Origin: Alphaproteobacteria bacterium
Lineage (GTDB): Bacteria > Pseudomonadota > Alphaproteobacteria > MPNO01
NCBI GenBank assembly: GCA_965200535.1
Contig: CBDAUF010000001.1
Coordinates: 1,162,102 to 1,226,101, forward strand
Length of the DNA: 64,000 nt
Direction of reading: 5' to 3'
In this document: positions 1 to 64,000 of the stretch, piece after piece
How the letters are laid out: every line of letters begins with the position of its first letter
How positions within the stretch are numbered: position 1 is the stretch's first letter
Position numbers and translations under genes: made by a program
Notes under the pieces: generated by a model
The model's database searches: none
What the model was told of the DNA's origin: nothing
The model's input: the letters and a program-made list of their open reading frames with translations, nothing else

Positions 1-172
1 GATCGACGTCCACCGTCTCGGGGATCGGCAGGATCGGCTCGTCCTCGGCCCAGGCCGGCCCGCAGAGCGCCGCCGCAGCGACCAGTGCGAGAGCGCCGGC
101 AACGGCGCGCCGAAGCGCCGAAACTGTCCGCCGGCGGCAAGGCCGGCAACGCGGAACATGCAGACTGACCAT
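1..172 (-). CDS. exported protein with N-terminal signal peptide, truncated at the window edge (ATG at 172, signal sequence ...RRAVAGALALVAAAALCGPAWA then EDEPILPIPETVDVD)
   Basis: Hand translation of the minus strand gives an ATG 15 nt downstream of the tadC stop, followed by a positively charged then hydrophobic segment ending in AWA. Possibly the next tad-locus gene. It is partial. Confidence 0.35.
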   Translation of the reverse strand, partial: MVSLHVPRCRPCRRRTVSALRRAVAGALALVAAAALCGPAWAEDEPILPIPETVDVD

Positions 173-187
173 CCGACCGATCACGAC

Positions 188-1195
188 CTAACCCCCGGTA
201 TTGCCGAGAGACTTGAGCGCATTGATCGCCGACAGGAAGGCCGGGCCGGCGACCAGCAGCATCGTCCCGGGCATCACGAGGAGCAGCATCGGCAGGGTCA
301 TCAGCACCGGCAGCCGCTCCGCCTGCGCCTGGATCCGCGCCGCCTTCTGGACCCGCGCATCCGCGGCGATGTTCCTCATCGACTGCGACAGCGGCGTACC
401 GTAGCGGTCGGCCTGGATGAGGGACATGGCGAAGTCGCGCATCCCGTCGATCTCGGTCCGCCGGTAGTATTCGCCGAGCACGGCGCGCCGGTCGGAGCCG
501 AGCCTGAGTTCCGCCTCGATCTGCCGGAACTCCCGCGCCACCCCGGGTTCGATCTGCGACAGCCCCTCGGCCACCGTCGTCATCGCGCGCTCCACGGTGA
601 GGCCGGATTCGAGGCACATCACCATCATATCGAGGGCGTCGGGCAGGGCCGACATCACCCGTTTGGTGCGCCGGGCGGCCAGCGCGCGGAGCACGTATTC
701 CGGCACCACCCCGCCGAGGACGAGACCGCCCAGCCCGCCGAGCGTGACGACGAAGAGATTCCCGCCCAGCAGCCCCGAGCCGTAGATCCCGAACACCGCG
801 CCGAGGCCGAGGGCGACCGCGCAGCCGAGCTTGCAGGAGAGGAACACCGACAGCGCCTCGGGCCGGGCGAACCCGCTCTTGCGCAGCAGCCGGGAGAGCT
901 TCTCGCGTTCCCCGGCGCCGACCGGGACCAGCATCGAGCCCGCCCGCAGCAGGGCGAGGACGAACCGCCGCACCAGGTCGCCGCCCGACCGGCGGGCGCT
1001 CCGTTGCGGGCCGCCGACCGGGACGCCTTCCTCGCGCAGCGCGCCGAGCCGCCGGTCGAGCGCCCGCGCGCGGCGCGTCTCGCGGAACAGCAGGGGCACC
1101 ATCAGCAGGACGAACAGGACGCCCGCCGCGATGCTCACGGCCGGCAGCCGGGATTCCGGCATCGGCGTCGCTCTCCTACTTCTCGACGGTTGCAC
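188..1195 (-). CDS. tadC: Flp pilus assembly inner-membrane protein TadC (T2SS-F domain)
   Basis: 335-aa ORF with polytopic membrane character. It is the last gene of the tadZ-tadA-tadB-tadC run and overlaps tadB by 20 nt. Confidence 0.75.
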   Translation of the reverse strand: MQPSRSRRATPMPESRLPAVSIAAGVLFVLLMVPLLFRETRRARALDRRLGALREEGVPVGGPQRSARRSGGDLVRRFVLALLRAGSMLVPVGAGEREKLSRLLRKSGFARPEALSVFLSCKLGCAVALGLGAVFGIYGSGLLGGNLFVVTLGGLGGLVLGGVVPEYVLRALAARRTKRVMSALPDALDMMVMCLESGLTVERAMTTVAEGLSQIEPGVAREFRQIEAELRLGSDRRAVLGEYYRRTEIDGMRDFAMSLIQADRYGTPLSQSMRNIAADARVQKAARIQAQAERLPVLMTLPMLLLVMPGTMLLVAGPAFLSAINALKSLGNTGG

Positions 1196-2131
1196 CCATG
1201 GCCCGCGCCGCCAGCAGGCCGGCGACGGCCAGCCCGACGCCCCAGTGCAGCAGGCTCGCCCCCTCCGGGGTGTTGAACAGGATATGGACCGAATGCGGCG
1301 AGATGAAGCTCTGCGCCGTCAGCACGACCGGCGGCAGGACGCTCAGCACCAGCAGCGTCAGGCGGGTCTGGCCGGTGGCGGCGTGCGCCTTCATCGCCGT
1401 GTTGCGCTGCTCGCGCAGCGCATCGGCGAGGTTGGCGAACGCGGCCGACACGCCGCCGCCGGCGCGCCGCTGCAACTGCAGGACCGCGGCGAATAGGGCG
1501 AACTCGGGGAGCCGCACGCGCTGCGAGACGGTCGCCAGCGCGGTGTCGGCGTCGAGGCCCGCGGTCAGCCCGTCGCTGACGCTCTTGAGCACCGGCTGGA
1601 CCGGCGGCCGCGCGTCCTCGGCGACCACCGCGATCGCCTCGATCGGCGGCACCCCGGCGCCGGAAAGCCGCACGATCTGGTCGATGATTTCGGGGAACTG
1701 GTTGCCGAACTCGGTCGCCAGCCGCTTCTGGCTCCACGAGAACGCGTACCATGCCGCCCCCGCGCCGGCGAGAGCGACGATCGGCCACGTCCACCAGCCG
1801 GTCGGGATCACCAGGAACCGCATCCCGATCCACGATCCCGCCGCCGCCGCGATCCCCAGCAGCAGCGCGCGCGGCAGCGTCCGCCCGACATCGAGCAGCG
1901 GGTAGCGGGCCTCGAGCATCCGCCGCAGCCGGCCGGCCCGCCGGCCGCCTTCGGTGCGGAAGATGTCGACCTCCTCTGCCGCCGCGCCCCCGTCGTCGCG
2001 GCCAGTGAGCGGCCCGGCCGCGCGCCGCAGCCGCCGCCGGAACCCGCTGTCGTCGCGCCGCAGCCGCAGGAACAGGAACAGTCCGAGCAGGGTGCTCGCG
2101 CCGCCCCCGATATAGATCAGCAGGGCCGTGC

Positions 2132-2135
<4 letters not shown>
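1176..2135 (-). CDS. tadB: Flp pilus assembly inner-membrane protein TadB (T2SS-F domain)
   Basis: The TadB-like C-terminal two-thirds of ORF 1176..2501. The likely start is TTG at 2135, overlapping the tadA stop (TTGA). The upstream part of that ORF lies in tadA and is an artefact. Confidence 0.7.
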
Positions 2136-3577
<1,442 letters not shown>

Positions 3578-3580
3578 CGA

Positions 3581-5602
3581 TCAGGCCTCCGCCCAGGCCG
3601 CCGGCAGGTCGGCCGGGGCCGGCGCCAGGATGCGTTCGGCAAGGGCGGCGGCCGGTTTGCGCAGCCGCCGGGGAAGCCGGCCCTGCGGCCAGCCGCGGCC
3701 GGCGAGATCCGGCACGGCGGCCTGGAACGGGACGACGATGCCGGGCGGCCTCTCGACCCCCGCCTCGGCCAGCAGCCCCGCGCCCGCGTTCCGCCGGAAC
3801 GCGCGCGTATGGTTCTGCACCAGCGCCACCGGCGCATTCGCGCCCGTCCCCATCGCCGCGAGGATGTGCGCCGCGCGCTGCGCGCCCGCCGTCGTCGGCT
3901 CGACCACCAGCACCCGCGCGTCCACCTCGGCGAGCAGCGCGAAGCAGGTTTCCGGATCGTCCATCCCGTCCACCAGCACCAATTGCGAGCGCCGCCGCAG
4001 CAGCGCCAGCAACCAGTCGAGCGCCGCCATCGGCGGCACCGGCGGCGGCTCCGGGCCGAGGCGGTAGGCGTAGACCGCGATCCGGTCCGACCGTTCGGTG
4101 CGCACCCCGTCGAGCACCTGCGGGTCGGAGAGGGTCGGCCCCGCCATGTCGAAGAGCTGGTCGAGGCCGGGCGCCGGGTCCACGTCGAGCTGGAGCGCCG
4201 CCGCGGCGACCGTCCGGCCGAGATCGAGCACCGAGACATAGCGCCCCTGTTCCGCCGCGCGCAGCGCGGTCGTGGCGGCGAGCGTGGTCGCCCCGCTGCC
4301 GCCGGTGCCGGCGAACCCGGCGACCCGCCCGCCGGCGTCGAAATCGTCGTCGTCGGCCGTGGCCCGCGCGACGGCCGCGCGCACCGCCGCCGCATCGATC
4401 GGCTTGACCAGATAGTCGCTGACCCCGGCGAGCAGGATTTCGCGCCCCGTGCGCGCCGTGTCGTAGGAGCCGACGGCGATCACCGCCGTGCCGACCTCGC
4501 AGACCTCCGCCAGCTCGTGCAGCGCACCGGCCGGATAGCCGACCCCGTCGATATCGACGATGACGAGCTGGGCCGACTGCCCCTCGCCGAGCGCCGCCAC
4601 CGCGGCGCGCAGTCCGCCCGGCCAGACCTGCGGATCCTCGCAGCCGGGCGCCTGCCCCTCGAAATAGAGCAGCCCCTCGCGCAGCGCATTCTCGGTCTCC
4701 CCGTCCGTCGCGAAGGCGAGCGCCGCCGGCGGCCCCGCGGGCGCCGGCTCGGCGGGCGCATCGGGCGGTGCGGCATCGGCGCCGGGTGCGGTGTCCGGCA
4801 GGGTGTCCGGGGCGATGCCGGGGATGGTCTCCGGCGCGGCAGCCGGGGCGCCGGCGGGACCGGGCGGCGGGTCGGGCGCGAAGTCCGATAGGAGATCGGC
4901 CGCGAGATCGGCCCCGAAATCGTCGGCCTCCGGCGCTTCCGGGCGGTCGGGCGCGCCGGGGGGAAAATCGTCGAGCCCGTCCAGCAGCGCGGCCGCGAAA
5001 TCGGCGCCGGGCGGCTCCGCGCCGGGGTCCGGCTCCGGCGCGGCGCGGTCTTCCGGGTCCCGCACGCCGGCGGCGGCGGGACCGTCGGTCGGTGAAATAT
5101 GTGAAAAGTCGGCCGGATCGTCCTCGAACCCGTCCAGGAGCGCGCTCGCGAAATCGGTGTCGGGCGGGCCTGCTTCCGGCGCCGGCTTCGACTCTGGCGC
5201 GGCGGGGGCGGCGAACGCCGCCGGGGCAGGCGCGGCGTCCGGAGCGGCGGCGGGCGCATCGTCCGGGGGGCGGGCGTCTTCGTCATCGGGCGGAAACTCC
5301 GCGAGGCCGTCGAGCAGCGCGCTCGCGAAATCCGCATCGAACGGATCCGTATCGGACGGGTCTGCTTCGGACGGGGCCGTTTCGTGCCGGGTCCGCCCGG
5401 TATCGTCGGGTGTCGGCGGTTGCGCAGGGTCCCCGGCGTCCGCCGGCGCACCCGCGTCCACCGGCGCATCGTCGACGGGTCTATCGGCGGCGGGCGGATC
5501 GTCGGCCAGCCCCGCCAGCAGGGCGCTTTCGAGGTCGGCATCGACCGGCGGCGGATCGTCCGCCCGTCGCGCGGCTGTGTGCGGGGAGGTGTCGTGTGCC
5601 AT
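3581..5602 (-). CDS. tadZ: TadZ/CpaE pilus-assembly protein (receiver-like plus MinD/ParA-like ATPase) with a ~300-aa acidic repeat-containing N-terminal extension
   Basis: The C-terminal ~370 aa carry a receiver-like fold and the deviant Walker A (AGTGGSGATT). The N-terminal extension is Asp/Pro/Ala-rich and holds 5 copies of a D-[FL]-[AE]-S-A-LL-DG-L-x-[DE]-F-PP motif. The true start within the extension is unknown. Confidence 0.75.
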   Translation of the reverse strand: MAHDTSPHTAARRADDPPPVDADLESALLAGLADDPPAADRPVDDAPVDAGAPADAGDPAQPPTPDDTGRTRHETAPSEADPSDTDPFDADFASALLDGLAEFPPDDEDARPPDDAPAAAPDAAPAPAAFAAPAAPESKPAPEAGPPDTDFASALLDGFEDDPADFSHISPTDGPAAAGVRDPEDRAAPEPDPGAEPPGADFAAALLDGLDDFPPGAPDRPEAPEADDFGADLAADLLSDFAPDPPPGPAGAPAAAPETIPGIAPDTLPDTAPGADAAPPDAPAEPAPAGPPAALAFATDGETENALREGLLYFEGQAPGCEDPQVWPGGLRAAVAALGEGQSAQLVIVDIDGVGYPAGALHELAEVCEVGTAVIAVGSYDTARTGREILLAGVSDYLVKPIDAAAVRAAVARATADDDDFDAGGRVAGFAGTGGSGATTLAATTALRAAEQGRYVSVLDLGRTVAAAALQLDVDPAPGLDQLFDMAGPTLSDPQVLDGVRTERSDRIAVYAYRLGPEPPPVPPMAALDWLLALLRRRSQLVLVDGMDDPETCFALLAEVDARVLVVEPTTAGAQRAAHILAAMGTGANAPVALVQNHTRAFRRNAGAGLLAEAGVERPPGIVVPFQAAVPDLAGRGWPQGRLPRRLRKPAAALAERILAPAPADLPAAWAEA

Positions 5603-5831
5603 CCGGCGCCTCGGCGGCGGGGAGCCCTAAATCGGTTCACCCATGCGTCGGTTCACGCAAAACGGGACGGGAGGGGCCCTGCCCCTCCCGCCCGGCGGGC
5701 GGCGGAGAGCGCGGAAAGGTCCCCGCGTCTCCCGCCGCCCCTGTGTTCCGCGGCTGTTTCTACCCTTCTTCGGGGGTCGGGATCGCGTCCTCGGACTCGG
5801 TCTGGATGCTGGTGCCAATAGCCTCAAGGGC

Positions 5832-5978
5832 CTACTTCATCTGACCGCTGAAAGCGGCGATCCCTGCCCCGGCGGCGGTGACGACCACACCGGCGAGGAT
5901 TGCGTATTCGAGGGCGGAGACGCCCTTGTTGCCGCGGAGGAAGGGACGGACGCGCCGCCATACATGCTCGATCTTCAT
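5832..5978 (-). CDS. flp: Flp/Fap-family pilin precursor (MKIEHVWRRVRPFLRGNKGVSALEYAILAGVVVTAAGAGIAAFSGQMK)
   Basis: 48 aa with the G/xxxEY prepilin motif (KGVSALEYAIL) followed by a hydrophobic helix. This is the C-terminal part of ORF 5832..6431. The printed sequence has a 1-nt discrepancy in this stretch. Confidence 0.8.
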   Translation of the reverse strand: MKIEHVWRRVRPFLRGNKGVSALEYAILAGVVVTAAGAGIAAFSGQMK

Positions 5979-6298
5979 CTCAGAGGTCCTTTCCTGGGTT
6001 GGAGAGAGAAGGGTGGTGAAGGAAGGGGTCGCGGCCCGCCCGGCGGGCGGACGCGGTGGATACGCACGCACGAAAAATTCGGCAGCGACGGGGAAATTGC
6101 GCGATTTTTCCGGCGGAACCGGAAATTTCGCACTGCGCGGATCGGGACAGGATCGCCATCGCCTCTTCGCACTCCCCGCCGTCGGGTTCTGAAAGCTCTC
6201 GTTGCCAACGCAACTGTTGCCGGTGCAATGGATGCGTTCGCAACTGCTTTCGCAACGCTGCGACAAGACATCGAATCCGGGAGCGATGCACTTTGGCA

Positions 6299-6589
6299 GG
6301 GTGTCGCACCCCCGCCCGGCGGCGGGTTCCGGGGGCGGAATCGCCGCCCGCGGCGGGGCGCGCGCCCGCCGCCGCGCCGGCCCGCCCGGCCGCACCGCAA
6401 CCCGCCGCCGCAACCCGCACCGTCTCATCACGCCATTGATTTACAACGGTTTTTCAGACCGCCTTCGGTGCCGCACGGGGCTTCGCGAGGGTCCGCGCGC
6501 CGGGCGCAAGCGTCCGCACTGCGTCACGGCGTCGCACCCCCCGGCCGGTGCCCCGGCGGGCGCGCTGCGTCACGGAGTCGCACCCCCGG
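6299..6589. promoter_or_regulatory. three copies of GTCGCACCCCCGG, two of them within near-identical ~25-nt direct repeats (CTGCGTCACGGCGTCGCACCCCCGG / CTGCGTCACGGAGTCGCACCCCCGG), in the 620-bp region upstream of flp
   Basis: Direct reading shows copies at about 6305-6317, 6526-6545 and 6572-6589. They lie between the TadE-like gene and flp, on the flp promoter side. Confidence 0.3.
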
Positions 6590-6600
6590 AGGGGCCGGAG

Positions 6601-7299
6601 TCAGGGGGTGGGCTGGCGGACCGGCGCCGCCGGCTGGCGGCGGAAGTCGCGGACGGGCAGGATGTGGACCCGGTAGAGATCGCCGGCGATCAGCCGGTTG
6701 GAGAGCATCCCCTCGCGCAGCGGGCGCGAGCAGACCTCGACGATGACCGCCGTCTCGCCCTCGCCCAGGCTGTCGCTCGCCTGCGGGCCGAGCAGCCGCG
6801 TCTTCCAGCCGTCGGCGGCGCCGGCGGTGCACTTGGCGGCGAGCTCGTCGGTGGCCTCCTTGGCGCCGATCCGGATCGTGTCGTCGGTCCACAGCGGCGC
6901 CGTCGGGTTGCCGCCCTGCGGCTGGTGGACGGCGGAGACGGCGATGACCGCCGCCGCCGGGGCGGCGAAGTCGTGGCGGTGCAGGAACTTGCCGAGCGCC
7001 TCCATCCCGTCGCCGTCGGGATCGGTCTCGAACGAGACGTACTCCGCCACCGCGACGGCGCTGCGCGCGCTGGCGGTGTCCACCCGGAGCAGCGAATAGA
7101 GGTCGAAGCAGACCGCCGACACCGCCAGCAGGCAGACCGCCCCGAGGGCCATCTCGAGGGTGGCGGCGGCGCGGGTCCCGCACACGAGCCGGCGCAGCGA
7201 ACGCCGCAGCCGGACGGTGCGCAGCAGGGCGGGCGGCCTGCGGAAGGGCGGAAACGGCAGCGCGGGCAGAGCGGGCATCTCAGCCGTCCGGCGTTTCAT
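6601..7299 (-). CDS. TadE/TadF/TadG-family pseudopilin-like protein
   Basis: N-terminal TadE-like segment RRLVCGTRAAATLEMALGAVCLLAVS. The start is uncertain, with ATG candidates at 7299 and 7278; the ORF extends to 7353. Confidence 0.55.
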   Translation of the reverse strand: MKRRTAEMPALPALPFPPFRRPPALLRTVRLRRSLRRLVCGTRAAATLEMALGAVCLLAVSAVCFDLYSLLRVDTASARSAVAVAEYVSFETDPDGDGMEALGKFLHRHDFAAPAAAVIAVSAVHQPQGGNPTAPLWTDDTIRIGAKEATDELAAKCTAGAADGWKTRLLGPQASDSLGEGETAVIVEVCSRPLREGMLSNRLIAGDLYRVHILPVRDFRRQPAAPVRQPTP

Positions 7300-7381
7300 G
7301 GCGCGCCACCGCGACCGCGACATTCTGCCCGGCCTCGTCCCCGCCGCCGGCAAGCTGGCCGAACTCCCACGGCTCGGGGGT

Positions 7382-7810
7382 CTAGGCGAGGCGGACCAGG
7401 ATCATCTCGCCGCCCCCGCCGGCGCCCGAGCCGGTCCCCGCGCCCGTCCCCGCCGCGTCGAGCAGGGCGGAAGGCGCGAGGCCGGTCTCCACGGTCAGCG
7501 TCCAGCGGTTGGCGCAGTCGAAGTCGTCGGCGAGGTCGAGTTCGCGGCGGATCGCGGCGCAGGCGGCCTGCGCGCCGTCCGCCGCCGCGTCCGGGGTCAG
7601 CGCCACGGCGCGCGCCGCCGCCCACGCCGCACGCCCCATCATGTCGCCGACATAGCTCGCGCGCACGATCTCCGCCAGACCGGCGAAGGCGATGACGAGA
7701 ACGGAGATGGCCAGCGCCGCCTCGAGGGTGACCGCCCCCCGCCGCGATCCGGCGAAGGGGAGAAGCGAGGCGGCCGCAGCCGCCCGGCCACGGGCGAAAA
7801 TCCGGTTCAC
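7382..7810 (-). CDS. TadE-like pseudopilin protein
   Basis: SRRGAVTLEAALAISVLVIAFAGLAEIV TadE-like N-terminus. The likely start is GTG at 7810 with GGAGG placed 5 nt upstream; the track ORF extends to 7915. Confidence 0.6.
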   Translation of the reverse strand: MNRIFARGRAAAAASLLPFAGSRRGAVTLEAALAISVLVIAFAGLAEIVRASYVGDMMGRAAWAAARAVALTPDAAADGAQAACAAIRRELDLADDFDCANRWTLTVETGLAPSALLDAAGTGAGTGSGAGGGGEMILVRLA

Positions 7811-7970
7811 GCGACCTCCGTTTGCCGCTGCGGAGTGCAGCCCGTCTACGCGCTCCGGCGGAAGCGAGTCAAGCGCGCGGCGGCCGGGAACCGGCGGTGC
7901 GGGGTTTTGTCGCACCGGCGGCAGGTCCGGCCGCTTGCCTTGGCCGCGTGTGCCGGTCGCTCGCCCGCGG

Positions 7971-9140
7971 TCACTCGCCGCGGTCGCTGCCGACCAGCGC
8001 GACCGCCCGCTGCATGGCCTTGCGGTAGGCGCGGCCCGGCCGGCCGGCGGCGCCGCCGGTGGCGCCCGCGTGCAGCGCCCGCTCGAACGGGATCACCGCA
8101 CCCGGGCGGCGGTCGGCGAGGGCGTAGCGGATATGCGCCGGCGACAGGGTGTAGCGGCGCATCCGGGTCGAGCACTGGACCAGCAGCGCCGGGGAGTCCG
8201 CCCCGAGCCGGGCCAGCAGGCGCACCGCGGTCGAGATGCTGGGCAGGGTGGGTTCGTAGACCAGCACCCTGCCGTCGGCCTGGCGCATGACCGCGAGCTG
8301 GGTCTCGGGGTCGGGCATCCCGGTCGCCAGCACGACATGGGTGCGGTTGGCCAGATACTTGAACAGCGCCGCCAGCACCGGCGCGGTGCGCGGCTTTTCC
8401 AGCCCGGCGGCCGGCGGGTGCGCGACCAGCGAGATGCCGGGGGCGGCGGGCGTCGTCAGGCCGCCGATCCGGTCGGGGTCGATCTCGAGTTCCGCATCGC
8501 CCTCGCCCTCCCCCTCGGCAATGGCGGCAGCGGCGGCGGCGGGCGTCCCCAGCAGGGCCGGCAGCCCGCCCACCGGCTCGGCCCCGAGCAGCGGCGGCAG
8601 CCGGCCCGAGACGGGGTCGAGATCGACCACCGAGGCGGTGCGGCCGTCCGCCGCGATGCCGCGCGCGACCGCGGCGACCAGGGTGGAGGTGCCGCTGCCG
8701 GGGCTGCCGGCGAAGGCGATCACCTTGCCGGCGTAGAGATGCTCGGGCGCATCGTCGGCGACCGCCGCCGCGGCCTCGCGCACCGCCGCCGCGGTCACCG
8801 GCTTGACCAGATAGTCGGCGATGCCGCACTGCATCAGCGTCCGGCCGAACTGCGCGGTGTCGGTCGAGCCGAGGGCGACCAGCGCGGTGTCGAACGCGCA
8901 GACACCGGTGAGCTGCCGGGCCGCCTCGCCGGGCTCGGCCGCGCCGTCGAGATCGACGAACACCAGCTTCGCCGGCGGCTCCGCGGCCAGCGTCCTGACC
9001 GCGGCCGCCAGGCGTCCGCGCTGTATCCGCGCATCGCGGCCGGCGAGCCCGGCGCGCAGCGCTCGCTCGGTCGCCGCGTCGGCCGCGAAGCCGCGCGCCC
9101 ACGGGCGCTTCGAGGGGCTGCGCCTGGGCGAGGTCGCCAT
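7971..9140 (-). CDS. second CpaE/TadZ-family protein (receiver-like plus MinD-like ATPase)
   Basis: Deviant Walker A (AGSPGSGTSTL), receiver-like segment KLVFVDLD...YLVKP. The ATG at 9140 (MATSPRR...) was chosen; the ORF upstream to 9572 is Arg/Gly-rich junk. Confidence 0.75.
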   Translation of the reverse strand: MATSPRRSPSKRPWARGFAADAATERALRAGLAGRDARIQRGRLAAAVRTLAAEPPAKLVFVDLDGAAEPGEAARQLTGVCAFDTALVALGSTDTAQFGRTLMQCGIADYLVKPVTAAAVREAAAAVADDAPEHLYAGKVIAFAGSPGSGTSTLVAAVARGIAADGRTASVVDLDPVSGRLPPLLGAEPVGGLPALLGTPAAAAAAIAEGEGEGDAELEIDPDRIGGLTTPAAPGISLVAHPPAAGLEKPRTAPVLAALFKYLANRTHVVLATGMPDPETQLAVMRQADGRVLVYEPTLPSISTAVRLLARLGADSPALLVQCSTRMRRYTLSPAHIRYALADRRPGAVIPFERALHAGATGGAAGRPGRAYRKAMQRAVALVGSDRGE

Positions 9141-9175
9141 CGTCGGTCGGCCCGGCCGCGCGGCGGCGGCGCGGC

Positions 9176-9532
9176 CTAGCCGTCGCCGGCGGCGCCGGCC
9201 GCGGTGGCCGACGCCTTGGGCAGGGTGCGCACCTTGTCCTCGGTCCAGCGCCGGTAGGCGTTGGCGATGCCGCCGTCGGCCGCGGTGACGGGCGGGGGGC
9301 GGCCGGCGCACACCCGGTCGGCCGCCGCGGCGCCGGCGCAGGCGAGCTTCTCCTGCTGCACCGCGCGGCCGTGCCGCACCGCGTCCAGCGCCTCCGCATG
9401 GTGGGCCCGGGCGGCGGCGCTGCCCGGCGCGAAATAGGCATCCTGCAGGGCGAGCGGCAGATAGCACCCGCCGGCCAGCGGCAGCGGCGCCAGCACCGCT
9501 AGAACGCGGAGACCGCGGCACAGAAACCGCAT
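9176..9532 (-). CDS. small lipoprotein, CpaD-like by position (signal peptide LAVLAPLPLAGGC)
   Basis: ATG at 9532, lipobox LAGGC, 118 aa. It is the first gene of the minus-strand tad run. The family assignment rests on position only. Confidence 0.4.
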   Translation of the reverse strand: MRFLCRGLRVLAVLAPLPLAGGCYLPLALQDAYFAPGSAAARAHHAEALDAVRHGRAVQQEKLACAGAAAADRVCAGRPPPVTAADGGIANAYRRWTEDKVRTLPKASATAAGAAGDG

Positions 9533-9814
9533 TTCGGGCACAGCCTCTCCCCACCGATGCAAAGGGCGGCACGCAGGATAACCGACGAGCCCGCCGCCTG
9601 CGAGAGGGGGATTTCGGGGGCGCTCTTTGCCGCCTGCGCCCCCGCGGTCCCGGTCAGGGATGGGGTGCCCAACGAATGGATCGACTGCGTGGCGCAGTCC
9701 GCGGCCGGGCACGCCTTGCGCGACGCCGACGCGGCGGACCGGACGGCGGCCGCGGCCACCGGGATGGTCGGGCGGAGGATCGGGTAGCGGGAACCGGCGG
9801 CGGGGTCGGGAGGA

Positions 9815-10138
9815 TCACCTGCCGCGGTCCGGGGCCGGAACCGCGGGCACGGCGCCGGCGGGGAGGACCAGCGCCGGGAACTTTTGCCAGATCACGTTCG
9901 GCGGCACCGGTCCCTCGGTTCCCTCCGCCGTCATGACCGGGGCCACCTCCACCTCACCCGCATCCTCGAACCGCTTGCGGATGTCGGCGACCTGTCTGGA
10001 GAGATCGGAAAACCCGGTTTCGAGAGTCCCGATGTCTGCGGCGAGAAGGGTGACACGCTCGTCGAGCATGGAGAAGGCGAAGGCGGTGACCAGGCTCGGA
10101 ACCACGGTCGGAACGAGGATGCGCGCCCATTCCTTCAT
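9815..10138 (-). CDS. small membrane-anchored coiled-coil protein (MKEWARILVPTVVPSLVTAFAFSML... then DLSRQVADIRKRFED)
   Basis: Lower-GC gene. Its ATG at 10138 overlaps the stop of the upstream 34-aa ORF (ATGA). It is related to the second half of the 80-aa protein at 10453..10695. Confidence 0.45.
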   Translation of the reverse strand: MKEWARILVPTVVPSLVTAFAFSMLDERVTLLAADIGTLETGFSDLSRQVADIRKRFEDAGEVEVAPVMTAEGTEGPVPPNVIWQKFPALVLPAGAVPAVPAPDRGR

Positions 10139-10239
10139 ATCCGTTCTCTCCACCCGACCGGTTCCACGTGCTCCTTCGCGGCCTCGTTCACGATCCCGGC
10201 GATACCGTTCTCCAGCGCCCGAACGATGGCTTCCGCCAT
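10135..10239 (-). CDS. 34-aa peptide MAEAIVRALENGIAGIVNEAAKEHVEPVGWRERI, a paralog of the N-terminus of the 10453..10695 gene
   Basis: Hand translation. About 43 nt of near-identical DNA is shared with 10633-10676. It is translationally coupled to the downstream gene. Confidence 0.35.
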   Translation of the reverse strand: MAEAIVRALENGIAGIVNEAAKEHVEPVGWRERI

Positions 10240-10452
10240 CGCGCGAAGCCTTTAGCCGGCGTAGCCGGCGTTTATCGTCCAGCCGCGACGCGGTCCTGCG
10301 AGCCGCCGCCGGCGGTTCCGGTCAGGGATCGGGTCCCCTTTGAAACGGCGCTCGAACCCGTGCCCTGCGACGGTCCCGGCGCCCTCGAGGGGTTGCCCGT
10401 TCGGGGGCCGTCGTCCGGACGGGCGGTCCTGCACGACCGGCGGACCGTGCGT

Positions 10453-10695
10453 TCAGACCGATTTGTCCGGCCAGTCGCCGGTGCCCCTGGCATAGGCGAT
10501 CTCGCCCCGGATCTCCGCTATATCCGACTTCAGGTCGGCGATGTCCTGTTTGGTCGCCATGTTGGCGGCTATGGAGTGCCGCAGCGCCTCCACCGACGCC
10601 TTGACCGGTTCTATGTTCTTCTTGACGATCTCGGTGATGCCGTTCTCCAGCGCCCGAACGATGGCTTCCGCCATCGCGTCATCCTTGGCCGACAT
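10453..10695 (-). CDS. 80-aa coiled-coil protein, DUF1640-like (…MATKQDIADLKSDIAEIRGEI…)
   Basis: Lower-GC ORF. It has an N-terminal MAEAIVRALENGI segment and the ATK-DIA-L heptad segment reminiscent of DUF1640 proteins such as 53916..54383. Confidence 0.5.
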   Translation of the reverse strand: MSAKDDAMAEAIVRALENGITEIVKKNIEPVKASVEALRHSIAANMATKQDIADLKSDIAEIRGEIAYARGTGDWPDKSV

Positions 10696-10983
10696 TTCCT
10701 ACGCTCCGGTTGACGAGCCGACTATCGGTTCGCCCCATATACTGCATCGGGATGATCCTGTCAATCACTCAACCGGGGATAGCGGTGCGCACGAAGACCC
10801 GCATGAAGCGGGAAACGGGCCCCTCGCCGAACCGGGGGGACGGGCAGGGCTTCGGTGCGGGAGATAACGGATCGCAGGGTGGACTTGGCATAGCTCTCTC
10901 ATGCCGGCATTCGCAGGGCCGGCTAATCTGGTACTGAAAAATACTCGATAATCCGGCGTTCGACCGCGCCAACGGGCGGCCGT

Positions 10984-12129
10984 ATGCTGCGGGCGCGGCC
11001 CGGCGCGTCAGGCGCCCGCCTCTCCCCGCCGCCGGCGCAGCGAGGACACCGGTTGACGCTCGAGAACGTCGAGGCCATCGCGCCCAATCTGAAACGCCGG
11101 CTGTCGGGCATCACCGCGACGGTGGTGCGCCTGCTGCCGGTGCAGGCGCGGTCGATCGGCATCGCCGCGACCGGGCCGGGGCTGCCGCCGCAGGTGCCGC
11201 AGGTGCCGCTCCGCTCCGTGCTGCTGATGCCGGGGCGGAAACGCCGGGTGTGGCATGCGCGGCGCAACAACGAGATGCTGCTCGGGCTGGTCCTGCGCCA
11301 CGTGCTGGGCAAGCGCCTGAAGCTCGTGTTCACCTCGGCATCGCGGCCCGAGCACAATCATTCCCGATACAAGCGCTGGCTGCTCTCGCGCATGGATGCG
11401 GTGGTCGCGACCTCGGACGGCACCGCATCCTACATCGGCGCAATCTCCCGCTTGCGGCAGCCCCCGCAGGTGATACCGCACGGCATCGATACCGGGGCCT
11501 TTTGCGCGCCCGCCGACCGCCGCGAGCAGCGGCGCGCGCTGGGCCTGCCCGAGGGCGTGACCGTCGGCTGTTTCGGGCGCATCCGCCGCCACAAGGGCAC
11601 GGATGTGTTCGTCGATGCGATGCTCGACGTGCTGGCGCGCCGCGCCGATGCGGTCGCCCTGGTCATGGGCCGCGCAACCGGGAAGCACCAAGCCTATCTC
11701 CGGGCGCAGCGCGCCAAGGTTGCTGAGGCGGGGCTGGAGGGCCGCATCCTGTTCCTGCCCGAGGCGCCGGTGGACGACATGCCGCGCTGGTACCGGGCGC
11801 TCGACCTGTTCGTCGCCCCGCAGCGCTGGGAGGGGTTCGGCCTCACCCCGCTGGAGGCCATGGCCTGCGGCGTCCCGGTGGTGGCGACGACGGCGGGCGC
11901 GTTCGAGGAACTGGTGGTCGATGGCGGGACCGGCCGCCTGGTGCCGCCCGGCGACGCCCGGCGGATGAGCGCGGCGGTGGGCGAGGCGCTCGATGCCCCC
12001 GGCACCCTCGCCCGGTGGTCGGCGGCGGCCCGCCGCCATGTCGAGCAGGGCTTCCGGATCGAGGACGAGGCGGCGGCGCTGAACGCGCTTTACCGCAAGT
12101 TGCTGGACGGTGATGACGGGGGTGGTTGA
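10984..12129 (+). CDS. GT4-family glycosyltransferase
   Basis: EGFGLTPLEAMACGVPVVAT motif and a Rossmann-like GT-B C-terminal half. The start may instead be TTG at about 11053. Confidence 0.8.
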   Translation: MLRARPGASGARLSPPPAQRGHRLTLENVEAIAPNLKRRLSGITATVVRLLPVQARSIGIAATGPGLPPQVPQVPLRSVLLMPGRKRRVWHARRNNEMLLGLVLRHVLGKRLKLVFTSASRPEHNHSRYKRWLLSRMDAVVATSDGTASYIGAISRLRQPPQVIPHGIDTGAFCAPADRREQRRALGLPEGVTVGCFGRIRRHKGTDVFVDAMLDVLARRADAVALVMGRATGKHQAYLRAQRAKVAEAGLEGRILFLPEAPVDDMPRWYRALDLFVAPQRWEGFGLTPLEAMACGVPVVATTAGAFEELVVDGGTGRLVPPGDARRMSAAVGEALDAPGTLARWSAAARRHVEQGFRIEDEAAALNALYRKLLDGDDGGG

Positions 12130-12376
12130 GCTGGCCGATAATGGCGGGAAACCGTCGCCGCAGTACCCGAGTCGCTGCGCACATTGATTGGAAAGCCCGG
12201 CCCCGTGGAGAAAGCGCGTATCGAGGAGTTTCTTTCTATAGCGAACCCCGACTGGGGTCCGACCGGCGACCGTTTTCCCGAGCACCGCCCGATCGCCCAT
12301 ATTCGCGATCCGGCGGGACAGTTGGTATGATATATCGAGTTGCGTTTACTTCAGCAAAAGCGATCCGGTCGGACGA

Positions 12377-12784
12377 TTGATCGCGTCCTGGGCGGCATTC
12401 TGTCGCGACCATCGCAATGTCTGGGATCAGCTTCTCCTGACCCTGGCGTGGTTTCGCGTGGCAAAACACATGCCAATCGCCAGCCTTTGGCTGAATGAGG
12501 GAATTTTTCGGTTTCCCCGACCGAGAATACGCGACTGGCGCGACCGTGTCTTCTATTACCCATACAAGCGTAAAATTCGACCGTTCATCGATCAGAAACA
12601 AGCCTCGCGCTCGCTAAAATCGTTCATAAATGCATCCGGGAACAGCGCCGGAATGCAAGGGGAAGAACTGGGCTCAGAAAACGTTTCTTCGGGCTTCCGC
12701 AATGCATTGAAACGCTGTGATTTCAGTTTCGATGCGCGAATTGAGACCATTCTACCCCCCCCCCCCCGCGGGGGACAGCGATAG
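12377..12784 (+). CDS. hypothetical protein (low-GC island); its 3' end contains the poly-C tract (…ILPPPPRGGQR)
   Basis: ORF-track entry only, with no recognisable family. It ends in TAG-TAG immediately before the next ATG. Confidence 0.25.
   Translation: MIASWAAFCRDHRNVWDQLLLTLAWFRVAKHMPIASLWLNEGIFRFPRPRIRDWRDRVFYYPYKRKIRPFIDQKQASRSLKSFINASGNSAGMQGEELGSENVSSGFRNALKRCDFSFDARIETILPPPPRGGQR
12755..12767. repeat. homopolymeric C13 tract followed by GCGGGGG
   Basis: Counted directly in the sequence. It lies 21 nt upstream of the ATG at 12788 and inside the last codons of ORF 12377..12784. Confidence 0.9.
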
Positions 12785-12787
12785 TAG

Positions 12788-13546
12788 ATGACAGCCAGGC
12801 GAAAATCGCGCCTGGAGCGCCTTCTGTCCTTGAACTGGCACCGCAAGCGCTGGGGTGCTTCGAAGCATGTCGCCGCCGGCGGGAGAGGCGACCTCTCCGC
12901 CATGAAGACGGATATCGTCGAGGCGGGAACGCCGATACAGACACGCGGTTCCGAGAAGTCGCTCGATCTCCACCTCGCCAATCTCCGGGACGAGTTCTCG
13001 GGACAACCGGAATTGATTTGGTACCATGCCAAGCTGATCGTCCTGATCAGACGCGAGTTCCGCACATCGGAAAACTATTCACAATTTCGGTTGCTTTGGG
13101 ATGCCGAACACACTTTTCTGTGCGAGAATCTGAACATCCGATGGCTGGTTTCGGCAGCGGACACCATTGCTGATCATGACCGGGATCCCGAGATACGCGC
13201 GGCGGCGATGATGGCGACCCTTCTCGTCAACACCATCAAGATGCAGGAAAGCGAGCGCTACGTGTGCGATGCGTCGAGCTTGCCGCCCGATCCTGCTCGC
13301 ATCACCCGTCTCGGGAACGAATTGGTGCCGCTCTTTTCCGGGATGTCCTCTTTCTCGGTAGGCACCGACGATACGCTCAGGAACATGTACTGGCGGCTTG
13401 AGCCGTTCTTCGGGGCCGGACCGGGGGGAAAAATCCTGAAGACAGTCTGGTCCCGGCTCCAGGTCGAAGACACGGTTTTCGCCCGAATGCGCAAACTGCA
13501 CCGCCGCAACCGTACGCGCTGGTGGGACGATACCGATCAGCGCTGA
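12788..13546 (+). CDS. hypothetical protein (252 aa, low-GC island)
   Basis: Longest ORF in the region, preceded by GGGGGA 12 nt upstream. No recognisable family. It is convergent with the GT25 gene. Confidence 0.4.
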   Translation: MTARRKSRLERLLSLNWHRKRWGASKHVAAGGRGDLSAMKTDIVEAGTPIQTRGSEKSLDLHLANLRDEFSGQPELIWYHAKLIVLIRREFRTSENYSQFRLLWDAEHTFLCENLNIRWLVSAADTIADHDRDPEIRAAAMMATLLVNTIKMQESERYVCDASSLPPDPARITRLGNELVPLFSGMSSFSVGTDDTLRNMYWRLEPFFGAGPGGKILKTVWSRLQVEDTVFARMRKLHRRNRTRWWDDTDQR

Positions 13547-14328
13547 CCGCCGATGAAATGGCTGCGGTCGAGGCGGATTTGACGGCGTCGGGCATGATGC
13601 GCATGGCACAGCACCCGGACCGCGATCCCCATCTCGATCCCTATGCGACGCAGCCGGAAACCGGGGGTCCACCGTCTTACTCGCTTCTCGCGGTCGGCAC
13701 CGATAGTCGAGGGAGCCCGGATCGGCGCTGCCAGACCGTACCTGGCGGCGCGGTCGAGTTGTACCGCACAGGCCGGTTCGATCTGGAAGCTGCGCAGTTC
13801 GTACGCCAGACTGATTACAGCATCGGCAGGCCCGGCCCTGCGCGACGCGTTCTCCAGAAGCATCCTCGCCCCGGACGGCCATAACAGATAGGCAACCGCG
13901 CCGCTGCGGTCCTGGAAGAGCCTGTGAAGCCGATGTTCCGGCGTGAGGTGCCGGCCCGCGCGTGCAACGGTCTTGCGCTGCTGCCGAACTTCGAGCGTCA
14001 GGCGATCGATCTCCGCAAGTTGTCCGGCTGCCGCCAGAACGCCGGGTGTATGCGCTGACAGGATGGCGTCGTCCTCGAGGATGAGAACCGGCATTTCCAT
14101 CTCGGCGACCCGGTTCCAGGCGGCGATATGGCTGAGGAGACAGGCGCGTTCGGCGTCCCCCAGCGGCCTTGCCCAACTGTTCCAGTAGCTGTCGCTTCGC
14201 GCCGTCGAGGCGTCGCCGGACTCGACGGCCTCGAGTCTCTCGAATTTCAGCCCGAGCCTGTCGAGCTGCTCGCTCATGAATTTCATGCGCTCCGTTTCGG
14301 CGGCGAGATTGATTACCAGACAATGCAT
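13537..14328 (-). CDS. GT25-family glycosyltransferase (LPS/LOS core galactosyl-transferase-like)
   Basis: MHCLVINLAAETERMKFMSEQL N-terminus typical of GT25. The ATG at 14328 was chosen; the upstream MDRIRTNCEDRP segment is a translated copy of the 44-bp repeat. Confidence 0.75.
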   Translation of the reverse strand: MHCLVINLAAETERMKFMSEQLDRLGLKFERLEAVESGDASTARSDSYWNSWARPLGDAERACLLSHIAAWNRVAEMEMPVLILEDDAILSAHTPGVLAAAGQLAEIDRLTLEVRQQRKTVARAGRHLTPEHRLHRLFQDRSGAVAYLLWPSGARMLLENASRRAGPADAVISLAYELRSFQIEPACAVQLDRAARYGLAAPIRAPSTIGADREKRVRRWTPGFRLRRIGIEMGIAVRVLCHAHHARRRQIRLDRSHFIGGQR

Positions 14329-14448
14329 GCCAGTCTTTGACAACGGTATCGGGGCGTGGTGCGGGGTCAGGAACGGCGCTCTCGCTTCCACGGACGGGTA
14401 AGGCCCGACCGGGATTCCTTGAGCGCCGAATCTCCGGTCTCGACTACC

Positions 14449-14492
14449 GGGCCGATCCTCGCAGTTCGTCCGGATGCGGTCCACCGCCGGCG
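14449..14492. repeat. 44-bp direct repeat, copy 1 (GGGCCGATCCTCGCAGTTCGTCCGGATGCGGTCCACCGCCGGCG), 121-164 nt upstream of the GT25 start
   Basis: 42 of 44 positions are identical to copy 2 at 16405..16448. Confidence 0.8.
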
Positions 14493-14548
14493 TGGCGAGC
14501 CCGTACCGCGCGGGACGTCGAGAAGCGCTTCTCGAAGCCGCGGCTGCC

Positions 14549-15151
14549 TTACCCCGCCGCTCCCGAGACCCGGAGCAGTCGGCTCACATCCCGCCACAGC
14601 TTGTCGAAGGAGGGCGCCGCCGCGCGCGCCGCGTCCATATCGAAGCGGGCGGTAAACGAAGCCTGGTGGAGTGTTTCGCGATAGGTCTTGCCCGGCCGCA
14701 TCCGCGCGGCCAGCCAGCCTTTCGCATTCGCGATCGCCTCGGGGTTGCCCGGCGGCGCGACGGCGGGATCGGCGTCCCGCCATTCGATCAGCGACGCGGC
14801 CGCCGCGATAAACCAAGCCTCGTATTCCATCTTCGCCAGCACCGCGCAGACGGTCCGGTCCGGTCTGGCGTCGCGGGCGCGCTGCAGGAGTTCCGGCGCG
14901 AGCCTCGCCGGGCAATCGCCGTTGGCGTCGAACAGGAGCAGGATACAGCCGTTCGCTGCCGCCCTTCCGGCGGCGAGGTCGATGGTGCGTTCGAGTTCGC
15001 CGCCTCGCAGGATGCGGTTGCGGCTCACCCGGATCGGCCTCGGGATGTCGAGCGCGATATCGGGCGACACCTGTGCGGCGATCCGGCGCAGCAGCACCGG
15101 AACCGCCCGGACCTCGCCATGCCCCTCGACGACGGTCGCTATTCGATGCAC
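14549..15151 (-). CDS. DUF4276-like protein (possible Toprim-like partner of the upstream ATPase)
   Basis: GTG at 15151 overlaps the ATPase 3' end by 13 nt. N-terminal VHRIATVVEGHGEVRAVPVLLRRI and C-terminal MEYEAWF motifs as recalled for DUF4276. The remaining 5' part of ORF 14549..16090 is artefact. Confidence 0.6.
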   Translation of the reverse strand: MHRIATVVEGHGEVRAVPVLLRRIAAQVSPDIALDIPRPIRVSRNRILRGGELERTIDLAAGRAAANGCILLLFDANGDCPARLAPELLQRARDARPDRTVCAVLAKMEYEAWFIAAAASLIEWRDADPAVAPPGNPEAIANAKGWLAARMRPGKTYRETLHQASFTARFDMDAARAAAPSFDKLWRDVSRLLRVSGAAG

Positions 15152-16362
15152 GCGCCGGGACCCGGGCCGAACAGATCGATGCGGCGCGGCGCCGGCCTCG
15201 AAGCCTCGGGATCCGGCTCGATCTGGTCCATCCTGAGCAGTTCGCCCGCGGTGTACAGGCGCTTCTTCAGGGCCGCACGGCCGACCTCGTCGAGCGGGCC
15301 GATACGGCTCTCGCCGTGCTCCAGCGCGACGGCAATAATCGATTCCGCAGGAATATCCTCGTCGTCGAGCAGGTCGGGGCTGTGGCTGGTCACCAGGATC
15401 TGCGCGTTGTCCGCGGCATCCCTGAGGCTGTCGATCAGGACGCCGAAGGCGGCGGGGTGAAGGGCGATCTCCGGCTCCTCGATACCGACGAGCCGCCGCG
15501 CCGCCCCGGCGGTTCCGGCACCCTGAAAGACCGCGGTCAGCACGCCGAGCGCGCGCAGGGTGCCATCCGACATGTTGGCGGCGAGAAAGCGCCACGGATG
15601 CTGCGCACCGCGAACCTCCTGGCGAAACTCCAGGGTCTCGCGCGGTCCCACCGGGCGCCGGTCGACGCCGTCGATGCCCGGCGCGACCTCGCCCAGATAG
15701 TCCTCGATTCTCCGCTTGAAATCGGGTGCGCGCGCGGCGAGGCCGGAGAGGACGCTCGCCAGATTGCTCCCGTCGCGTTTCAGCAGCGTTCCCGGATCCG
15801 GCGGCTGGAGGTCGCGGATGGCTTCCGGGTTGAGATTGTAAACCCCCGTCGACGACAGCGCCTCGTAGACCGGGCGGAAGGCATCGATCCCGGAGACCGC
15901 GACCAGATACAGGCGGTCGGCGGCGGCGAGCGGGGCCGGCGAGACGGTGATCCGGCGAACCCGGCCCTTCTCCACCCTGAAATAGTGCGAACCCGATCCG
16001 TCCCGCGCAATCGACAGGCACTCCTCGCTGCGCACCGCGTATCCACGGTCGGGCATGGAGCCGACCGTGAAGGCGTAGTGTCCGCGCCACGCCTCCAAGC
16101 CGAATTCGACGCGAATCCCGAAATGGTTGGGATGGCCGCCCGAGCGCCGGCGCACCTCGCCGATGCCGCCGCGGTCGCGCAGCGCGTGGTCGATCGAGAA
16201 GCGGAGCGCATCGGCGACGAAGTGGAGGGCGTCGAGAAAATTGCTCTTCCCCGATCCGTTCGGCCCGACGAGGAAGGAGACCTGCGCCGGCGAAATGTCG
16301 CAGGCGCCGATGCTCTTGTAGTTTCTGAGCCTTATCCGCGTCAGTAGTCGGCGGTCAGGCAT
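15139..16362 (-). CDS. AAA_21/AAA_15-type ABC ATPase (OLD/AbiLi/AriA-like)
   Basis: Walker A GPNGSGKSN, Walker B IGIEEPE, TSHSP. ATG at 16362 with GGAGG upstream. The first 26 codons of the track ORF are a translated repeat copy. Confidence 0.8.
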   Translation of the reverse strand: MPDRRLLTRIRLRNYKSIGACDISPAQVSFLVGPNGSGKSNFLDALHFVADALRFSIDHALRDRGGIGEVRRRSGGHPNHFGIRVEFGLEAWRGHYAFTVGSMPDRGYAVRSEECLSIARDGSGSHYFRVEKGRVRRITVSPAPLAAADRLYLVAVSGIDAFRPVYEALSSTGVYNLNPEAIRDLQPPDPGTLLKRDGSNLASVLSGLAARAPDFKRRIEDYLGEVAPGIDGVDRRPVGPRETLEFRQEVRGAQHPWRFLAANMSDGTLRALGVLTAVFQGAGTAGAARRLVGIEEPEIALHPAAFGVLIDSLRDAADNAQILVTSHSPDLLDDEDIPAESIIAVALEHGESRIGPLDEVGRAALKKRLYTAGELLRMDQIEPDPEASRPAPRRIDLFGPGPGACIE

Positions 16363-16404
16363 CTCCAGCCCTCCAGTCGGTCGGTGCGCCGGCGCCGGGA
16401 CGGC

Positions 16405-16448
16405 GGGCCGATCCTCGCAGTTCGTTCGGGTGCGGTCCACCGCCGGCG
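16405..16448. repeat. 44-bp direct repeat, copy 2, 43-86 nt upstream of the ATPase start
   Basis: See copy 1 at 14449..14492. Confidence 0.8.
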
Positions 16449-16458
16449 GCAGCGCGGG

Positions 16459-16992
16459 CTATGCCCCGCCGACGAATTCGGGCATGGCTTCGGCCGGCGC
16501 CCAGGGGCCGCCGCCGAGCTTCAGCTCCTTGCCGGCGATCAGGTTGGCGGCCATGCGCGCGCCGGCGCCGACGATGAGTTCCGCCGTCACCCAGTCGCCG
16601 CGCCGGCGCAGCCTCTTGAGTTCGCCGACCACCATGTCGATTTCGCGCGCGGTCAGCCGGGCGGCCTTGCCCGCCGCGTGCTTCGACAGCATCTCGCGGG
16701 CGGCGCGCTCGAACTCCTTCTCCGGGATGGCGCTGGCCGGGTAGCGCAGGTGCACGACCTGCTGGACGAAGGATCCGTCCCGCGTCACCGCATCGTCCAC
16801 CCGCGCCTGTCTGCCGAGGCTGGAGGACTGCACCTTGACCTCGAACCCGGCGCTCCGGGTCCGGGGGTGGAAGAGTTCCGCGCCGCGCGTGAAGACGCTG
16901 TGCTCGACCTCCTCGACGACGGCGTCGTAGCGGCGCCTCACCGTCCTGCCGCCGACCGCCGCCCTCCCCGTCCTCGGGCCCGCGCCGCGCAC
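16459..16992 (-). CDS. hypothetical protein (…VVEEVEHSVFTRGAELFHPRTRSAGFEVKVQSS…), possibly the C-terminal part of a frameshifted gene
   Basis: Protein-like composition. The true N-terminus appears to lie in the other frame (17000..17626). Confidence 0.4.
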   Translation of the reverse strand: MRGAGPRTGRAAVGGRTVRRRYDAVVEEVEHSVFTRGAELFHPRTRSAGFEVKVQSSSLGRQARVDDAVTRDGSFVQQVVHLRYPASAIPEKEFERAAREMLSKHAAGKAARLTAREIDMVVGELKRLRRRGDWVTAELIVGAGARMAANLIAGKELKLGGGPWAPAEAMPEFVGGA

Positions 16993-16999
16993 CCGGCCG

Positions 17000-17626
17000 C
17001 AGCGCGGGGATGCCGGCCTCCATGGCGATCATCCCCGACCCCCGCAGGTCGTCGGCGAGTGCGAGGATCAGCGTGCGCGGGAAGCGGCCGATCTCGGTCT
17101 TTCCGTCGGCGTCGGTGATGCGGACGAAATAGCCGCCGTGCTCGGGCGGAAAATCCACCCGGAGGTTGGTCCTGCGGCCGAACTCGGCCAGCGCCGCCGC
17201 GTCGCTGTCGGAGACCGGGGAGAAGGCGGGCGCTGCGCCGTCCGCGCCTGCGGCGGGCCAGTACGCCTTGGTCTCCACCAGCGCCCGCTCGCGCACCCGG
17301 AAGTCCCACAATGCGCGGGTGGTCTCCTCGCGCCGGCGGTTGGACTCGCGCCACGCTTCCGCCGGCGCCGGCTCGGCGGCGGGCGCCGGGCCGGGGGGCG
17401 CCGCCAAGGCCTGCACTAGGCGGCGGACGATGTCGGGATGGCGTTCCGGGTCGATCCCGGGGACAGGGGCGGGGGCGAGGCCGGGGCCCGGCCCCGGGAT
17501 CGACCCGGCTTGCGGCGCGGCCTCCGGGGCGGCGGAGTGCCCGGCGAGGGGCGGGAGAAGCAGCGCCGGCAGGGGCAGGCGTGCGGGCGGCGCGGCGCGG
17601 CGCCCGGCCGCGGACGGGTGGATCAT
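17000..17626 (-). CDS. exported protein N-terminal portion (signal peptide MIHPSAAGRRAAPPARLPLPALLLPPLAGHSA, Pro-rich linker); frame continues as junk after ~17000
   Basis: Part of ORF 16355..17626. The protein-like part ends where ORF 16459..16992 begins, suggesting a frameshift in a G-rich run near 16940-17000. Confidence 0.35.
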
Positions 17627-17817
17627 GGCGGTCTCCAGCGGGTCGGGAAACGGGGGGCTGCGAACGAGAAACGCCGCCGGTGCGGAGGCCGGCGGCGCTA
17701 TCTCGCGAGCCTGGCAAATCTACCCCGGATCGCGTCCCGCGTCAAGAGATTTTTTCATATGAGGAAAATTACTGCTCGGTATATCGGATACAGGCGCGCC
17801 ATTTTGCGGTATGGGGA

Positions 17818-18345
17818 TCAGAACGGGATCGAGATCGCCTCGTGCACCGCATCGCAGTTGAGCAGCGTCGCCTTCTTGGCGGCGATCAGGAAACTGCCGC
17901 CGCTGCGCACCAGCCGATAGTCGTAGCGCCCGCCGAAGCAGCGCTGGCCGTGGCCCGGCCGGTAGTCGAGCATGACGAACCGCGCGCTCACCTCGTAGGC
18001 CCCGGCCGCCGGATCGGGCGGCTCGACGAGAAGGTTGCCGAGCGTGTGGCTGGTCCGGCTGTGCGGAATCTGGGCGTGCACCCTGGGGTGGCGCAGCCGG
18101 GCGAGGCGAGTGGTCATCAGCTCGCGGTCGTCGAAGAACAGCGAGACGTGCTCCCACGGGTCGTCCTGGTCGACCGCCGCCGGCGCCCAGTAGGTCCCGT
18201 CTTCGGTGAACAGGGCGGTCCAGTCCTCGAAACGGCGGTCGTCGAGCAGCCCGACCTCGCCGATCAGGAAGCGCTCGATCTCGCGCGTCAGCAGCAGTTC
18301 GGCAAGCGCCGCCCCGCCCGCCGCCGTCTCTCCGCCCCCCGGCAT
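17818..18345 (-). CDS. aromatic ring-hydroxylating dioxygenase beta subunit
   Basis: 175 aa, NTF2-like small-subunit pattern. It sits immediately downstream of the alpha subunit. Confidence 0.75.
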   Translation of the reverse strand: MPGGGETAAGGAALAELLLTREIERFLIGEVGLLDDRRFEDWTALFTEDGTYWAPAAVDQDDPWEHVSLFFDDRELMTTRLARLRHPRVHAQIPHSRTSHTLGNLLVEPPDPAAGAYEVSARFVMLDYRPGHGQRCFGGRYDYRLVRSGGSFLIAAKKATLLNCDAVHEAISIPF

Positions 18346-18358
18346 CAGACGCGCGGCA

Positions 18359-19648
18359 TCAGGTGCGCGACATCATGGCGAGCCAGGCCGCGTACTGGTT
18401 GCGCATCGCGACCTCGCTGGTGCCGATCGAACTCACCCGCCCGGTCTCGGGATCGGTGGTCTCCGCGCCGGCCCGGGCGAGCAGGATCCAGTCGTTGCCG
18501 GCGGTGGCGAGCCCTTCCTGCGCCCGGGCGAAGGCTTCGACGTCGTCGGTCTGGACCATCGAGGACGCCGAATGGGTGCCGTTGAGGATGCGGATCTGCT
18601 CGCGGAACATCTGTTCCGGGGCGCCCTTGAGGCGGATCGGATAGACGAAGATCTCGGTCAGATCGACGCTCACCGGGCGGATCACGCGGATGTGCGGGTT
18701 GAGTTCCTGCATCGCCATGTTGGGGTAGAAGATGACGTTGTGGCGGGTCTTGTCGAGGATCGCGCGGGTGCGCTCCGCCCCGTGGCGCGCCTCGAGCCGG
18801 GCGACATAGTCCCGCTGGAGGTCCGAATCGTTCTCGATGCGCGGCAGCCCGCCCTGCCACGAATGGCCGTTGGGCAGCGCCGAGACGCCGAGCGGGTCGA
18901 GGGATTTGGCGCGGCCCTTCTTCTCGAAGAACTGGATGCCGCCCTTGTCGCCCTTGCGCCGCACGAACTGCTGCCCCGACGGGCGCGACGACGATTCGTG
19001 GCTGTAGGCGGGGTGGTACATGTCGGACAGGTTGTCGACCTGGAACTTCCAGTTGCCGCGGTACATGTAGCGGTGGACGCCGCCCCGGATCTCGACCTCG
19101 CCGTCAGGGGCGCTGGCCGCCAGATCGTCGAGGCAGAGCACGTTGGCGCCGAGATAGTCGCGCAGGCCCGGCCCGCCAGGGGCCAGGCTGGCGAACACGA
19201 AACCGTGCACGCTGTCCACCCGGGCGACCCGCCCCATGCCGTCGCGCACCGTGTCCGGCCGGCGCCCCTCGGGATAGCCCTCGGGCTGGGTGACGAAATC
19301 GAGGTCGCCGTTGGTCAGGTAGGTCCAGCCGTGGTACATGCACATGAACCGCTTGGCGTTGCCCGCCTCCTCGGCGACCACCTTGACGCCGCGGTGGCCG
19401 CAGCGGTTGTACAGCACATGGACCTCGCCGTCGGTGTGGCGGGCCATCACTACCGGCTGGGCGCCGATCCGCGTGCACAGGAAGTCGCCCGGCTCCCGCA
19501 CCTGCGAGGCGTGGCCGACATAGACCCAGCAGCGGGCGAAGATGCGCTCCATCTCGAGCGCGAAGATCGCCGGGTCGCGGAACACGTCGCGGTGGACCCT
19601 GGTGCCGGTCACCAGGCGGGAGAGATCCCGCGCCTCGCCGTTCAGCAT
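18359..19648 (-). CDS. Rieske non-haem iron ring-hydroxylating oxygenase alpha subunit
   Basis: Rieske motif CGHRG…CMYHGW and a mononuclear-iron catalytic domain. 429 aa. Confidence 0.85.
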   Translation of the reverse strand: MLNGEARDLSRLVTGTRVHRDVFRDPAIFALEMERIFARCWVYVGHASQVREPGDFLCTRIGAQPVVMARHTDGEVHVLYNRCGHRGVKVVAEEAGNAKRFMCMYHGWTYLTNGDLDFVTQPEGYPEGRRPDTVRDGMGRVARVDSVHGFVFASLAPGGPGLRDYLGANVLCLDDLAASAPDGEVEIRGGVHRYMYRGNWKFQVDNLSDMYHPAYSHESSSRPSGQQFVRRKGDKGGIQFFEKKGRAKSLDPLGVSALPNGHSWQGGLPRIENDSDLQRDYVARLEARHGAERTRAILDKTRHNVIFYPNMAMQELNPHIRVIRPVSVDLTEIFVYPIRLKGAPEQMFREQIRILNGTHSASSMVQTDDVEAFARAQEGLATAGNDWILLARAGAETTDPETGRVSSIGTSEVAMRNQYAAWLAMMSRT

Positions 19649-19791
19649 GTCGTCCTCCCGGAGCCGCCGGCCGATCCCCGATCATGCGGTCCGGCGGGCC
19701 GCCGTTCAACCGGTCCGGGGAATTGGCGGCGCGGGCATCATCGACGGCTGACCCGCACCCGGCGAGGCGGTAGACTGGCGGCCGTCGGAAT

Positions 19792-19995
19792 TTGGGGACG
19801 ACTCCGCCCGTGGCACCTCCCGAACAACCCGCCGCGACCCTGCTGGACGGCCCGGTCGTCGCCGTCAATATCGGGCTCGCGGCGTTTGCGCAGACGCTGG
19901 AGCGGGAGGGGGTCGCCGCGGTCCAGGTGGACTGGACGCCGCCGGCCGGCGGCGACCGGCGGCTGATCCGCCTGCTCGACAGGCTCGGCGCGTGA
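19792..19995 (+). CDS. small ORF (67 aa) translationally coupled (ATGA) to allG/ylbE
   Basis: Ends …VQVDWTPPAGGDRRLIRLLDRLGA. No family recognised, so it could be spurious. Confidence 0.3.
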   Translation: MGTTPPVAPPEQPAATLLDGPVVAVNIGLAAFAQTLEREGVAAVQVDWTPPAGGDRRLIRLLDRLGA

Positions 19996-21260
19996 TGGCG
20001 GGCGACGCGGCCGGCCGGATCGAGGCGGCCAACGCCCGCGCGGTCGAGCGCATGCTGGCGGCCGATCCGGTGCTCGTCGATGTCGCCGTCGCCGGCGAGG
20101 CGATCGGCGGCCTCGGCGACCGCACGATCCTCCACGCCGGGCCGCCGATCGCCTGGGCCGACATGTGCGGCCCGCTCAGGGGCGCGATCGCCGGCGCCGT
20201 CGTCCTCGAGGGCTGGGCGGAGGATCTGGAGAGCGCGGCGGCGCTCGCCGCGGGCGGCGGCATCGCCTTCCACCCCAACCACGACTTCGACGCCGTCGGA
20301 CCGATGACCGGCGTGATCACCCCCTCCATGCCGGTGATGGCGGTGGAGAACCGCACCTTCGGCAACCGTTCCTGGTGCACCCTCAACGAAGGCCTCGGCA
20401 AGGTCATGCGCTTCGGCGGCAACGACGCCGGGGTGCTGGAGCGGCTGCGCTGGCTCGCCGATGCGCTGGGGCCGGCGCTCGGCGCCGCCCTGCGCGAGTC
20501 CGGCGGCGTCCCGCTCAAGGCGCTGGTCGCGCGCGGCCTGTCGATGGGCGACGAAATGCATCAGCGCAATGTCGGCTGCACCGGTCTCCTCTTGCGCGCG
20601 GTCGCGCCGGCCCTGGTCCGCGCGGTCGAGGACCGCGAGCGGCTGGCCGAGCTGTTCGCCTTCATCGGCGGCAACGACCAGTTCTTCCTCAACGTCGCGA
20701 TGGCGATGGGCAAGGCGATCATGGACCCGGTGCGCGGCATCGCCGGCGCCAGCGTGGTCACCGCGATGTGCCGCAACGGGACGGAGTTCGGCATCCGCGT
20801 CGGCGGCCTCGGCGACCGCTGGTTCACCGCCCCGGTCGAGATGCCGCGCGGGCTCTACTTCCCCGGCTTCTCGGAGGCCGACGCCAACCCCGACATGGGG
20901 GATTCGACGATCGTCGAGACCGTCGGGCTGGGCGGGTTTGCCATGGCCGCTTCGCCGGCGGTGGCGGGCTTCGTCGGCGCCGGCGCGGCGGCCGACGCGC
21001 TCGACTACACCCGCGCGATGGAGGAGATAACGCTCGCCCGCAACCCGGAATGGACGATCCCCGCGCTCGACTTCGCCGGGGTTCCGACCGGCATCGACAT
21101 CCGCAAGGTCGTCGCCAGCGGCCGCACGCCCACCATCAACACCGGGATCGCCCACCGCGAGGCCGGCGTCGGCCAGGTCGGCGCCGGCGTGGTGCGCGCG
21201 CCGATGGCCTGCTTCGAGCGCGCGCTGGAAGCCTTCGCGGCCGAAATGGGCGTCGCATGA
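19992..21260 (+). CDS. allG: DUF1116 protein, YlbE/AllG-like (oxamate carbamoyltransferase subunit)
   Basis: Collinear similarity to E. coli YlbE recalled from memory (ILHAGPP…NEGLGKVMRFG…NPDMGDS…INTGIAHREAGVGQVGAGVVRAP). Confidence 0.8.
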   Translation: MMAGDAAGRIEAANARAVERMLAADPVLVDVAVAGEAIGGLGDRTILHAGPPIAWADMCGPLRGAIAGAVVLEGWAEDLESAAALAAGGGIAFHPNHDFDAVGPMTGVITPSMPVMAVENRTFGNRSWCTLNEGLGKVMRFGGNDAGVLERLRWLADALGPALGAALRESGGVPLKALVARGLSMGDEMHQRNVGCTGLLLRAVAPALVRAVEDRERLAELFAFIGGNDQFFLNVAMAMGKAIMDPVRGIAGASVVTAMCRNGTEFGIRVGGLGDRWFTAPVEMPRGLYFPGFSEADANPDMGDSTIVETVGLGGFAMAASPAVAGFVGAGAAADALDYTRAMEEITLARNPEWTIPALDFAGVPTGIDIRKVVASGRTPTINTGIAHREAGVGQVGAGVVRAPMACFERALEAFAAEMGVA

Positions 21261-22759
21261 GCGCAGGCGTCGCCGCCGCCCGGATGCGCGCCGGCTTTTA
21301 CCTCGATTCGGTGGCCCTGATGCGGATTTCCCGCACCGTGGAGGCCCTGCCCGGGGTGTCCGCGGCCTCCCTGATGATGGGGAGCCCGTCCAACAAAGAG
21401 CTGCTGCGCGACGCCGGCCTGCTGGAAAATGACGACGACGCGGCCGGGCCGAACGATCTGGTGATCGCGGTGCGGGCGCGGGATGCGGACGCGCTGCGCG
21501 CCGCCTTCGATGCGGCGGACAGCGCGCTCGACGGCCCGGCGGCGCGGGGCGCGCCGGGCCGCGGACCGCGCTGGAACCCGCGTTCGCTGGAGACCGCGCT
21601 GCGGACGAGGCCCGACGCCAACCTCGCCATCGTCTCGGTGCCGGGCGAATTCGCCGCGCGCGAGGCCCGCCGGGCGCTGGAGCGGGGCCTCAACGTGCTG
21701 CTGTTCTCCGACAATGTGGACATCGCCGACGAGGTCGCGCTCAAGACCTACGCCCGCGAACGCGGCCTGCTGATGATGGGGCCGGATTGCGGGACCGCGC
21801 TGGTCGCCGGCGCGCCCCTCGGTTTTGCCAACGCGGTGCCGCGCGGCGGCGTCGGTCTGGTCGCGGCCTCGGGCACCGGGCTGCAGGAGGTCGCCTGCCT
21901 GGTGGCGCGGGCCGGCGGCGGCATCAGCCACGGGATCGGCGTCGGCGGGCGCGATCTGGGCGCCGCGGTGGGCGGCGCGATGACCCTGGCGGCGATCGAT
22001 GCGCTCGACCGCGACGCGGCGACGGCGCGCATCGTCCTGATCTCGAAGCCGCCCGACCCCGGCGTCGCCGGGCGGATCGCCGACCGCATCGCGCGCAGCG
22101 CGAAGCGCTTCACCCTCTGCTTCATCGGCATGGACGCCATCGCCCTGCCGCAAAACGCGCGCCAGACGGCGACGCTCCGCGCCGCGGCGGACGATGCGCT
22201 GCCGGGCGCCGGCGCCCGCGAACCGCCGGCGACGCTGGACGAGGCGCGGGCGCGGGTCTCCCGCAGGGGCGGCGTCCGCGGCCTGTTCAGCGGCGGTTCG
22301 CTGTGCGGCGAGGCCCAGGCGGTGCTGACGGCGGCCGGACTCGCGGTGTCGTCCAACGCGCCGATACCGGGGGCCGCGGCGGCCGGCGGCGATGCCGGGG
22401 GCCACCTGCTGATCGATCTCGGCGCCGACGAATACACGCGCGGCCGGCCCCACCCGATGATCGAACCCGGGATTCGCGACGCGCCGCTCCGGGCCGCGCT
22501 GGCCGATCCGGATGTCGGGATCGTCCTTCTCGATGTCGTGCTCGGCCACGGCGCGCATGCCGACCCGGCCGGCGCGCTCGCCGCCGCCCTGGCCGCGCAC
22601 GAGGGCGGCCGCCCGGTGGTCATCGCCTCGGTCTGCGGCACCGACGCCGACCCGCAGGATCGCTCCGCTCAGGTCCAGGCGCTGCGCGATTCCGGCGTGG
22701 TGGTGGCGGAGTCGGCGGCCGGCGCGGCGGAAACCGCGGCGGCGCTCCTCGCCGGCTGA
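21257..22759 (+). CDS. fdrA: FdrA-family protein (succinyl-CoA synthetase alpha-like; AllF-like)
   Basis: MSAGVAAARMRAGFYLDSVALMR N-terminus, CoA-binding/ligase-like domains, and an ATGA overlap with allG. Confidence 0.8.
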   Translation: MSAGVAAARMRAGFYLDSVALMRISRTVEALPGVSAASLMMGSPSNKELLRDAGLLENDDDAAGPNDLVIAVRARDADALRAAFDAADSALDGPAARGAPGRGPRWNPRSLETALRTRPDANLAIVSVPGEFAAREARRALERGLNVLLFSDNVDIADEVALKTYARERGLLMMGPDCGTALVAGAPLGFANAVPRGGVGLVAASGTGLQEVACLVARAGGGISHGIGVGGRDLGAAVGGAMTLAAIDALDRDAATARIVLISKPPDPGVAGRIADRIARSAKRFTLCFIGMDAIALPQNARQTATLRAAADDALPGAGAREPPATLDEARARVSRRGGVRGLFSGGSLCGEAQAVLTAAGLAVSSNAPIPGAAAAGGDAGGHLLIDLGADEYTRGRPHPMIEPGIRDAPLRAALADPDVGIVLLDVVLGHGAHADPAGALAAALAAHEGGRPVVIASVCGTDADPQDRSAQVQALRDSGVVVAESAAGAAETAAALLAG

Positions 22760-23682
22760 GCGGCGAGCCGCCGCTCGATCCCTGCCAGGCTGGAGACCGC
22801 GCCGGCCAGCGCGTCCCAACCCGACGAGTGACCGATCGACTCCAGGCCCCGGAGCGCGTCGGCCAGCGCGGCGCCGCCGCCGCGGGCGAGCGCGTCGATC
22901 GCCCGATGGAGGGCATCGGCGCCGAGACCGTCCGCCGCCGCCCAGAGATGCGCGGCGCTGATCCGGTTGGTCGCATGCGCCGCCGCGGACAGCACCGGCC
23001 CGGCCAGCGCGGCGGCGGCCCCGGCGCGGCCCGACATCGAGAGCGCGATCGCCATCCCGCCCAGGAAATCGTCGCCCGAGGGGGTGAGGCCGGGGCCGAG
23101 GCCGACCAGCGCCTCCACGGCATCTTGCGGCGGGGCCCCGGCTGCCGCCGCCAGCCAGCTCTCGAGCGCCGCAACCGCCGGCCCGGCGCGGCGGACGGTC
23201 GGTGAAGCCGGCGGGGGTGCACGCCGCGCCGGATCGGCGAACGGCGCCAGCCCCTCCCCCAGATCGAACGGCGCGAGCGCCGCCGACAAGTGTGCGAACG
23301 CGGCGGCGAGGCCGGCCCGGTCCCAGGCGAGGGGGCCGCGCGGCGGATCGTGGAGGCGAGCGCCGGAATAGGCGAGCGCCCCGGCCGCGCCTATGGCGAT
23401 TCCGCCGCCTTGCGGGATCGCGGGATCGCCCGGTGCCAGCCCCGCATCCTGCCAGTCGGGCAGGCCGCGGTCCGATGCCGGCGCCGCGAGCGCGTTGAGC
23501 GGCCCGGCGCCGAGGCTCGACGGGCCGACGCAGACGATCTCCCCCGAGCGGTCGTGGCAGAGATAGACGGTGCGGCGGAAGACCGCGAGGACCGACCCGC
23601 CGTCGGCGGCCAGGGCGTGCAGACAGGCCGCCGCGCGGCGCCCGGCGAGGGCGATGCGGAGCGCCGCCCGCCGGTCAGCCAT
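22669..23682 (-). CDS. DUF2877 protein, YlbF/AllH-like
   Basis: TPSGDDFLGGM motif. ATGA-coupled to the carbamate kinase upstream. Its 3' end overlaps the fdrA 3' end by ~90 nt. Confidence 0.7.
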   Translation of the reverse strand: MADRRAALRIALAGRRAAACLHALAADGGSVLAVFRRTVYLCHDRSGEIVCVGPSSLGAGPLNALAAPASDRGLPDWQDAGLAPGDPAIPQGGGIAIGAAGALAYSGARLHDPPRGPLAWDRAGLAAAFAHLSAALAPFDLGEGLAPFADPARRAPPPASPTVRRAGPAVAALESWLAAAAGAPPQDAVEALVGLGPGLTPSGDDFLGGMAIALSMSGRAGAAAALAGPVLSAAAHATNRISAAHLWAAADGLGADALHRAIDALARGGGAALADALRGLESIGHSSGWDALAGAVSSLAGIERRLAAQPARSAAAVSAAPAADSATTTPESRSAWT

Positions 23683-24637
23683 CGCGCACGATGTGGGTCC
23701 CGGTCGTGCCGTCCAGCGCCTCGGCCGCCCGCTCCAGCGGCCCGATGACGACCCGCCGGCCGCCGCGCTCGATGAAATCGACCGCCGCGTCGATCTTGGG
23801 CCCCATACTGCCCGCCGGGAACTGCCCGTCGCCGCGGTGGCGCAGGATCTCGGCGAGCGTAACGGTCTCGAGGCCGCGCTGCGCCGGGGTGCCGAAATCG
23901 ACCGCGACCCTGTCGACGCCGGTCAGGATCATGATCGTGTCGATGCCGAGCGCGCGGGCCATCAGCGCCGATGTCAGGTCCTTGTCGATGACCGCCTCGA
24001 TCCCGGTGCGGGTGCCGTCGGGGCGGCGCACCACCGGGATGCCGCCGCCGCCGCCGGCGATCACCACCGCGCCGCGGGCGGCGATGTCGCGGACCAGCGC
24101 AAGATCGGCGACGTGCCGCGGTCTGGGCGAGGGCACCACGTGGCGCCAGCCGCGCCCCGAATCCTCGCGCATTTCCCAGCCGGTCTCGCGGGCGAGCGCC
24201 CGGGCTTCCTCCTCGGAGTAGAAATAGCCGATCGGCTTGGTCGGATTGCCGAAGGCGGGGTCGCCGGGGTCGACCTCGACCTGGGTGAGGAGGCAGACCA
24301 CGTTGCGCGGGTCGCCTTGGGCGCGCAGCGCATTCTCGAGAGCCTGCATCAGGAGATAGGCGACGCCCCCCTGGCTGTGGGCGACGCAGATGTCGAGCGA
24401 CATCGGGGCGACCCGGCTGCGGGCGATGGCCTGGCGCATCAGGATCTTGCCGACCACCGGGCCGTTGCCGTGGGTCAGCACCAACTGGTTACCGAGGCGC
24501 GCCAGGGGCAGCAGCGACTCCGCCGTCTTCTCCGCGTAGGCGCGCTGTTCGGCGACGGTCCCGGCGATGGTTTCCGGGTGGACAGCGTTGCCGCCGATGG
24601 CGACCAGGAGGCGGTCGGGAATCGGAAACCGTGCCAA
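23675..24637 (-). CDS. arcC: carbamate kinase
   Basis: MARFPIPDRLLVAIGGNAV…HGNGP… amino-acid kinase fold, 320 aa. Confidence 0.85.
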   Translation of the reverse strand: MARFPIPDRLLVAIGGNAVHPETIAGTVAEQRAYAEKTAESLLPLARLGNQLVLTHGNGPVVGKILMRQAIARSRVAPMSLDICVAHSQGGVAYLLMQALENALRAQGDPRNVVCLLTQVEVDPGDPAFGNPTKPIGYFYSEEEARALARETGWEMREDSGRGWRHVVPSPRPRHVADLALVRDIAARGAVVIAGGGGGIPVVRRPDGTRTGIEAVIDKDLTSALMARALGIDTIMILTGVDRVAVDFGTPAQRGLETVTLAEILRHRGDGQFPAGSMGPKIDAAVDFIERGGRRVVIGPLERAAEALDGTTGTHIVRDG

Positions 24638-24822
24638 GACGACTCGCTCCGTGGCGTTGTCGGGCCGTTGCGGTATCGGGGGCGGCCCCGCACCGCTACT
24701 TTGCGGTCCGCGACCGTGTCGCGCAATCGCCGCGGTGCGGGGCGTTGTGGCGCGGGGCGAATTGAGCTATCGCCCCCCGCGAAAGCGGCCCGAGGGGCCG
24801 GTGCCCGGGAGTGTGCAAGCGC

Positions 24823-26067
24823 ATGTCCAGCCTGTTCGAAGATCTCAACCCTCCGCCGCGCCTGCTGATGGGCCCCGGGCCGATCAATGTCGATCCGCGT
24901 GTCCTGCGGGCGATGTCGATGCCCATGCTGGGCCAGTTCGATCCGGTCTTCACCGGCTATATGAACGAGGTCATGGCGCTGTCGCGCCAGGTCTGGAACA
25001 CCGCGAACCACTGGTCCCTGCTGGTCGACGGGACGGCGCGCGCGGCGATCGAGGCGGTCCTGGTGTCCGTCATCGAGCCGGGCGACCGGGTCCTCGTCCC
25101 CGTCTCCGGACGGTTCGGGCAACTCCTCTGCGAGATCGCCGGACGGGCCGGGGCGGACGTGCGCACCATCGAGACCGAATGGGGCTCGGTCTTCGCGCCC
25201 GAACAGGTGGAGGAGGCGCTGCGGCGGGACTCGCCCCGGCTGGTGGCAGCGGTCCACGGCGACACCTCGACGACCATGGCCCAGCCGCTGGCGGAGATCG
25301 GCCCGCTTTGCCGGCGCTACGGCGCGCTCCTGTTCGTCGATGCGACGGCGACGCTGGGCGGGATGAGCCTGCCGGTCGATGAGTGGCAGATCGACGCCGC
25401 CGCGGCGGGGCTGCAGAAATGTCTGTCCGGACCGTCGGGTTCGGCGCCGATCACCTTCAACGAGCGCGTGGTCGAGAGGCTCCGCCCGAGACGCCATATC
25501 GAGCAGGGCATCCGCCCCGAAGGCTTCGCGGCCGGCGAGGGCGCGCAGATCAGGTCCAACTATTTCGACCTGCCCATGCTGATGGACTACTGGAGCGAGA
25601 TGCGCCTCAACCACCACACCGAGGCGACATCGATGCTCTATGCCGCCCGCGAGTGTTTCCGCATCGCCCTCCGGGAAGGGCTCGAGGCGCGGTTCGCCCG
25701 CCACGCGCTGGTCGGGCGGGCGCTGGTGGCCGGTCTGCGGGCGATGGGCCTCGCCATCTTCGGCGACATCGCCAACAAGATGCCCAATGTCACCGGCATC
25801 GAGATCCCCGGCGGCGTCGACGGCGACCGGGTGATCCGCGGCATGCTGGAGGACTTCAGCATCGAGATCGGCACCTCGTTCGGCCCGCTGCGCGGCCGCA
25901 TCTGGCGCATCGGCACGATGGCGTACAACTGCCGCAAGGACGCCGTTCTCACCACGCTTGCGGCGCTCGAAGCAACGCTGCGCCAGTGCGGCTATTCCGC
26001 GCCGCCGGGCGCCGGCGTCGATGCCGCGCTCGCGGTCTTTCGCGCGTCCGGGGACGAGGCGGGCTAG
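24823..26067 (+). CDS. class V aminotransferase (alanine/serine--glyoxylate or ureidoglycine--glyoxylate type)
   Basis: AGXT-family length and motifs. ATG at 24823 with GGGAG 12 nt upstream; the track ORF starts at GTG 24811. Confidence 0.8.
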   Translation: MSSLFEDLNPPPRLLMGPGPINVDPRVLRAMSMPMLGQFDPVFTGYMNEVMALSRQVWNTANHWSLLVDGTARAAIEAVLVSVIEPGDRVLVPVSGRFGQLLCEIAGRAGADVRTIETEWGSVFAPEQVEEALRRDSPRLVAAVHGDTSTTMAQPLAEIGPLCRRYGALLFVDATATLGGMSLPVDEWQIDAAAAGLQKCLSGPSGSAPITFNERVVERLRPRRHIEQGIRPEGFAAGEGAQIRSNYFDLPMLMDYWSEMRLNHHTEATSMLYAARECFRIALREGLEARFARHALVGRALVAGLRAMGLAIFGDIANKMPNVTGIEIPGGVDGDRVIRGMLEDFSIEIGTSFGPLRGRIWRIGTMAYNCRKDAVLTTLAALEATLRQCGYSAPPGAGVDAALAVFRASGDEAG

Positions 26068-26071
26068 CGGT

Positions 26072-26779
26072 TTGCGCCGGTTCTACCGCGCGGCTGCGCC
26101 GGGGCCGGCGGAGGGCGGGTTCGGCCTGTTTCTCGACGCCCGCCCGGTGCTGACGCCCGGCAAGCGGAAACTGGTCCTGCCGACCGCCGGGCTGGCGCGC
26201 GCCGTCGCCGGGGAATGGACCGACCAGGGAGACACGGTCGAGCCGGGCTCGATGCCGCTCGCCCGGCTCGCCAATACCGCCATCGATATCGTGCACGGCC
26301 GGCGGGACCATGCCGTCGCCGAGATCGCGGGTTACGCGGAGACCGACCTCGTATGCTACCGCGCGCTGCGGCCGGCGGCCCTGCGGCGGCGGCAGGAGGA
26401 GGTCTGGGACCCGCTGCTCGACTGGATCGCCGGCGAGTACGGCGCCCGCCTCCGGGTGACCGCCGGGCTGGTTCCGGCGCCGCAGCCGCGCGAAGCCGTC
26501 GATGCCCTGCGCGCCCAGGTCGCGGCGTTCGACGATTTCGCGCTCGCCGCGGTCCAGAGCGCCGCCGGGGCGGCGGGCTCGATCGTGCTGGCCCTCGCCA
26601 TGGCCGCCGGCCGGATCGACGCCGAGCAAACCTGGGCCGCATCGCTGATCGACGAGACCTACCAGTCCGGCCGCTGGGGGCGGGACGGCGAAGCCTGGCA
26701 GGCGCGGGAAGGCACGCGCCGCGAACTCGCCGCCGCGGCGCGTTTCATCGCGCTCAGCCGCCCCGACGGAGAGGCGTGA
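26072..26779 (+). CDS. ATP12-family F1-ATPase assembly chaperone
   Basis: RFYRAA…[35 protein letters not shown] pattern. Putative TTG start at 26072 just after the aminotransferase stop. Confidence 0.65.
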
Positions 26780-27416
26780 CACCGTCGTCCGGCGCCCGCC
26801 CGAAGACCGCCGGAAAATGCTGCGCAAGGGCCGCGTCCACCTCCGCCATCGACGCCGGCACGCCGAGGTCGGCGAGCGAGGTCACCCCGTAGCCGCGGAT
26901 GCCGCACGGCACGATCCCGTCATAGTGCGAGAGGTCGGGCGCGACGTTGAGCGACAGCCCGTGATAGCTGATCCAGTGGCGCAGGCGAATCCCGACCGCG
27001 GCGATCTTGGCCTCTCCGCCCGGGCGTTCGACCCAGATACCGATGCGGCCCGCCCGGCGTTCGCCGCGCACGCCGAACTCCGCCAGAGCCGCGATGAGCC
27101 ATGCCTCGATGGACCGCACGAGGCGGCGGACATCGCGCCCCCGCCGCGTCAGGTCGAGCATCAGGTAGACCACCCGCTGGCCCGGCCCGTGATAGGTGAA
27201 CTCGCCGCCGCGCCCGCTGGCGTGCACCGGGAAACGGCCGGGCGCCAGCAGGTCGCCGGCCCGCGCCGAGGTGCCGGCGGTATAGAGCGGCGGATGCTCG
27301 ACCAGCCAGGCGAGTTCGCCGGCCGCTCCGGCGCGGATTGCCGCGACGCGCCGCTCCATCCGGCGCACCCCGGCGTCGTAGGGCAGCAGTCCCGGCTCGA
27401 CCACCCATTCGATCAT
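26754..27416 (-). CDS. lipB: octanoyltransferase LipB
   Basis: [14 protein letters not shown]…[12 protein letters not shown]…AAVGIRL…NGIVPCGI motifs. ATG at 27416. Confidence 0.85.
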
Positions 27417-27521
27417 CGTCGGCGACCCCGCTGCGCGGCACGAGCCTTGCGGCCGCCGGCGCATTTTGTTATGCCCGCGTCCGGTAATCTGGCGGATGCC
27501 GGCGTTGAGTCCAACCACCTT

Positions 27522-27608
27522 GCGGTCGTGGCGGAATTGGTAGACGCGCAGCGTTGAGGTCGCTGTGGGAGCGATCCCGTGGAAGTTCGAGTCTTCTCGA
27601 CCGCACCA
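27522..27608 (+). tRNA. tRNA-Leu (anticodon GAG), type II with long variable arm, CCA encoded
   Basis: Cloverleaf folded by hand. 7-bp acceptor stem GCGGTCG/CGACCGC, anticodon loop TTGAGGT, T-loop GTTCGAGTC, 3' ACCA. Confidence 0.85.
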
Positions 27609-27679
27609 CTTTCTGGGGCCCGCCCATCCGATGGGCGGGCCCGTTCCGCTTCCGGAGCCCGGTCCGTTCGGAGGCTGCC

Positions 27680-29077
27680 GTGATCCAGACCCCGGACAGT
27701 GCGGCGCGCGACGGCGACGGGGCGGTGCTCGGCGAGATGGTCGGGCTCGAGCCCGCGGTCGCGCGCACGGCGATCGACGCGCTCGACGCCAACCGGATCG
27801 AGAGGGCGGCCGAACTCGTCAAGGCGCTCCATTTCGCCGAGGTCGCCGATCTCCTCGAACAGCTCAGCCCCGACCATCGCGCCGAGATGGTCGATATCCT
27901 CGCACCGGCATTTCCGCCGGAAATCCTGCCGGAACTGGACGACACCGTCCGCGGCGAGGTCGCGGAACGCCTCGGCACCGGGCGCCTGGCCGCGGCGATC
28001 GCGGGGCTCGAATCGGACGATGCGCTGCTCCTGATCGCCGGGCTCCAGGAGGAGCAGCAGCGCCGGGTCATGCAGGCGATCCCGGCGGCGCTGCGCGGCG
28101 CCCTCGAACAGGGGCTCGCCTATCCCGAGGACAGCGCCGGCCGCCTGATGCAGCGCGACCTGGTCGCGGTGCCGACCTTCTGGACGGTCGGCGAGACCAT
28201 CGACTTTCTGCGCGAGGCGGACGATCTGCCGAGCGACTTCTACGACATCTTCGTGGTCGATCCCGCCCACCGCCCGGTCGGCATCGTCGGTCTGAGCCAC
28301 ATCCTGCGGTCCCGCCGCCCGGTGCCGATGAAAGATCTGTCGCGCCGCGAGGCGGTGACCGTGCCCATCGGCATGGACCAGGAGGAGGTCGCCTATGTCT
28401 TCGCGCAGAAAAACCTGGTCTCCGCCCCCGTGGTCGATGCCGGCGGCCGGCTGGTCGGGACGATCACGGTGGACGACATCGTCGACGTCATCCACGAAGA
28501 GGCGGAAGAGGACCTGATGCGGCTCGGCGGCGTCGCCGGGACCGACATCTTCGAGGCGGTCATCGATACGGGAAAGGCGCGGTTCTCCTGGCTTTTCGTC
28601 AACCTGTTGACGGCGATCCTCGCCTCCGTGGTGATCGGACTGTTCGAGGCGACGATCGAGCAGATCGTCATTCTCGCGGTGCTGATGCCGATCGCCGCCT
28701 CCATGGGCGGCAACGCCGGCACCCAGTCGCTGACGGTGGCGGTGCGTGCGATCGCCATGCGCGACCTGACCTCGGCCAACGCGCTGCGCGTGCTGTCGAA
28801 GGAGGGTCTGGTCGGCCTTCTGAACGGGCTCCTGTTTGCGGTCATCGTCGGCCTCGTCGCCTGGGGATGGTCGGGCGAGGTCTCCATCGGTCTGGTCATG
28901 GCGGCAGCCATGACGGTCACCATGCTCGTCGCCGGGCTCGCCGGCACGGCGATCCCGTTCTGCCTGTCGCGCACCGCCATCGATCCGGCCGTGGCCTCGG
29001 GCGTGCTCCTGACCACGATCACCGACGCGATCGCCTTTCTCGCCTTTCTCGGCCTCGCGGCGTGGTGGCTGATCTGA
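27680..29077 (+). CDS. mgtE: magnesium transporter MgtE
   Basis: MgtE N-domain, tandem CBS and a C-terminal TM domain. GTG at 27680 with GGAGG 5 nt upstream; the track ORF start would overlap the tRNA. Confidence 0.85.
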
Positions 29078-29099
29078 CGTCCGGGGCGGACTATCGGGG

Positions 29100-29954
29100 G
29101 TGCAGACCATGATGCAGACCGAACCGCCGCGAGGCTGGCCGGAGGATCGGCCGCTCGCGGTCTCCTTCCATGTCATGTGCGAGGCCTGGACCGACGAGTC
29201 CGCGCCGGGTGTCGGGCCGATGGGCAACCCGATCCGGGCCGGCACGCTCGACACCCAGGCGCAGTCCTGGGCGCGCTACGGCATGACCGCCGGCGCGTGG
29301 CGGCTGCTCGATATCGTCGCCGGAGCCGGGATCCCGTGCACGACCTACGCGAGCGGCATCATCGCCGAGCGGTGGCCGGAACTGCTGCGGCGCATCGATT
29401 CCGACGGCCACGCCGTCGGCGCCCATGCGTGGGCCCAGAACCTGCTCCCGGTCTATCAGGACCGCGCCGCCGAGGAGCGCGACCTGGTGCGCGGGATCGA
29501 GGCGTTCGAGGCGTGCATCGGCAAGCGGCCGCGAGGGTTCATCAGCCCGCGCGGAACCCCCAGCGCGAGCACCGCCGAACTGCTCGCCAAGCACCGGTTC
29601 CGCTGGACCGCCGACGTGTTCGACACCGACCTGCCCTATCTGACACAAACGCCGCAAGGGGCGCTTGCCTGCGTCCCGTTCACGATGGAGGTCAACGACC
29701 TGCCGATCACCATGCGCTACGGGCACGAGCCGGAGGCCTTCACGCGGACGCTCGCCCGCATTCTCGACGGGTGGCAGGATATCGGCAGCCCGTTCGCCAC
29801 GCTCGATGTGACGGCGCATGCCCACGTGTTCGGCCGCCCGGCCGGCGCGGTCGAATTCAAGGCCGCGATCGACATGGTGAAGCGCCGCGACCGGGTCTGG
29901 ATCACGACCCACGACCGCCTGGCCGAACTGGTTTACCCGGGCAAACGCGGCTAG
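29100..29954 (+). CDS. polysaccharide deacetylase-family protein (PuuE allantoinase-like)
   Basis: NodB-homology domain, length ~280 aa. Assignment to the PuuE subfamily is an inference from context. Confidence 0.65.
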   Translation: MQTMMQTEPPRGWPEDRPLAVSFHVMCEAWTDESAPGVGPMGNPIRAGTLDTQAQSWARYGMTAGAWRLLDIVAGAGIPCTTYASGIIAERWPELLRRIDSDGHAVGAHAWAQNLLPVYQDRAAEERDLVRGIEAFEACIGKRPRGFISPRGTPSASTAELLAKHRFRWTADVFDTDLPYLTQTPQGALACVPFTMEVNDLPITMRYGHEPEAFTRTLARILDGWQDIGSPFATLDVTAHAHVFGRPAGAVEFKAAIDMVKRRDRVWITTHDRLAELVYPGKRG

Positions 29955-29972
29955 CGGGCCCCGCGCCTTCCG

Positions 29973-30848
29973 GTGCACGACAACAAAGATAAACCGGCAT
30001 ACCTGTTTCCCTGGCGGGTGAACGCGGCGATCGGCGCCGCCGGCTACGGCTTTATCGCGCACGTTTTTCCGGGCGTGGCCGACAGTCTGGAACTGTTCGA
30101 CGCGCCGATCCAGACCGTCCTCAATACCCACTCCGACCTGTTCGGCCTGGTGTTTGCCGGGGTGTTCGCGGTTGCCGCCGTCGCTTCCCTATTCGAGCAC
30201 CGGCGCCGGAGGCGTTTGCCGGGCCGCCGCGGTCGCCGGACCATCGGAACGCGGCTGTGGCAGCGGCGGCGCGGGAGACGGCGAACAGCCAACACCCCAA
30301 AACCGGGAAAAATATCCGCCCCGCCGCGCGCTGGAGGGGCTCAGACCGGTGCCGGACTCGGCACCCTCCGCGGGCGCGGATACGCGACGGACGGCGACGG
30401 TCTCAGGATCCACGGGCAGGACATTCGTCTCGCGGCCCTCGATGCGCCGGAGCACAAACAGCCAGCATTGACCTGCGAGGGGCGGTGGATCGATCACGGC
30501 AGGCACGTGAAGTCGAGGCTGATCGAGAGGATCAAAGGCCGGATGCTGGAGGTTCGCGTTGTCGATCGGGACAAGTACGGCCGTCTGGTCGGATTCGTGA
30601 CCGACGACCGCGGAGACGACGTGAACGAGTGGCTGGTCCGCGAAGGGCTGGCCATCGCTGCATACCGCGTCGAGTACTTCCGGGCGGAGGCGCACGCCAG
30701 GGCACGCGGGCTGGGCATGTGGGGAATGCGCGAGGCCTACGATCCGCGAGGGTGGAGACGCGGCCAACGTATCCCGGTCCACAATATGCGGACGCATCCC
30801 GCCGGCGGATCGGCGGGGCCGAACCGCAAGGCCCGTCCGTTCCGATAG
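29973..30848 (+). CDS. membrane-anchored thermonuclease (SNase-like) family protein with Arg-rich linker
   Basis: N-terminal TM segments, then RRRRRLPGRRGRR… and a C-terminal SNase-like motif (IRLAALDAPE…DKYGRLVGFV). Confidence 0.55.
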   Translation: MHDNKDKPAYLFPWRVNAAIGAAGYGFIAHVFPGVADSLELFDAPIQTVLNTHSDLFGLVFAGVFAVAAVASLFEHRRRRRLPGRRGRRTIGTRLWQRRRGRRRTANTPKPGKISAPPRAGGAQTGAGLGTLRGRGYATDGDGLRIHGQDIRLAALDAPEHKQPALTCEGRWIDHGRHVKSRLIERIKGRMLEVRVVDRDKYGRLVGFVTDDRGDDVNEWLVREGLAIAAYRVEYFRAEAHARARGLGMWGMREAYDPRGWRRGQRIPVHNMRTHPAGGSAGPNRKARPFR

Positions 30849-30880
30849 CGGTGCGGCAGGGCGGGAAAGAACGTCCGCCC

Positions 30881-33166
30881 CTAACGCGCCGCCTCCCGGA
30901 TCGCCTTCAGCACCTTCGGCGGCGACATCGGCTGTTCGCGGAGGCGGATGCCGATGGCGTCGTGGATGGCGTTCGAGATCGCCGCGATCGGCGGGATGAT
31001 GGGGACCTCGCCGATGCCGCGCACCCCGTAGGGGTGGTTGGGGTTCGGCACCTCGACGATCTCGGTGCCGATGAACGGCACGTCGGAGGCAACCGGCACC
31101 CGGTAGTCGAGGAAACCCGGGTTCTCCAGCGTGCCGGCTTCGCTGTAGATGTACTCCTCGTTGAGCGCCCAGCCGATCCCCTGCACGGCGCCGCCCTGGA
31201 ACTGGCCCTCGACATAGGCCGGGTGGATCGCCTTGCCGGTGTCCTGAATCACCGTGTAGCGGAGAATCTTCACCAGGCCGGTCTTGCGGTCGACCTCGAC
31301 ATCGACGATGTGCGTGCCGAACCCCGGCCCCGCGCCCTGCGCGTTGATCTCCGCATGGCCGGCGATCGGGCCGCCGGTCTTGCCCGCCATGCGGGCGATC
31401 TGCGCGATCGACAGCGGCTCGAAATCGCCGACGTTGGAACTCGCCGGCCGCGCGTGGCCGTCCTCCCACACGACGCCCTCGACCGGCACCTCCCAGACCT
31501 GGGCGGCGCGCTCGCGCATGACGTCGATGGCCTTGCGCGCCGCCACGGTGACCGCCATGCCGCTGGCGAAGGTGCCGCGGCTGCCGGCGGTGACGAAGTT
31601 GAAGCCGAGCGCCTGGGTGTCGCCGATCTGCGGGCGCACCTTGTCGACATCGATGCCGAGCTCCTCGGCGACCATCATCGCCATCGCCGCGCGCGACCCG
31701 CCGGCGACGTCGATGGTGCCGAGGATCACGGCGACGCTGCCGTCCTCGTTGACGTTGAGCGTGGTCGTGGTCTCGTTGCCGATATTGAACCAGAACCCGG
31801 TGGCGATACCGCGCCCCTGGTCGGGGCCGAGCGGCTCCTTGAGATGCGGATGCGCCTGCGCGCGCTTCAGCGTCGCCTCGTAGCCGATCGGCCCGAAGGT
31901 CGGCCCGTAATAGGTCTCGGTGCCCTCCGCCGCGGCGTTGCGGAGGCGCAGGTCGATGGGATCGATATCGAGTTCGATCGCCATCTCGTCGAGGATGCTC
32001 TCGACGCCGAAGATCGAGATCGGCGCCCCGGGCGCCCGGTAGGCGGCGACCTTGGGCCGGTTCACGGTGATGTCGTTGCCGACCACCCTGACATTGTCGA
32101 GGTTGTAGCGGGTAAAGGTGCACATCGACGCCATCGGCACCGACGAGCCGGCGAACGCGCCCGCCTGGAAGTCGAGCTGCGCCTCCGCCGCGGTGATGCG
32201 GCCGTCGCTGCAGCAGCCGATCTTGATCCGGGTGTGCGCCCCCGAGGTCGGGCCGGTGGCCCGGAACACGTCCTCCCGGCTCATCGTCATCTTCACCGGG
32301 CGGTTGGATTTCTTCGACAGGACGATGGCGAGCGGTTCGAGATAGACGTTGTTCTTGCCGCCGAACCCGCCGCCGAGTTCGGTCGGGATCACGCGGATCT
32401 TCGAGATGTCCATCTGCAGCAGCTTGGCGCACTGTGCGCGGATGACGAAATGGCCCTGGGTTGCGGTATAGAGCTCGACCTGGCCGTCCTCGGTGTAACT
32501 GGCGATCGAGGCCTGCGGCTCGATATAGCCCTGGTGAACCGGCTTGGTGTCGAACTCGCGCTCGATCACCAGGTCCGCCTCGGCAAACCCCTTCTCCACA
32601 TCGCCCTTCGAGAAGCGCACTACCTTGGCAAGGTTCGACGGCCTTTCCGGCGCCGGTTCGACGCCCGCGGTGAACTGTTCCTCGTGCAGCAGCGGCGCGT
32701 CGTCGGCCATCGCCGCCACCGGATCGATCACATGCGGCAGCACCTCGTAGTCGACCTCGATCAGCTTCACCGCGCGGCGCGCGATCGAGTCCGTGGTCGC
32801 GGCGACGGCGGCGACCGGATGGCCGTCGTAGAGCGCCTTCTCGCGCGCCATCATGTTCCTGGTCACGTCGCGGAAATTGACGATCAACTCGCCGGCGGCG
32901 GCGTACTCCACCGGCATTTCGGGGAAATCGTCGCGGGTGACGACGGCCTTGACCCCGGGCAGCGCCAGCGCCTTGTCGGTGCGTACGGCGAGCACCCGCG
33001 CATGGGCGTGCGGGCTGCGCAGCACGCGCCCGTACAACTGGCCCGGCAGGTTGATGTCGGCGCCGTAGCGCGCCCGGCCGGTGACCTTGTCGACCCCGTC
33101 CGGGCGGATCGGCCGCGTACCGACGACCTTGAGATCCTTGTCCTCGTACTTGAGCATCGTCGCCAT
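30881..33166 (-). CDS. molybdopterin-dependent hydroxylase large (MoCo) subunit, XDH/aldehyde oxidase/CoxL family
   Basis: 761 aa from ATG 33166 (GAGGAA RBS). Ald_Xan_dh_C/C2 domains. The N-terminal 210 aa of the track ORF are artefact. Confidence 0.85.
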   Translation of the reverse strand: MATMLKYEDKDLKVVGTRPIRPDGVDKVTGRARYGADINLPGQLYGRVLRSPHAHARVLAVRTDKALALPGVKAVVTRDDFPEMPVEYAAAGELIVNFRDVTRNMMAREKALYDGHPVAAVAATTDSIARRAVKLIEVDYEVLPHVIDPVAAMADDAPLLHEEQFTAGVEPAPERPSNLAKVVRFSKGDVEKGFAEADLVIEREFDTKPVHQGYIEPQASIASYTEDGQVELYTATQGHFVIRAQCAKLLQMDISKIRVIPTELGGGFGGKNNVYLEPLAIVLSKKSNRPVKMTMSREDVFRATGPTSGAHTRIKIGCCSDGRITAAEAQLDFQAGAFAGSSVPMASMCTFTRYNLDNVRVVGNDITVNRPKVAAYRAPGAPISIFGVESILDEMAIELDIDPIDLRLRNAAAEGTETYYGPTFGPIGYEATLKRAQAHPHLKEPLGPDQGRGIATGFWFNIGNETTTTLNVNEDGSVAVILGTIDVAGGSRAAMAMMVAEELGIDVDKVRPQIGDTQALGFNFVTAGSRGTFASGMAVTVAARKAIDVMRERAAQVWEVPVEGVVWEDGHARPASSNVGDFEPLSIAQIARMAGKTGGPIAGHAEINAQGAGPGFGTHIVDVEVDRKTGLVKILRYTVIQDTGKAIHPAYVEGQFQGGAVQGIGWALNEEYIYSEAGTLENPGFLDYRVPVASDVPFIGTEIVEVPNPNHPYGVRGIGEVPIIPPIAAISNAIHDAIGIRLREQPMSPPKVLKAIREAAR

Positions 33167-33168
33167 GG

Positions 33169-33645
33169 TCAGGTTCCTCTCATCTCGCGCGCCGCATCGT
33201 CCACCGCCTCGACGATCTTGTGATAGCCGGTGCAGCGGCAGAGATTGCCGGCGAGCCAGTAGCGGATTTCGGTCTCGCTGGGATCGGGGTTGCGCTCCAG
33301 CAGCGCCCGCGCGGCGATCAGCAGGCCGGGCGTACAGATGCCGCACTGGAGGGCCGCATGTTCGAGGAACTTGCGCTGGAGCGGGTGCAGGTCTTCCCCG
33401 TCCGCCATGCCCTCGATGGTCTCGATCCGCTTGCCCGCGGCCTCGACCCCCAGCATCAGGCAGGAGCACACCAGACGGCCGTCGACGGTGACCGAGCACG
33501 CGCCGCAGTCGCCGGTGCCGCAGCCCTCCTTGGTCCCGGTCATCACCAGTTCGTCGCGCAGCGCCGACAGCAGCGTCTGGTCGGCCTCGCACAGGAAGTC
33601 GATCTCGTCGCCGTTGATCGTCGCCGTTACGTGATAGCGCGCCAT
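33169..33645 (-). CDS. [2Fe-2S] small subunit of the molybdenum hydroxylase (CoxS/XdhC-type)
   Basis: CGTGDCGACSV and CGICTPG cysteine motifs. ATG at 33645. Confidence 0.85.
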   Translation of the reverse strand: MARYHVTATINGDEIDFLCEADQTLLSALRDELVMTGTKEGCGTGDCGACSVTVDGRLVCSCLMLGVEAAGKRIETIEGMADGEDLHPLQRKFLEHAALQCGICTPGLLIAARALLERNPDPSETEIRYWLAGNLCRCTGYHKIVEAVDDAAREMRGT

Positions 33646-34505
33646 CACCTTTTCTCCGCCCGTTCGAGGGCGATCCGGGCGGCCCGTTCGGCGAGCACGC
33701 CCGCGACCTCGATCCTGAATTCGCGGGTCCCCCGCTTGTCGTCGATCGGCCGGCAGGCCGCAGACGCCGCCTGCGACAGGTCGGCCAGCGCCGCATCGTC
33801 CACCGCCCGCCCGACCAGCGCGGCGGCGGCCTCGTCCACCAGCAGCGGCCGTTCCGCGACGGCGCCGAGCGACACCCGTGCCGCTGTGCAGACCCCTTCC
33901 CCGTCCAGGGTCAGGTTGATGCCGACCCCGACGACGGCGATGTCCATCTCGGTCCGCGGCGTAAAGCGGAGATAGGCGTCCCCCGAGCGCGGCGGGCGTT
34001 CCGGCAGGTCGAAAGAGACCACGAGCTCGCCGGGCTCCAGGGATGTCCTGCCCGGGCCGACCGCGATGTCCTCGACCGGGACGGCGCGCCGCCCGCCGGG
34101 GCCGGCGACCGCGGCCACCGCGCCGGCCGCGATCAGCGCCGGCACACTGTCCGCCGCCGGCGAGGCATTGCACAGGTTGCCGCCGAGCGTGGCGCGGCCG
34201 CGCACCTGGATCGAGCCGATCAGCTTCGCGCCATCGACGATCCCGGGCCATGCCGCGTTGAAGCCCGCGTGCTCCATGATTTCCATGCCGGTGACCGCCG
34301 CCCCGAGGCGAAACCGGCCGTTCTCCGCGGCGATCTCGCGCATCTCGGCGATGTGCTTGATATCGACCAGCACGGCGGGCTCGACCAGGTCGGCGCGCAT
34401 CTGGATCAGCAGGTCCGTCCCGCCCGCCAGGATCCGCGCGGCGTCCCCCGCCTCCGCCAGCAGCCGTGTCGCCGCGTCCAGCGACGCCGGCGTTTCGTAA
34501 CGCAT
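33645..34505 (-). CDS. FAD-binding medium subunit of the molybdenum hydroxylase (CoxM-type)
   Basis: FAD_binding_5/CO_deh_flav_C pattern. ATG at 34505. The stop shares 1 nt with the small-subunit start. Confidence 0.8.
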   Translation of the reverse strand: MRYETPASLDAATRLLAEAGDAARILAGGTDLLIQMRADLVEPAVLVDIKHIAEMREIAAENGRFRLGAAVTGMEIMEHAGFNAAWPGIVDGAKLIGSIQVRGRATLGGNLCNASPAADSVPALIAAGAVAAVAGPGGRRAVPVEDIAVGPGRTSLEPGELVVSFDLPERPPRSGDAYLRFTPRTEMDIAVVGVGINLTLDGEGVCTAARVSLGAVAERPLLVDEAAAALVGRAVDDAALADLSQAASAACRPIDDKRGTREFRIEVAGVLAERAARIALERAEKR

Positions 34506-34779
34506 CCGGTTCTGCCTCCTCGGTTGGTCCGGGCGCGCCGCTCCGGCTCCTTGCGGTGATATAGCGGTACGCGCGGGGCAAGGTAAAGCGCCGCTCTCCG
34601 GCGGATGCACGGGACGCGGCGCGGGCGCGACGGCATTGCCGCGCCAAAGGCGGCCGTTCCCGGCCGGATCGCGCCTCCTCGTCCGCATGCGGCGCGGACG
34701 AGAAGGGTTTGAAATTCATGATTGCATATTGTATGGATATTTCTACTCTAGATATACATCGAAAGGAAAGGCACTCGCA

Positions 34780-35178
34780 ATGTCGGAACCGGCTTTCATC
34801 CTCGTTGTCGCCCTGCTCACCTTCGCCGTGGTGATCGCCATCCCCGCCGTCGCGGTCTGGCGCGAGAACAGCGCCCTCACGATGGCCAGAAAGGAATTCG
34901 CTCTCTGGGTCGCGCTGGTCGTCGGACTCTCGATCGCCGCGAGCGCCCTGGAGGCGATGGTGCAAAATCCCGCGATCGACATCGCGGCGGCTGTCGGCAT
35001 GCTCTGCATCGGCTACATCTTCTACCAGCGGCTGGTCCGGCGCGCACGGCATGCCGGCATGGGCAAACGCATCGCCTATGTCGGCGTCATCCCGCCGGCC
35101 AATTTCTTTGTCGTCCTGTTCCTGCTGTTCAAGCGGGGCGCCGGCCCGGCCGATCCCGCCCCGGCGGCCGGAGGCTGA
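34780..35178 (+). CDS. small membrane protein (132 aa, 3-4 TM helices)
   Basis: ATG preceded by GAAAGGAAAGG and an AT-rich upstream segment. Hydrophobic. Confidence 0.45.
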   Translation: MSEPAFILVVALLTFAVVIAIPAVAVWRENSALTMARKEFALWVALVVGLSIAASALEAMVQNPAIDIAAAVGMLCIGYIFYQRLVRRARHAGMGKRIAYVGVIPPANFFVVLFLLFKRGAGPADPAPAAGG

Positions 35179-35199
35179 CATCGTCCCACTTCTTCCGAT

Positions 35200-35270
35200 C
35201 TTGACAAACATACGGCAAATCACGTCCCTTGTCAAGAAAAATGATCACAAACGGTAATTTTTCTTGACGG
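35200..35270. promoter_or_regulatory. inverted repeat CTTGACAA-N21-TTGTCAAG plus a third TCTTGAC copy
   Basis: Read directly. It lies in the 460-bp gap between the small membrane gene and the acyl-CoA dehydrogenase operon and may hold stacked -35-like elements or an operator. Confidence 0.3.
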
Positions 35271-35330
35271 CCGGATGGCAGGGCTTCCCCCTCCCGCCAT
35301 CCGGCGCCCCGGACGGGGGATCGGGACAGG

Positions 35331-35368
35331 GGCCTTGCACTCGACGTCAGGACGCCGAGTGCAAGGCC
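35331..35368. promoter_or_regulatory. perfect 13-bp inverted repeat GGCCTTGCACTCG-N12-CGAGTGCAAGGCC (stem-loop)
   Basis: Read directly. No T-run follows. It lies 270 nt upstream of the acyl-CoA dehydrogenase start. Confidence 0.4.
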
Positions 35369-35637
35369 CGCGGGACCCGACGGGTCACCGCTTCTCCCCC
35401 GTTCGCGGAGGAGAGACAAGCGGGAAGGACGGCGTCGCCGCAACCGTTTGCCTGCATGGCAGGCCGAACGGGAGCGAAACGTCGTCCTATCTCGTCGGAC
35501 CGTTCTGCGGAACGGTCCGGAATGCCGCTGGCGGCGGGTCGGCAAGACCGCACCGCCGGACGATACACTCCGGGGCGGCCCGTTGAGGATCGGCGCGGAG
35601 ACGGCTAGGGTCCGGCGGAACGGGAGGACCGGCGGCC

Positions 35638-36783
35638 ATGGATTTCGCCCTGTCCGAGGAGCAGATCGGCTTTCGCGAGGCGGCGCGGGCCTTCGCCGGG
35701 GGCGAGCTTGCGCCGCACGCCGCCGCGTGGGACGAGGAGTCCGTCTTTCCGGTAGACGCACTGCGCGCCGCCGCCGCGCTCGGCTTCGCCGGCCTCTATG
35801 TGCGCGAGGATGTCGGCGGCACGGCGTGCAGCCGGCTCGACGCCGCGGTGGTGCTCGAGGAACTCGCCGCAGGCTGCACCTCGACGGCGGCCTATCTCTC
35901 GATCCACAACATGGCGGCGTGGATGATCGACGCCTACGGCACCGGGGACCAGCGCCGGGCATGGCTGCCGAAGCTCAACCCGATGGAGTGGTTCGCGAGC
36001 TACTGCCTCACCGAACCCGGCGCGGGATCCGACGCCGCCGCCCTCGCCGCCCGGGCGCGCCGCGACGGCGGCACCTATGTCCTCAACGGCGCCAAGGCGT
36101 TTATCTCGGGCGCCGGCAGCGCCGATCTCTACGTCGCCATGGTGCGCACCGGCGGCGAGGGGGCGGACGGCATCTCCTGCATCGTTGTCGAGGACGGAAC
36201 CCCCGGCCTCTCCTTCGGCGAGCAGGAGAAGAAGCTGGGCTGGCATTCGCAGCCGACCGCGATGGTCTATTTCGACGATTGCCGGGTGCCCGTTTCCAAC
36301 CGCCTCGGCGCGGAGGGCGAGGGGTTCAGGATCGCCATGCGCGGGCTCGACGGCGGGCGGATCAACATCGGCGCGTGCTCCGTCGGCGGCGCGCGGGCGT
36401 GCTACGAGGCGGCGCGCGCCTATGTCGGGGAGCGCCGGCAGTTCGGCCGTGCGATCGCCGATTTCCAGGTGACGCAGTTCAAGCTGGCCGACATGGCGAC
36501 CGCGCTCGAGGCGGCGCGGCTGATGGTGTGGCGCGCCGCCGCCGCACTCGACGCCGGCGAAGCGGACGCGACGCTGCGTTGCGCGATGGCCAAGCGGGTC
36601 GCCACCGACGCCGGGTTCGAGGTCTGCAACGAGGCGCTGCAACTGCACGGCGGTTACGGCTATCTTCGCGACCACGCGGTCGAGCGCTACCTGCGCGACC
36701 TCCGCGTCCATCAGATCCTCGAAGGGACCAACGAAATCATGCGGGTCATCATCGCCCGGCGCCTTCTGGCGGGGGCTCCGTGA
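35638..36783 (+). CDS. acyl-CoA dehydrogenase (isobutyryl-CoA dehydrogenase-like)
   Basis: ACAD N/M/C domains, 381 aa. First gene of the valine-catabolism-like operon. Confidence 0.85.
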
Positions 36784-37829
36784 CCGGCCGCATTGCATTC
36801 GCCGTGGAAGGCGCGGTCGGCAAGGTGCTGCTCAACGCGCCCGAAACCTTCAACGCGCTGACGCGCGAGATGTGCATCGCCTTCCGCGGCAAGCTGCTGG
36901 CATGGGCGGACGATCCCGCCATCGCCGCTGTCACGATCGCCGGGGCGGGCGACCGCGCGTTCTGCGCCGGCGGCGACATCCGCGCGCTCTACGACTCCTG
37001 GCGCGCCGGCGACGGCGAGACGGAAACGTTCTTCTGGCACGAATACCGGCTCGACCGCGCCGTCCACCGGTTTCCCAAACCCTGCATCGCCCTGATGGAC
37101 GGTATCGTGATGGGCGGCGGCGTCGGCGTCTCGGTTCACGGCTCGCACCGGGTGATGACCGAACGCACGATGTTCGCCATGCCGGAATGCGGCATCGGGT
37201 TGTTCCCCGATGTGGGCGCGACCGCGTTCCTGCCGCGCGCACCGGGCCATCTCGGTATGTATCTCGCCCTGACCGGCGCGCGCCTGAAGGCGGCGGACGC
37301 GATCCGCGCCCGCATGGGCACCCACTACATGCCGAGCAGCGATCTCGCGGCGTTCGAGGCAGCCCTCGCCGAAGCGGATCTGACGGCGGGCGCCGCCGCG
37401 GTCGATGCCGTCCTCGCCCGGTTCGCCGGGCCGCCGGGCCCGGTCCAGCTGCGCGAGCACGCGCCGGTGATCGACCGCTGCTTCGCGGCGCCGACGGTCT
37501 CCGGAATCGTCGATGCGCTGGATGCCGAGGACGGGTATTTCGCGATGGAAACGGCCGATGCGCTGCGCTCCAAGTCGCCGACCAGCCTGCTGGTCACCCA
37601 CCGGCAGCTTCGCGGCGGGGCGGACCTCGACTTCGACTCCGTCATGCGGCGCGAATACCGCATGGCCTGCGCCTTCCTGGCCGGGCACGACTTCTTCGAG
37701 GGAATCCGGGCGGCGGTGATCGACAAGGACCGCAAGCCGCGTTGGCGGCCCGACCGGCTCGAGGATGTCGGCGAGGAGGATATCGCGCGCTATTTCGCGC
37801 CGGCGGCGCGCGAGCTGGCGTTCGACTGA
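36780..37829 (+). CDS. 3-hydroxyisobutyryl-CoA hydrolase (enoyl-CoA hydratase/isomerase family, ECH_2)
   Basis: GTG start overlapping the ACAD stop (GTGA). HIBCH-like length and motifs. Confidence 0.8.
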
Positions 37830-37856
37830 ACACGCCGGACCGGGCGGGGGGAAATC

Positions 37857-38744
37857 ATGGCGGAGATCGGCTTCATAGGGCTCGGCAACATGGGGCGGCC
37901 GATGGCGCGCCGGCTCGCCGCGGCCGGCCATGCGGTGCGCGGTTTCGATACCGCAGCGCCCGCGCGCGAGGCGGCCGGAGCGGCCGGGATCCCGTTGGCG
38001 GACAGCCTCGCCGCCGCCGCCGCAGACGGGGCGGAGGCCGTGTTCACCATGCTGCCGGCCGGGACCGACGTGCGCGCGGTCTATTGCGGCGCGGGCGGGC
38101 TTCTCGAGACGGCGGGCGGGGACACGCTTCTCGTCGACTGCTCGACCATCGATCTCGAGACGGCGCGCGCCGTCCATGCCGAGGCCGCGGCGGCGGGTCT
38201 CGCGATGCTCGATGCCCCGGTCTCCGGCGGGGTCGGGGGAGCGGAGGCGGGCACGCTCACCTTCATGGTCGGCGGCGGCGACGCATCGGCCGAGCGCGGC
38301 AGGCCGCTGATGACGGCGATGGGCCGCAACATCGTCCACGCCGGCGGGCCGGGCAACGGCCAGGCCGCGAAGATGTGCAACAACATGATCCTCGGCGTCT
38401 CGATGATCGCGGTGTCGGAGGCGTTCGTGCTGGCGGAACGGGTCGGGCTCGACGCCCAGACCCTGTTCGACATCGTCTCCACTGCATCCGGCCAGTGCTG
38501 GTCGCTCACCAGCTATTGCCCGGTCCCGGGGCCGGTGCCATCGTCGCCCGCCAACCGCAGCTACCAGGCCGGTTTCACCGCGGCGATGATGCTGAAGGAC
38601 CTGCGGCTTGCGCGCGGCGCGGCCGCAGCGTCGGGCGCCGGCACGCCGCTCGGCAGCCACGCGGCCAGCCTCTACGAACAGTACTGCGCCGACGGGGAGG
38701 AGGCGTCCGACTTCTCCGGCATCGTCCGGATGCTGCGCGGCTGA
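37857..38744 (+). CDS. mmsB: 3-hydroxyisobutyrate dehydrogenase
   Basis: MAEIGFIGLGNMGRPMA NAD-binding N-terminus. 6-PGDH-like fold, 295 aa. Confidence 0.8.
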   Translation: MAEIGFIGLGNMGRPMARRLAAAGHAVRGFDTAAPAREAAGAAGIPLADSLAAAAADGAEAVFTMLPAGTDVRAVYCGAGGLLETAGGDTLLVDCSTIDLETARAVHAEAAAAGLAMLDAPVSGGVGGAEAGTLTFMVGGGDASAERGRPLMTAMGRNIVHAGGPGNGQAAKMCNNMILGVSMIAVSEAFVLAERVGLDAQTLFDIVSTASGQCWSLTSYCPVPGPVPSSPANRSYQAGFTAAMMLKDLRLARGAAAASGAGTPLGSHAASLYEQYCADGEEASDFSGIVRMLRG

Positions 38745-38868
38745 TCCCGCCGGGCGGCGCCCCGGGGACGCCGGCCGCGCCGCGCGCCCGGGCATGGCCG
38801 CCCGCGGTTGACTCGGTCGGGGGCCGCTTCGATAGTCGCGCCCGGCAGGATCGGGAGCCGGGCGGGGT

Positions 38869-40956
38869 ATGACAGAACCGGAAGCCCTGGGCGCCGGGCT
38901 CAGGCTCGCCGCCGACATCGGCGGTACGTTCACCGACATCGCTGCCTTCGATCCGGCGACCGGCGCTCTCCGGCTCGGCAAGGCGCTGTCCACGCCGGCG
39001 CGGCTGGTGGACGGAATCGCGGCCGGGGTCGGCCGGGCCGGGGTCTCGTTCGCCGACGCCTCGCTCTTTCTCCACGGCTCGACGATCGCGATCAACACGA
39101 TGCTGGAGCGGACCGGCGCCCGTGCCGCGCTGGTCATCACCAAGGGCTTTCGCGACATCTACGAGATCGGACGGGTCAACCGGCCGGATTCCTACAACCT
39201 GTTCTTCAAGAAGCACCGCCCGCTGATCGAGCGTGCGATGTGCTTCGAGATCGACGAGCGGATGCTGGCGGAGGGCGAGCCGCTGACCCCGCTCGACGAG
39301 GACGAGGTCCGCGCGCTGGGCGGAAGGCTCGCCGCGCTCGATGTCGAGGCCGTCGCCATCCTGTTGCTGCACAGTTACCGCAACCCCGACCACGAGCGGC
39401 GGGCGAAGGCGATACTCGAGGAATGCCTGCCCGGCGTCTTCGTCACCGCCTCCTGCGAGCTCTCGCAGGAGTACCGCGAGTTCGAGCGCTGCTCGACGGT
39501 CGCCGCGAACGCCTATATCGGCCCGCGCGTGCGCACCTACCTCGACGGGATCGGCGCCCATCTCGATAGCCACGCCTTCCCCGGGGCGTTCCTCGTCGTG
39601 CAATCGACCGGCGGCCTCTACGACGCGGCCCAGGCCCGGCACGACTGCGTCCACATGCTCGAATCCGGGCCGGCCGCAGGGGTCATCGCCGGCCGCGCGC
39701 TGGCCCGCGCGGTGGAGATCGACAACGCGATCACCTTCGACATGGGCGGCACCACCGCGAAGTCCGGCGTCATCTACGGCGGCGAGGCGCTAACCACGGG
39801 AAGCGCCAAGATCGGCGGCTACGAACAGGGGCTGCCGGTACAGATCGCGATGATGGACATCTTCGAGGTCGGCACCGGCGGCGGGTCGATCGCCCGCGCC
39901 GGGCCGCAGGGCGCGCTTCGCGTCGGGCCGGAGAGCGCCGGCGCGGTCCCGGGGCCGGCCTGTTATCCCGCCGGCGGCGATGCGCCGACGGTGACCGATG
40001 CCAACCTGATCCTGGGCCGCATCGCCCCGGACCGGTTCCTCGGCGGCGCGATGACGCTCGACCGCGACGCCGCGGTCCGGGCGATGAAGGCCGGGATCGC
40101 CGACCCGCTCGGGATGGGGACGGTCGAGGCGGCCGCCGGCGTCCTGCAGATCGCCGCGACCGCGATGTCGTTTGCGGTCAAGGGCGTGTCCACCGAGCGC
40201 GGCCTCGATGCGGGCGCGTTTGCCATGGTCGCCTGCGGCGGCGCGGGACCGCTGCACGCGAGCGCGGTGGCGCGCGAGATCGGCATGCGGGAGATCGTCG
40301 TGCCGCAGGCGCCGGGGCATTTCTCCGCCATCGGCATGCTGCACGCCGACCTGCGTTACGACTATGTCCGCACCTGGTTCGCCCGCCTCGCCGAGGCGCC
40401 GCTCGACGAGGTGGAGCGGATCTATGCCGAGATGGAGGCCGAGGGCCGCGCGGCGGTGGCCGCCACCGGCGCGGACGTCGAGGCCGCGGTGGCCGCGCGC
40501 GCCGCCGACATGCGCTATGTCGGCCAGGAGCATGCGGTGACGGTGGACCTGCCTGCGGCCCTGTTCGCCGCCGGCGACCGGGAGGCGATCAAGACCCGCT
40601 TCGACGAGGTGCACGCGATCCGCTACGGCACCTCGGCGCCGGAGGAACCGGCCGAGCTGGTGAGCCTGAGGGCGACGGTCACCGGCGTGCTGCGCAAGCC
40701 GCCGATGGTGCGCGCCGCGGGCGGAGGATCGCCCGACCCCGCGCCGGCGGAGAGGCGCCGGGTCTACTTTTCGGAGGCGCGCGGTTTCGTCGAAACGCCG
40801 GTCTATCCGCGCCGCGCGCTCGGCGCCGGGGCGGCGGTGGACGGCCCGGCGGTGATCGAGGAGGAGGCCTCGACGACGCTTTTGCTGCCGGGCGACAGCC
40901 TCGCCGTGGACGAGTACGGCAACCTCCGCATCCGGGTCGGGCCGCGCGGATCGTGA
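38869..40956 (+). CDS. hydantoinase/oxoprolinase A subunit (HyuA-type)
   Basis: Hydant_A_N plus Hydantoinase_A domains, 695 aa. Confidence 0.85.
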   Translation: MTEPEALGAGLRLAADIGGTFTDIAAFDPATGALRLGKALSTPARLVDGIAAGVGRAGVSFADASLFLHGSTIAINTMLERTGARAALVITKGFRDIYEIGRVNRPDSYNLFFKKHRPLIERAMCFEIDERMLAEGEPLTPLDEDEVRALGGRLAALDVEAVAILLLHSYRNPDHERRAKAILEECLPGVFVTASCELSQEYREFERCSTVAANAYIGPRVRTYLDGIGAHLDSHAFPGAFLVVQSTGGLYDAAQARHDCVHMLESGPAAGVIAGRALARAVEIDNAITFDMGGTTAKSGVIYGGEALTTGSAKIGGYEQGLPVQIAMMDIFEVGTGGGSIARAGPQGALRVGPESAGAVPGPACYPAGGDAPTVTDANLILGRIAPDRFLGGAMTLDRDAAVRAMKAGIADPLGMGTVEAAAGVLQIAATAMSFAVKGVSTERGLDAGAFAMVACGGAGPLHASAVAREIGMREIVVPQAPGHFSAIGMLHADLRYDYVRTWFARLAEAPLDEVERIYAEMEAEGRAAVAATGADVEAAVAARAADMRYVGQEHAVTVDLPAALFAAGDREAIKTRFDEVHAIRYGTSAPEEPAELVSLRATVTGVLRKPPMVRAAGGGSPDPAPAERRRVYFSEARGFVETPVYPRRALGAGAAVDGPAVIEEEASTTLLLPGDSLAVDEYGNLRIRVGPRGS

Positions 40957-42731
40957 GCGCCGCCGCCCCCCGCGTCGATCCCGTCGTCACCGAACTGGTG
41001 CGCAACGGGCTGATCGCCGTCACCGAGGAGATGAAGACCAACCTGACCCGCACCGCCTACAACATGATCATCTACGAGGCGCTCGACTTCACCGTCGGGC
41101 TGTTCACGGCGGAGGGGGAGACGGTCTCGATCGGCCTTGGCCTGCCGATGTTCATCCGCGGCATGGCGGAAACGGTGAAGGCGAAGCTGCGCCATTTCGG
41201 CGGCGACATCGGGCCGGGCGACATCTTGTTGACCAACGACGCCTATATCACCGGCAGCCATCTCAACCACCTGACCTTCAGCCAGCCGATATTCGACGGC
41301 GATGTCCTGGTCGGCTTTTCGGTCTGCATGGCGCACTGGCCCGACATCGGCGGGACGCTGGACGGGATGACCACCGACATCTATTCGGAGGGTCTCCAGA
41401 TCCCGATCCTCAAGTTCCAGCGCACCGGCGCCGTCAACCAGGACCTGCTCGACATCCTGAGGATGAATGTCCGCCTGCCGGAGCGGGCGATGGGCGACCT
41501 TCGCGCGCAACTCACGGCGATCGCGACCGGCGAGCGGCGCTTTCTCGAGCTCATCCGGCGCTACGGCCGCGGCGCCGTGCTCGACGGCATCGCGGCGATC
41601 ATGGACCAGTCGGAGGCCGCCGCCCGACAGCGCACCCTGGCGATACCGGACGGCGTCTACGAGGCCGAGTCCTTCATGGACGACGACGGTGTGGATATCG
41701 CGAGGCCGGTTCCCATCCGCGTCCGGGTGATCGTCGAGGGCGACAGGATGACGGTCGACCTGTCCGACGTGTCGGAACAGGTCAAGGGGTTCTACAACTC
41801 CGGCGTGACCACCGGTCACGCGTGCACCCAGGTCGCGTTCAAATGCCTGACATCGCCCGTCGACTACCCGATCAACGACGGCAGCTTCCGCAACCTCGAT
41901 ACCGTCGTTCCCATGGGGCGGGTCGTCAGCGCCCGCAAGCCGGCGCCCATGCGCTGGTGGATGACCTTCCCGATGACCATCGTCGATACCGTGTTCCGGG
42001 CGTTGGCGGACGCGATCCCGGAACGCGTCGTCGCCGGACATCACGCCGACCTGATTATCGCCATGCTGAACGGTGTGAACCCGCAGACGTCGGAATTCTA
42101 CATCGCCTTCATCGGCCCCACCGGGGGCGGCTGGGGTGCGAAACGGGCGGAGGACGGCAACAGCGCCACCATCTGCATGAACGACGGTGACACCCACAAC
42201 AGCCCGGTCGAGCAGCTCGAGGCCAAGTATCCCCTGCTGTTCGAGGCCCACGCGCTGCGCCCGGATTCCTGCGGCGCGGGGCGGCGGCGCGGCGGGCTCG
42301 GCATCGAGAACATCGTCCAGGCGCGCGCCGACCTCACGCTGAATACCCAGATCGACCGCGTGCACTGCGCGCCCTGGGGGCTTGCCGGCGGCGGCGACGC
42401 GATGGGCAATGCGGTCGCGGTGCGACGCGGCGGCGCCTGGCAGGACGATTTTCCCAATGCCAAGGTACTGACCGCGCGCCTCAAGGCGGGCGAGGCGTTC
42501 GCCCTGCGCTCGGGCGGCGGCGGCGGCTTCGGATCGCCGCTGGAACGGCCGGTCGAGGACGTCGCCGGCGACGTCCGCCAGGGTTATGTCACGCCGGACG
42601 CCGCGTTCCGCGATTACGGCGTCGTCTGCGACAACGCGACGCTTGCCGTGGATGCCGATGCATCGGAAAGGGTCCGCGCGGCCAAGCGCGCGCTCGCCGG
42701 CATCGCCCCCGCCCCCGCCACGGGCGGCTGA
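40953..42731 (+). CDS. hydantoinase/oxoprolinase B subunit (HyuB-type)
   Basis: Hydantoinase_B domain. GTGA overlap with the A subunit. Confidence 0.85.
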   Translation: MSAAAPRVDPVVTELVRNGLIAVTEEMKTNLTRTAYNMIIYEALDFTVGLFTAEGETVSIGLGLPMFIRGMAETVKAKLRHFGGDIGPGDILLTNDAYITGSHLNHLTFSQPIFDGDVLVGFSVCMAHWPDIGGTLDGMTTDIYSEGLQIPILKFQRTGAVNQDLLDILRMNVRLPERAMGDLRAQLTAIATGERRFLELIRRYGRGAVLDGIAAIMDQSEAAARQRTLAIPDGVYEAESFMDDDGVDIARPVPIRVRVIVEGDRMTVDLSDVSEQVKGFYNSGVTTGHACTQVAFKCLTSPVDYPINDGSFRNLDTVVPMGRVVSARKPAPMRWWMTFPMTIVDTVFRALADAIPERVVAGHHADLIIAMLNGVNPQTSEFYIAFIGPTGGGWGAKRAEDGNSATICMNDGDTHNSPVEQLEAKYPLLFEAHALRPDSCGAGRRRGGLGIENIVQARADLTLNTQIDRVHCAPWGLAGGGDAMGNAVAVRRGGAWQDDFPNAKVLTARLKAGEAFALRSGGGGGFGSPLERPVEDVAGDVRQGYVTPDAAFRDYGVVCDNATLAVDADASERVRAAKRALAGIAPAPATGG

Positions 42732-42792
42732 AAGGGCGCCTACGCGGCGGGACCCCGCCTGCATTTGCGCGATCGCGTTCCCCGGCGAATGC

Positions 42793-43098
42793 TCAGAAGC
42801 CGGCCTGCGACGCGGGCTTGATCGAGATCGCGAAACTCGCGCCGGTGCCGCCGCAGCAGGGGCACGCGATCGCATCGAGCACCGCCTGCCTGCGGTCCGG
42901 GGCGATGTCGGCGTCGGCCAGCAGCGCCTCCACCTGGCGGCGGACCGCGGTGTGGATCGGATCCGGCGGTGTGGCGGGCCGGTCGGACTGGGCGGGCGTC
43001 CCGGCCCGCTCCCTTTCCGCGGTTCGTGCGGCGCGGTAGAGCGCGCGGAACGGGCCGGTGAGGTTGAGATAACGGGCGTCGTCCGCCGGCCCCGCCAT
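42793..43098 (-). CDS. small Cys-containing protein (…IACPCCGGTGASF…), last gene of the TPP-decarboxylase operon
   Basis: ATG at 43098, 101 aa. No family recognised. Confidence 0.35.
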   Translation of the reverse strand: MAGPADDARYLNLTGPFRALYRAARTAERERAGTPAQSDRPATPPDPIHTAVRRQVEALLADADIAPDRRQAVLDAIACPCCGGTGASFAISIKPASQAGF

Positions 43099-43112
43099 CG
43101 GCCCTGCGGGCC

Positions 43113-43721
43113 TCAGTTCTGCGGCGCGCCGGGATGGATGACGACCCCCTCCAGCTTCTCCACGTAGCGCAGGAAGCGGTACTTGTCCTCGATCCCGTCG
43201 GTCGGCTTGCGGTCCTTCCACTCCCACGAATGTTTGCCCGGCTGGATCCGAGCGACCAGATAGCCCATCTCGCCGTCGTCCAGCATCGCCGCGAGCCGGT
43301 CCGCAAGCGCGCCGGTCTCGTCCGCCGTCGCGCAGTTGAGGCAGCCGGCGCCCTCCGCCATGCGGGCGAGATCGGTGTTTTTCGAGGTCAGCGTCGGCGG
43401 CCCGCCGATGTTCTCGTAGATGCCGTTGTCGAAGACCAGCACCGTCAGGTTGGGCGGGCGTTCGGCGCCCAGGGTGCACAGGATGCCGGTGTTCATCAGC
43501 ATCGACCCGTCGCTCTCGAAGGCGACGATGCGGCGGTGCGGCAGGGCGACGGCGAGGCCGAGCGCGGTCGAGGTGACGGAGCCGAGCACCCCGGTGAAGA
43601 ACGTGTTGTCGGCGGGCTTCAGGTTCCACCAGTCGTCCCAAGTCGCGCCGATCGACGTCGTGACCAGGTCGTCGGCGGTGATCAGCGGCGCGATCGCGCC
43701 GAAGGCGTCAATCCTGCGCAT
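43113..43721 (-). CDS. thiamine-diphosphate enzyme, C-terminal TPP-binding half (sulfopyruvate/phosphonopyruvate decarboxylase beta, ComE-like)
   Basis: GDG…NN TPP motif region (ESDGSMLMNTG…VFDNG). Confidence 0.65.
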   Translation of the reverse strand: MRRIDAFGAIAPLITADDLVTTSIGATWDDWWNLKPADNTFFTGVLGSVTSTALGLAVALPHRRIVAFESDGSMLMNTGILCTLGAERPPNLTVLVFDNGIYENIGGPPTLTSKNTDLARMAEGAGCLNCATADETGALADRLAAMLDDGEMGYLVARIQPGKHSWEWKDRKPTDGIEDKYRFLRYVEKLEGVVIHPGAPQN

Positions 43722-44253
43722 AGGCGGGGCGCTCCACGCAGTTGCCCGAAAGCACCAGTGCAACCGGCCAGTTGCTGCCGTCGGCGTGCAGGAACGCGCG
43801 GCGGATCGCCGGCTTGATCTCCCCGGGTTCGGTGACCTCCCGGTAGGGGATGCGCAGCGCGTCGAGGATCGGCGCCATGGTCTGCGCGTGGTTGTGGCCC
43901 CACCAGTTCTGCTCCCCCCATTCGCCGCGGAAGCTCATCACCATCACCATCGGCATGGCGTGCTGGAAGGCCAGCCGTGCGACCGGCTCGCAGCACTGGC
44001 GGATGCCCGAGTTTTCCATGATCATCAGCGCCCGCTTGCCGGCGAGATAGGTCCCGGCGCAGATGCCCGGCATGTCCGCCTCGTTGGAGACTTGGATGTA
44101 GCGAATCGCGTTGTCCGCGGCGCACAGGCGGTAGACGCTCGCCAGCAGCGACTCGGGCAGGGCGGCGACGACGCTGACGCCGGCGTCCTTGAGCCCCTCG
44201 ACGAACAGCCGCGCGTATTCCGGAACCGCCGGCCCGTCGGCGCCGCCGTTCAC
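43708..44253 (-). CDS. thiamine-diphosphate enzyme, N-terminal pyrimidine-binding half (ComD-like)
   Basis: GTG at 44253 overlapping the CoxG-like stop (GTGA). TPP_enzyme_N-like, 181 aa. The upstream part of ORF 43708..44724 is junk. Confidence 0.65.
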   Translation of the reverse strand: MNGGADGPAVPEYARLFVEGLKDAGVSVVAALPESLLASVYRLCAADNAIRYIQVSNEADMPGICAGTYLAGKRALMIMENSGIRQCCEPVARLAFQHAMPMVMVMSFRGEWGEQNWWGHNHAQTMAPILDALRIPYREVTEPGEIKPAIRRAFLHADGSNWPVALVLSGNCVERPAYAQD

Positions 44254-44699
44254 GACGGGGCCTCGGCCTTTTCGCGGAAATTCCCGGCGAATGTGCGCCC
44301 GAGGTCGCGCGCCTTCTTCTTCATCACGCCCAGCCCGAACTTGCCGAGGCGGCCGAAGACCGAGACATCCGAGGCGTAGGCGATCTCGGTCCCGTCCTCG
44401 ACCTCGGAGAGAGTGAGCGTGCTTGCCGCATTCAATGTGCTCGCGCGGCCGCCTTCCTCGCCCGTCGTCGTGGATGCGGCGTAATGAGGCGGGCGTTCCT
44501 CGGTTTTCTCGACGATGACCGAGAAGGTCGTCTTGATCGGGCCCACGGCGACCCTGATGTCGGCCTTGTAGGTTGCCGCACCCGTCGCCTCGACCCGTTC
44601 GCAGCCGGGGATGCACGGCCCCACGATCTCCGGGTCGGTAATCATCGCCCAGACCCGTTCGATCGGCGCATCGACGGTGAAACTGTCCTCGATCTTCAA
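44250..44699 (-). CDS. SRPBCC-family protein, CoxG-like
   Basis: LKIEDSFTVDAPIERVWAMITDPEIVGPCIPGCE N-terminus. TTG start with GGGAGA upstream. Confidence 0.65.
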   Translation of the reverse strand: MKIEDSFTVDAPIERVWAMITDPEIVGPCIPGCERVEATGAATYKADIRVAVGPIKTTFSVIVEKTEERPPHYAASTTTGEEGGRASTLNAASTLTLSEVEDGTEIAYASDVSVFGRLGKFGLGVMKKKARDLGRTFAGNFREKAEAPS

Positions 44700-44916
44700 T
44701 CCGGGTCTCCCGATCCGCGCCCATCCTACGGGAGCGTCCGACCGGGCCGCAACGGCGCAGTTTTCCTCGTGCGCTGCGCGTCGGACCTCCTTTCCTGACG
44801 CGCGCGCAACGTCATCGTATGGTCGGCAGTCGCCACGGTCTTTCTCCGGTCGGGCGGACTCACGACGGTCGGGAACACAGTCGGGACTTGCCGAGACAGA
44901 GATAGGACCGCCGCCC

Positions 44917-46452
44917 ATGCCGCGAACCCGCCGCCCGGCCGCCTTCGCCGCCGCGTTGCTGGCCCTCCTCGCGACGCTCTGGCTGCCGGCAGCCGCCGAG
45001 CCGCTTTCCCTGACGCTCATCCATGTGAACGACTGGGACCGGATGGAGGGCGTGGACGGCCGGGGCGGGGCGGCGAAGATCGCGGCGGTCGTTGCCGAAG
45101 AGCGCGCCCGCGCCGAGGCGGAAGGCGGCCTGGCCCTTGCCACCTTCGGCGGCGACATGATCTCGCCGTCGATGCTTTCCGGGCTGGACAAGGGCGAACA
45201 CATGATCGAGCTCGCGAACGCCATCGGGTTCGATCTCGCGGTCCCGGGGAACCACGAGTTCGATTTCGGCCCCGAGAGCCTCATGCAGCGGCTCGAACAG
45301 TCCGCCGCGGTGTGGCTCGCCGGCAATGTCCGCTACCGGGGCAAAGCCGGCTTTCCCGGCGCCCGGACCACCAGGATCGTGGAGCACGGCGGATTCAGGA
45401 TCGGCTTCCTCGGCCTCGTCACCCCCGAGACCGCCTTCATCTCGTCCCCCGGCAAGGACGTCTCCTTCACCCCTTTCGTGGAAACCGGCGCTGCGCTCGC
45501 GGCCGAATTGAGGGATGCCGGGGCCGACTTGGTGATTGCGCTCACGCACAACGATCTCGCGCACGACATCGAACTGCTGCGCGCATCGGACAAGATCGAC
45601 GCCGTTCTCGGCGGCCACGACCATCTCGCCGTCGCCTGGTTCGATGGGCGGCAGACGGTGCTGAAGGCCGGCTCGCAGGGCATCCATGTCGGCGTACTCA
45701 GGATTGCGCTCGACCGCATCGAGGATCGCGACGGCAGGTCCCGCGTGGTGTGGACGCCGGACTACGAACTCCGCTCGACCGACGGTGTGACGGGCGCGGC
45801 GGCGCTGGCGGCAAAGGTCGAAAAACACCGAAAACGGCTCGACGGCCGCCTCGCCATCGCCGTGGGCAAGACGGCGACCGAACTGGACACGCGCCGCGCG
45901 TCGGTCCGGTCGGGCGAAAACGCCTTCGGCAATCTGGTGGCCGACGCCATGCGGGCCGCCGTCGGCGCCGACATCGCACTCACCAATGCCGGCGGGATTC
46001 GGGGCGACACTGTCTATCCGGCCGGTTCCGAAATCACCGGCAAGCTGGTGCTGACCGAACTGCCCTTCGGCGACAGAACCGTGAAGCTCGCGCTCTCCGG
46101 CGCGCAGGTCAGGGCGGCCCTGGAGCACGGCGTTTCCGGCACGGAAGGCATGAGCGGCGCCTTCCCGCATGTTTCCGGCCTGACCTTCTCCTTCGACGCA
46201 GGCCGGCGGAAAGGCGGCCGGGTCGTCGATGTTGCCGTCGGCGGCAAACCGCTGACGGAGGAGAGGATCTATACGCTCGCCACCAACGACTTCCTCGCCG
46301 AGGGCGGAAACCGCTATTCCATGTTCGCCGGGGCGGAAAGGCGCATCGCCGCCAGGGACGGTTCCTTCGCGGCCGTCCAGGTGATGGAATTCGTCGAGGC
46401 CGCCGGCACCGTCTCGCCCGCGGTCGAGGGGCGGATCGTCCGTCTCGATTGA
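44917..46452 (+). CDS. bifunctional metallophosphatase/5'-nucleotidase (UshA-like), secreted
   Basis: Signal peptide, GNHEFD metallophosphatase motif and a 5'-nucleotidase C domain. Confidence 0.8.
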   Translation: MPRTRRPAAFAAALLALLATLWLPAAAEPLSLTLIHVNDWDRMEGVDGRGGAAKIAAVVAEERARAEAEGGLALATFGGDMISPSMLSGLDKGEHMIELANAIGFDLAVPGNHEFDFGPESLMQRLEQSAAVWLAGNVRYRGKAGFPGARTTRIVEHGGFRIGFLGLVTPETAFISSPGKDVSFTPFVETGAALAAELRDAGADLVIALTHNDLAHDIELLRASDKIDAVLGGHDHLAVAWFDGRQTVLKAGSQGIHVGVLRIALDRIEDRDGRSRVVWTPDYELRSTDGVTGAAALAAKVEKHRKRLDGRLAIAVGKTATELDTRRASVRSGENAFGNLVADAMRAAVGADIALTNAGGIRGDTVYPAGSEITGKLVLTELPFGDRTVKLALSGAQVRAALEHGVSGTEGMSGAFPHVSGLTFSFDAGRRKGGRVVDVAVGGKPLTEERIYTLATNDFLAEGGNRYSMFAGAERRIAARDGSFAAVQVMEFVEAAGTVSPAVEGRIVRLD

Positions 46453-46575
46453 AGAGGATCGGTATTCCGGCATGATGGCACCCCGGCCGCCGGCGGAGAG
46501 GTCAGTCCCTGCACCGCGTCCGGCGGCCGAATGCGGGCGGGGCGGCCGGCGGGGCGTGTCGGGAGGAACGGGGGT

Positions 46576-47073
46576 ATGAAACGAACCTATCGGGGCTCCT
46601 GTCATTGTGGCAACGTCCGCTTCGAGGTCGAGGCCGATATCGACCACGTGCGGGTCTGCAACTGCTCGGTCTGCCACAAGCGGGGCGCCCTCATCCACCG
46701 GGTGCCCGAGGAGGCGGTTCGCCTGCTGACCCCGCTGGACGACCTCACCCTTTACCGGTGGGGATCCTTCACGGGCGAAGACTATTTCTGCCCCATCTGC
46801 GGCATCCTTCCCTTCCGCCGTCCCAGCTATCCGACGGAAGAGGAAATCGGGCGCGGCATCGCACCCTTCTCGGGCTGGGCCGTCAACACCCGCTGTCTGG
46901 ACGGGTTCGACGCCGCCGGCGCACCGGTGAGGCCGATCGACCGCCGGGATACGCCTGTGGAGAATGTCAGGAGGCGTTTCGACCGGAACAAGGGACATGC
47001 AGCCCCGAGCCCCGTTACGCGGACCGCGTCCGATCGCGGACGCTCCCGCTCCGGGCTGCGCGACCGGAGGTGA
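46576..47073 (+). CDS. GFA-family (CENP-V/glutathione-dependent formaldehyde-activating) zinc protein
   Basis: CHCG…CNCSVC…CPICG cysteine pattern. GGGAGG RBS. Confidence 0.7.
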   Translation: MKRTYRGSCHCGNVRFEVEADIDHVRVCNCSVCHKRGALIHRVPEEAVRLLTPLDDLTLYRWGSFTGEDYFCPICGILPFRRPSYPTEEEIGRGIAPFSGWAVNTRCLDGFDAAGAPVRPIDRRDTPVENVRRRFDRNKGHAAPSPVTRTASDRGRSRSGLRDRR

Positions 47074-47080
47074 CCCAGCC

Positions 47081-48376
<1,296 letters not shown>

Positions 48377-48554
48377 GCCATACGGCGTACCCGGACGGGC
48401 GCTCGTCCGGGCGCCGGGTTCGCGGTTGACGGGCGAACAACGCCCGGCGGCGGCTCGGGGCCGCGCCAACGCCCCTGCTCAAAAGAACCCGGAAAATCCA
48501 ACTTGCGCGAACAAATCAAGCTGCGACGGTCGACGAACGCAAGGCTGCCGGCCC

Positions 48555-49760
48555 TCAGACCGGGGCGCGATCAGGCCGGGAGGCGCCCCCTTGCCGCGGC
48601 AGTTGCTGTTCGACCAGCGCAACCCAATAGCTTGCGCCGAGCGGAAGGATGGCGTCGTTGAAATCATATTCCGGGTTATGGACAAAACAGCCGCCCTCGG
48701 AACCCGTGCCGTTGCCGATGAGAATGTACGCGCCGGGGCGTTTCTGCAGCATCCATGCAAAATCTTCCGACGCCATGAGCGGGCGGGCGCCGCTGTCGAC
48801 ATGCCCGGCCCCGACCAGACTGGCCGCCGCCTCGGCCGCGGCGCAGGTTTCTCCAGGATGGTTGATCAGGATCGGATACTGGCGACGGTAATCGACGTCG
48901 CAGTCGACGCCGTAGGCGGCGCAGATGCCGTTCGCAATCCGCACCATCGAGGCTTCCATATCCGCCTGCGCATCCTCGCTCAAGGTACGCACCGTCCCCT
49001 CGATGACAGTGTCTTCCGGAATGACATTGACGGCGCTGCCGCCGGCGATGCGGGCGACGCTCATGACCAGGTCGTCGGATCGCGAACGCCGGGAACCGAG
49101 ATATTCGTTGAGGGCCGACACGATGGCGCAGGCGGGGAGGATCGGGCTGCGCGCCTTTTCCGGGAAGGCGCCGTGGCCGCCGAGGCCCCGAACCGTGATC
49201 CTGAACACGTCCATCGATGCCATGAAGGCGCCCGGGGCGATGGCGAACCGGCCGGTTTCGATGCCCGGGAGATTGTGCATGCCGTAAAGGGCCTCCGGAT
49301 GGATCAGCTCGAAGAGCCCGTCCTCCATCATCGCCAGTCCGCCGTTCCCCGCTTCCTCCGCGGGCTGGAAGATGAAGTGGACAATGCCGTCGAATGCGCG
49401 TGTCTTGGCGAGATACCAGGCCGCACCGAGCAGCATCGCCGTATGGCCGTCATGCCCGCAGCCATGCATCTTTCCATCCGTTTGCGAGCGGTGCTCGAAA
49501 TTGTTCTCCTCATGAAGATTCAGCGCATCGAGATCCGCTCTCAGGGCGATGCAGCGATCCGATTGCCCTGCCCTGAGCGTTCCCACCACACCGGTGACAG
49601 CCATGCCGCGGTTCACGGTCAGACCGAATTGGGACAGTTTTTCCGCGACGATCCGGCTGGTCCGGTGTTCCTCGAACCCGATCTCCGGATGTCTGTGAAA
49701 ATCCCGGCGCCAGGCTGTCATCTCGGGATGGATATCGACAATTCCATCGATGAGTCTCAT
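48555..49760 (-). CDS. M20D amidohydrolase (hippurate hydrolase/N-acyl-amino-acid amidohydrolase type)
   Basis: Peptidase_M20 plus M20_dimer. It is operonic with the TRAP transporter genes. Confidence 0.8.
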   Translation of the reverse strand: MRLIDGIVDIHPEMTAWRRDFHRHPEIGFEEHRTSRIVAEKLSQFGLTVNRGMAVTGVVGTLRAGQSDRCIALRADLDALNLHEENNFEHRSQTDGKMHGCGHDGHTAMLLGAAWYLAKTRAFDGIVHFIFQPAEEAGNGGLAMMEDGLFELIHPEALYGMHNLPGIETGRFAIAPGAFMASMDVFRITVRGLGGHGAFPEKARSPILPACAIVSALNEYLGSRRSRSDDLVMSVARIAGGSAVNVIPEDTVIEGTVRTLSEDAQADMEASMVRIANGICAAYGVDCDVDYRRQYPILINHPGETCAAAEAAASLVGAGHVDSGARPLMASEDFAWMLQKRPGAYILIGNGTGSEGGCFVHNPEYDFNDAILPLGASYWVALVEQQLPRQGGASRPDRAPV

Positions 49761-49806
49761 TTCGTATCCCAACGGGCCGGCTGTCCGCATCTCCGCACGC
49801 GGCTTG

Positions 49807-51096
49807 CTACATCAGGGAGGGCAGTAAGAGAGACAGCCACGGCACCAGCACGATCAGCATCAGCCGCAGGATGTCCACAACCCAGAACGGAGTCACGCCG
49901 GAGAAGATGGTGATTGTGGAAACGTCCCGGAGGACGCCTTTCAGCACAAACACGTTCATGCCGATCGGCGGTGTGATCAGGCTGATTTCGGTCACCACGA
50001 CGATGACGATGCCGAACCATATCAGGTCGAATCCGAGAGCGCTGACGATCGGTACGAAGACCGGAACCGTCAGAAGGAGCATGGAGAGACTCTCGAAGAC
50101 ACAACCGAGGCCGAGATAGATCAGCAGGATGACGGCGAGCACCAGCATCGGCGGGATGCGCATGTCCTGTATCATGGCGGCGAGCTGGTTGGGCATGTCG
50201 GTTTCGTTGATGTAATCGGCGAAGATCAACGCACCGATGAGAACGAAGAACAGCATCGCCGTGGTGGCGGCGGTCTCCGCGAAAATGCTGAACAGGCGCT
50301 GCCAGGTTACGTTGCCCGAGGCTAGGGCGAAGACGAATGCGCCGAAAGCGCCGATTCCGCCGGCCTCCGTCGGCGTAAAGACACCGAGATAGATTCCGCC
50401 GATGACGAGCACGAATAATGCGGCGACGCCCCAGACCCGGGCGAGGGCGCGCAGGCGCTGGTTCCATCCTGTGCGTTCCGCCACCGGTCCGAGGGACGGT
50501 TTCCACCACACAACGACGCGAATGGCGCCGAGATAGAACACGATGCCGATAATCCCGGGCAGCAGGCCGGCGATGAAAAGGAGGCTTATGTCCTGGCGCG
50601 CCATTATCCCGTAAAGAACCAGTATGACGCTCGGCGGAATGAGTATTCCCAGCGTGCCGCCCGCGGCGATGGCTCCTGCGGCTAGGCCGTCGCTGTAGCC
50701 GTAGCGGCGCATTGACGGCATGGCGACCCGGGCCATGGTCGCCGCCGTAGCGAGGCTCGAACCGCAGATTGCGCTGAAACCGCCGCAGGCTACGACGGTC
50801 GCCATGGCCAGGCCGCCGCGCAGGTGGCCGAGGAAAGCGTTGGACGCCGCGTACAATCTTTCCGACAGGCCGGCCCGCCCTACCAGGACACCCATGAGGA
50901 TGAACAGGGGAACAACCGACAGTTCGTAGTTCTCGGCGCCTCTGCGCGCCTTCTCGCCGATGATCGAGAAGGCGGGATCGAGGCCGCGCATCATGACGAA
51001 GCCCGTCGCGCCGACCAGCGCCATGGAGAACGCGATCGGTATCCGCACCAGCACCAGAACGATGACTGCGACGAAGGCGATTGCCGCTTCAAGCAT
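49807..51096 (-). CDS. dctM: TRAP transporter large permease DctM
   Basis: 429 aa, polytopic, DctM family. Confidence 0.85.
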   Translation of the reverse strand: MLEAAIAFVAVIVLVLVRIPIAFSMALVGATGFVMMRGLDPAFSIIGEKARRGAENYELSVVPLFILMGVLVGRAGLSERLYAASNAFLGHLRGGLAMATVVACGGFSAICGSSLATAATMARVAMPSMRRYGYSDGLAAGAIAAGGTLGILIPPSVILVLYGIMARQDISLLFIAGLLPGIIGIVFYLGAIRVVVWWKPSLGPVAERTGWNQRLRALARVWGVAALFVLVIGGIYLGVFTPTEAGGIGAFGAFVFALASGNVTWQRLFSIFAETAATTAMLFFVLIGALIFADYINETDMPNQLAAMIQDMRIPPMLVLAVILLIYLGLGCVFESLSMLLLTVPVFVPIVSALGFDLIWFGIVIVVVTEISLITPPIGMNVFVLKGVLRDVSTITIFSGVTPFWVVDILRLMLIVLVPWLSLLLPSLM

Positions 51097-51105
51097 GTGT
51101 CGGGT

Positions 51106-51639
51106 TCAGATAAATCCGGGTTCGGGGCGCCGGGCCCCGCGCGCGTAGCGCAGCATGTTGAACAGAAAAACCAGCGTTCCGATCAGCGAAAAAAGACACA
51201 TGAGATAGACCAGCGGAAAGCGGTGCCAGGTCAGGTATTCCCATGTTTCCCCCACCTCGCGAAGATCCTCCGCAAGAAGCCACAGGCACCAGGTCACCAC
51301 GCCGAGCATCATCATGGCGACTAGGTTGACGGCCAGCTGGCGAACCCGCACGAGCGTCCGGGGCACCGCGGAATCGAGCAGATCGACCACGATGTGCCCT
51401 TCCTGCCGGTTCACGGAAGGAAGGGCGCTGTAGATGGTCGCGGCCATGGTCAATTGCACGATTTCGTTGCCGCCCGGCAACGGTGCGCCCAACAGGTACC
51501 GCCCCGCCACGTCAACGACGGTTATGCCCATCAGGCAGAACAGCAGAACACCGGAAATTCCCCCGAAGACGCCGTGGACGACGGTCGTGAAACGGCTGCC
51601 GGTCCGCCACGGCTCTTCGGGCGGCGGGTTGGCTGACAC
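51106..51639 (-). CDS. dctQ: TRAP transporter small permease DctQ
   Basis: 177 aa, 4 TM helices. Assigned by position and pattern. Confidence 0.75.
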   Translation of the reverse strand: MSANPPPEEPWRTGSRFTTVVHGVFGGISGVLLFCLMGITVVDVAGRYLLGAPLPGGNEIVQLTMAATIYSALPSVNRQEGHIVVDLLDSAVPRTLVRVRQLAVNLVAMMMLGVVTWCLWLLAEDLREVGETWEYLTWHRFPLVYLMCLFSLIGTLVFLFNMLRYARGARRPEPGFI

Positions 51640-51651
51640 GATCGCTCCGGT

Positions 51652-52677
51652 TTATCCCTTGATCTTTGCGACCTCGTCGCGCAACGCCTTCAGCACCGGC
51701 CCGGCATCCTTCAGGCCGGCCTTCGTGGCGCGCGCGATCCATTCGCCGTCCAGATCGGAAAGCAGAGAGCGAATTTCCGCTGCGGTGTCCTTTTCGAATG
51801 AGGATATGGTATTGCCGGCGTCGCCGAGACCCTTGACCGCGAGCTTGTCGGCGCGGTCCCAGACGGATCCGAACATCGCCGACAACCGTTCTCCCGATGC
51901 CCGCATGAGCGCCGCCTGGTCGTCTTTCGACAACCCGTCGAACCTGTCCTTGTTGATGATGGCCGCAAAGCTCGCCGTATACAGTCCGCCGGGATAGGCG
52001 TAGTGGAACTTGACGGCGTCGCCGAGGCGGAAACTCCAGATGGTCTCGATCGAGAAGAAGATACCGTCGGCAACGCCGCGCGAGAGAATTTCATGCGCCT
52101 TCGTCGCCGGCGCCGACACCGTGACGATGCCCAGCCGCTTGGCAATCGCGGCCTGCGTGCCGCCGCCGGTCCTGACCTTGAGCCCCTTGATCGACGCCAG
52201 GGAGGCGATCGGCTTCCGCGTGTGAAGCATTCCCGGCCCGTGCGTAAAGAGCCCGAGAAGCTTGACGCCCTTGTGCTCGCCGAACCCCAGCAGCCGCTTG
52301 GTATAGACACGCCAGTAGGCGCGCGACATCTGCTCGGCATTTCCGTCCAGCCCGGGCAGTTCGACCATATCGGTGAAGACGAAACGGCCGGTCGTATAGC
52401 CGTGGGTAATCCATGCGACGTCGGCGATTCCCTTGCGGACACGGTCATACAGATCGCGCGGATTGATGGGAGGGTAGGTCATGCGGACATCCAGCCGCCC
52501 GGCGCTTTCCTCCTTGACCCACTTGATCCATTGCGGCCATCCATCCGTATTCATCGCGTGTTTCGGACCGGCATAGGTTTCCAGCTTGAGCGTCTCCGCC
52601 TGGGCGGCGCCGAGCGGAATCATCACCGCCCCCGTCAGGGCAAGGCCGCCCGCGATCGATCGCAACAGGGTGTTCAT
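51652..52677 (-). CDS. dctP: TRAP transporter substrate-binding protein DctP
   Basis: ATG at 52677 with GGAGGA upstream, signal peptide. The upstream 97 codons of the track ORF are artefact. Confidence 0.85.
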   Translation of the reverse strand: MNTLLRSIAGGLALTGAVMIPLGAAQAETLKLETYAGPKHAMNTDGWPQWIKWVKEESAGRLDVRMTYPPINPRDLYDRVRKGIADVAWITHGYTTGRFVFTDMVELPGLDGNAEQMSRAYWRVYTKRLLGFGEHKGVKLLGLFTHGPGMLHTRKPIASLASIKGLKVRTGGGTQAAIAKRLGIVTVSAPATKAHEILSRGVADGIFFSIETIWSFRLGDAVKFHYAYPGGLYTASFAAIINKDRFDGLSKDDQAALMRASGERLSAMFGSVWDRADKLAVKGLGDAGNTISSFEKDTAAEIRSLLSDLDGEWIARATKAGLKDAGPVLKALRDEVAKIKG

Positions 52678-52883
52678 TTGGTTTCCTCCATTATCCAGTT
52701 GGCGAGCCTCCGGATCGGTTGACCCGGTACAACGCTCCGCTTCGCCCGATCCGGCGTCACGTCGTGCAGCGCCGGCCCGGCCCGGATCGTCAAACCGCCA
52801 AGTGCTGCATCGAGAGCCGCAGGGTCGGCGTTCCCGGACGACCGTTCCATCCATCGAACGCGGACTCTTGCCGATCGACGCCG

Positions 52884-53084
52884 TCAAGTCACCCCCCTGC
52901 CGTAACGGGTCCCGGCGGTCGTTGACGGCAGTTCTCCAAATCTTCTCTTGTTGTCCTTTCGGAAGCACGCCTCGAACGGTTCGCGACAGCGGCGTGCCTG
53001 TTCGAGGCCGAAGGTCTCGATGGTGTGGTCGGCGATCGTGGCAAGGTCGGTTTCGGCGAGAGAGGCGAGCCGATAGTCAGTCAT
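52884..53084 (-). CDS. parE: ParE/RelE-family toxin, apparently C-terminally truncated or degraded (66 aa)
   Basis: MTDYRLASLAETDLATIADHTIETFGLEQARR… ParE-like N-terminus. The C-terminal third is missing or diverged. Its ATG overlaps the parD 3' end by 8 nt. Confidence 0.45.
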   Translation of the reverse strand: MTDYRLASLAETDLATIADHTIETFGLEQARRCREPFEACFRKDNKRRFGELPSTTAGTRYGRGVT

Positions 53085-53331
53085 GCCGCGCGCGATAGCG
53101 CTGCTCCGCCTCGGCCCACACTTCCGCTACCGTCCTGTCGCTCGCACCGCCTTCCAGACCGTCCTGGACGGCCCGTTTCAAGGCGCGGAATTGCGCATTC
53201 TGTTCCTGGTCTCGGCGGATCAGATCGCGAAAATACTCGCTGTCATTTCCGTACTCGCCGCTGGCAACCAGGGTTCGGATCCATTGCTCCTGCCGATCCG
53301 TCACGGTGATGCTCTTCTTGACCAGCGGCAT
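53077..53331 (-). CDS. parD: ParD-family antitoxin (CC2985/PF03693-like)
   Basis: MPLVKKSITVTDRQEQWIRTLVASGEYGNDSEYFRDLIRRDQEQ… ATG at 53331 with AAGGAA upstream. Confidence 0.75.
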   Translation of the reverse strand: MPLVKKSITVTDRQEQWIRTLVASGEYGNDSEYFRDLIRRDQEQNAQFRALKRAVQDGLEGGASDRTVAEVWAEAEQRYRARHD

Positions 53332-53339
53332 GTTGGTTC

Positions 53340-53370
53340 CTTTCGACGATCGGAATATATCCGAATATAT
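53340..53370. promoter_or_regulatory. AT-rich near-palindrome TCGGAATATATCCGAATATATCGGA immediately upstream of parD (putative autoregulatory operator)
   Basis: Read directly. Its position is typical for ParD operators. Confidence 0.4.
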
Positions 53371-53545
53371 CGGATGACACGCTCTGCGCCAACGGCGCGG
53401 CATCGGGGAAGCCTTCGGCCTAGCCAGCGTGTTCATCACCGCAGGGCTGGCGTTGGCCCGGATCGACCGTTCGGTGACCGACATCGATCACGGTGCATCC
53501 GTGCCGCCCCGGTTCGATCCCGATGACTCATTGCGGGACTGCTAG

Positions 53546-53803
53546 ACGGCGCCCGGCTGGGCCATCGGCGTCGGCCATGAGACGAAACTGTCGGATACCT
53601 GGATGGTGCGGCTGGAGGCGTCCTACATGGACTTCGACAGCAGCACTCATCACGTGAACCGGTCTGGCGACAACCGCTGCGGGCCGGAAGGGCCCAACAG
53701 ACCACGCCCCTGCGAGGTCGCGCATTCCGTCGGCACGATCCGCGCGACGATTGTCCATCGCTTCGGGAATGATCTCGGAACTGGTATACGGCCGGGAAGC
53801 TGA
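53546..53803 (+). pseudogene. 3' fragment of an outer-membrane beta-barrel (OmpA/Omp25-like) gene
   Basis: Hand translation gives …WAIGVGHETKLSDTWMVRLEASYMDFDSSTHHVN…VGTIRATIVHRF. This resembles C-terminal strands of OMP_b-brl proteins, but there is no start and no upstream barrel. Confidence 0.35.
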
Positions 53804-53915
53804 GGCTGACGGAACTCCTGATTGAGTTCGATTTCAACGAATGCGCGCCGCGCAGCCGGTGACGGCTCGAGCGCCGATCCTTGTCCGATGCCGGGGGAGT
53901 TCCTATGATCGGCGC

Positions 53916-54383
53916 ATGACCGGGGCGATCGCCTTCGACACCCACCGCTTCGTCAAACGTCTGACGGAGAGCGGCTTCACCGAGAGGCAGGCCGAGACGC
54001 TGGCGGAAGAGCATGTCGCCCTGCTCAACGCCAATCTTGCGACCAAGGCCGACAGCGCGGCGATCCATGCCGAGATAACGCGGGTCGAGGCCGGCATCGA
54101 GACGCTGCGTCAGGAGACCCGGGCCGACATAGCGCAGGTCGAGGCCGGCGTCGAGACGCTGCGTCAGGAGACTCGGGCCGACATAGCGCGGGTCGAGGCC
54201 GGCATCGAGGCGCTGCGTCAGGAGACCCAAGCCGACATAGCGCGGGTCGAGGCCGGCATCGAGGCGCTGCGTCAGGAGACCCGGGCGGGCATGGAGGCCG
54301 TGAAGGCCGATTTGCTGAAATGGCTGTTCGGCGCGCTGGTTGCCCAGGGAGGTCTGATCGTCGCCCTGGTCAAGCTGCTGTAG
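53916..54383 (+). CDS. DUF1640 coiled-coil protein with C-terminal TM anchor
   Basis: MTGAIAFDTHRFVKRLTESGFTERQAETLAEE…LATKADSAAIHAEI… then four 17-aa repeats and a TM tail. Confidence 0.7.
   Translation: MTGAIAFDTHRFVKRLTESGFTERQAETLAEEHVALLNANLATKADSAAIHAEITRVEAGIETLRQETRADIAQVEAGVETLRQETRADIARVEAGIEALRQETQADIARVEAGIEALRQETRAGMEAVKADLLKWLFGALVAQGGLIVALVKLL
54082..54290 (+). repeat. 4 x 51-bp near-perfect tandem repeat inside the DUF1640 gene (17-aa unit RVEAGIEALRQETRADIA)
   Basis: Read directly. The antisense ORF 53436..54230 (GLLTQRLDAGLDPRY repeats) is its mirror artefact. Confidence 0.85.
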
Positions 54384-54627
54384 CGCCGCGCGCCTGCGCC
54401 GACAGGGGCTGTGACGGCGGCCGCTTCCGCGGCGCCCTTGCCGGGCGCGGGGTCGTGTCCCGCCTCCCCGATCGTCGCAACCGCAAACACCGGTCGATTA
54501 TGACCAAGGGCTTGTACAAGCGCCCAAACCTCATCGAACGCATGTGCAGCAGCCGTCATCTTCCGGTCATGATTCCTGAGCCGATACCGAGGCATTCGCA
54601 TTCCCTGCTGCACCCGCCGGCAGCACG

Positions 54628-55464
54628 TCATCTCGACCGGCGGTTGATCGCGTAGCCGCCCCGACCGCCCTTGAAGGGTTGGATGAGCAGGTTGTGGAGG
54701 TGGAGTTCGGCCGGGTCGCGGAAGCGGTCCAGGCCGATCGTCATCGACTCGTGGCCCAACTCCGGCTGCGCCCGATAGGTGCCGAAGAGACGGTCCCACC
54801 AGGGGAAGTTGAAACCAAAATTGCTGTTGGTCTCGGCGTCGATGTCGGAATGGTGGACGCGGTGCATGTCGGGGGTCACCACGAACAGGCGGAGTCCCCG
54901 GTCGAGTCCCTCCGGCATACGCAGGTTGCCGTGATTGAACATCGAGGTTCCGTTGAGCAACACCTCGAAAACGACCACGGCGAGCGCCGCCGGGCCGATA
55001 ACGATCACAGCCGCGAGCTTCAACAGCACCGACAGCAGGATCTCGAACGGGTGGAAGCGGGCCCCGGTGGTGACGTCGAAGTCCAGGTCGGCGTGATGCA
55101 TGCGATGCAGCCGCCACAGCACCGGCACGGCGTGGAACATGACGTGCTGGAGGTAGACGACGAGATCGAGGATGACCACCGCGATCAGAACTTCCAGCCA
55201 GAACGGCAGCGCGACCAGGTTGAGCACGCCCCAGCCGCGTTCCCCTGCGGTGGCCGCCAGCGCGACCGGAACCATGGGGACGAGCAGCCGCACGGCTGCG
55301 GTGTTCAGCGCGACGATGGCGATATTGGCGTACCACCGCTTCCAGCGCGGCTGGCTCAATACCCGCCTCGGTGCGGCCAATTCCCACAGCGCCACCACGG
55401 CGAAGATGCCGACGAAGAAGCCGAGCCTGATCGCGGGCTCGCCGGCGGCGATGAACTCCGGCAT
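54628..55464 (-). CDS. fatty-acid hydroxylase/sterol desaturase-family membrane protein
   Basis: His boxes HRMHH and HRVHH, polytopic, 278 aa. Confidence 0.75.
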   Translation of the reverse strand: MPEFIAAGEPAIRLGFFVGIFAVVALWELAAPRRVLSQPRWKRWYANIAIVALNTAAVRLLVPMVPVALAATAGERGWGVLNLVALPFWLEVLIAVVILDLVVYLQHVMFHAVPVLWRLHRMHHADLDFDVTTGARFHPFEILLSVLLKLAAVIVIGPAALAVVVFEVLLNGTSMFNHGNLRMPEGLDRGLRLFVVTPDMHRVHHSDIDAETNSNFGFNFPWWDRLFGTYRAQPELGHESMTIGLDRFRDPAELHLHNLLIQPFKGGRGGYAINRRSR

Positions 55465-55467
55465 CCT

Positions 55468-55815
55468 TTACCCCGGAACGTTATCGTCCATCGTCACATC
55501 GAGCATGACGGCGAGCTTGCGAAGGGCTTTCACCGAGCCCTCATCACGGCCCGCTTCGATCTCGACAATCCGCACCCGATTGACGCCCGAGACGCGCGCG
55601 CGCTTCGACCGGGAACGGTCACGGTATTCGCCCCAGACCCGGGGCGGCGATGTGCCCGCGAAGAGGCGGTCCGCGACATGGGACGGGACCGGTTCTTCCT
55701 CTCCGGCCGCGATCCATGCCTTGAAGTCCGGCGCTGCGTGCAAGTCATCAGAGTCTTCTTCCGCGGCGCACAGGCGGTCATGCCCGGCTCTTGGGGCGGC
55801 CACGGTTTGGATCAT
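55468..55815 (-). CDS. putative XRE-type HTH regulator
   Basis: C-terminal VNRVRIVEIEAGRDEGSVKALRKLAVML resembles an XRE helix-turn-helix. It lies 3 nt upstream of the desaturase gene. Confidence 0.35.
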   Translation of the reverse strand: MIQTVAAPRAGHDRLCAAEEDSDDLHAAPDFKAWIAAGEEEPVPSHVADRLFAGTSPPRVWGEYRDRSRSKRARVSGVNRVRIVEIEAGRDEGSVKALRKLAVMLDVTMDDNVPG

Positions 55816-56086
55816 CGCGGTTTGTCTCCGGCAACGGCGCCGCTCAGCTTGGCAAACAAACAGTACCAGTGTTGGGCACCGAACGAGAATGGTCGGGGTG
55901 TCTGCGGATGCTCCATTCGCGTTGGGGAGGACCTGCGCAACGTTTGCGCTGCTCTACGGGATCTATCGCGTCGTCTGGTCGATCGCCCACCGGATGGAGC
56001 GGCGGCCGCGCGCGACGCTCGAAGAGCGCTGGCTGCCGCGACAGCTCTACCCGGAGATGTCCTGAGCGGGGAGCGGCCCGTCCGTG

Positions 56087-57370
56087 TCAGGCGTCGAGCC
56101 TGCGGTTGCTCCAGAAATGCTCGGCGCGCCGGGCGAGGCGTTCGTCGAGATAGCGCCTGGCAAGGCCGCTGTCACCGCTCCTGAGCGCCGCCTCGAGCAG
56201 GGTGTCGTGAAAGGCATCGCGCTGGGTCTTGCTGCCGCCGAGCCGGATAATCTCATCCCATATGGGCTCGGTCTTCGCGACGACGCGGCCCCACTCGCCA
56301 CGGATGAAAGCGTGCTGCGCTTCGTTGAGCGGGATCACCACCCGCTCCCAGATGTCGTTGCCGGACGCCCGTCCGCGTGCGCGCAGACTGTCGAGATGGG
56401 CCTCCGCGGTCTCCCAGTCGCGCCCCCCGGCCAGCGCCATCCCGACATGCGAATGGTGGAAGGGCGAATCTTCGGGCCGGTCGAGCTGGTCCCTGAGAAT
56501 GTCGGCGAAGGGTTGCCAGCGCTCGCCTACGTCCATGCCGTAAAGTTCGAAGCGCCAGAGCGTGGAAACTGTGTTGCGCAAGTCGAGCCCGCGCGGCGAC
56601 GGCTTGCGTTCGAACCAGCCGCGGCACATCTCGGAAGCCTGCTCGTAGCCGCCGACCGCGATGCGGTAAAGCACCAGGTGCCACAGCATGTGGTTGCGGT
56701 AATAGTTCATGTGGACGCAGGCATCGAGCGCCGGCGGCACGCGCTCCAGCGCCTCGTCATAGGCCTGCAGATCGTAGAGCGCGTGCGTCAGCGCATGAAC
56801 GCCCCAGGTGTCCTCCGGGTTCCGCGCGATGCAGCGCTCGGCCCAGCGCACCGCCGCTTCGCCCTCGCCCTGCTCCTCGAGGACGAAGGCGAAGAGGCCG
56901 TGCACGAAGGAGTCCTCGGGCAGCGCCTGCAGCAATGTCTCCGACAGCTCTCGCATGTCGGCGAAGCGCCCCTGGAAAAACCACATCAGGTAGAGCCGCT
57001 GTGCGATCATGAGGTCCGCCGGCCAGGCGCCGAGATGGGCGCGCATCGCCGCCTCGGCATCGCGCGGGCGCAGATTCACATAGTGGTCGAGCGCGGCCAC
57101 CAGGCTCTGCTCCCGCTCGGAGCCCCGGTCCGCCGCCCGCTTTGCCGCGATTATCGCGGCCCGCGCCTCGCCGAAGTCCTCTTCGACGAAACAGGCCGCC
57201 GCGAGCCCGGCGTGAGCGGCCGCGAGACCCGCGTCCCCGGCGACCGCATCGCGGAAAAAATCCACCGACCGGACGTCCCACGAAAGAAGACCCTTGACCC
57301 CCCGGTCGAAGGCGTCCGCTGCGTCCCCGGATGCGGTCGACAGCGAGAGCCCGTAGGCATCGAGCTGCAT
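56087..57370 (-). CDS. TPR-like helical repeat protein (paralog of 59625..61331)
   Basis: ATG at 57370. Helical repeat composition, with motifs shared with the second TPR protein (DTWGVHALTHALYD / DNLWAMHGLLECV). Confidence 0.55.
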   Translation of the reverse strand: MQLDAYGLSLSTASGDAADAFDRGVKGLLSWDVRSVDFFRDAVAGDAGLAAAHAGLAAACFVEEDFGEARAAIIAAKRAADRGSEREQSLVAALDHYVNLRPRDAEAAMRAHLGAWPADLMIAQRLYLMWFFQGRFADMRELSETLLQALPEDSFVHGLFAFVLEEQGEGEAAVRWAERCIARNPEDTWGVHALTHALYDLQAYDEALERVPPALDACVHMNYYRNHMLWHLVLYRIAVGGYEQASEMCRGWFERKPSPRGLDLRNTVSTLWRFELYGMDVGERWQPFADILRDQLDRPEDSPFHHSHVGMALAGGRDWETAEAHLDSLRARGRASGNDIWERVVIPLNEAQHAFIRGEWGRVVAKTEPIWDEIIRLGGSKTQRDAFHDTLLEAALRSGDSGLARRYLDERLARRAEHFWSNRRLDA

Positions 57371-57463
57371 GATGTCCCTTCCGGCCCTGCGGTGTAGCAT
57401 GGATCAGTTTAGCGGCGCTCCGAAAACGCGTGCAACGTCGTCCGGCCGCGAGGAGGTGTCGTC

Positions 57464-58279
57464 ATGGATGGGATGATCGGCTCGGCCCGGCTATACGAAT
57501 GGTCGCCCGGCCTCGGAACCGCCTGGGGCGACTTGCTGCGCTGGGTGAGCGAGACGGCCGGCGTCGTCTACGAGGTCATCCCGCGAGACGTGCCGATGGG
57601 GCTCGACGAGCTCTGGGCGCGGGGCGACATGGGGTGCGTGGCGATGTGCGGCTACCCCTGGGTACTGGCCGAGGAACCGCCGCGTCTGCTCGCCGCGCCG
57701 GTGCCCGCGCCGCCGCGCTACGGCGACCGGCCGGTCTACGTCAGCGACTTCGTGGTGCCTCCCGACAGCCCGTTCGGGGCCCTGGAGGACACGTTCGGCC
57801 ACCGCTTCGCCTACTCCACCGAGCACTCCCAGTCGGGCTACAACGCGGCGCGCTACCACCTGCTGTCCTATCGGACGGCGGATCGGTCGTCGCTGTTCGG
57901 CAAGGTGCTGGGGCCCTATATGCGCCAAGGCGCGGTGCTCGACGCGTTCGCGGCGGGCGAGGCGGATGTCGCCGCCGTCGACGGTTTCGCGCTCGACTTG
58001 CTGCGCCGTCACGACCCGGATTCGGCGGGCCGGGTGCGGGTGATCGCGACCACCGAGGCGGCGCCGATCCTGCCCATGGTGACCTCGCTCGCTGCAGACG
58101 ATGCGGACCGGCGGCGCCTCATCGACGCGCTTCTCGCCTTCGGTGCGGCGCCCGAGATGGCGGCGACGCGCGATGCACTGCTGCTCAGCCGGTTCGAGAC
58201 CGTGTTGCCGGAGATATTCGACGAGCTGATCGACCGCCAGCGTGCGGCGGAAGATGCGGGCTACGCGAAGATCGCCTGA
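57464..58279 (+). CDS. PhnD/SsuA-like substrate-binding-fold protein without an obvious signal peptide
   Basis: YHLLSYR… pattern of COG3221-type binding proteins. The assignment is tentative. Confidence 0.5.
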   Translation: MDGMIGSARLYEWSPGLGTAWGDLLRWVSETAGVVYEVIPRDVPMGLDELWARGDMGCVAMCGYPWVLAEEPPRLLAAPVPAPPRYGDRPVYVSDFVVPPDSPFGALEDTFGHRFAYSTEHSQSGYNAARYHLLSYRTADRSSLFGKVLGPYMRQGAVLDAFAAGEADVAAVDGFALDLLRRHDPDSAGRVRVIATTEAAPILPMVTSLAADDADRRRLIDALLAFGAAPEMAATRDALLLSRFETVLPEIFDELIDRQRAAEDAGYAKIA

Positions 58280-58304
58280 CCCCGCTTCGATTGACTGACG
58301 CCGG

Positions 58305-59426
58305 TCAATCGTTGCCCCAGACCTCCCTGGCCACGTCGACCACGAGGCCGAGCTTGGCCATCTCGTCGGCCTCCGCGATGGGGTTGCCCTGGTAGATGCT
58401 GGCGAAGCCGCATTGCGGGCTCAGCCCGAGCTGTTCCATCGGCACGTAGCGGGCGGCCTCGTCGATCCGGCGTTTCAAGTCGTCCTTCGGTTCGAGCGCC
58501 GCCTTCTTGGTCGTGACGAGCCCGAGCACAACCAGCTTGTCGTCCCGCTGGAGGTGGCGCAACGGCGTGAAGTCGCCCGCCCGCGGCTAGTCGTATTCCA
58601 TGAACAGGGCGTCGACCTCGAGGTCGTTCAGCAGGGCCTCGGCGACCGGCTCGTAGCCGCCCTCCGCCACCCAGGCGCCGCGCACGTTCCCGCGGCACAT
58701 ATGCAAGCCGACGCGCTGACCGGCGGGCCGGTTGCGGATGCAGGCGTTGATGATCTTCGCATAGAAGCCCGGCAGCTCGTCCAGATCCTCGCCGATGCGG
58801 CGGTACCGGTCGTGGAACTTCGGGTCGCACATATGGGCGAAGTTGGTATCGTCGATCTGCACGAAGTCGCAGCCCGCATCCCACAGCGCGTGAAGCTCGG
58901 CGTTGTATACCTCGGCGAGCCCGGCAATCAGCGCGTCCTTGTCGGGATAGAGCGCCTTGTTGATTCCGGCCCAGCCGCCCCGGGCGTACATGTAGGTGGG
59001 CGAGGGGATGCACGTCTTGACCGTGCGGTCGGTCAGTGCGCTGGTGAACTTGTAATCCTCCACCGCCAGTCCGCCGGGCGGATGCCCCAGCCGACCGGTG
59101 ACCTCCAGCACCGGCGGGGCGTATTCGATGTCCTCGTCCTCGTAGTGGAAGTGGAACTCGACCCGGCCGGTCAACTCGACGCCCTCGATCCGGGTCAGGA
59201 TCGGGGTGTGAAATTCGTAGCGACGAAACTCGCCGTCGGTCACCGTCGGGATGCCGGTCTCCTCCTGGAGCGACACGACCCGGCGGATACAGCGGTCCTC
59301 GACCTCGCGCCGCGCCCGGTCGTCGATCTCTCCGCGTTCGTGCGCCTCAAGCGTCCGCTGCAACTCCATCGGGCGCAACAGGCTGCCAATATGGTCGGCG
59401 CGGAATGGCGGCTTTCCCGGTTGCAT
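58305..59426 (-). pseudogene. cobalamin-independent methionine synthase MetE C-terminal-domain-like (UROD/MetE-like) gene interrupted by one in-frame TAG at 58587-58589
   Basis: ORFs 58587..59567 and 58305..58562 are in the same frame, separated by TAG plus 8 sense codons. ATG at 59426 with GGGGAGAG RBS. The conserved …CGF… zinc-site region lies in the downstream part. Confidence 0.65.
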
Positions 59427-59624
59427 GACGGCAACTCTCCCCAAGTCCAGCGTCCCTAGACGATCCAGCGTGACAGCCGCCGGGTCCCCGGGCAAGCGGC
59501 GTCCGAACGATACCATCGGAGCGACGGCCCGAACCTGAACCAGAGCCGGCGCCCGCTTCATCCGCACACGGCGATGAAGACAACAGGGGCCCGAAGGCTT
59601 TCGCGATCGGCGGGCCAGTGTGCC

Positions 59625-61331
59625 TTATTGTACTCGGCAGTAGCATGACGACGTAATGGCAACGTCGGCTCTTGCCAAAGCAAACCCGAGCTTCTGTTCG
59701 AGGATCTGCGCTTCTTTCGAATCGCGATTTTCTCGCACACATTCCAACAGCCCATGCATAGCCCACAGGTTATCCGGATGCTGGCTACAGCGGGCGATCT
59801 CGTCGGTGTAGCCGAGATCTGCTCTGTAAACGGCTTCCGCTTCTTCCAACCGACCTCGCTGCAACAACAGTGCACCCAGGGCATGACGCGGCGGATGCAT
59901 CCACGCCCACGGTTCGGTGAAGTTCAGATTGTCGTCCCTCTGAACAGCCAAGCGCAATAAATCAAAGGCGAGATCGTAGTTTTGCTTCCTATATTCCAAT
60001 TCCCCTTCCAGCATGGCCTTGCCGACAAGCAGGATATCACGCACAAAATTGCTGAGGAAAATTTCGTTTTCGGGAATCGCTTGAAGACGCCTTTCGAACT
60101 GTACCCTGGCGGCTTCCGCGCTTTCGATATCGCCCAAGGCGGAATATGCCACCCCCTTGCCGTAGTAATGCATGGCAGTCCGGATCGGGGTTCCTTCCGG
60201 GCGTTCCGGCAATCCGTCTTCAATCAGCTCTCGCCATTTTCCAAAACGCACGTATACATGGGTTCGCATCGCCGAATAACCATCCAGGATGTTAGCCATG
60301 AATGGGTAGCTTGAGGCAATTAATTGCGGGGTTGCCGTGGTGCAAATTCGGTTTGCGGCGTTGATCGCGTCCACGTAGCGGCCAAAAAACATGGCGGTGT
60401 ACATGTATAGATGAAAATCGTGGCATCGAGCGGTAGTGTAAAAGTTATTGGGACCGGCAATGTCCAAATATTTGTCGTCCGCACGAACGGCGCGACGGGA
60501 CTGTTCCATTGCCTGTGCGTAATCGCCGCACAGCACGTAAATATGCGCCGCTACATGCTCTATGTGACCTCCGTCCGCCACCAGTCCGCGCAGCATGTCC
60601 GCGGCGCGCAGAGCCCGTTCAGGAAATGGCGACATCTCCATCGCGTGGATATACATATGTAGAACACCGGGATGGCGGATCCCCGTCTTATCGGTTTCCC
60701 GGACCGCAGTCTCCAGAACGGAAATTGCTTCCTCGGTCAAGGCGTCCGGATTCGGTCTCCCGGTCTTGAGATTCCACAAACGCCGAGGCGTGCAGGTTAT
60801 AGCCGCCTCCGCAAACAGAGCAACTACATCAAGGTCGGTCCGGAAAGCGGCGTAAACCGCTCGCATTTCATCGGTAAATTCGCGATGCCATCGATCCAAT
60901 ACTCGATGCTTGTTTTCGCTTCGAGATTGATAGCGGGCCGATATTGCCCGTATCAGCGCACGCTCGTCCGGTCTGTCGTTATCGGCTCTATCCAGCGCGC
61001 GGCATGCTTCTTTTGCAGCGTCATAGCATTGCGGCAATGTCTCGGTAATCTCTCGCTCGGTATAGCGGATCCAGGGGCGGTTGTAGAATGGTCCGCCGGC
61101 ATAGGCGATGCCCCACCAAGCCATCGCACAGTCGGGGTCGTGTCGGAGCGCTTCACGGAAACACGATACGGCCTCTTCATGATTGTAAGCGTATGTCCAG
61201 TTCAGCCCTAAACTGAACCACGCCTTTGCTTCTGGCGACGCGGCCTTGACGTCTCTTTTCCAAGCGCCGAGATCAAATTCATAACGCGCAGAACTTTTCG
61301 CATGACCAATGCTCGAATAATTCTCTTTCAC
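59625..61331 (-). CDS. TPR-like helical repeat protein (568 aa, ~52% GC)
   Basis: Long helical repeat protein, paralogous to 56087..57370 and of markedly lower GC than its surroundings. Confidence 0.55.
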   Translation of the reverse strand: MKENYSSIGHAKSSARYEFDLGAWKRDVKAASPEAKAWFSLGLNWTYAYNHEEAVSCFREALRHDPDCAMAWWGIAYAGGPFYNRPWIRYTEREITETLPQCYDAAKEACRALDRADNDRPDERALIRAISARYQSRSENKHRVLDRWHREFTDEMRAVYAAFRTDLDVVALFAEAAITCTPRRLWNLKTGRPNPDALTEEAISVLETAVRETDKTGIRHPGVLHMYIHAMEMSPFPERALRAADMLRGLVADGGHIEHVAAHIYVLCGDYAQAMEQSRRAVRADDKYLDIAGPNNFYTTARCHDFHLYMYTAMFFGRYVDAINAANRICTTATPQLIASSYPFMANILDGYSAMRTHVYVRFGKWRELIEDGLPERPEGTPIRTAMHYYGKGVAYSALGDIESAEAARVQFERRLQAIPENEIFLSNFVRDILLVGKAMLEGELEYRKQNYDLAFDLLRLAVQRDDNLNFTEPWAWMHPPRHALGALLLQRGRLEEAEAVYRADLGYTDEIARCSQHPDNLWAMHGLLECVRENRDSKEAQILEQKLGFALARADVAITSSCYCRVQ

Positions 61332-61793
61332 CGATCATTTCTCACCGTTGCAGCGCCCGACTTGGTGATACACGCGAAAGATAAATTCGTCAACAAGAGA
61401 GATAATGACAAACGCAAACAGCGTCCGGGAAGCCGGCTCTCTTCGAGAACCTGGCAGCGGCATCTGCTGTGCCGCCGCAAAACCCGGCGGGTCAGCCGAG
61501 ACCCTCGCGATGGGAATTATACGCTTGGCTAGCCAGAGTTGGAATCTGTATCAGGATTCCATGGCGATACCAAGCCGAGGCAAAGATCGAGACGCCTAAG
61601 GGTGCTCGGAGCCAAACCTTCGTGAGGCTCTATTCCGGGTTCAAGCACATGGCGCTTGCCGTCGGGGGAGGCCAACCTAGTGAAACCTCCCCACTCGTTG
61701 CTTCCTGCCTGATCTGCTCGACCGCCTTCACCACCCAGTCATTCGCAGTATTCGGCGAAGGTAGGGAACGACTGGAACGGATGCGCGGACACC

Positions 61794-62096
61794 TTAAGCT
61801 GCAAGCTCTAGTTGATTTTCTTCCTTCTCGAAGATTCTTCCCCTTCTGACGCCGGGGGCATCCCACATTTCATGATACCGGGCAGGTGCGGGTTCGATCC
61901 CGTCGAACGGCCTTCCCGACCGGGCACGGGTATCGTCCAACGTTGCCCGATAGGCTGTCCGCAGCCGTTGCTTGACCTCATCCATGCTGCAACCCTGCGC
62001 ACCGATATAGTGTTCAAGGCAGACGGCCACATAGACTTCGTCTTCCTTGAAGATCACGAATCGTATGGCATTGGATTGGTTCATCCTTTCCCCCAT
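61794..62096 (-). CDS. HicB-like (UPF0150/RNase-H-fold) antitoxin-family protein, no HicA partner found
   Basis: IRFVIFKEDEVYVAVCLEHYIGAQGCSMDEVKQRLRTAY resembles HicB N-domains. Low confidence. Confidence 0.35.
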   Translation of the reverse strand: MGERMNQSNAIRFVIFKEDEVYVAVCLEHYIGAQGCSMDEVKQRLRTAYRATLDDTRARSGRPFDGIEPAPARYHEMWDAPGVRRGRIFEKEENQLELAA

Positions 62097-62192
62097 CCCT
62101 TGGAGAGACGATCCAATAGATGGAGATTTTCCTTGTCAAGAGGGTTGACGCTGCCCCCTTTTCTCTTATATTACTAGCCAGAGATAGACGGG

Positions 62193-63191
62193 TTGCAGAG
62201 CATCGAGGGAGTAAGGAAGATGGCAAAGCGGGGTCCGGGCAAGGCGCATCGGGAAGGGATGACGGTCATCGAGCTACTCAAGATGTTCCCCGACGATGCA
62301 GCGGCGGAGAAATGGTTCGAGGCGCAGCGCTGGCCGGAAGGCCGGTTCTGCCCGGACTGCGGCTCCACGGATACCGTCCCTGTCGCCAGCCGCAAGCCCA
62401 TGCCGCACCGCTGCCGGTCTTGCCGGGGTCACTTCTCGGTCAAAAAGGGAACGGTCATGCAGTCCAGCAAGATCGGGCTGCAAAAGTGGGTCATCGCCAT
62501 CTACATGATGACGACCGGACTCAAGGGAACGTCCAGCATGAAGCTGTACCGCGAGGTCGGCATTCGACAAGCGACCGCTTGGTTCATGATGCAGCGCATC
62601 CGCGAGGGTTTCGACCTTGGCTAGGGAAAGCCGTTTCCCGGCCCTGTCGAGGTTGACGAGACCTATATCGGCGGCAAGCGCAAGAACATGCCGAAAGCCA
62701 AGCGCGAAGCGATGACGGGCCGGGGCGCGGTCGGCAAGACCATCGTGGCGGGCGCTAAGGATCGCCAGACTAACGCGGTTTCCGCCCGTACAGTTCCGAA
62801 CACGCAGATGGCCACGCTGCAAGGCTTTGTGAAGGAAAACGCGGTCCCTTGCGCCACCATCTACACTGACGAAGCCCCGGCCTATGTCGGGATGCGGTAC
62901 AACCACGAAAGCGTCAATCACTCGGCTGGCGAATACGTCCGCAACGATGCCCATACCCAAGGGATCGAATCCTTCTGGTCGATGTTCAAGCGCGGCTATC
63001 AGGGCACCTACCACAAGATGAGCCCTAAGCATCTTGAACGGTACGTGACGGAGTTCGCCGAGCGCCATAACGACCGCGACGCCGATACGGTCGATCAAAT
63101 GGGCAAGCTAGCAAAGGGAATGACGGGCAAGCGGCTGCGTTACGAAGACCTGATCGCCGATAACGGGCTGGAGAGCGGAGCGCGGGCGTGA
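62193..63191 (+). mobile_element. IS1595-family transposase gene (Zn-ribbon plus DDE domain) interrupted by one in-frame TAG at 62625-62627
   Basis: CPDCGS…CRSCRGHF zinc ribbon in ORF 62193..62624 and EVDETYIGGK plus a DDE_Tnp_IS1595-like domain in ORF 62688..63191. Both are in the same frame. The IS ends were not identified. Confidence 0.75.
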
Positions 63192-64000
63192 CCGCCAACT
63201 TTGCGAGCGGGACGATTTGGACGGGTGATAACCTGTCCGTCATGCGAGGCATGAACGATGCCTGCATTGACCTGATCTATCTCGATCCGCCGTTCAATTC
63301 GAACCGCACCTATGAAGCGCCGATAGGCAGCAAGGCGGCTGGCGCATCGTTCAAGGATGCATGGACGCTGGCGGACGTGGACGTGTACGAGCATGGCGAA
63401 CTGGCGGATCGCAACCCCGCCGCCTATGCCGTTATCGAGGCTGCCCGTCTCGCTCACGGCAAGGGCATGATGTCATACCTGATATTCATGGCCGTGCGGC
63501 TGCTAGAGATGCAGCGCATCCTCAAGCCGACAGGAAGCATCTACCTGCATTGCGATCCGACCGCCTCGCACTACCTCAAGTTGCCAATGGATGCAATCTT
63601 CGGGCGAGCCAACTTCAAAAACGAAGTCATATGGTCATATCGTCGCTGGCCATCGAAAAGCCGCAACTTCCAGACCATGCATGATGTTCTGTTGTTTTTC
63701 ACCGCCGGTGAGCCGCATATATTCAATGTCGCGTACGAACCGCCGAGCAAAAGCTATCTCAAGCGATTCAAAGGGAAAACCCAAATTCTCGACCCGGAAA
63801 CGCGGACGCGAAAGCTGGTAGTTGAAGCCCCCACCAAGGGATTGCCGAGACGCGATGTATGGGAAATGTCAATCATCGCGGGATCATCAAAGGAACGTCT
63901 CGGCTATCCAACGCAGAAGCCTCTTGCGTTGCTGACCCGGATTATCGAAGCCAGTTCCAACCCCGGCGACATGGTGCTTGATCCCTTCTGCGGGTGCGCG
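63188..64000 (+). CDS. N6-adenine/N4-cytosine DNA methyltransferase (PF01555-type, DPPF motif), 3'-partial at window end
   Basis: …IWTGDNLSVMRGMNDACIDLIYLDPPFNS… …SIYLHCDP… Its GTG start overlaps the transposase TGA (GTGA). Confidence 0.8.
   Translation, partial: MTANFASGTIWTGDNLSVMRGMNDACIDLIYLDPPFNSNRTYEAPIGSKAAGASFKDAWTLADVDVYEHGELADRNPAAYAVIEAARLAHGKGMMSYLIFMAVRLLEMQRILKPTGSIYLHCDPTASHYLKLPMDAIFGRANFKNEVIWSYRRWPSKSRNFQTMHDVLLFFTAGEPHIFNVAYEPPSKSYLKRFKGKTQILDPETRTRKLVVEAPTKGLPRRDVWEMSIIAGSSKERLGYPTQKPLALLTRIIEASSNPGDMVLDPFCGCA

Follow-up and report, generated by a model that had tools for sequence, protein, structure and literature searches.

A TadZ/CpaE-type protein with a predicted disordered, acidic N-terminal tail carrying a repeated and family-private motif in a Tad-like pilus locus

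The cytoplasmic positioning and regulation of Tad pilus machines are only now becoming resolved, and TadZ/CpaE is the least understood of the Tad core components. Proteins such as HubP/FimV and PopZ act as multivalent platforms at the cell poles for ATPases of the ParA/MinD type, and possess long acidic low-complexity regions with repeats or short helical binding elements (in PopZ, a Pro/Glu/Asp-rich linker and a short N-terminal binding helix). For Caulobacter, a model has CpaE dimers forming a ring that encircles the CpaF hexamer, with REC domains proposed to mediate the contacts between CpaE dimers and CpaE proposed to associate with the inner membrane via an amphipathic helix (PMC13170226). 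In Bdellovibrio, a TadZ-TadA fusion is recruited by RomR, and the Walker-A-like consensus of TadZ was given as K/RGGxGxS/T (bioRxiv 10.64898/2026.07.08.737194). Here we describe a TadZ/CpaE-like protein (hereafter Z1) encoded in a 64,000-nt stretch of DNA (the window) from an uncultured high-GC bacterium, in the following genomic setting:

5832..5978, minus strand: Flp-type pilin gene, 48 aa (weak PF04964 match; G/VSALEYAILAG read directly)
5665..5693, minus strand: terminator-like GC hairpin plus trailing T-run in the flp-Z1 intergenic region (consensus scan; RNA fold)
3581..5602, minus strand: Z1, CpaE/TadZ-like, 673 aa (open reading frame and translation; 345 homologs; AF2 model and fold matches)
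2132..3577, minus strand: cpaF/tadA motor ATPase (PF00437, E 9e-62), beginning 4 nt past the Z1 stop
7971..9140, minus strand: Z2, a CpaE-like paralog of 389 aa without extension (P-loop GSPGSGTST)

The genes flp, Z1, cpaF, tadB and tadC succeed one another in this order on a single strand, an arrangement typical of a TadZ gene, and the synteny of Z1 is preserved in about 30 loci. The hairpin comprises 13 pairs in the consensus scan (11 of them G-C), and the RNA fold of the flp-Z1 intergenic region scored z = -2.9. Z2 aligns with the folded domains of Z1 at 37% identity over 351 aa (E 9e-47) and is syntenic in 12 related loci. No secretin is encoded near this Tad-like system, which appears to be spread among uncultured bacteria labelled as Alphaproteobacteria, Gammaproteobacteria and Acidobacteria; isolate names give the impression that the related MAGs may be sponge-associated, which literature searches did not confirm.

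From its N-terminus, Z1 comprises an acidic, predicted disordered extension, followed by an atypical receiver domain and then by a ParA/MinD-like domain of degenerate character; the folded part was delimited as follows:

4352..4726, minus strand: CpaE-type atypical receiver domain, aa 293-417 (profile matches, Foldseek, pLDDT 75-97)
3614..4333, minus strand: ParA/MinD-fold domain, aa 424-663 (Foldseek)
4283..4309, minus strand: degenerate P-loop GTGGSGATT, aa 432-440 (alignment; clade comparison)

The receiver-like domain, which the original prediction had begun at around residue 300, was found where expected (start at residue 293) and includes an invariant GVSDYLVKP stretch. The family profile matched CpaE2 (4myr) at E 5e-11 and CpaE (4n0p) at E 7e-11, and Foldseek aligned the domain with CpaE structures at a target TM of 0.73-0.83 and 31-32% identity. 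For the C-terminal domain the Foldseek matches were ParA (3ea0), Soj, MinD and FlhG (target TM 0.67-0.75), and both domains of Z1 could be aligned to TadZ 3fkq. The receiver match to 4n0p/4myr, the ParA/MinD fold and the position upstream of cpaF thus uphold the identity proposed initially, and by homology and predicted fold Z1 is a TadZ/CpaE-type protein. It is not a typical TadZ ATPase, since the Walker-A-like K/R is missing clade-wide and no curated Pfam or NCBIfam cut-off was reached (no Pfam family at E <= 0.01 and no TadZ_N match; 29.3 bits for NCBIfam CpaE_hom_Actino vs a cut-off of 154). In Z1 a Thr takes the place of the K/R, so that the P-loop departs from the TadZ signature; its glycine and threonine positions are invariant in the Z1 family alignment, and the clade pattern G[TCSV]GGSG[AST]TT differs from the GARGGVGAT of distant homologs.

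Upstream of the receiver domain, two further features define the N-terminal part of the protein:

4727..5602, minus strand: N-terminal extension, aa 1-292 (composition; AF2; predicted disordered except for five short helices)
5609..5612, minus strand: Shine-Dalgarno-like GAGG, 6 nt 5' of ATG 5602 (direct sequence reading)

The claim that this region is read in frame with the folded domains held: ATG 5602, with GAGG 6 nt upstream, is the earliest start codon of the open frame, GTG48 and GTG180 are the only in-frame starts downstream of it, and from residue 180 up to the start of the receiver domain the frame is free of ATG, GTG and TTG. An independent gene caller returned the identical 673-aa product, the leader is similar in most homologs (MTLxxSxxxxxxPAExP in the majority), and many of them carry a copy of the motif described below at ~residue 27. 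We consider translation of the extension from ATG 5602 very probable. The opposite view, which moves the true start down to the vicinity of the receiver domain and treats the open frame 5' of it as untranslated high-GC sequence, could draw on the lower GC3 of the extension (0.82 vs 0.93 in the folded part), on the long spurious ORFs that arise in high-GC genomes and on the short N-termini of a few relatives. Such an annotation artefact is exceedingly improbable in light of the start-free stretch between residue 180 and the domain (a start at GTG180 would still retain two motif copies), the preservation of motif and leader at the protein level in ~100 homologs of just 48-63% identity, the DNA repeat spacings, which stay in frame, and the terminator-like hairpin sitting shortly 5' of ATG 5602. 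The competing frames were rejected as shadow ORFs: the minus-strand frame 4480..5640, lying over the extension, is Arg-rich and has an atypical codon-position GC pattern, the plus-strand frames 4768..5844 and 4791..5630 were discarded likewise, and the alternative frames are Arg- or Ser/Gly-rich.

In composition, aa 1 to ~292-296 hold 25% A, 21% P, 18% D, 5% E and ~3% K+R, and the net charge of the extension is -57. The acidic Pro/Ala-rich extension, originally estimated at ~300 residues, measures ~290 aa, and its richness in A, P and D, together with its charge and low K+R content, sets it apart from Arg/Gly 'junk', as had been maintained; the Arg-rich frame is instead the shadow ORF at 4480..5640. 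The interval to which the original prediction referred (4480..5602) spans the extension plus most of the receiver-like domain. Family-wide (106 homologs), the extension has a median length of 256 aa and a net charge of -0.18 per residue, with Lys/Arg nearly absent. In the AF2 model of full-length Z1 the extension has a pLDDT below 50, with the exception of exactly five short helices (pLDDT 52-65), one per motif, in a chain that is otherwise of low confidence. From this model we infer that the extension is disordered with local helix propensity. The copies of the motif (D-[FL]-x-x-A-L-L-x-G-[LF]; four clear and one degenerate) are located as follows, with scores in bits taken from a profile built solely on the motif instances of homologs:

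5492..5545, minus strand: motif copy 1, VDADLESALLAGLADDPP, aa 20-37 (26.4 bits; AF2 helix 22-31)
5288..5341, minus strand: motif copy 2, FDADFASALLDGLAEFPP, aa 88-105 (19.6 bits; AF2 helix 90-99; DNA repeat family D1)
5111..5164, minus strand: motif copy 3, PDTDFASALLDGFEDDPA, aa 147-164 (15.6 bits; AF2 helix 150-157; repeat D1)
4958..5011, minus strand: motif copy 4, PGADFAAALLDGLDDFPP, aa 198-215 (13.1 bits; AF2 helix 202-208; D1 reference copy)
4865..4918, minus strand: degenerate motif copy 5, FGADLAADLLSDFAPDPP, aa 229-246 (AF2 helix 231-239; repeat D2)

None of 2000 composition-preserving shuffles of the Z1 N-terminus reached 10 bits. The fifth copy (DLAADLLSDF) went undetected by the homolog-only profile, and is tied to copies 3 and 4 by the short DNA repeat D2. 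At the DNA level, an 81-nt unit is present four times (60-74% identity), at spacings of 153, 177 and 204 nt, every one of which is a multiple of three. The five copies of D-F-A-S-A-L-L-D-G-L-x-D-F-P-P that were originally reported are accordingly upheld for four, which the profile recovers, while the fifth is degenerate and the DFPP/EFPP ending is found in only two of the five; as the family tail reads S-D-x-P-x-x-S-S-[DE]-[DE], the Z1 copies represent a Pro-rich variant. The disorder and motif predictions that had been suggested as a check gave a concordant picture (a disordered chain with five helices in AF2, four copies by profile).

Most of the best homologs share this feature. Searching the homologous TadZ proteins revealed the motif in 97-102 of the 120 best homologs (1-7 copies each); at the upper count, 102/120, the search proposed at the outset was productive, and the conserved extension whose absence from orthologs would have spoken against the original prediction is widely present. 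The family consensus is IDADFESALLEGLSDxPxxSS[DE][DE] (consensus peptide GIDADFESALLEGLSDAPSVSSED; core D-[FL]-E-x-A-L-L-[ED]-G-L), and extensions of 1000-1300 aa harbour 3-7 copies of a diverged form (xLDxALLRxIAExPSVSSDS). Among 277 unique instances, L9 is conserved in 97%, L13 in 94%, G12 in 88%, E6 in 76% and D4 in 71%, as compared to less than 35% at the positions flanking the motif, a pattern which points to selection for the motif and not for the linkers. A profile search run exhaustively over 1.84 billion representative proteins returned 16 matches, of which 14 belong to the Z1 family and the remaining 2 are repeat proteins that are folded and extracellular; in the window and in 79 related loci, this ORF alone carries the motif. 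As far as these searches reach, they show the motif to be private to the Z1 TadZ-like family. Against PDB chain sequences (a library from which peptides <20 aa are absent) the motif profile gave no match at E <= 10, and phmmer with aa 1-292 alone found nothing among 5.8 billion proteins, word-index candidates being swamped by low-complexity proteins.

The tail is variable in length, ranging from about 5 to about 1300 residues among the homologs, and is near-absent in 12 of the 120 as well as in several Gammaproteobacteria-labelled loci. As some of these almost tail-less proteins are close relatives, the tail is dispensable for core function. Perfect tandem units (a 73-aa unit six times, a 52-aa unit three times) in the tails of some homologs show, at the level of sequence, that these duplications are recent and that copy number evolves rapidly. 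This variation in length, the perfect duplications and the extreme acidity conserved across 106 homologs (-0.18 per residue, Lys/Arg nearly absent) would all be anticipated if the extension acted by charge and bulk, as a passive acidic spacer or entropic brush in which the motif is a mere by-product of repeat expansion; it could then exclude nucleoid or ribosomes, space the machines, or keep the ParA-like domain from binding DNA or membrane non-specifically. We regard this as rather unlikely: L9, G12 and L13 are nearly invariant in the 277 diverged instances while the linkers are unalignable, a motif copy is kept near residue 27 in many homologs, and the receiver domain follows the last copy at distances that cluster at about 63, 76 and 127-135 aa, which together indicate sequence-specific selection and not bulk charge alone. 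Were the tail nevertheless a passive spacer, the finding would be of local interest only. The F, L, L, L hydrophobic stripe of the short predicted helices, along with the amphipathic helix proposed for inner-membrane association of CpaE (PMC13170226), could also be taken to mean that the motifs target the membrane, in the manner of the C-terminal membrane-targeting sequence of MinD/CpaE. We consider this very improbable, since acidic helices without basic residues are poorly suited to bind anionic bacterial membranes (helices and flanks are strongly acidic), and their hydrophobic moment is low (0.12-0.48).

By analogy with known systems, we tentatively propose, at somewhat less than an even chance, that Z1 is a scaffold-type TadZ/CpaE bearing a multivalent docking-helix tail for a putative partner at the base of a Tad-like machine. 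Its core (a CpaE-type receiver-like domain and a ParA/MinD-fold domain devoid of the TadZ Walker-A-like K/R) would be fused to a disordered, strongly acidic tether with four to five short helix-forming motifs, and would sit at the cytoplasmic base of the machine encoded by flp-Z1-cpaF-tadB-tadC, a placement drawn by analogy from the CpaE ring modelled around the CpaF hexamer in Caulobacter. From there Z1 would project many flexible acidic arms, whose motifs may serve as multivalent, low-affinity docking helices (short linear motifs that fold on binding) for a hydrophobic groove of the partner, and such docking would bring about clustering, positioning or regulation of the machine. Both the partner and the docking function are speculative; candidate partners are CpaF, the ParA-like domain, a receiver-like domain (that of Z1 or of Z2) and a polarity factor encoded at an unlinked site.

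AF2 models and comparisons of neighbouring genes and domain columns identified no partner for the motif. Both full-length Z1 and a construct joining motifs 4-5 to the receiver domain yielded helices in AF2 with no confident docking; in the latter the helix pLDDT reached ~71 and the five models disagreed. Covariation of the motif with Z2 was rejected, given that two loci (L003 and L007) have a motif-bearing Z1 with no Z2 within 10 kb, and the giant-tail loci have no Z2 either. The CpaF N-terminal basic region was dismissed likewise (its charge is +6 to +7 throughout the close loci, irrespective of the Z1 tail), motif presence tracking neither its charge nor its length. Among the surface columns of the folded domains, E366 to A was the only one to separate motif-bearing from tail-less members, and was judged not informative. 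The part of the original prediction that suggested polar targeting or partner binding by the motif thus gained no support from an identified partner, from confident AF2 docking or from covariation with neighbouring genes.

One specific form of docking would place the motif helices on the alpha4-beta5-alpha5 face of the receiver-like domain (their own, that of a neighbouring Z1 or that of Z2), much as the FliM N-terminal peptide folds onto CheY, and would cross-link or auto-regulate the TadZ ring. Counterparts of the Tyr and Lys-Pro persist in the Z1 receiver-like domain (within the invariant GVSDYLVKP), the disordered FliM_N folds upon binding a receiver domain (PMC6700473, PMC9126983), an A-L-L-x-G core is, by eye, common to FliM_N and the Z1 motif, contacts between CpaE dimers were ascribed to REC domains (PMC13170226), and the motif-4 helix gains slightly in pLDDT when modelled with the receiver domain alone. 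We nonetheless find it distinctly unlikely: no AF2 docking is confident, no receiver-domain column splits motif-bearing from motif-less members, and the motif profile scored -1.6 to +1.0 bits on FliM_N, FliY_N and CheZ_C peptides, with no match of the LSQxEIDALL type. Scores around 0 bits on known docking peptides lead us to reject homology and to retain a loose analogy. A ParA-stimulating peptide of the ParB type was likewise rejected (motif and flanks are acidic and have no conserved Arg/Lys finger); on ParB and Spo0J N-termini the profile scored about -1 bit.

Returning to the proposed docking scaffold, the clade may be viewed as one of TadZ-like proteins that lost the nucleotide-signature residue and gained a rapidly evolving, multivalent, motif-bearing disordered arm, which suggests an alternative machine organisation, based on a scaffold instead of nucleotide-dependent dimerisation. 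We further entertain, as an improbable but broader conjecture, that the tail makes a self-contained hub, polar or machine-organising, out of a TadZ-like predicted pseudo-ATPase, with a multivalent network replacing landmarks of the PodJ/HubP/RomR type. In such a hub, ~twelve subunits per machine, each with 4-5 docking helices on acidic tethers, would form a network (possibly condensate-like) that would bind neighbouring Z1/Z2 receiver-like domains or capture a clade-specific client. The Z1 tail represents a clean case of a bacterial short linear motif array with a copy number that shifts by tandem duplication, and the motif, being short, sharply defined and family-private, offers an easy experimental handle.

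In comparison to described TadZ/CpaE proteins (3fkq from E. rectale, 4n0p from C. crescentus and CpaE2 4myr from S. meliloti), Z1 has the same two-domain core, and its gene likewise directly precedes cpaF/tadA within a flp-tad cluster. It differs by lacking the K/R of K/RGGxGxS/T, by a second, tail-less paralog (Z2) in its cluster, and by adding a tail of ~290 aa where distant canonical homologs have ~10-20 aa before the receiver domain. The FliM N-terminal peptide (LSQxEIDALL) resembles the motif in being a short disordered segment that turns helical and contains A-L-L-x-G (PMC6700473, PMC9126983); like the arms proposed for Z1, it faces the cytoplasm on an apparatus that spans the envelope, with each machine presenting many copies. 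FliM has one peptide per subunit, as opposed to 4-5 in tandem in Z1, for which receiver binding is hypothetical. RomR, which belongs to a polarity module for positioning a Tad machine, combines, as Z1 does, a receiver-type domain with a disordered Pro-rich/acidic region (bioRxiv 10.64898/2026.07.08.737194), yet this region is C-terminal, the protein is separate from TadZ and no motif is held in common. HubP/FimV and PopZ have no sequence similarity to the Z1 motif, and Z1 has neither LysM nor a transmembrane anchor; moreover, whereas these are separate landmark proteins, in Z1 the acidic repeats are fused directly to a ParA/MinD-like protein.

By architecture and context Z1 is a TadZ/CpaE-type protein, since its folded part matches receiver and ParA/MinD folds and its gene lies between the Flp pilin gene and cpaF. 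A family profile matched CpaE2 of S. meliloti (4myr) and CpaE of C. crescentus (4n0p) over their receiver-like domains (E ~5e-11), and Foldseek searches with the Z1 model recovered the same domains (TM ~0.8, 32% identity), placed the C-terminal domain next to ParA, Soj, MinD and FlhG (target TM 0.67-0.75), and aligned the entire two-domain core with E. rectale TadZ (3fkq). These matches, together with the flp-cpaF position, uphold the identity given in the original prediction, and its placement of the receiver-like domain from around residue 300 agrees with the AlphaFold2 model (input alignment of 32 sequences), in which residues 290-663 are well folded. No Pfam family matched Z1 at E <= 0.01, and its best NCBIfam score was 29 bits (curated cut-off 154). 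The cluster comprises:

9176..9532, minus strand: lipoprotein gene
7971..9140, minus strand: Z2, CpaE/TadZ-like paralog, 389 aa, P-loop GSPGSGTST (degenerate, differs from that of Z1)
7382..7810, minus strand: TadE-like protein gene
6601..7323, minus strand: TadE-like protein gene
5832..5978, minus strand: flp, Flp-type pilin, 48 aa, G/VSALEYAILAG
5665..5693, minus strand: terminator-like GC-rich hairpin between flp and Z1, 13 pairs (11 G-C) then CGTTTT, ~60 nt upstream of GAGG/ATG 5602
3581..5602, minus strand: Z1, 673 aa
2132..3577, minus strand: cpaF (PF00437, E 9e-62)
1176..2135, minus strand: tadB
188..1162, minus strand: tadC

Around ATG 5602, the first start codon of the Z1 open frame (preceded by an in-frame stop at ~5627), a GAGG can be read 6 nt 5' on the minus strand, and before the folded part the only other in-frame start codons are GTG48 and GTG180; as GTG180 is the last of these, 110 residues of extension and two copies of its repeat, the D-[FL]-x-x-A-L-L-x-G-[LF] motif, are retained in any case. 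Most homologs open with similar forms of a leader MTLxxSxxxxxxPAExP, and many carry a motif copy near residue 27 (residue 23 in Z1), which, judged from sequence and together with the first-start position and GAGG, argues strongly for ATG 5602 as the true start, previously held not to be determinable by eye. Codon-position GC (0.86/0.63/0.82 in the extension vs 0.82/0.54/0.93 in the folded part, GC3 thus being lower in the former) agrees with Ala/Pro/Asp-rich coding sequence, and an annotation artefact appears an extremely improbable explanation of the extension. A competing Arg-rich frame over the same region was rejected, as its GC1 below GC2 is atypical for coding sequence.

The acidic, Pro/Ala-rich character ascribed to this in-frame region is borne out by the composition of residues 1-296 (A 25%, P 21%, D 18%; net charge -57). 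Scored with a profile built from the homologs' motif instances alone (window sequence excluded), four of the five motif copies originally proposed were detected, and the fifth, degenerate, was missed:

Motif copies in Z1 (minus strand), scores with the homolog-only profile and AlphaFold2 helices
Copy 1: aa 20-37; 26.4 bits; helix 22-31
Copy 2: aa 88-105; 19.6 bits; helix 90-99
Copy 3: aa 147-164; 15.6 bits; helix 150-157
Copy 4: aa 198-215; 13.1 bits; helix 202-208
Copy 5 (degenerate): aa 229-246; missed by profile; helix 231-239

None of 2000 shuffles of the Z1 N-terminus reached 10 bits with the motif profile. At the DNA level an 81-nt unit recurs four times (60-74% identity) at spacings of 153, 177 and 204 nt, each a multiple of three. 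In the window copies the family tail S-D-x-P-x-x-S-S-[DE]-[DE] appears in a Pro-rich form (…DDPP, …EFPP, …DFPP), and AlphaFold2 assigned one short helix to each of the five (pLDDT 52-65), the remaining extension falling below 50.

The protein search recovered 345 Z1 homologs and, when these were examined for the motif as originally suggested for homologous TadZ proteins, at least one copy was present in 102 of the best 120 (0-7 per protein; upstream of the receiver domain in 97), while 12 of these 120 were motif-less with <= 70 residues before that domain. The consensus of the best 120 is IDADFESALLEGLSDAPSASS; across 277 unique instances L9 (97%), L13 (94%), G12 (88%), E6 (76%) and D4 (71%) were conserved, with flanking and linker positions below ~35%. 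Spacings between the last copy and the receiver domain fall into clusters of ~63, 76 and 127-135 aa, and across related loci the extension spans ~5 to ~1300 aa. In four loci the in-frame extension reaches ~1000-1300 aa, its net charge lies between -150 and -180 and the P-loop reads GCGGSG; a diverged form of the motif, xLDxALLRxIAExPSVSSDS, is repeated 3-7 times in these proteins:

L012, 6245..11293: giant-extension homolog
L019, 1561..6132: giant-extension homolog
L020, 6851..11155: giant-extension homolog
L028, 6398..11134: giant-extension homolog

Two further homologs consist in part of perfect tandem units with one motif copy each (P0121, 700 aa, 6 x 73 aa; P0008, 768 aa, 3 x 52 aa), which indicates that the repeats expanded very recently, or perhaps that they were collapsed or expanded during assembly. 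An exhaustive hmmsearch of 1.84 billion representative proteins with a motif profile of 33 columns (E <= 0.001) gave 16 matches, 14 of them to the Z1 family or its N-terminal fragments and two to giant extracellular repeat proteins with a similar string inside a folded repeat; when the window and 79 related loci were translated in all six frames, the motif was confined to the Z1 ORF. Taken together, these results describe an extension that is conserved within the family, specific to it and changing rapidly in evolution.

The gene order of the cluster is kept in ~30 loci from metagenome-assembled genomes (MAGs) labelled Defluviicoccus, Thalassobaculaceae, Rhodospirillales, Alphaproteobacteria, in some cases Gammaproteobacteria and Ectothiorhodospiraceae, and in one Acidobacteria. 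Several MAGs hold two whole clusters, each with its own Z1-type gene (L003 and L014, on the same contig CBDDOM010000002.1; L011 and L021; L009 and L016). Z2, which shares 37% identity with the folded domains of Z1 and is without the extension, is syntenic in ~12 related loci. In locus L001 (10063..11004) and nearly all close loci the gene after tadC encodes a di-haem cytochrome c peroxidase (PF03150; 67-82% identity), Gammaproteobacteria-labelled MAGs included. The co-occurrence of Alphaproteobacteria, Gammaproteobacteria and Acidobacteria labels suggests that the close family spread horizontally in a single habitat, perhaps a host-associated one (e.g. sponges). The close family was found almost only in uncultured MAGs (bin names RHO1-3_bin, jk18x, p16x; UUID-named long-read assemblies). 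Neither the surroundings of the cluster nor the large window ORFs scanned yielded a secretin, CpaB/RcpC, TadD or prepilin peptidase. The flp-Z1 intergenic region (5603..5831; RNA fold z = -2.9) contains a second GC-rich hairpin, and the two hairpins may act as an attenuator setting the pilin-to-machinery ratio. In all close-family loci MPARAFGRRxR is conserved at the start of the CpaF N-terminus (3370..3577, minus strand), and the ~55-70 aa after it form a basic region (+6 to +7) that is rich in Pro and Ala and probably disordered; the N-terminus of distant homologs reads MFGRR (~+2). GC drops to ~57% at 12.5-13.5 kb (70-78% across most of the first 12 kb), and the two genes below are among its neighbours, the region 10984..16440 being one that may represent a foreign or defence-related insertion:

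10984..12129, plus strand: GT4 glycosyltransferase ('GT4-conflict' Pfam match)
15139..16440, minus strand: AAA_21/AAA_15 ATPase

In ParA/MinD proteins nucleotide-dependent dimerisation hinges on the basic residue of the Walker-A-like signature. The Z1 P-loop (GTGGSGATT; close clade G[TCSV]GGSG[AST]TT) does not match this signature, whereas homologs at ~30% identity (Geminicoccaceae, Phenylobacterium, Tistlia and others) retain GARGGVGAT, in agreement with the TadZ Walker-A-like consensus K/RGGxGxS/T (bioRxiv 10.64898/2026.07.08.737194). This clade-wide loss of the basic residue suggests that the Z1 clade may function as a scaffold or pseudo-ATPase.

The sharp conservation of F/L5, A8, L9, L10, G12 and L13 between non-conserved linkers, the variable copy number and the family restriction form the signature of an array of fold-on-binding short linear motifs; that the extension is instead a passive acidic spacer seems unlikely, and membrane-binding helices, for which the charge is unfavourable, highly improbable. 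In Caulobacter cryo-tomography six CpaE dimers ring the CpaF hexamer, with REC domains bridging dimers (PMC13170226). If this arrangement extended to Z1, about a dozen acidic arms of ~290 aa would surround each machine, presenting ~50-60 helix-forming motifs, which would dock multivalently into a hydrophobic groove of a putative partner and thereby organise or regulate the machine, a proposal to which we give slightly less than even weight. Motif presence did not covary with Z2, with the basic CpaF N-terminal region or with columns of the Z1 folded domains. As a specific sub-case of such docking, the helices could bind the receiver-like domain that Z1 itself possesses, as the disordered FliM_N peptide folds onto CheY; this domain and the A-L-L-x-G that motif and FliM_N have in common make the model attractive, but profile scoring detected no similarity to FliM_N-type peptides, for which reason this remains an analogy. 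As an explanation it appears quite improbable. AlphaFold2 gave no confident intramolecular docking of the motif helices, and in a construct of motifs 4-5 with the receiver domain the motif-4 helix reached pLDDT ~71 while the five models disagreed.

Full-text literature on disordered or N-terminal regions of TadZ or CpaE yielded nothing comparable, and the extension is a module not described for TadZ. It would be a moderate surprise for a Tad or ParA/MinD specialist and is readily testable, its function being putative. Z1 shares architecture and genomic context with TadZ/CpaE, but differs in its Walker-A signature, in falling below the curated-model cut-offs and in the added N-terminal module. 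Functionally, the extension may resemble the acidic repeat hubs HubP/FimV and PopZ. Z1 likewise resembles the Bdellovibrio polarity protein RomR, in which a receiver domain is joined to a disordered region rich in Pro and acidic residues and which serves to recruit a fusion of TadZ and TadA (bioRxiv 10.64898/2026.07.08.737194); in contrast to all of these, the disordered arm of Z1 is fused onto the TadZ core itself.

Follow-up and report, generated by a model that had tools for sequence, protein, structure and literature searches.

The DUF1640/CCDC90-like family (PF07798) includes bacterial members as well as the mitochondrial MCUR1/CCDC90B, and DUF2730 (PF10805) is a coiled-coil family of phages and prophages. 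Translational coupling of two reading frames across an ATGA overlap is a general feature of bacterial operons. For the coils of Tcar0761/DUF3782, a beta-layer motif has been defined ([aliphatic]-A-T-K-[polar]-[DE]), and in DUF1640 membrane proteins this motif stands where the stalk begins (Hartmann et al. 2016, PMC4786415).

Here, we describe three small reading frames, A80, B1, and B2 (Table 1), in a window of 64 kb, by which we mean the whole stretch of DNA that was analysed. A80 resembles the beginning of the DUF1640 stalk in its beta-layer motif and in the DIAxLKxDIAxIR-type coil behind it, but it is only 80 aa long and has neither a match to PF07798 (none even at E<=10) nor the FDT N-domain, the C-terminal transmembrane (TM) segment, and the internal repeats of that family. 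B2 differs from DUF1640 in another way, with an N-terminal TM segment and a degenerate motif (IGTLET). The stretch ANMATKQDIA of A80 resembles ANMATKDDLA of Tcar0761, and both proteins are soluble coils without a TM segment (by prediction for A80), whereas A80 has a single motif and no nonad arrays, and its best match in the PDB, the Tcar0761 construct 5APZ, reached an E value of only 0.026. DUF2730 provided the best Pfam match of A80 (residues 24-67, 18.1 bits, E 0.003), and several PHROG families matched both A80 and the DUF1640 gene of the window; nevertheless, this match stayed below the gathering threshold of PF10805 (24.9 bits; that of PF07798 is 33.5 bits), and there were no phage genes nearby. 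As in other coupled pairs, the stop codon of B1 overlaps the start codon of B2, and the Shine-Dalgarno sequence (SD) of B2 lies inside the 3' end of B1, but the coupling is putative here and the upstream partner would be a truncated paralogue of the neighbouring gene.

The explanation that we prefer, and to which we give about an even chance, is that an orphan, lineage-specific unit in a lower-GC patch at the outer edge of a conserved tad cluster was duplicated in tandem and that its copies then diverged. During such a history, the 5' module and a 30-nt downstream element would have been kept while the middle of the unit diverged. Copy A would have given rise to A80, with its long soluble helix, its MATKQD beta-layer motif, and a short coil, and copy B to B1 (28 A-type codons plus six from the leader of B2), which would be coupled to the membrane-anchored B2. 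By function, A80 would be a soluble, probably trimeric coil, with the coil of B2 anchored in the membrane beside it. B1 might be a mini-protein whose shared N-terminal helix could conceivably pair with A80, or it might serve mainly as an upstream coupling frame. The locus is a case of ordinary small-gene evolution and no new system. Its practical value is modest, and it serves as a tidy, compact illustration of orphan mini-gene evolution, showing in one sequence a tandem duplication, the divergence of gene bodies, a 5' conversion tract, and a truncated paralogue as an upstream ORF coupled to the gene of a membrane protein.

Table 1. Features of the locus and the comparator gene, with positions in the 64-kb window
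Feature	Position	Strand	Description	Basis
A80	10453-10695	minus	80 aa, predicted soluble all-helical	ORF, GC3, AlphaFold2
5' module, A copy	10603-10693	minus	SD + ATG + 28 codons	gapped alignment, approximate ends
Predicted hairpin, identical to that of B1	10658-10677	minus	buries A80 M8	
Beta-layer motif of A80	10543-10560	minus	M46-A-T-K-Q-D51, then coil IADLKSDIAEIRGEIAYA	
30-nt element, copy 1	10309-10338	minus	115 nt past A80 stop	
5' module, B copy	10156-10262	minus	SD + ATG + 28 codons	gapped alignment, approximate ends
Predicted 8-bp hairpin	10223-10242	minus	GCGAUGGC-GGAA-GCCAUCGU; buries B1 AUG	
B1	10135-10239	minus	34-codon ORF	ORF, GC3
SD of B2	10146-10151	minus	GGAGAG, 7 nt before B2 ATG, within the last codons of B1	
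B2	9815-10138	minus	107 aa, predicted bitopic membrane protein	ORF, GC3, hydropathy, model
30-nt element, copy 2	9641-9670	minus	145 nt past B2 stop	
DUF1640/CCDC90-like gene	53916-54383	plus	FDT N-domain, NLATKAD motif, C-terminal TM	

The three frames encode MSAKDDAMAEAIVRALENGITEIVKKNIEPVKASVEALRHSIAANMATKQDIADLKSDIAEIRGEIAYARGTGDWPDKSV (A80), MAEAIVRALENGIAGIVNEAAKEHVEPVGWRERI (B1), and a protein that begins with MKEWARILVPTVVPSL (MKEWARILVP...; B2), which at 107 aa is one residue longer than the 106 aa originally given. Their third codon positions are GC-rich (GC3 of 0.85 for A80, 0.77 for B1, and 0.82 for B2) and their second positions are not (GC of 0.42-0.49 for all three), a pattern that is also found in neighbouring real genes and that supports coding on the minus strand. 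Judged by these sequence signals, A80 and B2 are probable coding genes and B1 is a candidate one. A80 has two candidate starts, M1 with GGAG 8 nt upstream and M8 at 10674 with AAGGA upstream. Between about 9950 and 11000, the GC content is 0.62-0.68, which is lower than that of the tad flank (0.74-0.83), as had been noted; the whole window has a GC content of 69%. Furthermore, an independently assembled Logan contig (L001, SRR33960550) was 99.98% identical to the window over 6420 nt and reproduced the B1 and B2 frames. It terminates at window position 10234, that is, 30 nt inside the perfect repeat described below, where a branch point is expected in an assembly graph of k=31. As L001 reproduces both the frames and the repeat, these are no artefact of the source assembly. 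Exact look-ups in called-gene records returned neither A80 (with either start) nor B1 nor the antisense 181-aa ORF, while three other proteins of this 1.97-Mb contig (B2, CpaF, and its DUF1640 protein) were present. Such small genes may therefore be under-counted, given that A80 and B1 are uncalled on a contig whose other genes are called.

Two separate blocks of similarity point to the duplication. Repeat search and blastn paired 10187-10243 with 10622-10678 (53/57 identical, 93%, E 1e-18 within the window), including 39 nt that are perfectly identical (10205-10243 and 10640-10678) and, past a 12-nt indel, another 31 nt with 74% identity. The near-identity of about 43 nt in the original prediction (10207-10248 and 10633-10676) is thus real, with coordinates about 8 nt out of register. 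Both units contain CGCGATGGCGGAAGCCATCGTTCGGGCGCTGGAGAACGG, and in a gapped alignment the similarity runs to about 20 nt upstream of the ATG, across an AAGG SD. As had been claimed, both copies encode the peptide MAEAIVRALENGI, and residues 8-31 of A80 aligned with residues 1-28 of B1 at 19/28 identities (E 1e-9), a score reached by none of 5000 shuffles. In both units, the 5' module codes for an amphipathic helix. The second block is the 30-nt element (GGG[CG]ACCC[CG]ATCCCTGACCGG[GA]ACCGC), which occurs just twice in the 64-kb window, in equal orientation and with 26/30 positions identical; not even one chance match was produced in 100 shuffles, and the element was not found in relatives. Between the 5' module and this element, the DNA of the A and B units can no longer be aligned. 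As the two blocks flank both genes in equal order and orientation, they support a tandem duplication of the whole gene unit, apparently an old one whose middle has since diverged past recognition at the DNA level. The duplication first suggested from the 5' repeat therefore appears to extend further than proposed. For the 39 identical nucleotides between diverged flanks, the best reading is that old paralogues have recently undergone gene conversion over this tract.

A80 was predicted by AlphaFold2 (monomer) to be a single helix over residues 3-72 (pLDDT 87), and its hydropathy profile gave no TM segment (Kyte-Doolittle 19-residue maximum of 0.62). MATKQD fits the beta-layer consensus exactly. 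A HMMER search of 1.84 billion representative proteins with A80 yielded 29 matches below 1e-3, all of which fall on the coil, with a best E value of 3e-8 and none below 1e-10. Many of these matches, the best ones included, were classic bacterial DUF1640 proteins, which combine FDT...AG..QAE...NLATKxDIAELK repeats with a C-terminal TM, and 12/13 of the aligned library matches, in an alignment that included the window's own DUF1640 protein, passed as PF07798; other top matches were generic DIAELK-type coils. To this we added an alignment built independently of A80, for which homologues of the DUF1640 gene in the window were used (A4). Compared with it by hhalign, A80 aligned over residues ~40-66 with a probability of 83% and an E value of 8e-6, and the matched core was N-M-A-T-K-Q-D-I-A. 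The corresponding independent HMM gave A80 20.6 bits in hmmsearch, with 13.8 bits for residues 43-70. A higher hhalign value of 95.9%, from alignment A2, was discounted, as the A2 sequences had been picked for their similarity to A80. Whether compared with A80 or with an alignment of A80 and B1, the independent DUF1640 alignment paired only residues 39-66 of A80, and hhalign gave no alignment of the FDT...(K/R)L..AG...QAE N-domain to the N-module shared by A80 and B1.

The comparator at 53916-54383 had been predicted to be a third DUF1640 gene, and it is a true member of PF07798 (3e-18, 66.7 bits against a cutoff of 33.5). Over 1800 homologues of it are known, and it contains a tandem array of 54 nt x 4. 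Its similarity to A80 (shuffle p 2e-4) was limited to the motif and the coil, whereas kinship between B1 and the DUF1640 N-terminus was undetectable (shuffle p 0.13). A80 thus shares the motif and the coil type with DUF1640 yet is not a member of the family, since it has neither the FDT N-domain nor the C-terminal TM, and the likeness of the coils could be convergent. Of the label DUF1640-like, what stands for A80 is the beta-layer motif and the weak profile matches over residues 40-70, while the PF07798 match, the N-domain, and the TM do not; for B1 and B2, every DUF1640 test failed and the label was dropped. The idea of a small family that repeats itself fared likewise: the array in the 53916 gene is real, but the kinship is weak with A80 and B2 and undetectable with B1. 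On the model of Tcar0761 and the stalk of DUF1640, A80 would form a parallel coiled coil, probably a trimer. As the MATKxD beta-layer motif occurs here in a soluble protein of 80 aa that does not have the architecture of DUF1640, A80 could serve as a minimal model of the motif.

B2 has a predicted TM segment near its N-terminus (residues 7-25, coordinates 10064-10120, Kyte-Doolittle 19-residue mean of 1.98), in agreement with the membrane anchor proposed for it; no such segment is present in A80 or B1 (hydropathy maximum of ~0.6 across the two). In a model of low confidence, a helix reaches about residue 59 and is followed by a Pro-rich disordered tail, and B2 may accordingly be pictured as an inner-membrane-anchored helix with a proline-rich tail. 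It matched no family in Pfam, PHROGs, NCBIfam, or PADLOC, and hhalign found nothing for it against either DUF1640 profile. The resemblance of its DLSRQVADIRKRFED segment to the A80 coil, part of the original prediction, is marginal: blastp aligned A80 42-63 with B2 32-54 (8/23 identical, E 0.028), and the shuffle p of only 0.017-0.05 stems from a set of about eight tests, after correction for which A80 and B2 are not significantly similar. In addition, residues 21-54 of B2 matched the independent DUF1640 HMM (E 0.003 at Z=1), and B2 scored a shuffle p of 0.007 against the window's DUF1640 protein; the place aligned to the beta-layer motif reads IGTLET, outside the motif consensus. These scores, in a consistent register, hint at a kinship of the B2 coil with A80 and DUF1640, and the paralogy of the gene bodies of A80 and B2 is accordingly a marginal one. 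We also considered two other identities for B2. A Flp pilin or pseudopilin was rejected as B2 has no G/xxxxEY motif and the actual Flp-like gene is at 5832-5978. A phage lysis cassette, with a spanin-like B2 and the nearby lipoprotein, was rejected as well, with no phage genes or matches and a short part of the lipoprotein gene recurring at the corresponding place in three syntenic tad loci of relatives (L002, L012, and L016).

How B1 and B2 came to adjoin is the point at which explanations diverge. As predicted, B1 stops after 34 codons and its TGA overlaps the ATG of B2 (ATGA at 10135-10138, ATATGAAGG). The homology of B1 to A80 ends at ...GAA CCG GTC (EPV), directly before the SD of B2. The next 18 nt (GGG TGG AGA GAA CGG ATA), which contain GGAGAG, are followed by TGA, so the final six codons of B1 (GWRERI) are the ribosome-binding site of B2 read through. 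A 5-mer SD core like that of B2 stands upstream of just 2.5% of the ATGs of the window, and the start region of B2 has less predicted structure than its shuffled versions (z +1.5). The anatomy of translational coupling, with a stop/start overlap and the downstream SD inside the upstream ORF, is therefore present, and these features lead us to favour two translationally coupled frames over a fresh pseudogene made by a recent frameshift. Programmed frameshifting was rejected, as no slippery heptamer was seen by eye at CGG AUA UGA.

An unlikely alternative holds that B1 and B2 are the halves of a once continuous paralogue of ~140 aa (N-module, TM, and coil) that a 1-nt indel near 10138-10155 has recently split or set on the way to decay. 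One indel within 10138-10155 would indeed fuse the two frames, the frame of B2 is open upstream of its ATG back to at least 10300, and the N-module, the coil, and the downstream element follow each other in the order seen in A80; moreover, its closest relatives appear to be long-read MAGs, and the source may be one too. Nevertheless, the upstream extension of the B2 frame translates into an Arg/Gly-rich sequence of non-coding appearance, and the stop codon coincides with a well-placed GGAGAG and an ATG, in a region without structure, as is typical of a real coupled start. Because the homology stops right before B2's own SD, B1 appears to read through a ribosome-binding site and is not visibly cut from a longer frame. 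The frames are identical in the independent assembly L001, so that a sequencing indel is not the cause, and no unsplit relative was found among 5.8 billion clusters, 1.84 billion representatives, GTDB, JGI metagenomes, plasmids, and phages. The split asserted in the original prediction is therefore undemonstrated, and the check proposed with it, whether relatives have a single unsplit gene at this position, met with no relatives of A80, B1, or B2 in any collection searched.

It is likewise improbable, in our view, that there is no paralogy of the whole unit at all, with ~105 nt of the 5' end of A80 and the 30-nt element having been copied or converted around an unrelated B2 and B1 being a functionless by-product uORF. 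Such copying would fit the lack of DNA similarity outside the two short blocks, the loss of significance of A80 versus B2 after multiple-test correction, and the failure of B2 in the hhalign profile comparison with DUF1640. It would also fit the presence of a separate SD for B2, while B1 has a weak SD (AAAGG) and an AUG in a predicted stem, and may for these reasons go untranslated. On the other hand, a single duplication explains two ordered and co-oriented blocks more simply, and B2 21-54 aligns to A80 and to the DUF1640 HMM in one register. The coding-like GC3 of B1 also speaks for a gene, though in both cases it would have come with the A80 copy.

The unit seems to be confined to one lineage. 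In a word-indexed search of 5.8 billion protein clusters, A80 retrieved nothing and B2 only its own entry, and B1 matched nothing except A80. Scans of the three proteins against Pfam, PHROGs, NCBIfam, and PADLOC returned only sub-threshold coiled-coil noise. Scans with peptide patterns at the level of DNA covered viral contigs, GTDB genomes (whose representatives do not include the source genome), and JGI metagenomes (scanned twice) and identified no relative, and tblastn with A80 and an artificial B1+B2 fusion gave no match in plasmids and phages. Further, tblastn against 80 CpaF-anchored loci from relatives revealed no homologue of A80, B1, or B2. The closest genomes, in which CpaF is up to 83% identical, were MAGs that bear the labels Alphaproteobacteria, Defluviicoccus, or Thalassobaculaceae.

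In the window, the block of A80, B1, and B2 is followed downstream, on the same strand, by a small lipoprotein gene and a CpaE-like gene. Further downstream are two small genes without a family match, the Flp-like prepilin gene, a 673-aa gene whose C-terminal part resembles a CpaE-like protein, and the genes of CpaF, TadB, and TadC. Upstream of the block there is a divergent GT4 glycosyltransferase gene. In four loci of relatives (L002, L007, L012, and L016), the tad cluster is present in full, from the CpaE-like gene through TadC, and three of them (all except L007) also have a short match to the small lipoprotein gene. None of the four contains a homologue of A80, B1, or B2; instead, they have upstream a divergently oriented gene for a protein of ~720 aa, which the window does not have. 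Given its absence from syntenic tad loci, the block is an addition specific to this lineage that borders the tad cluster and is no component of it. The statement that the genes lie next to the tad locus consequently holds for their position and not for membership, and on the working of the tad pilus the locus says nothing.

The perfect identity of the 39 nt could also have been kept at the RNA level, with the start hairpin (and its GNRA loop) and the 3' element serving the two units in common as sites of regulation by an RNA-binding protein, a small RNA, or a thermosensor. RNA-level co-regulation would explain why all synonymous positions are included in the perfect stretch while the flanks have diverged, and the same 8-bp GGAA-loop hairpin is predicted over the AUG in both contexts. 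The 39-mer is predicted to fold at -16.7 kcal/mol (z -2.35; 3/200 shuffles fold equally well), which is a modest score, and in the A80 context z is only -1.4. Two copies in one genome give no covariation, Rfam had no match over 9000-11500 at E<=1, and a common RNA fold of the two 30-nt elements was sought and rejected. As gene conversion accounts for the perfect identity without any function, we regard this explanation as very unlikely. Very unlikely, too, is the proposal that the conserved blocks are the functional ends of a small cassette-like module, with interchangeable bodies between them and with either RNA-level co-regulation or homogenisation through directed recombination; if true, the bacterium would diversify small envelope-associated coiled-coil proteins beside its pilus genes by means of modules. 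A scan for sigma-70 promoters found none, and the sole terminator-like hairpin, at 10255-10269, is oriented for the plus strand.

The tandem gene units at the outer edge of the tad cluster, one encoding A80 (an 80-aa soluble coiled-coil protein) and the other the 34-codon ORF B1 with the overlapping gene for B2 (a membrane-anchored protein), share a palindrome with a GGAA centre that lies within a perfect 39-nt repeat and is predicted to form an 8-bp stem with a GNRA loop. The predicted stem buries the B1 AUG in one copy and Met8 of A80, an alternative start, in the other. Furthermore, a 30-nt element is located downstream of each unit, and these are its only two copies in the window. No common fold was predicted for the two copies, and the related (syntenic) tad loci lacked the element. 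A second palindrome, GCCGGC-TAC-GCCGGC, directly upstream of B1, corresponds to two copies of a 9-nt repeat, TAGCCGGCG; it received a terminator score for the plus strand only, and no evident gene was found on that strand at this palindrome.

A80 and B1 (10135-10695) had no called-gene record in the public gene index, which does hold B2, CpaF, and the DUF1640 protein, all from the same 1.97-Mb contig. Relatives of this type would consequently escape a search of protein databases.

Features in and around the tad cluster and near the true DUF1640 gene
Feature	Position	Strand	Details
673-aa protein gene	3581-5602	-	
Flp-type prepilin-like gene	5832-5978	-	48 aa, …KGVSALEYAILAG…; Flp_Fap E 0.0017, below Pfam cutoff
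389-aa protein gene	7971-9140	-	
30-nt element, two copies	9641-9670; 10309-10338		equal orientation; 26/30 identical
Palindrome GCGAUGGC-GGAA-GCCAUCGU	10223-10242; 10658-10677	-	
GCCGGC-TAC-GCCGGC palindrome	10253-10271		
GT25 LPS glycosyltransferase gene	13537-14484		
AAA_21/AbiEii-type ATPase gene	15139-16440		
ParD-type antitoxin domain	53077-53484	-	PF03693, 1.5e-6
54-nt x 4 tandem repeat	54069-54286		92% matches

Within the tad cluster, the prepilin-like gene sits in a local GC dip (0.63), and the 673-aa and 389-aa proteins both seem to be CpaE/TadZ-like. In loci without a separate copy of the 389-aa protein, this protein also gave weaker tblastn matches (31-42% identity) at the position of the 673-aa protein's C-terminal part.

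Near A80, B1, and B2, the GC content is clearly lower at 12200-13300 (0.53-0.60), a stretch with no convincing genes that is followed by the glycosyltransferase and ATPase genes. Together, this stretch and 13537-16440 look like a flexible or foreign region. The tandem repeat inside the true DUF1640 gene codes for 18-aa units of the type ADIARVEAGIEALRQETR, and the ParD-type antitoxin domain lies directly upstream of that gene.

Follow-up and report, generated by a model that had tools for sequence, protein, structure and literature searches.

An apparently length-variable poly-C tract between a gene remnant and a conserved GT25-linked gene: a candidate mutational switch in an uncultured alphaproteobacterium

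Does the long run of cytosines at this locus act as a mutational switch for the gene that follows it, or is it a by-product of gene decay? The run lies in a 64,000-nt stretch of alphaproteobacterial DNA (hereafter, the window), and the original prediction was that it is a candidate phase-variation switch. Our analysis divides that claim. The over-long, length-polymorphic tract stands, but neither an in-ORF frameshift of an intact gene nor a promoter-spacing link was found to connect it with expression. On the sequence evidence assembled here, a mutational switch at the tract is credible but unproven.

The tract and the genes around it

The tract and the elements that follow it are:

12755-12767, forward strand: poly-C tract (C13), preceded by TTCTA
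12768-12775, forward strand: SD-like purine run GCGGGGGA, containing G5 at 12770-12774, which matches GGGGAA or GGGAAG 5' of the start in relatives
12782-12791, forward strand: stop/start junction TAGTAGATGA, with a TAG at -6 and a TGA overlapping the ATG
12788-13546, forward strand: intact 252-aa gene of a conserved, unannotated, all-helical family
13537-14328, reverse strand: GT25 glycosyltransferase gene (263 aa), convergent with the 252-aa gene and sharing 10 nt with it at the 3' ends

The stretch reads TTCTA-C13-GCGGGGGACAGCGATAGTAG-ATG; that is, the tract is followed by GCGGGGGA, by two TAG stops (12782-12784 and 12785-12787), and by the ATG at 12788-12790, with 20 nt between the tract and the ATG. 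ORF 12377-12784, which ends ...ILPPPPRGGQR* (ETILPPPPRGGQR*), contains the tract in its last codons; ORF 12788-13546 follows in that frame after the TAG-TAG doublet, exactly as had been described.

The description of the C13 run as exceptional also holds, since it is the only homopolymer of at least 7 bases in 64 kb: the counts are 10 for C6, 8 for G6, and zero for lengths 7-12. An iid model expects 0.08 C/G runs of at least 13 bases and 49 of at least 7, and C13 alone is observed; a count this far under the iid expectation indicates that the genome avoids runs strongly, more than the model allows. The shuffle null by itself is mildly significant (p~0.04), as 4 of 100 dinucleotide shuffles give at least four overlapping C10 matches, the observed count. 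Run lengths in the window drop about 4.5-fold per extra base, and extrapolation of this empirical fall-off would put the expected number of runs as long as C13 at ~1e-3 or lower. Across 82 related loci (932,646 nt) the longest C/G run is 8. The tract is over-long both for the base composition and for the run-length distribution of the genome, which is one mark of an SSR contingency locus.

The base composition agrees with the earlier picture of a low-GC glycosyltransferase island in a genome of ~70% GC: GC is 69.0% in the window and falls to 52-64% at 12200-13400. A second lower-GC stretch (55-62% versus ~70%) occupies the right end of the window, at 59001-64000. Genes of the Tad/Flp-pilus type, including T2SSF and a T2SSE CpaF-like ATPase, are encoded on the reverse strand at 188-5602. 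The nearest database relatives of the CpaF-like ATPase are metagenome proteins (82-88% identity), pointing to an uncultured lineage.

The 252-aa gene is an intact member of its family, as indicated by its codon-position GC (GC3 high and GC2 low in its own frame) and by 631 database homologues (~248 aa) that begin at the same residue. The family is without a Pfam or NCBIfam model. Its convergent neighbor was correctly assigned to GT25 by the original prediction (PF01755, 84 bits versus a gathering score cutoff of 24, E 1.7e-23), and a GT25 gene immediately adjoins the 252-aa gene in about three-quarters of the 82 related loci. In Alphaproteobacteria, the window included, the two genes converge and overlap at their 3' ends; in Gammaproteobacteria, Betaproteobacteria, and Verrucomicrobia they are co-directional. 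Paracoccus denitrificans is one of the species with the pair. Judged by this gene order, the 252-aa family and GT25 are an unannotated conserved gene pair. A direct effect of the tract on the GT25 gene itself is not supported: that gene is convergent, its stop lies 770 nt beyond the tract, and it is not directly controlled.

Two further elements near the start codon were considered. A 7-bp stem (CCAGGCG/CGCCTGG, 12795-12815) lies just within the 252-aa ORF and is also present in three related loci (L004, L005, and L008); it was dropped as a functional element, as it is not kept across 32 relatives of the 252-aa family. A search of Rfam for an RNA family near the tract gave just a distant tRNA.

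The lower-GC stretch also contains, directly adjoining the GT25 gene, a pair of genes matching a PADLOC candidate defense system:

14549-15097, reverse strand: DUF4276 protein, HEC-01B match, E 7e-61
15139-16362, reverse strand: AAA_21/AAA_15 ATPase, HEC-01A match, E 2e-155

Origin of the tract in a gene remnant

Upstream of the tract are the remains of another gene and, before them, an intact glycosyltransferase gene:

10984-12129, forward strand: GT4 glycosyltransferase gene, directly 5' of the pseudogene
12196-12318, forward strand: N-terminal remnant (~35-39 aa, by tblastn) of a gene of the family that we call up316, in a different frame from the C-terminal remnant
12299-12754, forward strand: C-terminal remnant (~150 aa, by tblastn) of the same ~300-316-aa up316 gene, holding most of ORF 12377-12784

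In tblastn comparisons with nine full-length up316 homologues, the last ~150 residues match 12299/12308-12754 at 52-64% identity, and four of the nine also match N-terminally (12196-12318), in another frame. Residues ~41-151 of up316 (~110 residues), including the DXD-like CWIDADAEI, are missing from the window, and the start has been lost too. These alignments show that the upstream ORF belongs to a pseudogene that has undergone both an internal deletion and a frameshift; the upstream gene, lacking ~110 residues that include the DXD-like motif, is dead. The up316 similarity ends at 12754, the base directly 5' of the tract. The earliest start codon available to the remnant ORF is a TTG (12377) that lacks a good SD, and the ancestral N-terminus is out of frame. 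A change in the C-terminus of this ORF, which had been proposed as one effect of slippage, has no meaning of its own, as the ORF is the C-terminal remnant of a ~300-aa gene. The up316 family has no Pfam or PDB match. The GT4 gene is the probable source of read-through transcription into the region of the pseudogene and the 252-aa gene.

About 30 relatives encode a protein of ~300-316 aa with CWIDADAEI upstream of the 252-aa gene, in the same orientation and at full length, often 0-50 nt apart. In L004, L005, and L008 the up316 stop overlaps the start of the 252-aa gene as ATGA, an ancestral overlap that suggests ancestral translational coupling of the two genes. The up316 gene spans 5054-6004 in L004 and 3413-3931 plus 5585-6001 in L005, where it is interrupted by a UPF0236-type transposase gene, a second independent inactivation besides that in the window. 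In L004 (1-5031) and L005 (1-1829), which are among the closest relatives, the cassette of up316 and 252-aa genes is surrounded by genes of mobile elements (MobA/MobL, Fic, integrase, resolvase, and rve and Transposase_mut transposases). This suggests that the cassette moves horizontally, consistent with its low GC in the window.

At the corresponding junction, a homopolymer is absent in all 82 related loci. When the closest junctions (L004, L005, and L008) are aligned, the window has a ~10-nt insertion that coincides with the C run; this insertion leaves in place both the purine motif (GGGGGA in the window, GGGGAA in L004) and the ATGA at the start. This combination of an insertion and retained flanking motifs indicates a lineage-specific expansion in an unconstrained gene tail. 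Identical copy aside, the nearest homologue of the 252-aa protein has 71% identity, and no intermediate stages of tract growth were seen among the relatives. As no relative has the tract, the comparison gives no evolutionary indication that mutability was selected.

The reading that we favor, tentatively, is that a slippage-prone poly-C tract, expanded in the present lineage only in the tail of a glycosyltransferase-like pseudogene, now serves as a leader that modulates the 252-aa partner of GT25. An alternative interpretation, which we find somewhat doubtful but quite possible, is that the tract is a neutral microsatellite: the tail of the decayed gene drifted, a short C run crossed the slippage threshold, and its length now random-walks, with no regulatory effect and no selection for mutability. 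This interpretation fits a tract that lies within a demonstrable pseudogene remnant and is missing from every one of the relatives, and it gains from the results of the next section, where no intact ORF is found to be frameshifted, no promoter to be spanned, and no SD-ATG spacing to be affected, and where the wide range of alleles (C10-C15) suggests no stabilizing selection on length. However, the placement of the tract is non-random: it precedes by 21 nt the start codon of a gene that is intact, conserved, and glycan-linked, it abuts an SD-like motif, and it occupies an ancestral coupling junction. Neither the rest of the window nor 0.93 Mb of relatives contains a long G/C run, and tracts this far from an ORF do alter expression in uspA1.

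Length variation and its possible effects

Tract lengths were read from assembled contigs in three Logan assemblies of separate runs, all with an identical 252-aa gene:

SRR33960549: contig of 8,375 nt; SNP at 15640 and a 2-nt gap versus the window; C15
SRR33960551: contig of 5,389 nt; same SNP at 15640, gap-free versus the window; C13
SRR33960552: contig of 2,149 nt; a 3-nt gap alone versus the window; C10

Indels between the three contigs and the window are confined to the poly-C tract, and each contig has at most one SNP. The comparison of tract lengths that the original prediction had proposed as a check thus favored it, giving C10, C13, and C15 in three assemblies otherwise identical over 2-8 kb. 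As judged from assembled contigs, the tract is polymorphic in length among otherwise identical sequences, as expected of an SSR contingency locus. An exact-pattern scan of JGI metagenomes found no further tract alleles.

Alternatively, the tract could be real but fixed in length, and the three lengths in the Logan contigs could stem from miscalled homopolymers or from choices made during assembly, as may happen with long-read or low-coverage data. The lengths are known from assembled contigs alone, and homopolymers of more than 10 bases are error-prone on every sequencing platform. On the other hand, over 2-8 kb the same contigs carry no further indel and one SNP at most, which argues for accurate reads. 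In addition, the usual homopolymer stutter is +/-1, and the alleles here differ by a larger 2-5 nt; and C13 was obtained twice independently, in the window and in SRR33960551 (L002). We consider a fixed length unlikely and the variation in tract length very probably real.

The SNP common to SRR33960549 and SRR33960551 (15640, G>C versus the window) lies within the HEC-01A gene and is the sole substitution in up to 8.4 kb. All three contigs start within 3 nt of one another (12049-12051), in the 3' end of the GT4 gene. The window contains no 16-mer repeat that would explain these shared starts, which could reflect falling coverage where GC reaches 78% or a breakpoint in the population at the edge of the island.

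Slippage cannot frameshift any intact gene here. Nor does it alter the spacing of the RBS, as had been predicted: the tract is 5' of the SD-like GGGGGA, so its length leaves the distance from SD to ATG unchanged. The predicted effect on promoter spacing is unlikely, with only 20 nt to the ATG and no flanking -35/-10 pair; a promoter scan of 11900-13700 found no such pair around the tract, and its sole sigma70-like match is at 12113-12142. It is highly improbable that the tract sets the distance from an activator or -35 to a -10 for the 252-aa gene, as in Bordetella fim or Neisseria opc, for although TTGAGA at 12741-12746 resembles a -35 box and C-stretch promoters exist in high-GC Bordetella, the scan finds no promoter across the tract, only 20 nt separate it from the ATG, and the best -10-like hexamer (GATAGT, 12780-12785) would leave a 33-nt spacer and ends 2 nt before the ATG, placing the transcription start inside the conserved N-terminus.

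What tract length does change is the place at which the remnant ORF stops:

C10, C13, C16 (3n+1): stop at the TAG at -6, 3 nt before the ATG
C9, C12, C15 (3n): stop at the ancestral TGA overlapping the ATG (+1)
C8, C11, C14, C17 (3n+2): neither junction stop in frame; the remnant ORF reads 383 nt into the 252-aa gene, out of frame

Each observed allele (C10, C13, and C15) falls in one of the two classes with a stop at the start codon, an outcome that has a chance expectation of 30% with n=3. A fusion of the remnant ORF with the 252-aa ORF by frameshift was rejected as impossible, as the two are in the same frame at C13 and the other frames give out-of-frame read-through. Also rejected was a hairpin that would sequester the SD in a length-dependent manner. 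In RNA folding, five of the tract Cs pair with the G5 (P>=0.95) for any tract of at least 6 Cs, so that pairing is saturated from C6 up, and the predicted hairpin energies are equal for C10-C15; structure alone gives no length dependence. In this folding model, the C:G hairpin does not sense tract length, but may reduce independent initiation. The placement of the tract fits neither an in-ORF frameshift nor promoter spacing as a route to altered expression of an intact gene, and its position in the leader, at the coupling junction, is a possible link to expression.

A proposed mechanism, its precedents, and its meaning

If the favored reading of a modulating leader is correct, the pseudogene tail would now serve as the 5' leader of the intact 252-aa gene. 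The C run would pair with the SD-like G5 at all observed lengths, making translation of the 252-aa gene dependent on ribosomes arriving via the remnant ORF, and tract length would set the frame of that ORF and hence where the ribosomes stop. Ribosomes crossing the remnant ORF would open the C:G hairpin and end translation at the start codon of the 252-aa gene. In the 3n+1 class (C10, C13) they would stop at the TAG 3 nt before the ATG, and in the 3n class (C12, C15) at the ancestral TGA overlapping it; both would permit re-initiation. In the 3n+2 class (C11, C14) they would read 383 nt out of frame into the 252-aa gene, lowering expression, so that one length class in three would abolish coupling. 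The outcome would be stochastic, heritable, and reversible modulation of a gene associated with surface glycans.

We think it quite unlikely, all the same, that the remnant has been co-opted in just this way, as a phase-variable leader ORF in which poly-C length gates translational coupling into the 252-aa gene. The remnant ORF is without a convincing start, so that ribosome flow through the tract may be negligible, which would undermine the coupling model. Alternatively, leader length could affect the mRNA level, as in uspA1 (PMC7302503). A more speculative route is that a C-rich and probably untranslated leader aids Rho loading; the base composition at 12690-12770 is 0.36 C versus 0.21 G.

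The Neisseria poly-G genes lgtA/C/D are not known to belong to GT25, and Lex2B is a GT25-type enzyme. In Haemophilus, the LOS genes lic2A, lgtC, lex2A, and others carry tetranucleotide repeats, not homopolymers, and vary via these repeats (PMC3116884), which makes inexact the precedent of homopolymer-driven GT25 genes to which the original prediction had appealed. Neisseria lgtA, lgtC, lgtD, and lgtG resemble the present locus in having a homopolymeric G/C tract in a LOS/LPS glycosyltransferase cluster; their tracts are inside intact ORFs and cause ON/OFF frameshifts, whereas here no intact ORF contains the tract.

Three other systems come nearer. By position, the closest analogue is uspA1 of Moraxella catarrhalis, in which a G(n) tract 29 bp 5' of the ORF changes mRNA ~20-fold (PMC7302503). 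Both tracts are length-variable G/C homopolymers of ~8-12 or more bases, tens of bases 5' of the ORF (29 versus 21 bp) and outside the frame that would be controlled. The 21-nt distance fits, and the sole promoter-like site is that at 12113-12142. The mRNA effect was measured in uspA1, whereas the present tract is known from sequence alone; and an ordinary leader and an adhesin there contrast with a pseudogene tail and an unannotated helical protein in an uncultured, high-GC environmental host here.

By sequence and host composition, the closest analogues are the C-stretches (10-18 Cs) in the fim2, fim3, and fimX promoters of the high-GC Bordetella pertussis (PMC1891110; Willems 1990 cited there). 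Here too a poly-C tract in a high-GC genome is polymorphic between isolates and lies 5' of what would be a surface-structure gene. The fim tract, however, lies between the activator site and the -10; the present tract is 20 nt from the ATG without a usable -10, leaving no room for a -10 and a leader, and shows no promoter signal.

By logic, the closest analogue is lex2A/lex2B of Haemophilus influenzae, in which the SSR is in the upstream ORF lex2A and the glycosyltransferase gene lex2B is downstream (PMC3116884). In both cases the repeat is in a short upstream ORF, the gene of interest is just 3', and the locus is one of glycan biosynthesis with a GT25-type enzyme. The lex2A repeat is a tetranucleotide near the 5' end of a genuine ORF, in contrast to a homopolymer within the final codons of what remains of a dead gene; and the gene that follows is a glycosyltransferase there but not itself one here. 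The present locus has frame-dependent stops at -6, +1, and +383; translation of its remnant ORF is doubtful, given the TTG start and the lack of an in-frame ancestral N-terminus. Taken by analogy with these systems, the tract is a candidate upstream-of-ORF homopolymeric SSR in an unusual host and setting.

A neutral tract would still make the locus a clean case of a microsatellite arising from gene decay, and a warning that the homopolymer length in the present assembly is not fixed. If the remnant has been co-opted as a phase-variable leader, the bacterium would have a contingency mechanism for switching a surface glycan, which could plausibly serve phages as a receptor, beside a HEC-01 candidate defense system. 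To our knowledge, almost all documented contingency loci come from host-adapted pathogens. If one were to work in an uncultured, high-GC environmental bacterium, beside glycosyltransferase and defense genes, it would extend phase variation beyond such pathogens and would point to the same bet-hedging, here against phage or grazers. A working switch would also supply a natural ON/OFF series for the conserved 252-aa family, and with it a functional handle on an unannotated protein family.

What the first reader, a model, noticed from the sequence alone, without database searches (positions are those of the whole stretch)
14449..16448. 44-bp direct repeat (42/44 identical) placed upstream of two unrelated minus-strand genes (GT25 glycosyltransferase and the AAA ATPase)
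GGGCCGATCCTCGCAGTTCGT(C/T)CGG(A/G)TGCGGTCCACCGCCGGCG occurs at 14449-14492 and 16405-16448, each in the 5' region of a gene start (121 and 43 nt upstream). The six-frame track translates both copies into the same false N-terminus MDR(I/T)RTNCEDRP. A shared element this long suggests a common promoter or operator, a 5'-UTR RNA motif, or a remnant of a mobile-element end that delivered both cassettes.
Basis: seen in the sequence. Interest (0 to 1): 0.5.

Follow-up and report, generated by a model that had tools for sequence, protein, structure and literature searches.

The report
Repeat pair brackets inserted defence cassette
A real 45-base direct repeat sits on either side of a small, horizontally travelling two-gene candidate phage-defence cassette, so it is most likely the scar left by that cassette's insertion and not a shared gene switch; this is a fairly ordinary finding.

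Summary
The repeat is real. It is 45 nt, not 44, at 14448-14492 and 16404-16448, with 43/45 identity and sharp edges. There are exactly two copies in the 64 kb, far beyond chance.

On the minus strand the order is: orphan gene X, copy 2, ABC ATPase, DUF4276/TOPRIM-like protein, copy 1, GT25. The two copies therefore bracket one two-gene operon, the PADLOC candidate defence system HEC-01.

That operon occurs as a stand-alone pair in unrelated contexts across many phyla, at 55-79 % ATPase identity. None of 55 surveyed homologous cassettes has flanking repeats or this sequence. Cassette-to-cassette homology stops about 15 nt upstream of the ATG. GC3 steps at the repeat copies: 0.94, then 0.84, then 0.75.

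I found no promoter or terminator consensus, no Rfam family, no stable fold, no attC core, no terminal inverted repeats, no tRNA and no nearby recombinase. The repeat's core is absent from the genome, metagenome and viral collections.

Best reading (about 0.55): junction duplication (attL/attR-like) from insertion of a 1.9-kb HEC-01 islet into the gene X-GT25 spacer.

An empty site could not be obtained, because the nearest relatives are too distant or their contigs end too early. Genome-wide copy number is also untested. Interest is low to moderate.

The parts
16404..16448 (.). Direct repeat copy 2 (45 nt). On the minus strand it begins 10 nt after the stop of gene X and ends 41 nt before the ATPase ATG. 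This is the upstream junction of the bracketed segment.
14448..14492 (.). Direct repeat copy 1 (45 nt, 43/45 identical to copy 2). On the minus strand it begins 56 nt after the stop of the DUF4276 gene and ends 119 nt before the GT25 ATG. This is the downstream junction.
14493..16403 (-). Bracketed segment of 1,911 bp. It holds only the two-gene HEC-01 operon plus a 41-nt leader and a 56-nt trailer. Together with one repeat copy it makes a 1,956-bp unit. This is the inferred insert.
15139..16362 (-). HEC-01A: ABC-type ATPase (AAA_21/AAA_15/SMC_N), 407 aa.
   Evidence: Pfam. PADLOC PDLC04178, E=2.4e-155. Homologues at 55-79 % identity in many phyla.
14549..15151 (-). HEC-01B: DUF4276 (TOPRIM-like) protein, 200 aa from GTG 15151, overlapping the ATPase stop by 13 nt. 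Gene callers start it at 15097 (182 aa).
   Evidence: PADLOC PDLC04196, E=1.8e-72, profile positions 1-193 of 197. PF14103 on the called product.
14518..14535 (.). Perfect 18-nt palindrome TCGAGAAGCGCTTCTCGA, 13 nt downstream of the DUF4276 stop and inside the bracketed segment. Possibly a cassette-borne hairpin or terminator without a U-tract.
   Evidence: Read from the sequence; appears as a hairpin in the fold of 14400-14548. The terminator scan did not call it.
16459..16941 (-). Gene X: upstream flanking gene, 160 aa, no Pfam family and no homologue in 5.8 billion proteins. GC3 is 0.94. Probably the C-terminal part of a frameshifted gene that starts at 17626.
13537..14328 (-). GT25 glycosyltransferase: downstream flanking gene, 263 aa, GC3 0.75. 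It lies in a low-GC block together with the convergent 252-aa gene at 12788-13546.

Best explanation
The two 45-bp copies are the junctions of an insertion. A ~1.9-kb DNA segment carrying only the HEC-01 operon (ABC ATPase + DUF4276/TOPRIM-like protein) was integrated into the spacer between gene X and the GT25 gene, and the 45-bp sequence at the point of entry ended up on both sides.

The most likely route is Campbell-type recombination between a 45-bp sequence on a circular form of the incoming DNA and the same sequence in the chromosome. That recombination would be either site-specific, by a recombinase encoded elsewhere (an attL/attR pair of an integrase-less, CIME-like islet), or RecA-dependent on short homology. 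A long staggered-cut target duplication is less likely.

Inferred consequences: the same 45 bp now precedes both HEC-01 and GT25, and the repeats make the cassette precisely deletable.

Shown: the repeat, its sharp edges, its bracketing geometry, and the cassette's identity and horizontal distribution. Inferred: that an insertion created the duplication. Unknown: the enzyme, and whether excision still occurs.
For: (1) There are exactly two copies, in direct orientation, with sharp edges and unrelated flanks.

(2) They enclose one complete two-gene operon and nothing else, with margins of 41 and 56 nt.

(3) That operon is a self-contained horizontally moving unit. ATPase homologues at 55-79 % identity occur in Alphaproteobacteria, Vicinamibacterales, Longimicrobiales, Spirochaetia, Planctomycetota, Chloroflexota and others, most of them directly followed by a DUF4276 gene. 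The three closest loci sit between unrelated housekeeping genes.

(4) The 45-mer is not cassette-borne. None of the 55 surveyed homologous cassettes has a flanking direct repeat above the shuffle null (best score 14, null maxima 10-17, this locus 39). None carries this sequence. Cassette-to-cassette nucleotide similarity ends about 15 nt upstream of the ATG.

(5) GC3 steps at the two copies: gene X 0.94, HEC-01A/B 0.85/0.84, GT25 0.75.

(6) The arrangement is reproduced in independent assemblies.

(7) Readings that need a function for the repeat find no support.
Against: No empty site was seen. Gene X has no homologue and the nearest GT25 is 59 % identical. The one close relative contig (L089, 81 % nt identity) ends about 600 nt before the site. 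All contigs of this strain carry the cassette.

No integrase or transposase is in the segment or among the neighbouring ORFs scanned. There is no tRNA at the site, and there are no terminal inverted repeats or attC cores.

45 bp is too long for ordinary transposon target duplications. Flanking repeats are not a general property of HEC-01 islets, so the mechanism is a one-off here.

Overall GC of the cassette (0.69-0.71) equals that of the genome. Its GC3 lies within the range of other window genes, so the compositional evidence is weak.
Confidence: 0.55

Rival explanations
1. Shared cis-regulatory element. The 45-mer would be a promoter, operator or 5'-leader that co-regulates HEC-01 and GT25, either duplicated for that purpose or recruited after the insertion.
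For: Both copies lie upstream of a start codon on the coding strand. The 45-mer contains a weak dyad, GGGCCGATCC...GGATGCGGTCC (fold of the + strand). The minus strand reads TGGACC-N17-GAGGAT, a poor -35/-10 resemblance that I read from the sequence. A duplication made by an insertion would in any case place identical sequence before both operons.
Against: No sigma-70-like site passes the scan. Spacing to the ATGs differs (41 vs 119 nt). The A-to-G change in copy 2 weakens the dyad. There is no Rfam hit and fold z-scores are around zero. Nothing similar lies upstream of 55+ homologous ATPase genes or the closest GT25 genes. No other copy exists in 64 kb. The copies sit equally well in 3' position to the preceding genes.
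Confidence: 0.15
2. Two members of a dispersed, genome-specific intergenic repeat family (REP-, BIME- or MITE-like). They happen to flank the cassette, or they served as portable homology for its capture.
For: Both copies are intergenic and just 3' of stop codons, as REPs typically are. The rest of the ~2-Mb source contig could not be searched. The organism has no close sequenced relatives, so absence from public collections says little.
Against: There are only two copies in 64 kb and no degenerate or half copies. The sequence does not form a hairpin more stable than shuffles. Both copies are in the same orientation and are placed exactly around one operon, which two random draws from a dispersed family would rarely do.
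Confidence: 0.12
3. A local, functionless duplication unrelated to acquisition of the cassette. One example is ectopic gene conversion or copy-choice that copied 45 nt of one spacer into the other after HEC-01 was already in place.
For: Only one such pair exists. No recombinase, inverted ends or att-like features were found. The two copies have already diverged by two transitions, consistent with no constraint.
Against: It would need a coincidence to place the copy symmetrically around the one obviously horizontally acquired operon, and with sharp edges on both sides. Short-patch conversion needs pre-existing flanking homology, and there is none.
Confidence: 0.08

Closest known systems
attL/attR direct repeats of integrative genomic islands, and integrase-less cis-mobilizable elements (CIMEs) flanked by att sites (from my own knowledge of the literature)
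   Same: A direct repeat of a few tens of bp, with sharp edges, brackets a block of horizontally acquired genes. The block sits in an intergenic position next to the 3' end of a gene. Occasional mismatches between the two copies are normal.
   Different: No integrase lies in or near the element, and the site is not a tRNA or tmRNA gene. The element is only 1.9 kb and holds nothing but cargo. No cognate integrating element with the same att was found, and no excision or empty site has been seen.
Target-site duplications of transposons and casposons
   Same: An identical sequence in direct orientation on both sides of an insert.
   Different: 45 bp greatly exceeds the usual 2-15 bp. There are no terminal inverted repeats (13/25) and no transposase or Cas1.
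Integron gene cassettes with attC sites, and CALINs
   Same: Compact co-oriented cassette(s), each followed by a similar short repeat.
   Different: There are no RYYYAAC/GTTRRRY cores, no attC-like imperfect hairpin, no IntI, and only two copies.
REP/BIME-type intergenic repeats
   Same: GC-rich, intergenic, and just downstream of stop codons.
   Different: It is not palindromic or structured, and there are two copies in 64 kb. Genome-wide number is unknown.
HEC-01 (PADLOC 'Hma-embedded candidate 01'), an ABC ATPase + TOPRIM-like pair related in architecture to PARIS (AriA/AriB), OLD and Gabija
   Same: Both proteins match the HEC-01A and HEC-01B profiles over full length. The genes overlap, as expected for an operon.
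   Different: Here the pair is solitary and not embedded in an Hma system. HEC-01 gave no protection in the only published test (bioRxiv 10.1101/2024.01.29.577857), so 'defence' is a candidate label.

Membership tests
att-flanked integrative islet (genomic island / CIME) | Direct repeat of roughly 15-100 bp at both ends of the acquired segment, with unrelated outer and inner flanks | tested here: met
   45 nt, 43/45 identical, sharp edges
att-flanked integrative islet (genomic island / CIME) | The enclosed DNA is horizontally acquired | tested here: met
   The cassette is found as a unit in unrelated contexts across many phyla, and GC3 steps at both repeat copies. Bulk GC does not deviate.
att-flanked integrative islet (genomic island / CIME) | Tyrosine or serine recombinase inside or next to the element (by definition absent from a CIME, which then needs a cognate element elsewhere) | tested here: not met
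   The segment holds only two genes. Neighbouring ORFs are Tad-pilus, glycosyltransferase, Rieske oxygenase and similar. A cognate element elsewhere in the genome is not testable.
att-flanked integrative islet (genomic island / CIME) | Integration at a tRNA or tmRNA gene, or at the conserved 3' end of a gene | tested here: not met
   The only tRNA in the window is at 27522-27608. The repeat starts 10 nt after the stop of an orphan gene.
att-flanked integrative islet (genomic island / CIME) | Empty site with a single repeat copy in relatives, and an excised circular form | not testable with these tools
   No orthologous locus is available.
Transposon / casposon target-site duplication | Short duplication of fixed length, with terminal inverted repeats just inside it and a transposase | tested here: not met
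   45 bp. The best TIR-like match is 13/25. No IR pair at the insert ends. No transposase.
Integron cassette / attC | attC with RYYYAAC ... GTTRRRY cores and an imperfect hairpin; IntI nearby | tested here: not met
   No core motif within +/-20 nt of either copy on either strand. Fold no better than shuffles.
REP/BIME-like dispersed repeat | Stable imperfect palindrome | tested here: not met
   z-scores from -0.07 to +0.86 on both strands
REP/BIME-like dispersed repeat | Tens to hundreds of copies per genome | tested here: inconclusive
   Two copies in 64 kb and no degenerate copies. The core is absent from the genome, metagenome and viral collections.
Shared promoter / operator / RNA leader | Recognisable promoter or known RNA family, fixed spacing to the regulated genes, and conservation upstream of homologues | tested here: not met
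   Spacing is 41 vs 119 nt. Absent upstream of homologues.
HEC-01 candidate defence system (PADLOC) | Adjacent HEC-01A (ABC ATPase) and HEC-01B (DUF4276/TOPRIM-like) genes | tested here: met
   PDLC04178 E=2.4e-155 and PDLC04196 E=1.8e-72. The genes overlap by 13 nt.
HEC-01 candidate defence system (PADLOC) | Demonstrated anti-phage activity | not testable with these tools
   The describing preprint itself found no protection in E. coli.

The most novel reading that the evidence does not exclude
The 45-mer is a genuine attachment site used by a recombinase encoded elsewhere in this genome. The 1,956-bp unit (HEC-01 operon plus one 45-mer) would then be a minimal cargo-only, trans-mobilised 'defence cassette' that can excise as a circle and re-integrate. 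That would be a concrete vehicle for the so far unexplained cross-phylum spread of tiny two-gene defence modules that carry no mobility genes.
Probability: 0.12. Interest if true: 0.55.

Novelty: new member of a known kind. Interest (0 to 1): 0.27.

Why it matters
Small defence modules such as ATPase+TOPRIM pairs are scattered through bacterial genomes without any mobility gene, and how they get in is poorly documented. A clean 45-bp duplication around one such pair is a rare footprint of an actual insertion event. It also offers a testable handle, namely junction reads and a search for the empty site. As a single case in a poorly sampled lineage, with no empty site, no recombinase and no parallel in 55 related cassettes, it remains an anecdote. 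It also corrects an annotation trap: the GTG inside the repeat creates identical false N-terminal extensions on two unrelated genes.

Tried and rejected
- **Repeat core in public collections.** Exact-pattern scans found nothing. The 22-base core was scanned against GTDB species genomes, JGI metagenomes and IMG/VR. The two repeat-end patterns were scanned against IMG/VR only. A blastn of the repeat context against plasmids also found nothing.
- **Empty-site search.**
  - Gene X has no homologue, and GT25 homologues reach at most 59 % identity.
  - The contexts of the closest GT25 homologue are transposon-rich and not syntenic, with no upstream similarity.
  - Using the Rieske oxygenase as anchor found one syntenic relative (L089), but its contig ends at about window position 17051.
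  - Exact-protein look-ups of gene X, Rieske beta, GT25 and the ATPase returned only the same cassette-bearing arrangement.
- **Is the repeat part of the cassette?** No. See the survey of 55 homologous cassettes, blastn-short against all loci (noise only) and the alignment of upstream regions.
- **RNA element.** No Rfam hit and no stable fold. Covariation cannot be tested with two near-identical copies.
- **Promoter or terminator consensus.** None found.
- **tRNA-like att.** No tRNA at the site, and my manual check found no T-arm/acceptor register.
- **Other repeat-bearing systems.**
  - attC cores and terminal inverted repeats: none.
  - dif/XerCD-like site: rejected by eye, because there is no AT-rich centre and no TTATG arm.
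  - DGR template/variable repeat pair: rejected, because there is no reverse transcriptase and the two differences are not adenine-specific on one strand.
  - CRISPR-like: rejected (two copies, 1.9-kb coding 'spacer').
- **Tandem accretion.** No third, eroded copy lies at the far edge of the low-GC GT25 block; the alignment score sits at the null median.
- **Vehicle on plasmids or phages.** Only three weak Streptomyces plasmid hits and one viral contig.
Full report
**The observation**

The repeat exists and is not chance. A search with up to three mismatches finds exactly two matches in the window, against none in 100 dinucleotide-preserving shuffles. Seed extension gives 45 nt, at 14448-14492 and 16404-16448, with 43/45 identity and 1,956 nt start to start. 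Local alignment of 300 nt on either side shows that similarity begins and ends abruptly at those 45 nt.

A mismatch-tolerant scan of both strands, with whole and half repeats, finds no third copy. The best other match is 28/45, and shuffled queries reach 26-29. Short-read Logan assemblies from several sequencing runs contain the identical arrangement with the same two substitutions, so this is not an assembly artefact.

**The anatomy**

All relevant genes are on the minus strand. Read 5' to 3' on that strand, the order is:

- Gene X (16941..16459, 160 aa). It has no Pfam family, and its only hit among 5.8 billion proteins is itself.
- 10 nt of spacer.
- Repeat copy 2.
- 41 nt of spacer ending in a GGAG ribosome-binding site.
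- An ABC-type ATPase (16362..15139, 407 aa; AAA_21/AAA_15/SMC_N).
- A 200-aa DUF4276 protein, overlapping the ATPase by 13 nt (15151..14549; PF14103 on the called product).
- 56 nt of spacer containing a perfect 18-nt palindrome (14518-14535).
- Repeat copy 1.
- 119 nt of spacer.
- The GT25 glycosyltransferase (14328..13537, 263 aa).

He therefore described the repeat as 'upstream of two unrelated genes'. The more telling description is that the two copies bracket one complete two-gene operon and nothing else.

**What the bracketed operon is**

Both proteins match the PADLOC profiles of the candidate defence system HEC-01 over their full length: HEC-01A at E=2.4e-155 and HEC-01B at E=1.8e-72. 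HEC-01 was defined as an ABC ATPase plus a TOPRIM-like protein found embedded in Hma systems. It resembles PARIS, OLD and Gabija in architecture, but it gave no protection against the phages tested in E. coli (bioRxiv 10.1101/2024.01.29.577857; DUF4276 is placed among the AAA15/21-associated effectors in PMC11464382). 'Defence' is therefore a candidate label.

**The operon moves horizontally as a unit**

The ATPase has thousands of homologues. The nearest are 76-79 % identical. In one-genome-per-species data, relatives at 54-74 % identity occur in Alphaproteobacteria, Vicinamibacterales, Longimicrobiales, Spirochaetia, Planctomycetota, Chloroflexota, Poribacteria and others. Most are directly followed by a DUF4276 gene.

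The three closest loci sit between unrelated housekeeping genes: ABC transporters, alcohol dehydrogenases and aromatic-degradation genes. This subfamily is almost absent from plasmids, with three weak Streptomyces hits. It is also almost absent from 2.9 million viral contigs, with one relative.

**The 45-mer does not travel with the cassette**

For the 55 homologous cassettes that have both genes and 500-nt flanks, I scored the best ungapped direct repeat between the upstream and downstream flanks. The window and its own Logan copies (the remaining three of the 58 rows) score 39. Every other locus scores 7-14, within the maxima of shuffled controls (10-17). A short-word blastn of the repeat and its context against all fetched loci gave only noise. 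Alignment of the upstream regions of the closest cassettes shows similarity ending at the ribosome-binding site, about 15 nt before the ATG. The repeat is therefore a property of this site in this genome, not of HEC-01.

**Composition**

Bulk GC of the cassette (0.69-0.71) equals that of the window (0.69). Third-position GC steps at the two repeat copies:

| Gene | GC3 |
|---|---|
| Rieske oxygenase genes | 0.93-0.94 |
| Gene X | 0.94 |
| HEC-01A | 0.85 |
| HEC-01B | 0.84 |
| GT25 | 0.75 |
| Convergent 252-aa gene | 0.735 |

The GT25 block is also low in bulk GC (0.54-0.66 over 12200-14400). Its closest homologue (59 %) sits with the same convergent partner gene among transposases, a resolvase and an integrase. 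The repeat copies thus lie at the boundaries of three compositionally different blocks. This is suggestive, but HEC-01's GC3 is still within the range of other genes in the window.

**Tests of the functional readings**

- The promoter and terminator scan finds nothing in 14200-16700.
- No Rfam family reaches E<=1 at the repeat.
- Folding either strand of either copy gives energies no better than shuffles, with z from -0.07 to +0.86.
- The only symmetry is a weak dyad (GGGCCGATCC ... GGATGCGGTCC), and the A-to-G substitution in copy 2 weakens it.
- The distances to the two start codons differ threefold.
- No homologous ATPase or GT25 gene has anything similar upstream.
- With two near-identical copies, covariation cannot be assessed.
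- The shared GTG-initiated 'N-terminus' is an ORF-calling artefact. Homologues, Pfam and PADLOC all place the true starts at the downstream ATGs.

**Tests of the mobile-element readings**

- There is no integrase or transposase in the segment or among the neighbouring ORFs I scanned. Those are Tad-pilus ATPase and platform proteins, GT4 and GT25 glycosyltransferases, a Rieske oxygenase, AllG, an amino-acid kinase and an aminotransferase.
- There is no tRNA at the site.
- No attC core motif lies within 20 nt of either copy.
- There are no terminal inverted repeats at the insert ends (13/25).
- By eye, the repeat shows no dif-like sequence.
- No eroded third copy lies at the far edge of the GT25 block.
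- Exact scans for the repeat core found nothing in GTDB species genomes, JGI metagenomes or IMG/VR.

**The decisive comparison could not be made**

The decisive comparison is an orthologous empty site.

- Gene X is an orphan, and the GT25 relatives are too distant.
- The only clearly syntenic relative, metagenome contig LXNJ01008312.1, is 81 % identical over window 21901-17574. It ends at about position 17051, roughly 600 nt short of the site.
- Every contig holding the exact flanking proteins carries the cassette.
- Only 64 kb of the source genome can be read, so the genome-wide copy number is unknown.

**Interpretation**

The pattern is two copies only, in direct orientation, with sharp edges. 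They enclose exactly one self-contained, horizontally distributed operon. The sequence is site-specific and not cassette-specific, and no functional signature was detected. This is best explained as a junction duplication created when the HEC-01 operon entered the gene X-GT25 spacer.

A length of 45 bp fits the identity blocks of attL/attR pairs or a single crossover on short homology (Campbell-type integration of a circle). It fits much less well with transposon target duplications. An integrase-less, att-flanked islet corresponds to what is called a cis-mobilizable element (my knowledge of the literature, not tested here).

I put 0.55 on 'insertion scar'. The enzyme is left open. The rivals are a shared regulatory element (0.15), membership of an unseen dispersed repeat family (0.12) and an unrelated local duplication (0.08).

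**Verdict**

His mobile-element idea is closest, but the repeat flanks one cassette and does not precede two. This is a new instance of a known kind of feature, direct repeats at the borders of an acquired islet, of modest interest. The more novel reading, a trans-mobilised minimal defence cassette with its own 45-bp att site, is not excluded but has no positive evidence beyond the geometry.

Noticed in passing
window 12755-12767 (compare L001): A homopolymeric C tract (C13) ends 20 nt upstream of the ATG (12788) of the 252-aa gene that is convergent with GT25. The Logan contig from SRR33960549 has C15, and this is the single gap in 8.4 kb of otherwise near-identical sequence, which shows only one mismatch besides. 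The contig from SRR33960551 has C13. It may be a slipped-strand phase-variable tract beside an LPS-type glycosyltransferase module.
   Followed up: partly
window 16459-17626 (minus strand): The coding signal (GC3) switches frame at about 16990, between an ORF starting at ATG 17626 and 'gene X' (16941..16459). The short-read contig L003 is identical there. The N-terminal part has a 45 %-identical counterpart in the relative contig L089. This is probably one frameshifted (pseudo)gene and not a 160-aa orphan.
   Followed up: partly
window 12200-14400; loci L168-L170: GT25 and its convergent ~250-aa partner form a low-GC block (0.54-0.66 against 0.69 for the window). In the closest homologues (59 %), the same gene pair sits among Tn3-type transposase fragments, a resolvase, an integrase and a reverse transcriptase. 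This module therefore looks horizontally acquired too.
   Followed up: partly
loci L005-L087: The HEC-01A ATPase is unusually well conserved (54-79 % identity) across at least ten phyla and is usually paired with DUF4276. It is almost never on plasmids or viral contigs, and no flanking repeats or mobility genes recur. How this pair spreads is unexplained.
   Followed up: partly
window 14518-14535: A perfect 18-nt palindrome, TCGAGAAGCGCTTCTCGA, lies 13 nt after the DUF4276 stop, without a following T-run.
   Followed up: no
window 15640: A G/C single-nucleotide polymorphism inside the ATPase gene (third codon position) between samples. L002 and L004 carry C; the window and L003 carry G.
   Followed up: no
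window 54015-54338: A tandem array of a 54-nt unit (about six copies, 64-92 % identity to the reference) lies inside a 186-aa ORF (53826-54383, + strand).
   Followed up: no
window 4956-5548 and 10187-10678: Four diverged 59-nt repeats lie inside the 681-aa ORF of the Tad-pilus region (3581-5626, minus strand). A separate 57-nt repeat pair, 93 % identical and 435 nt apart, lies at 10187 and 10622.
   Followed up: no
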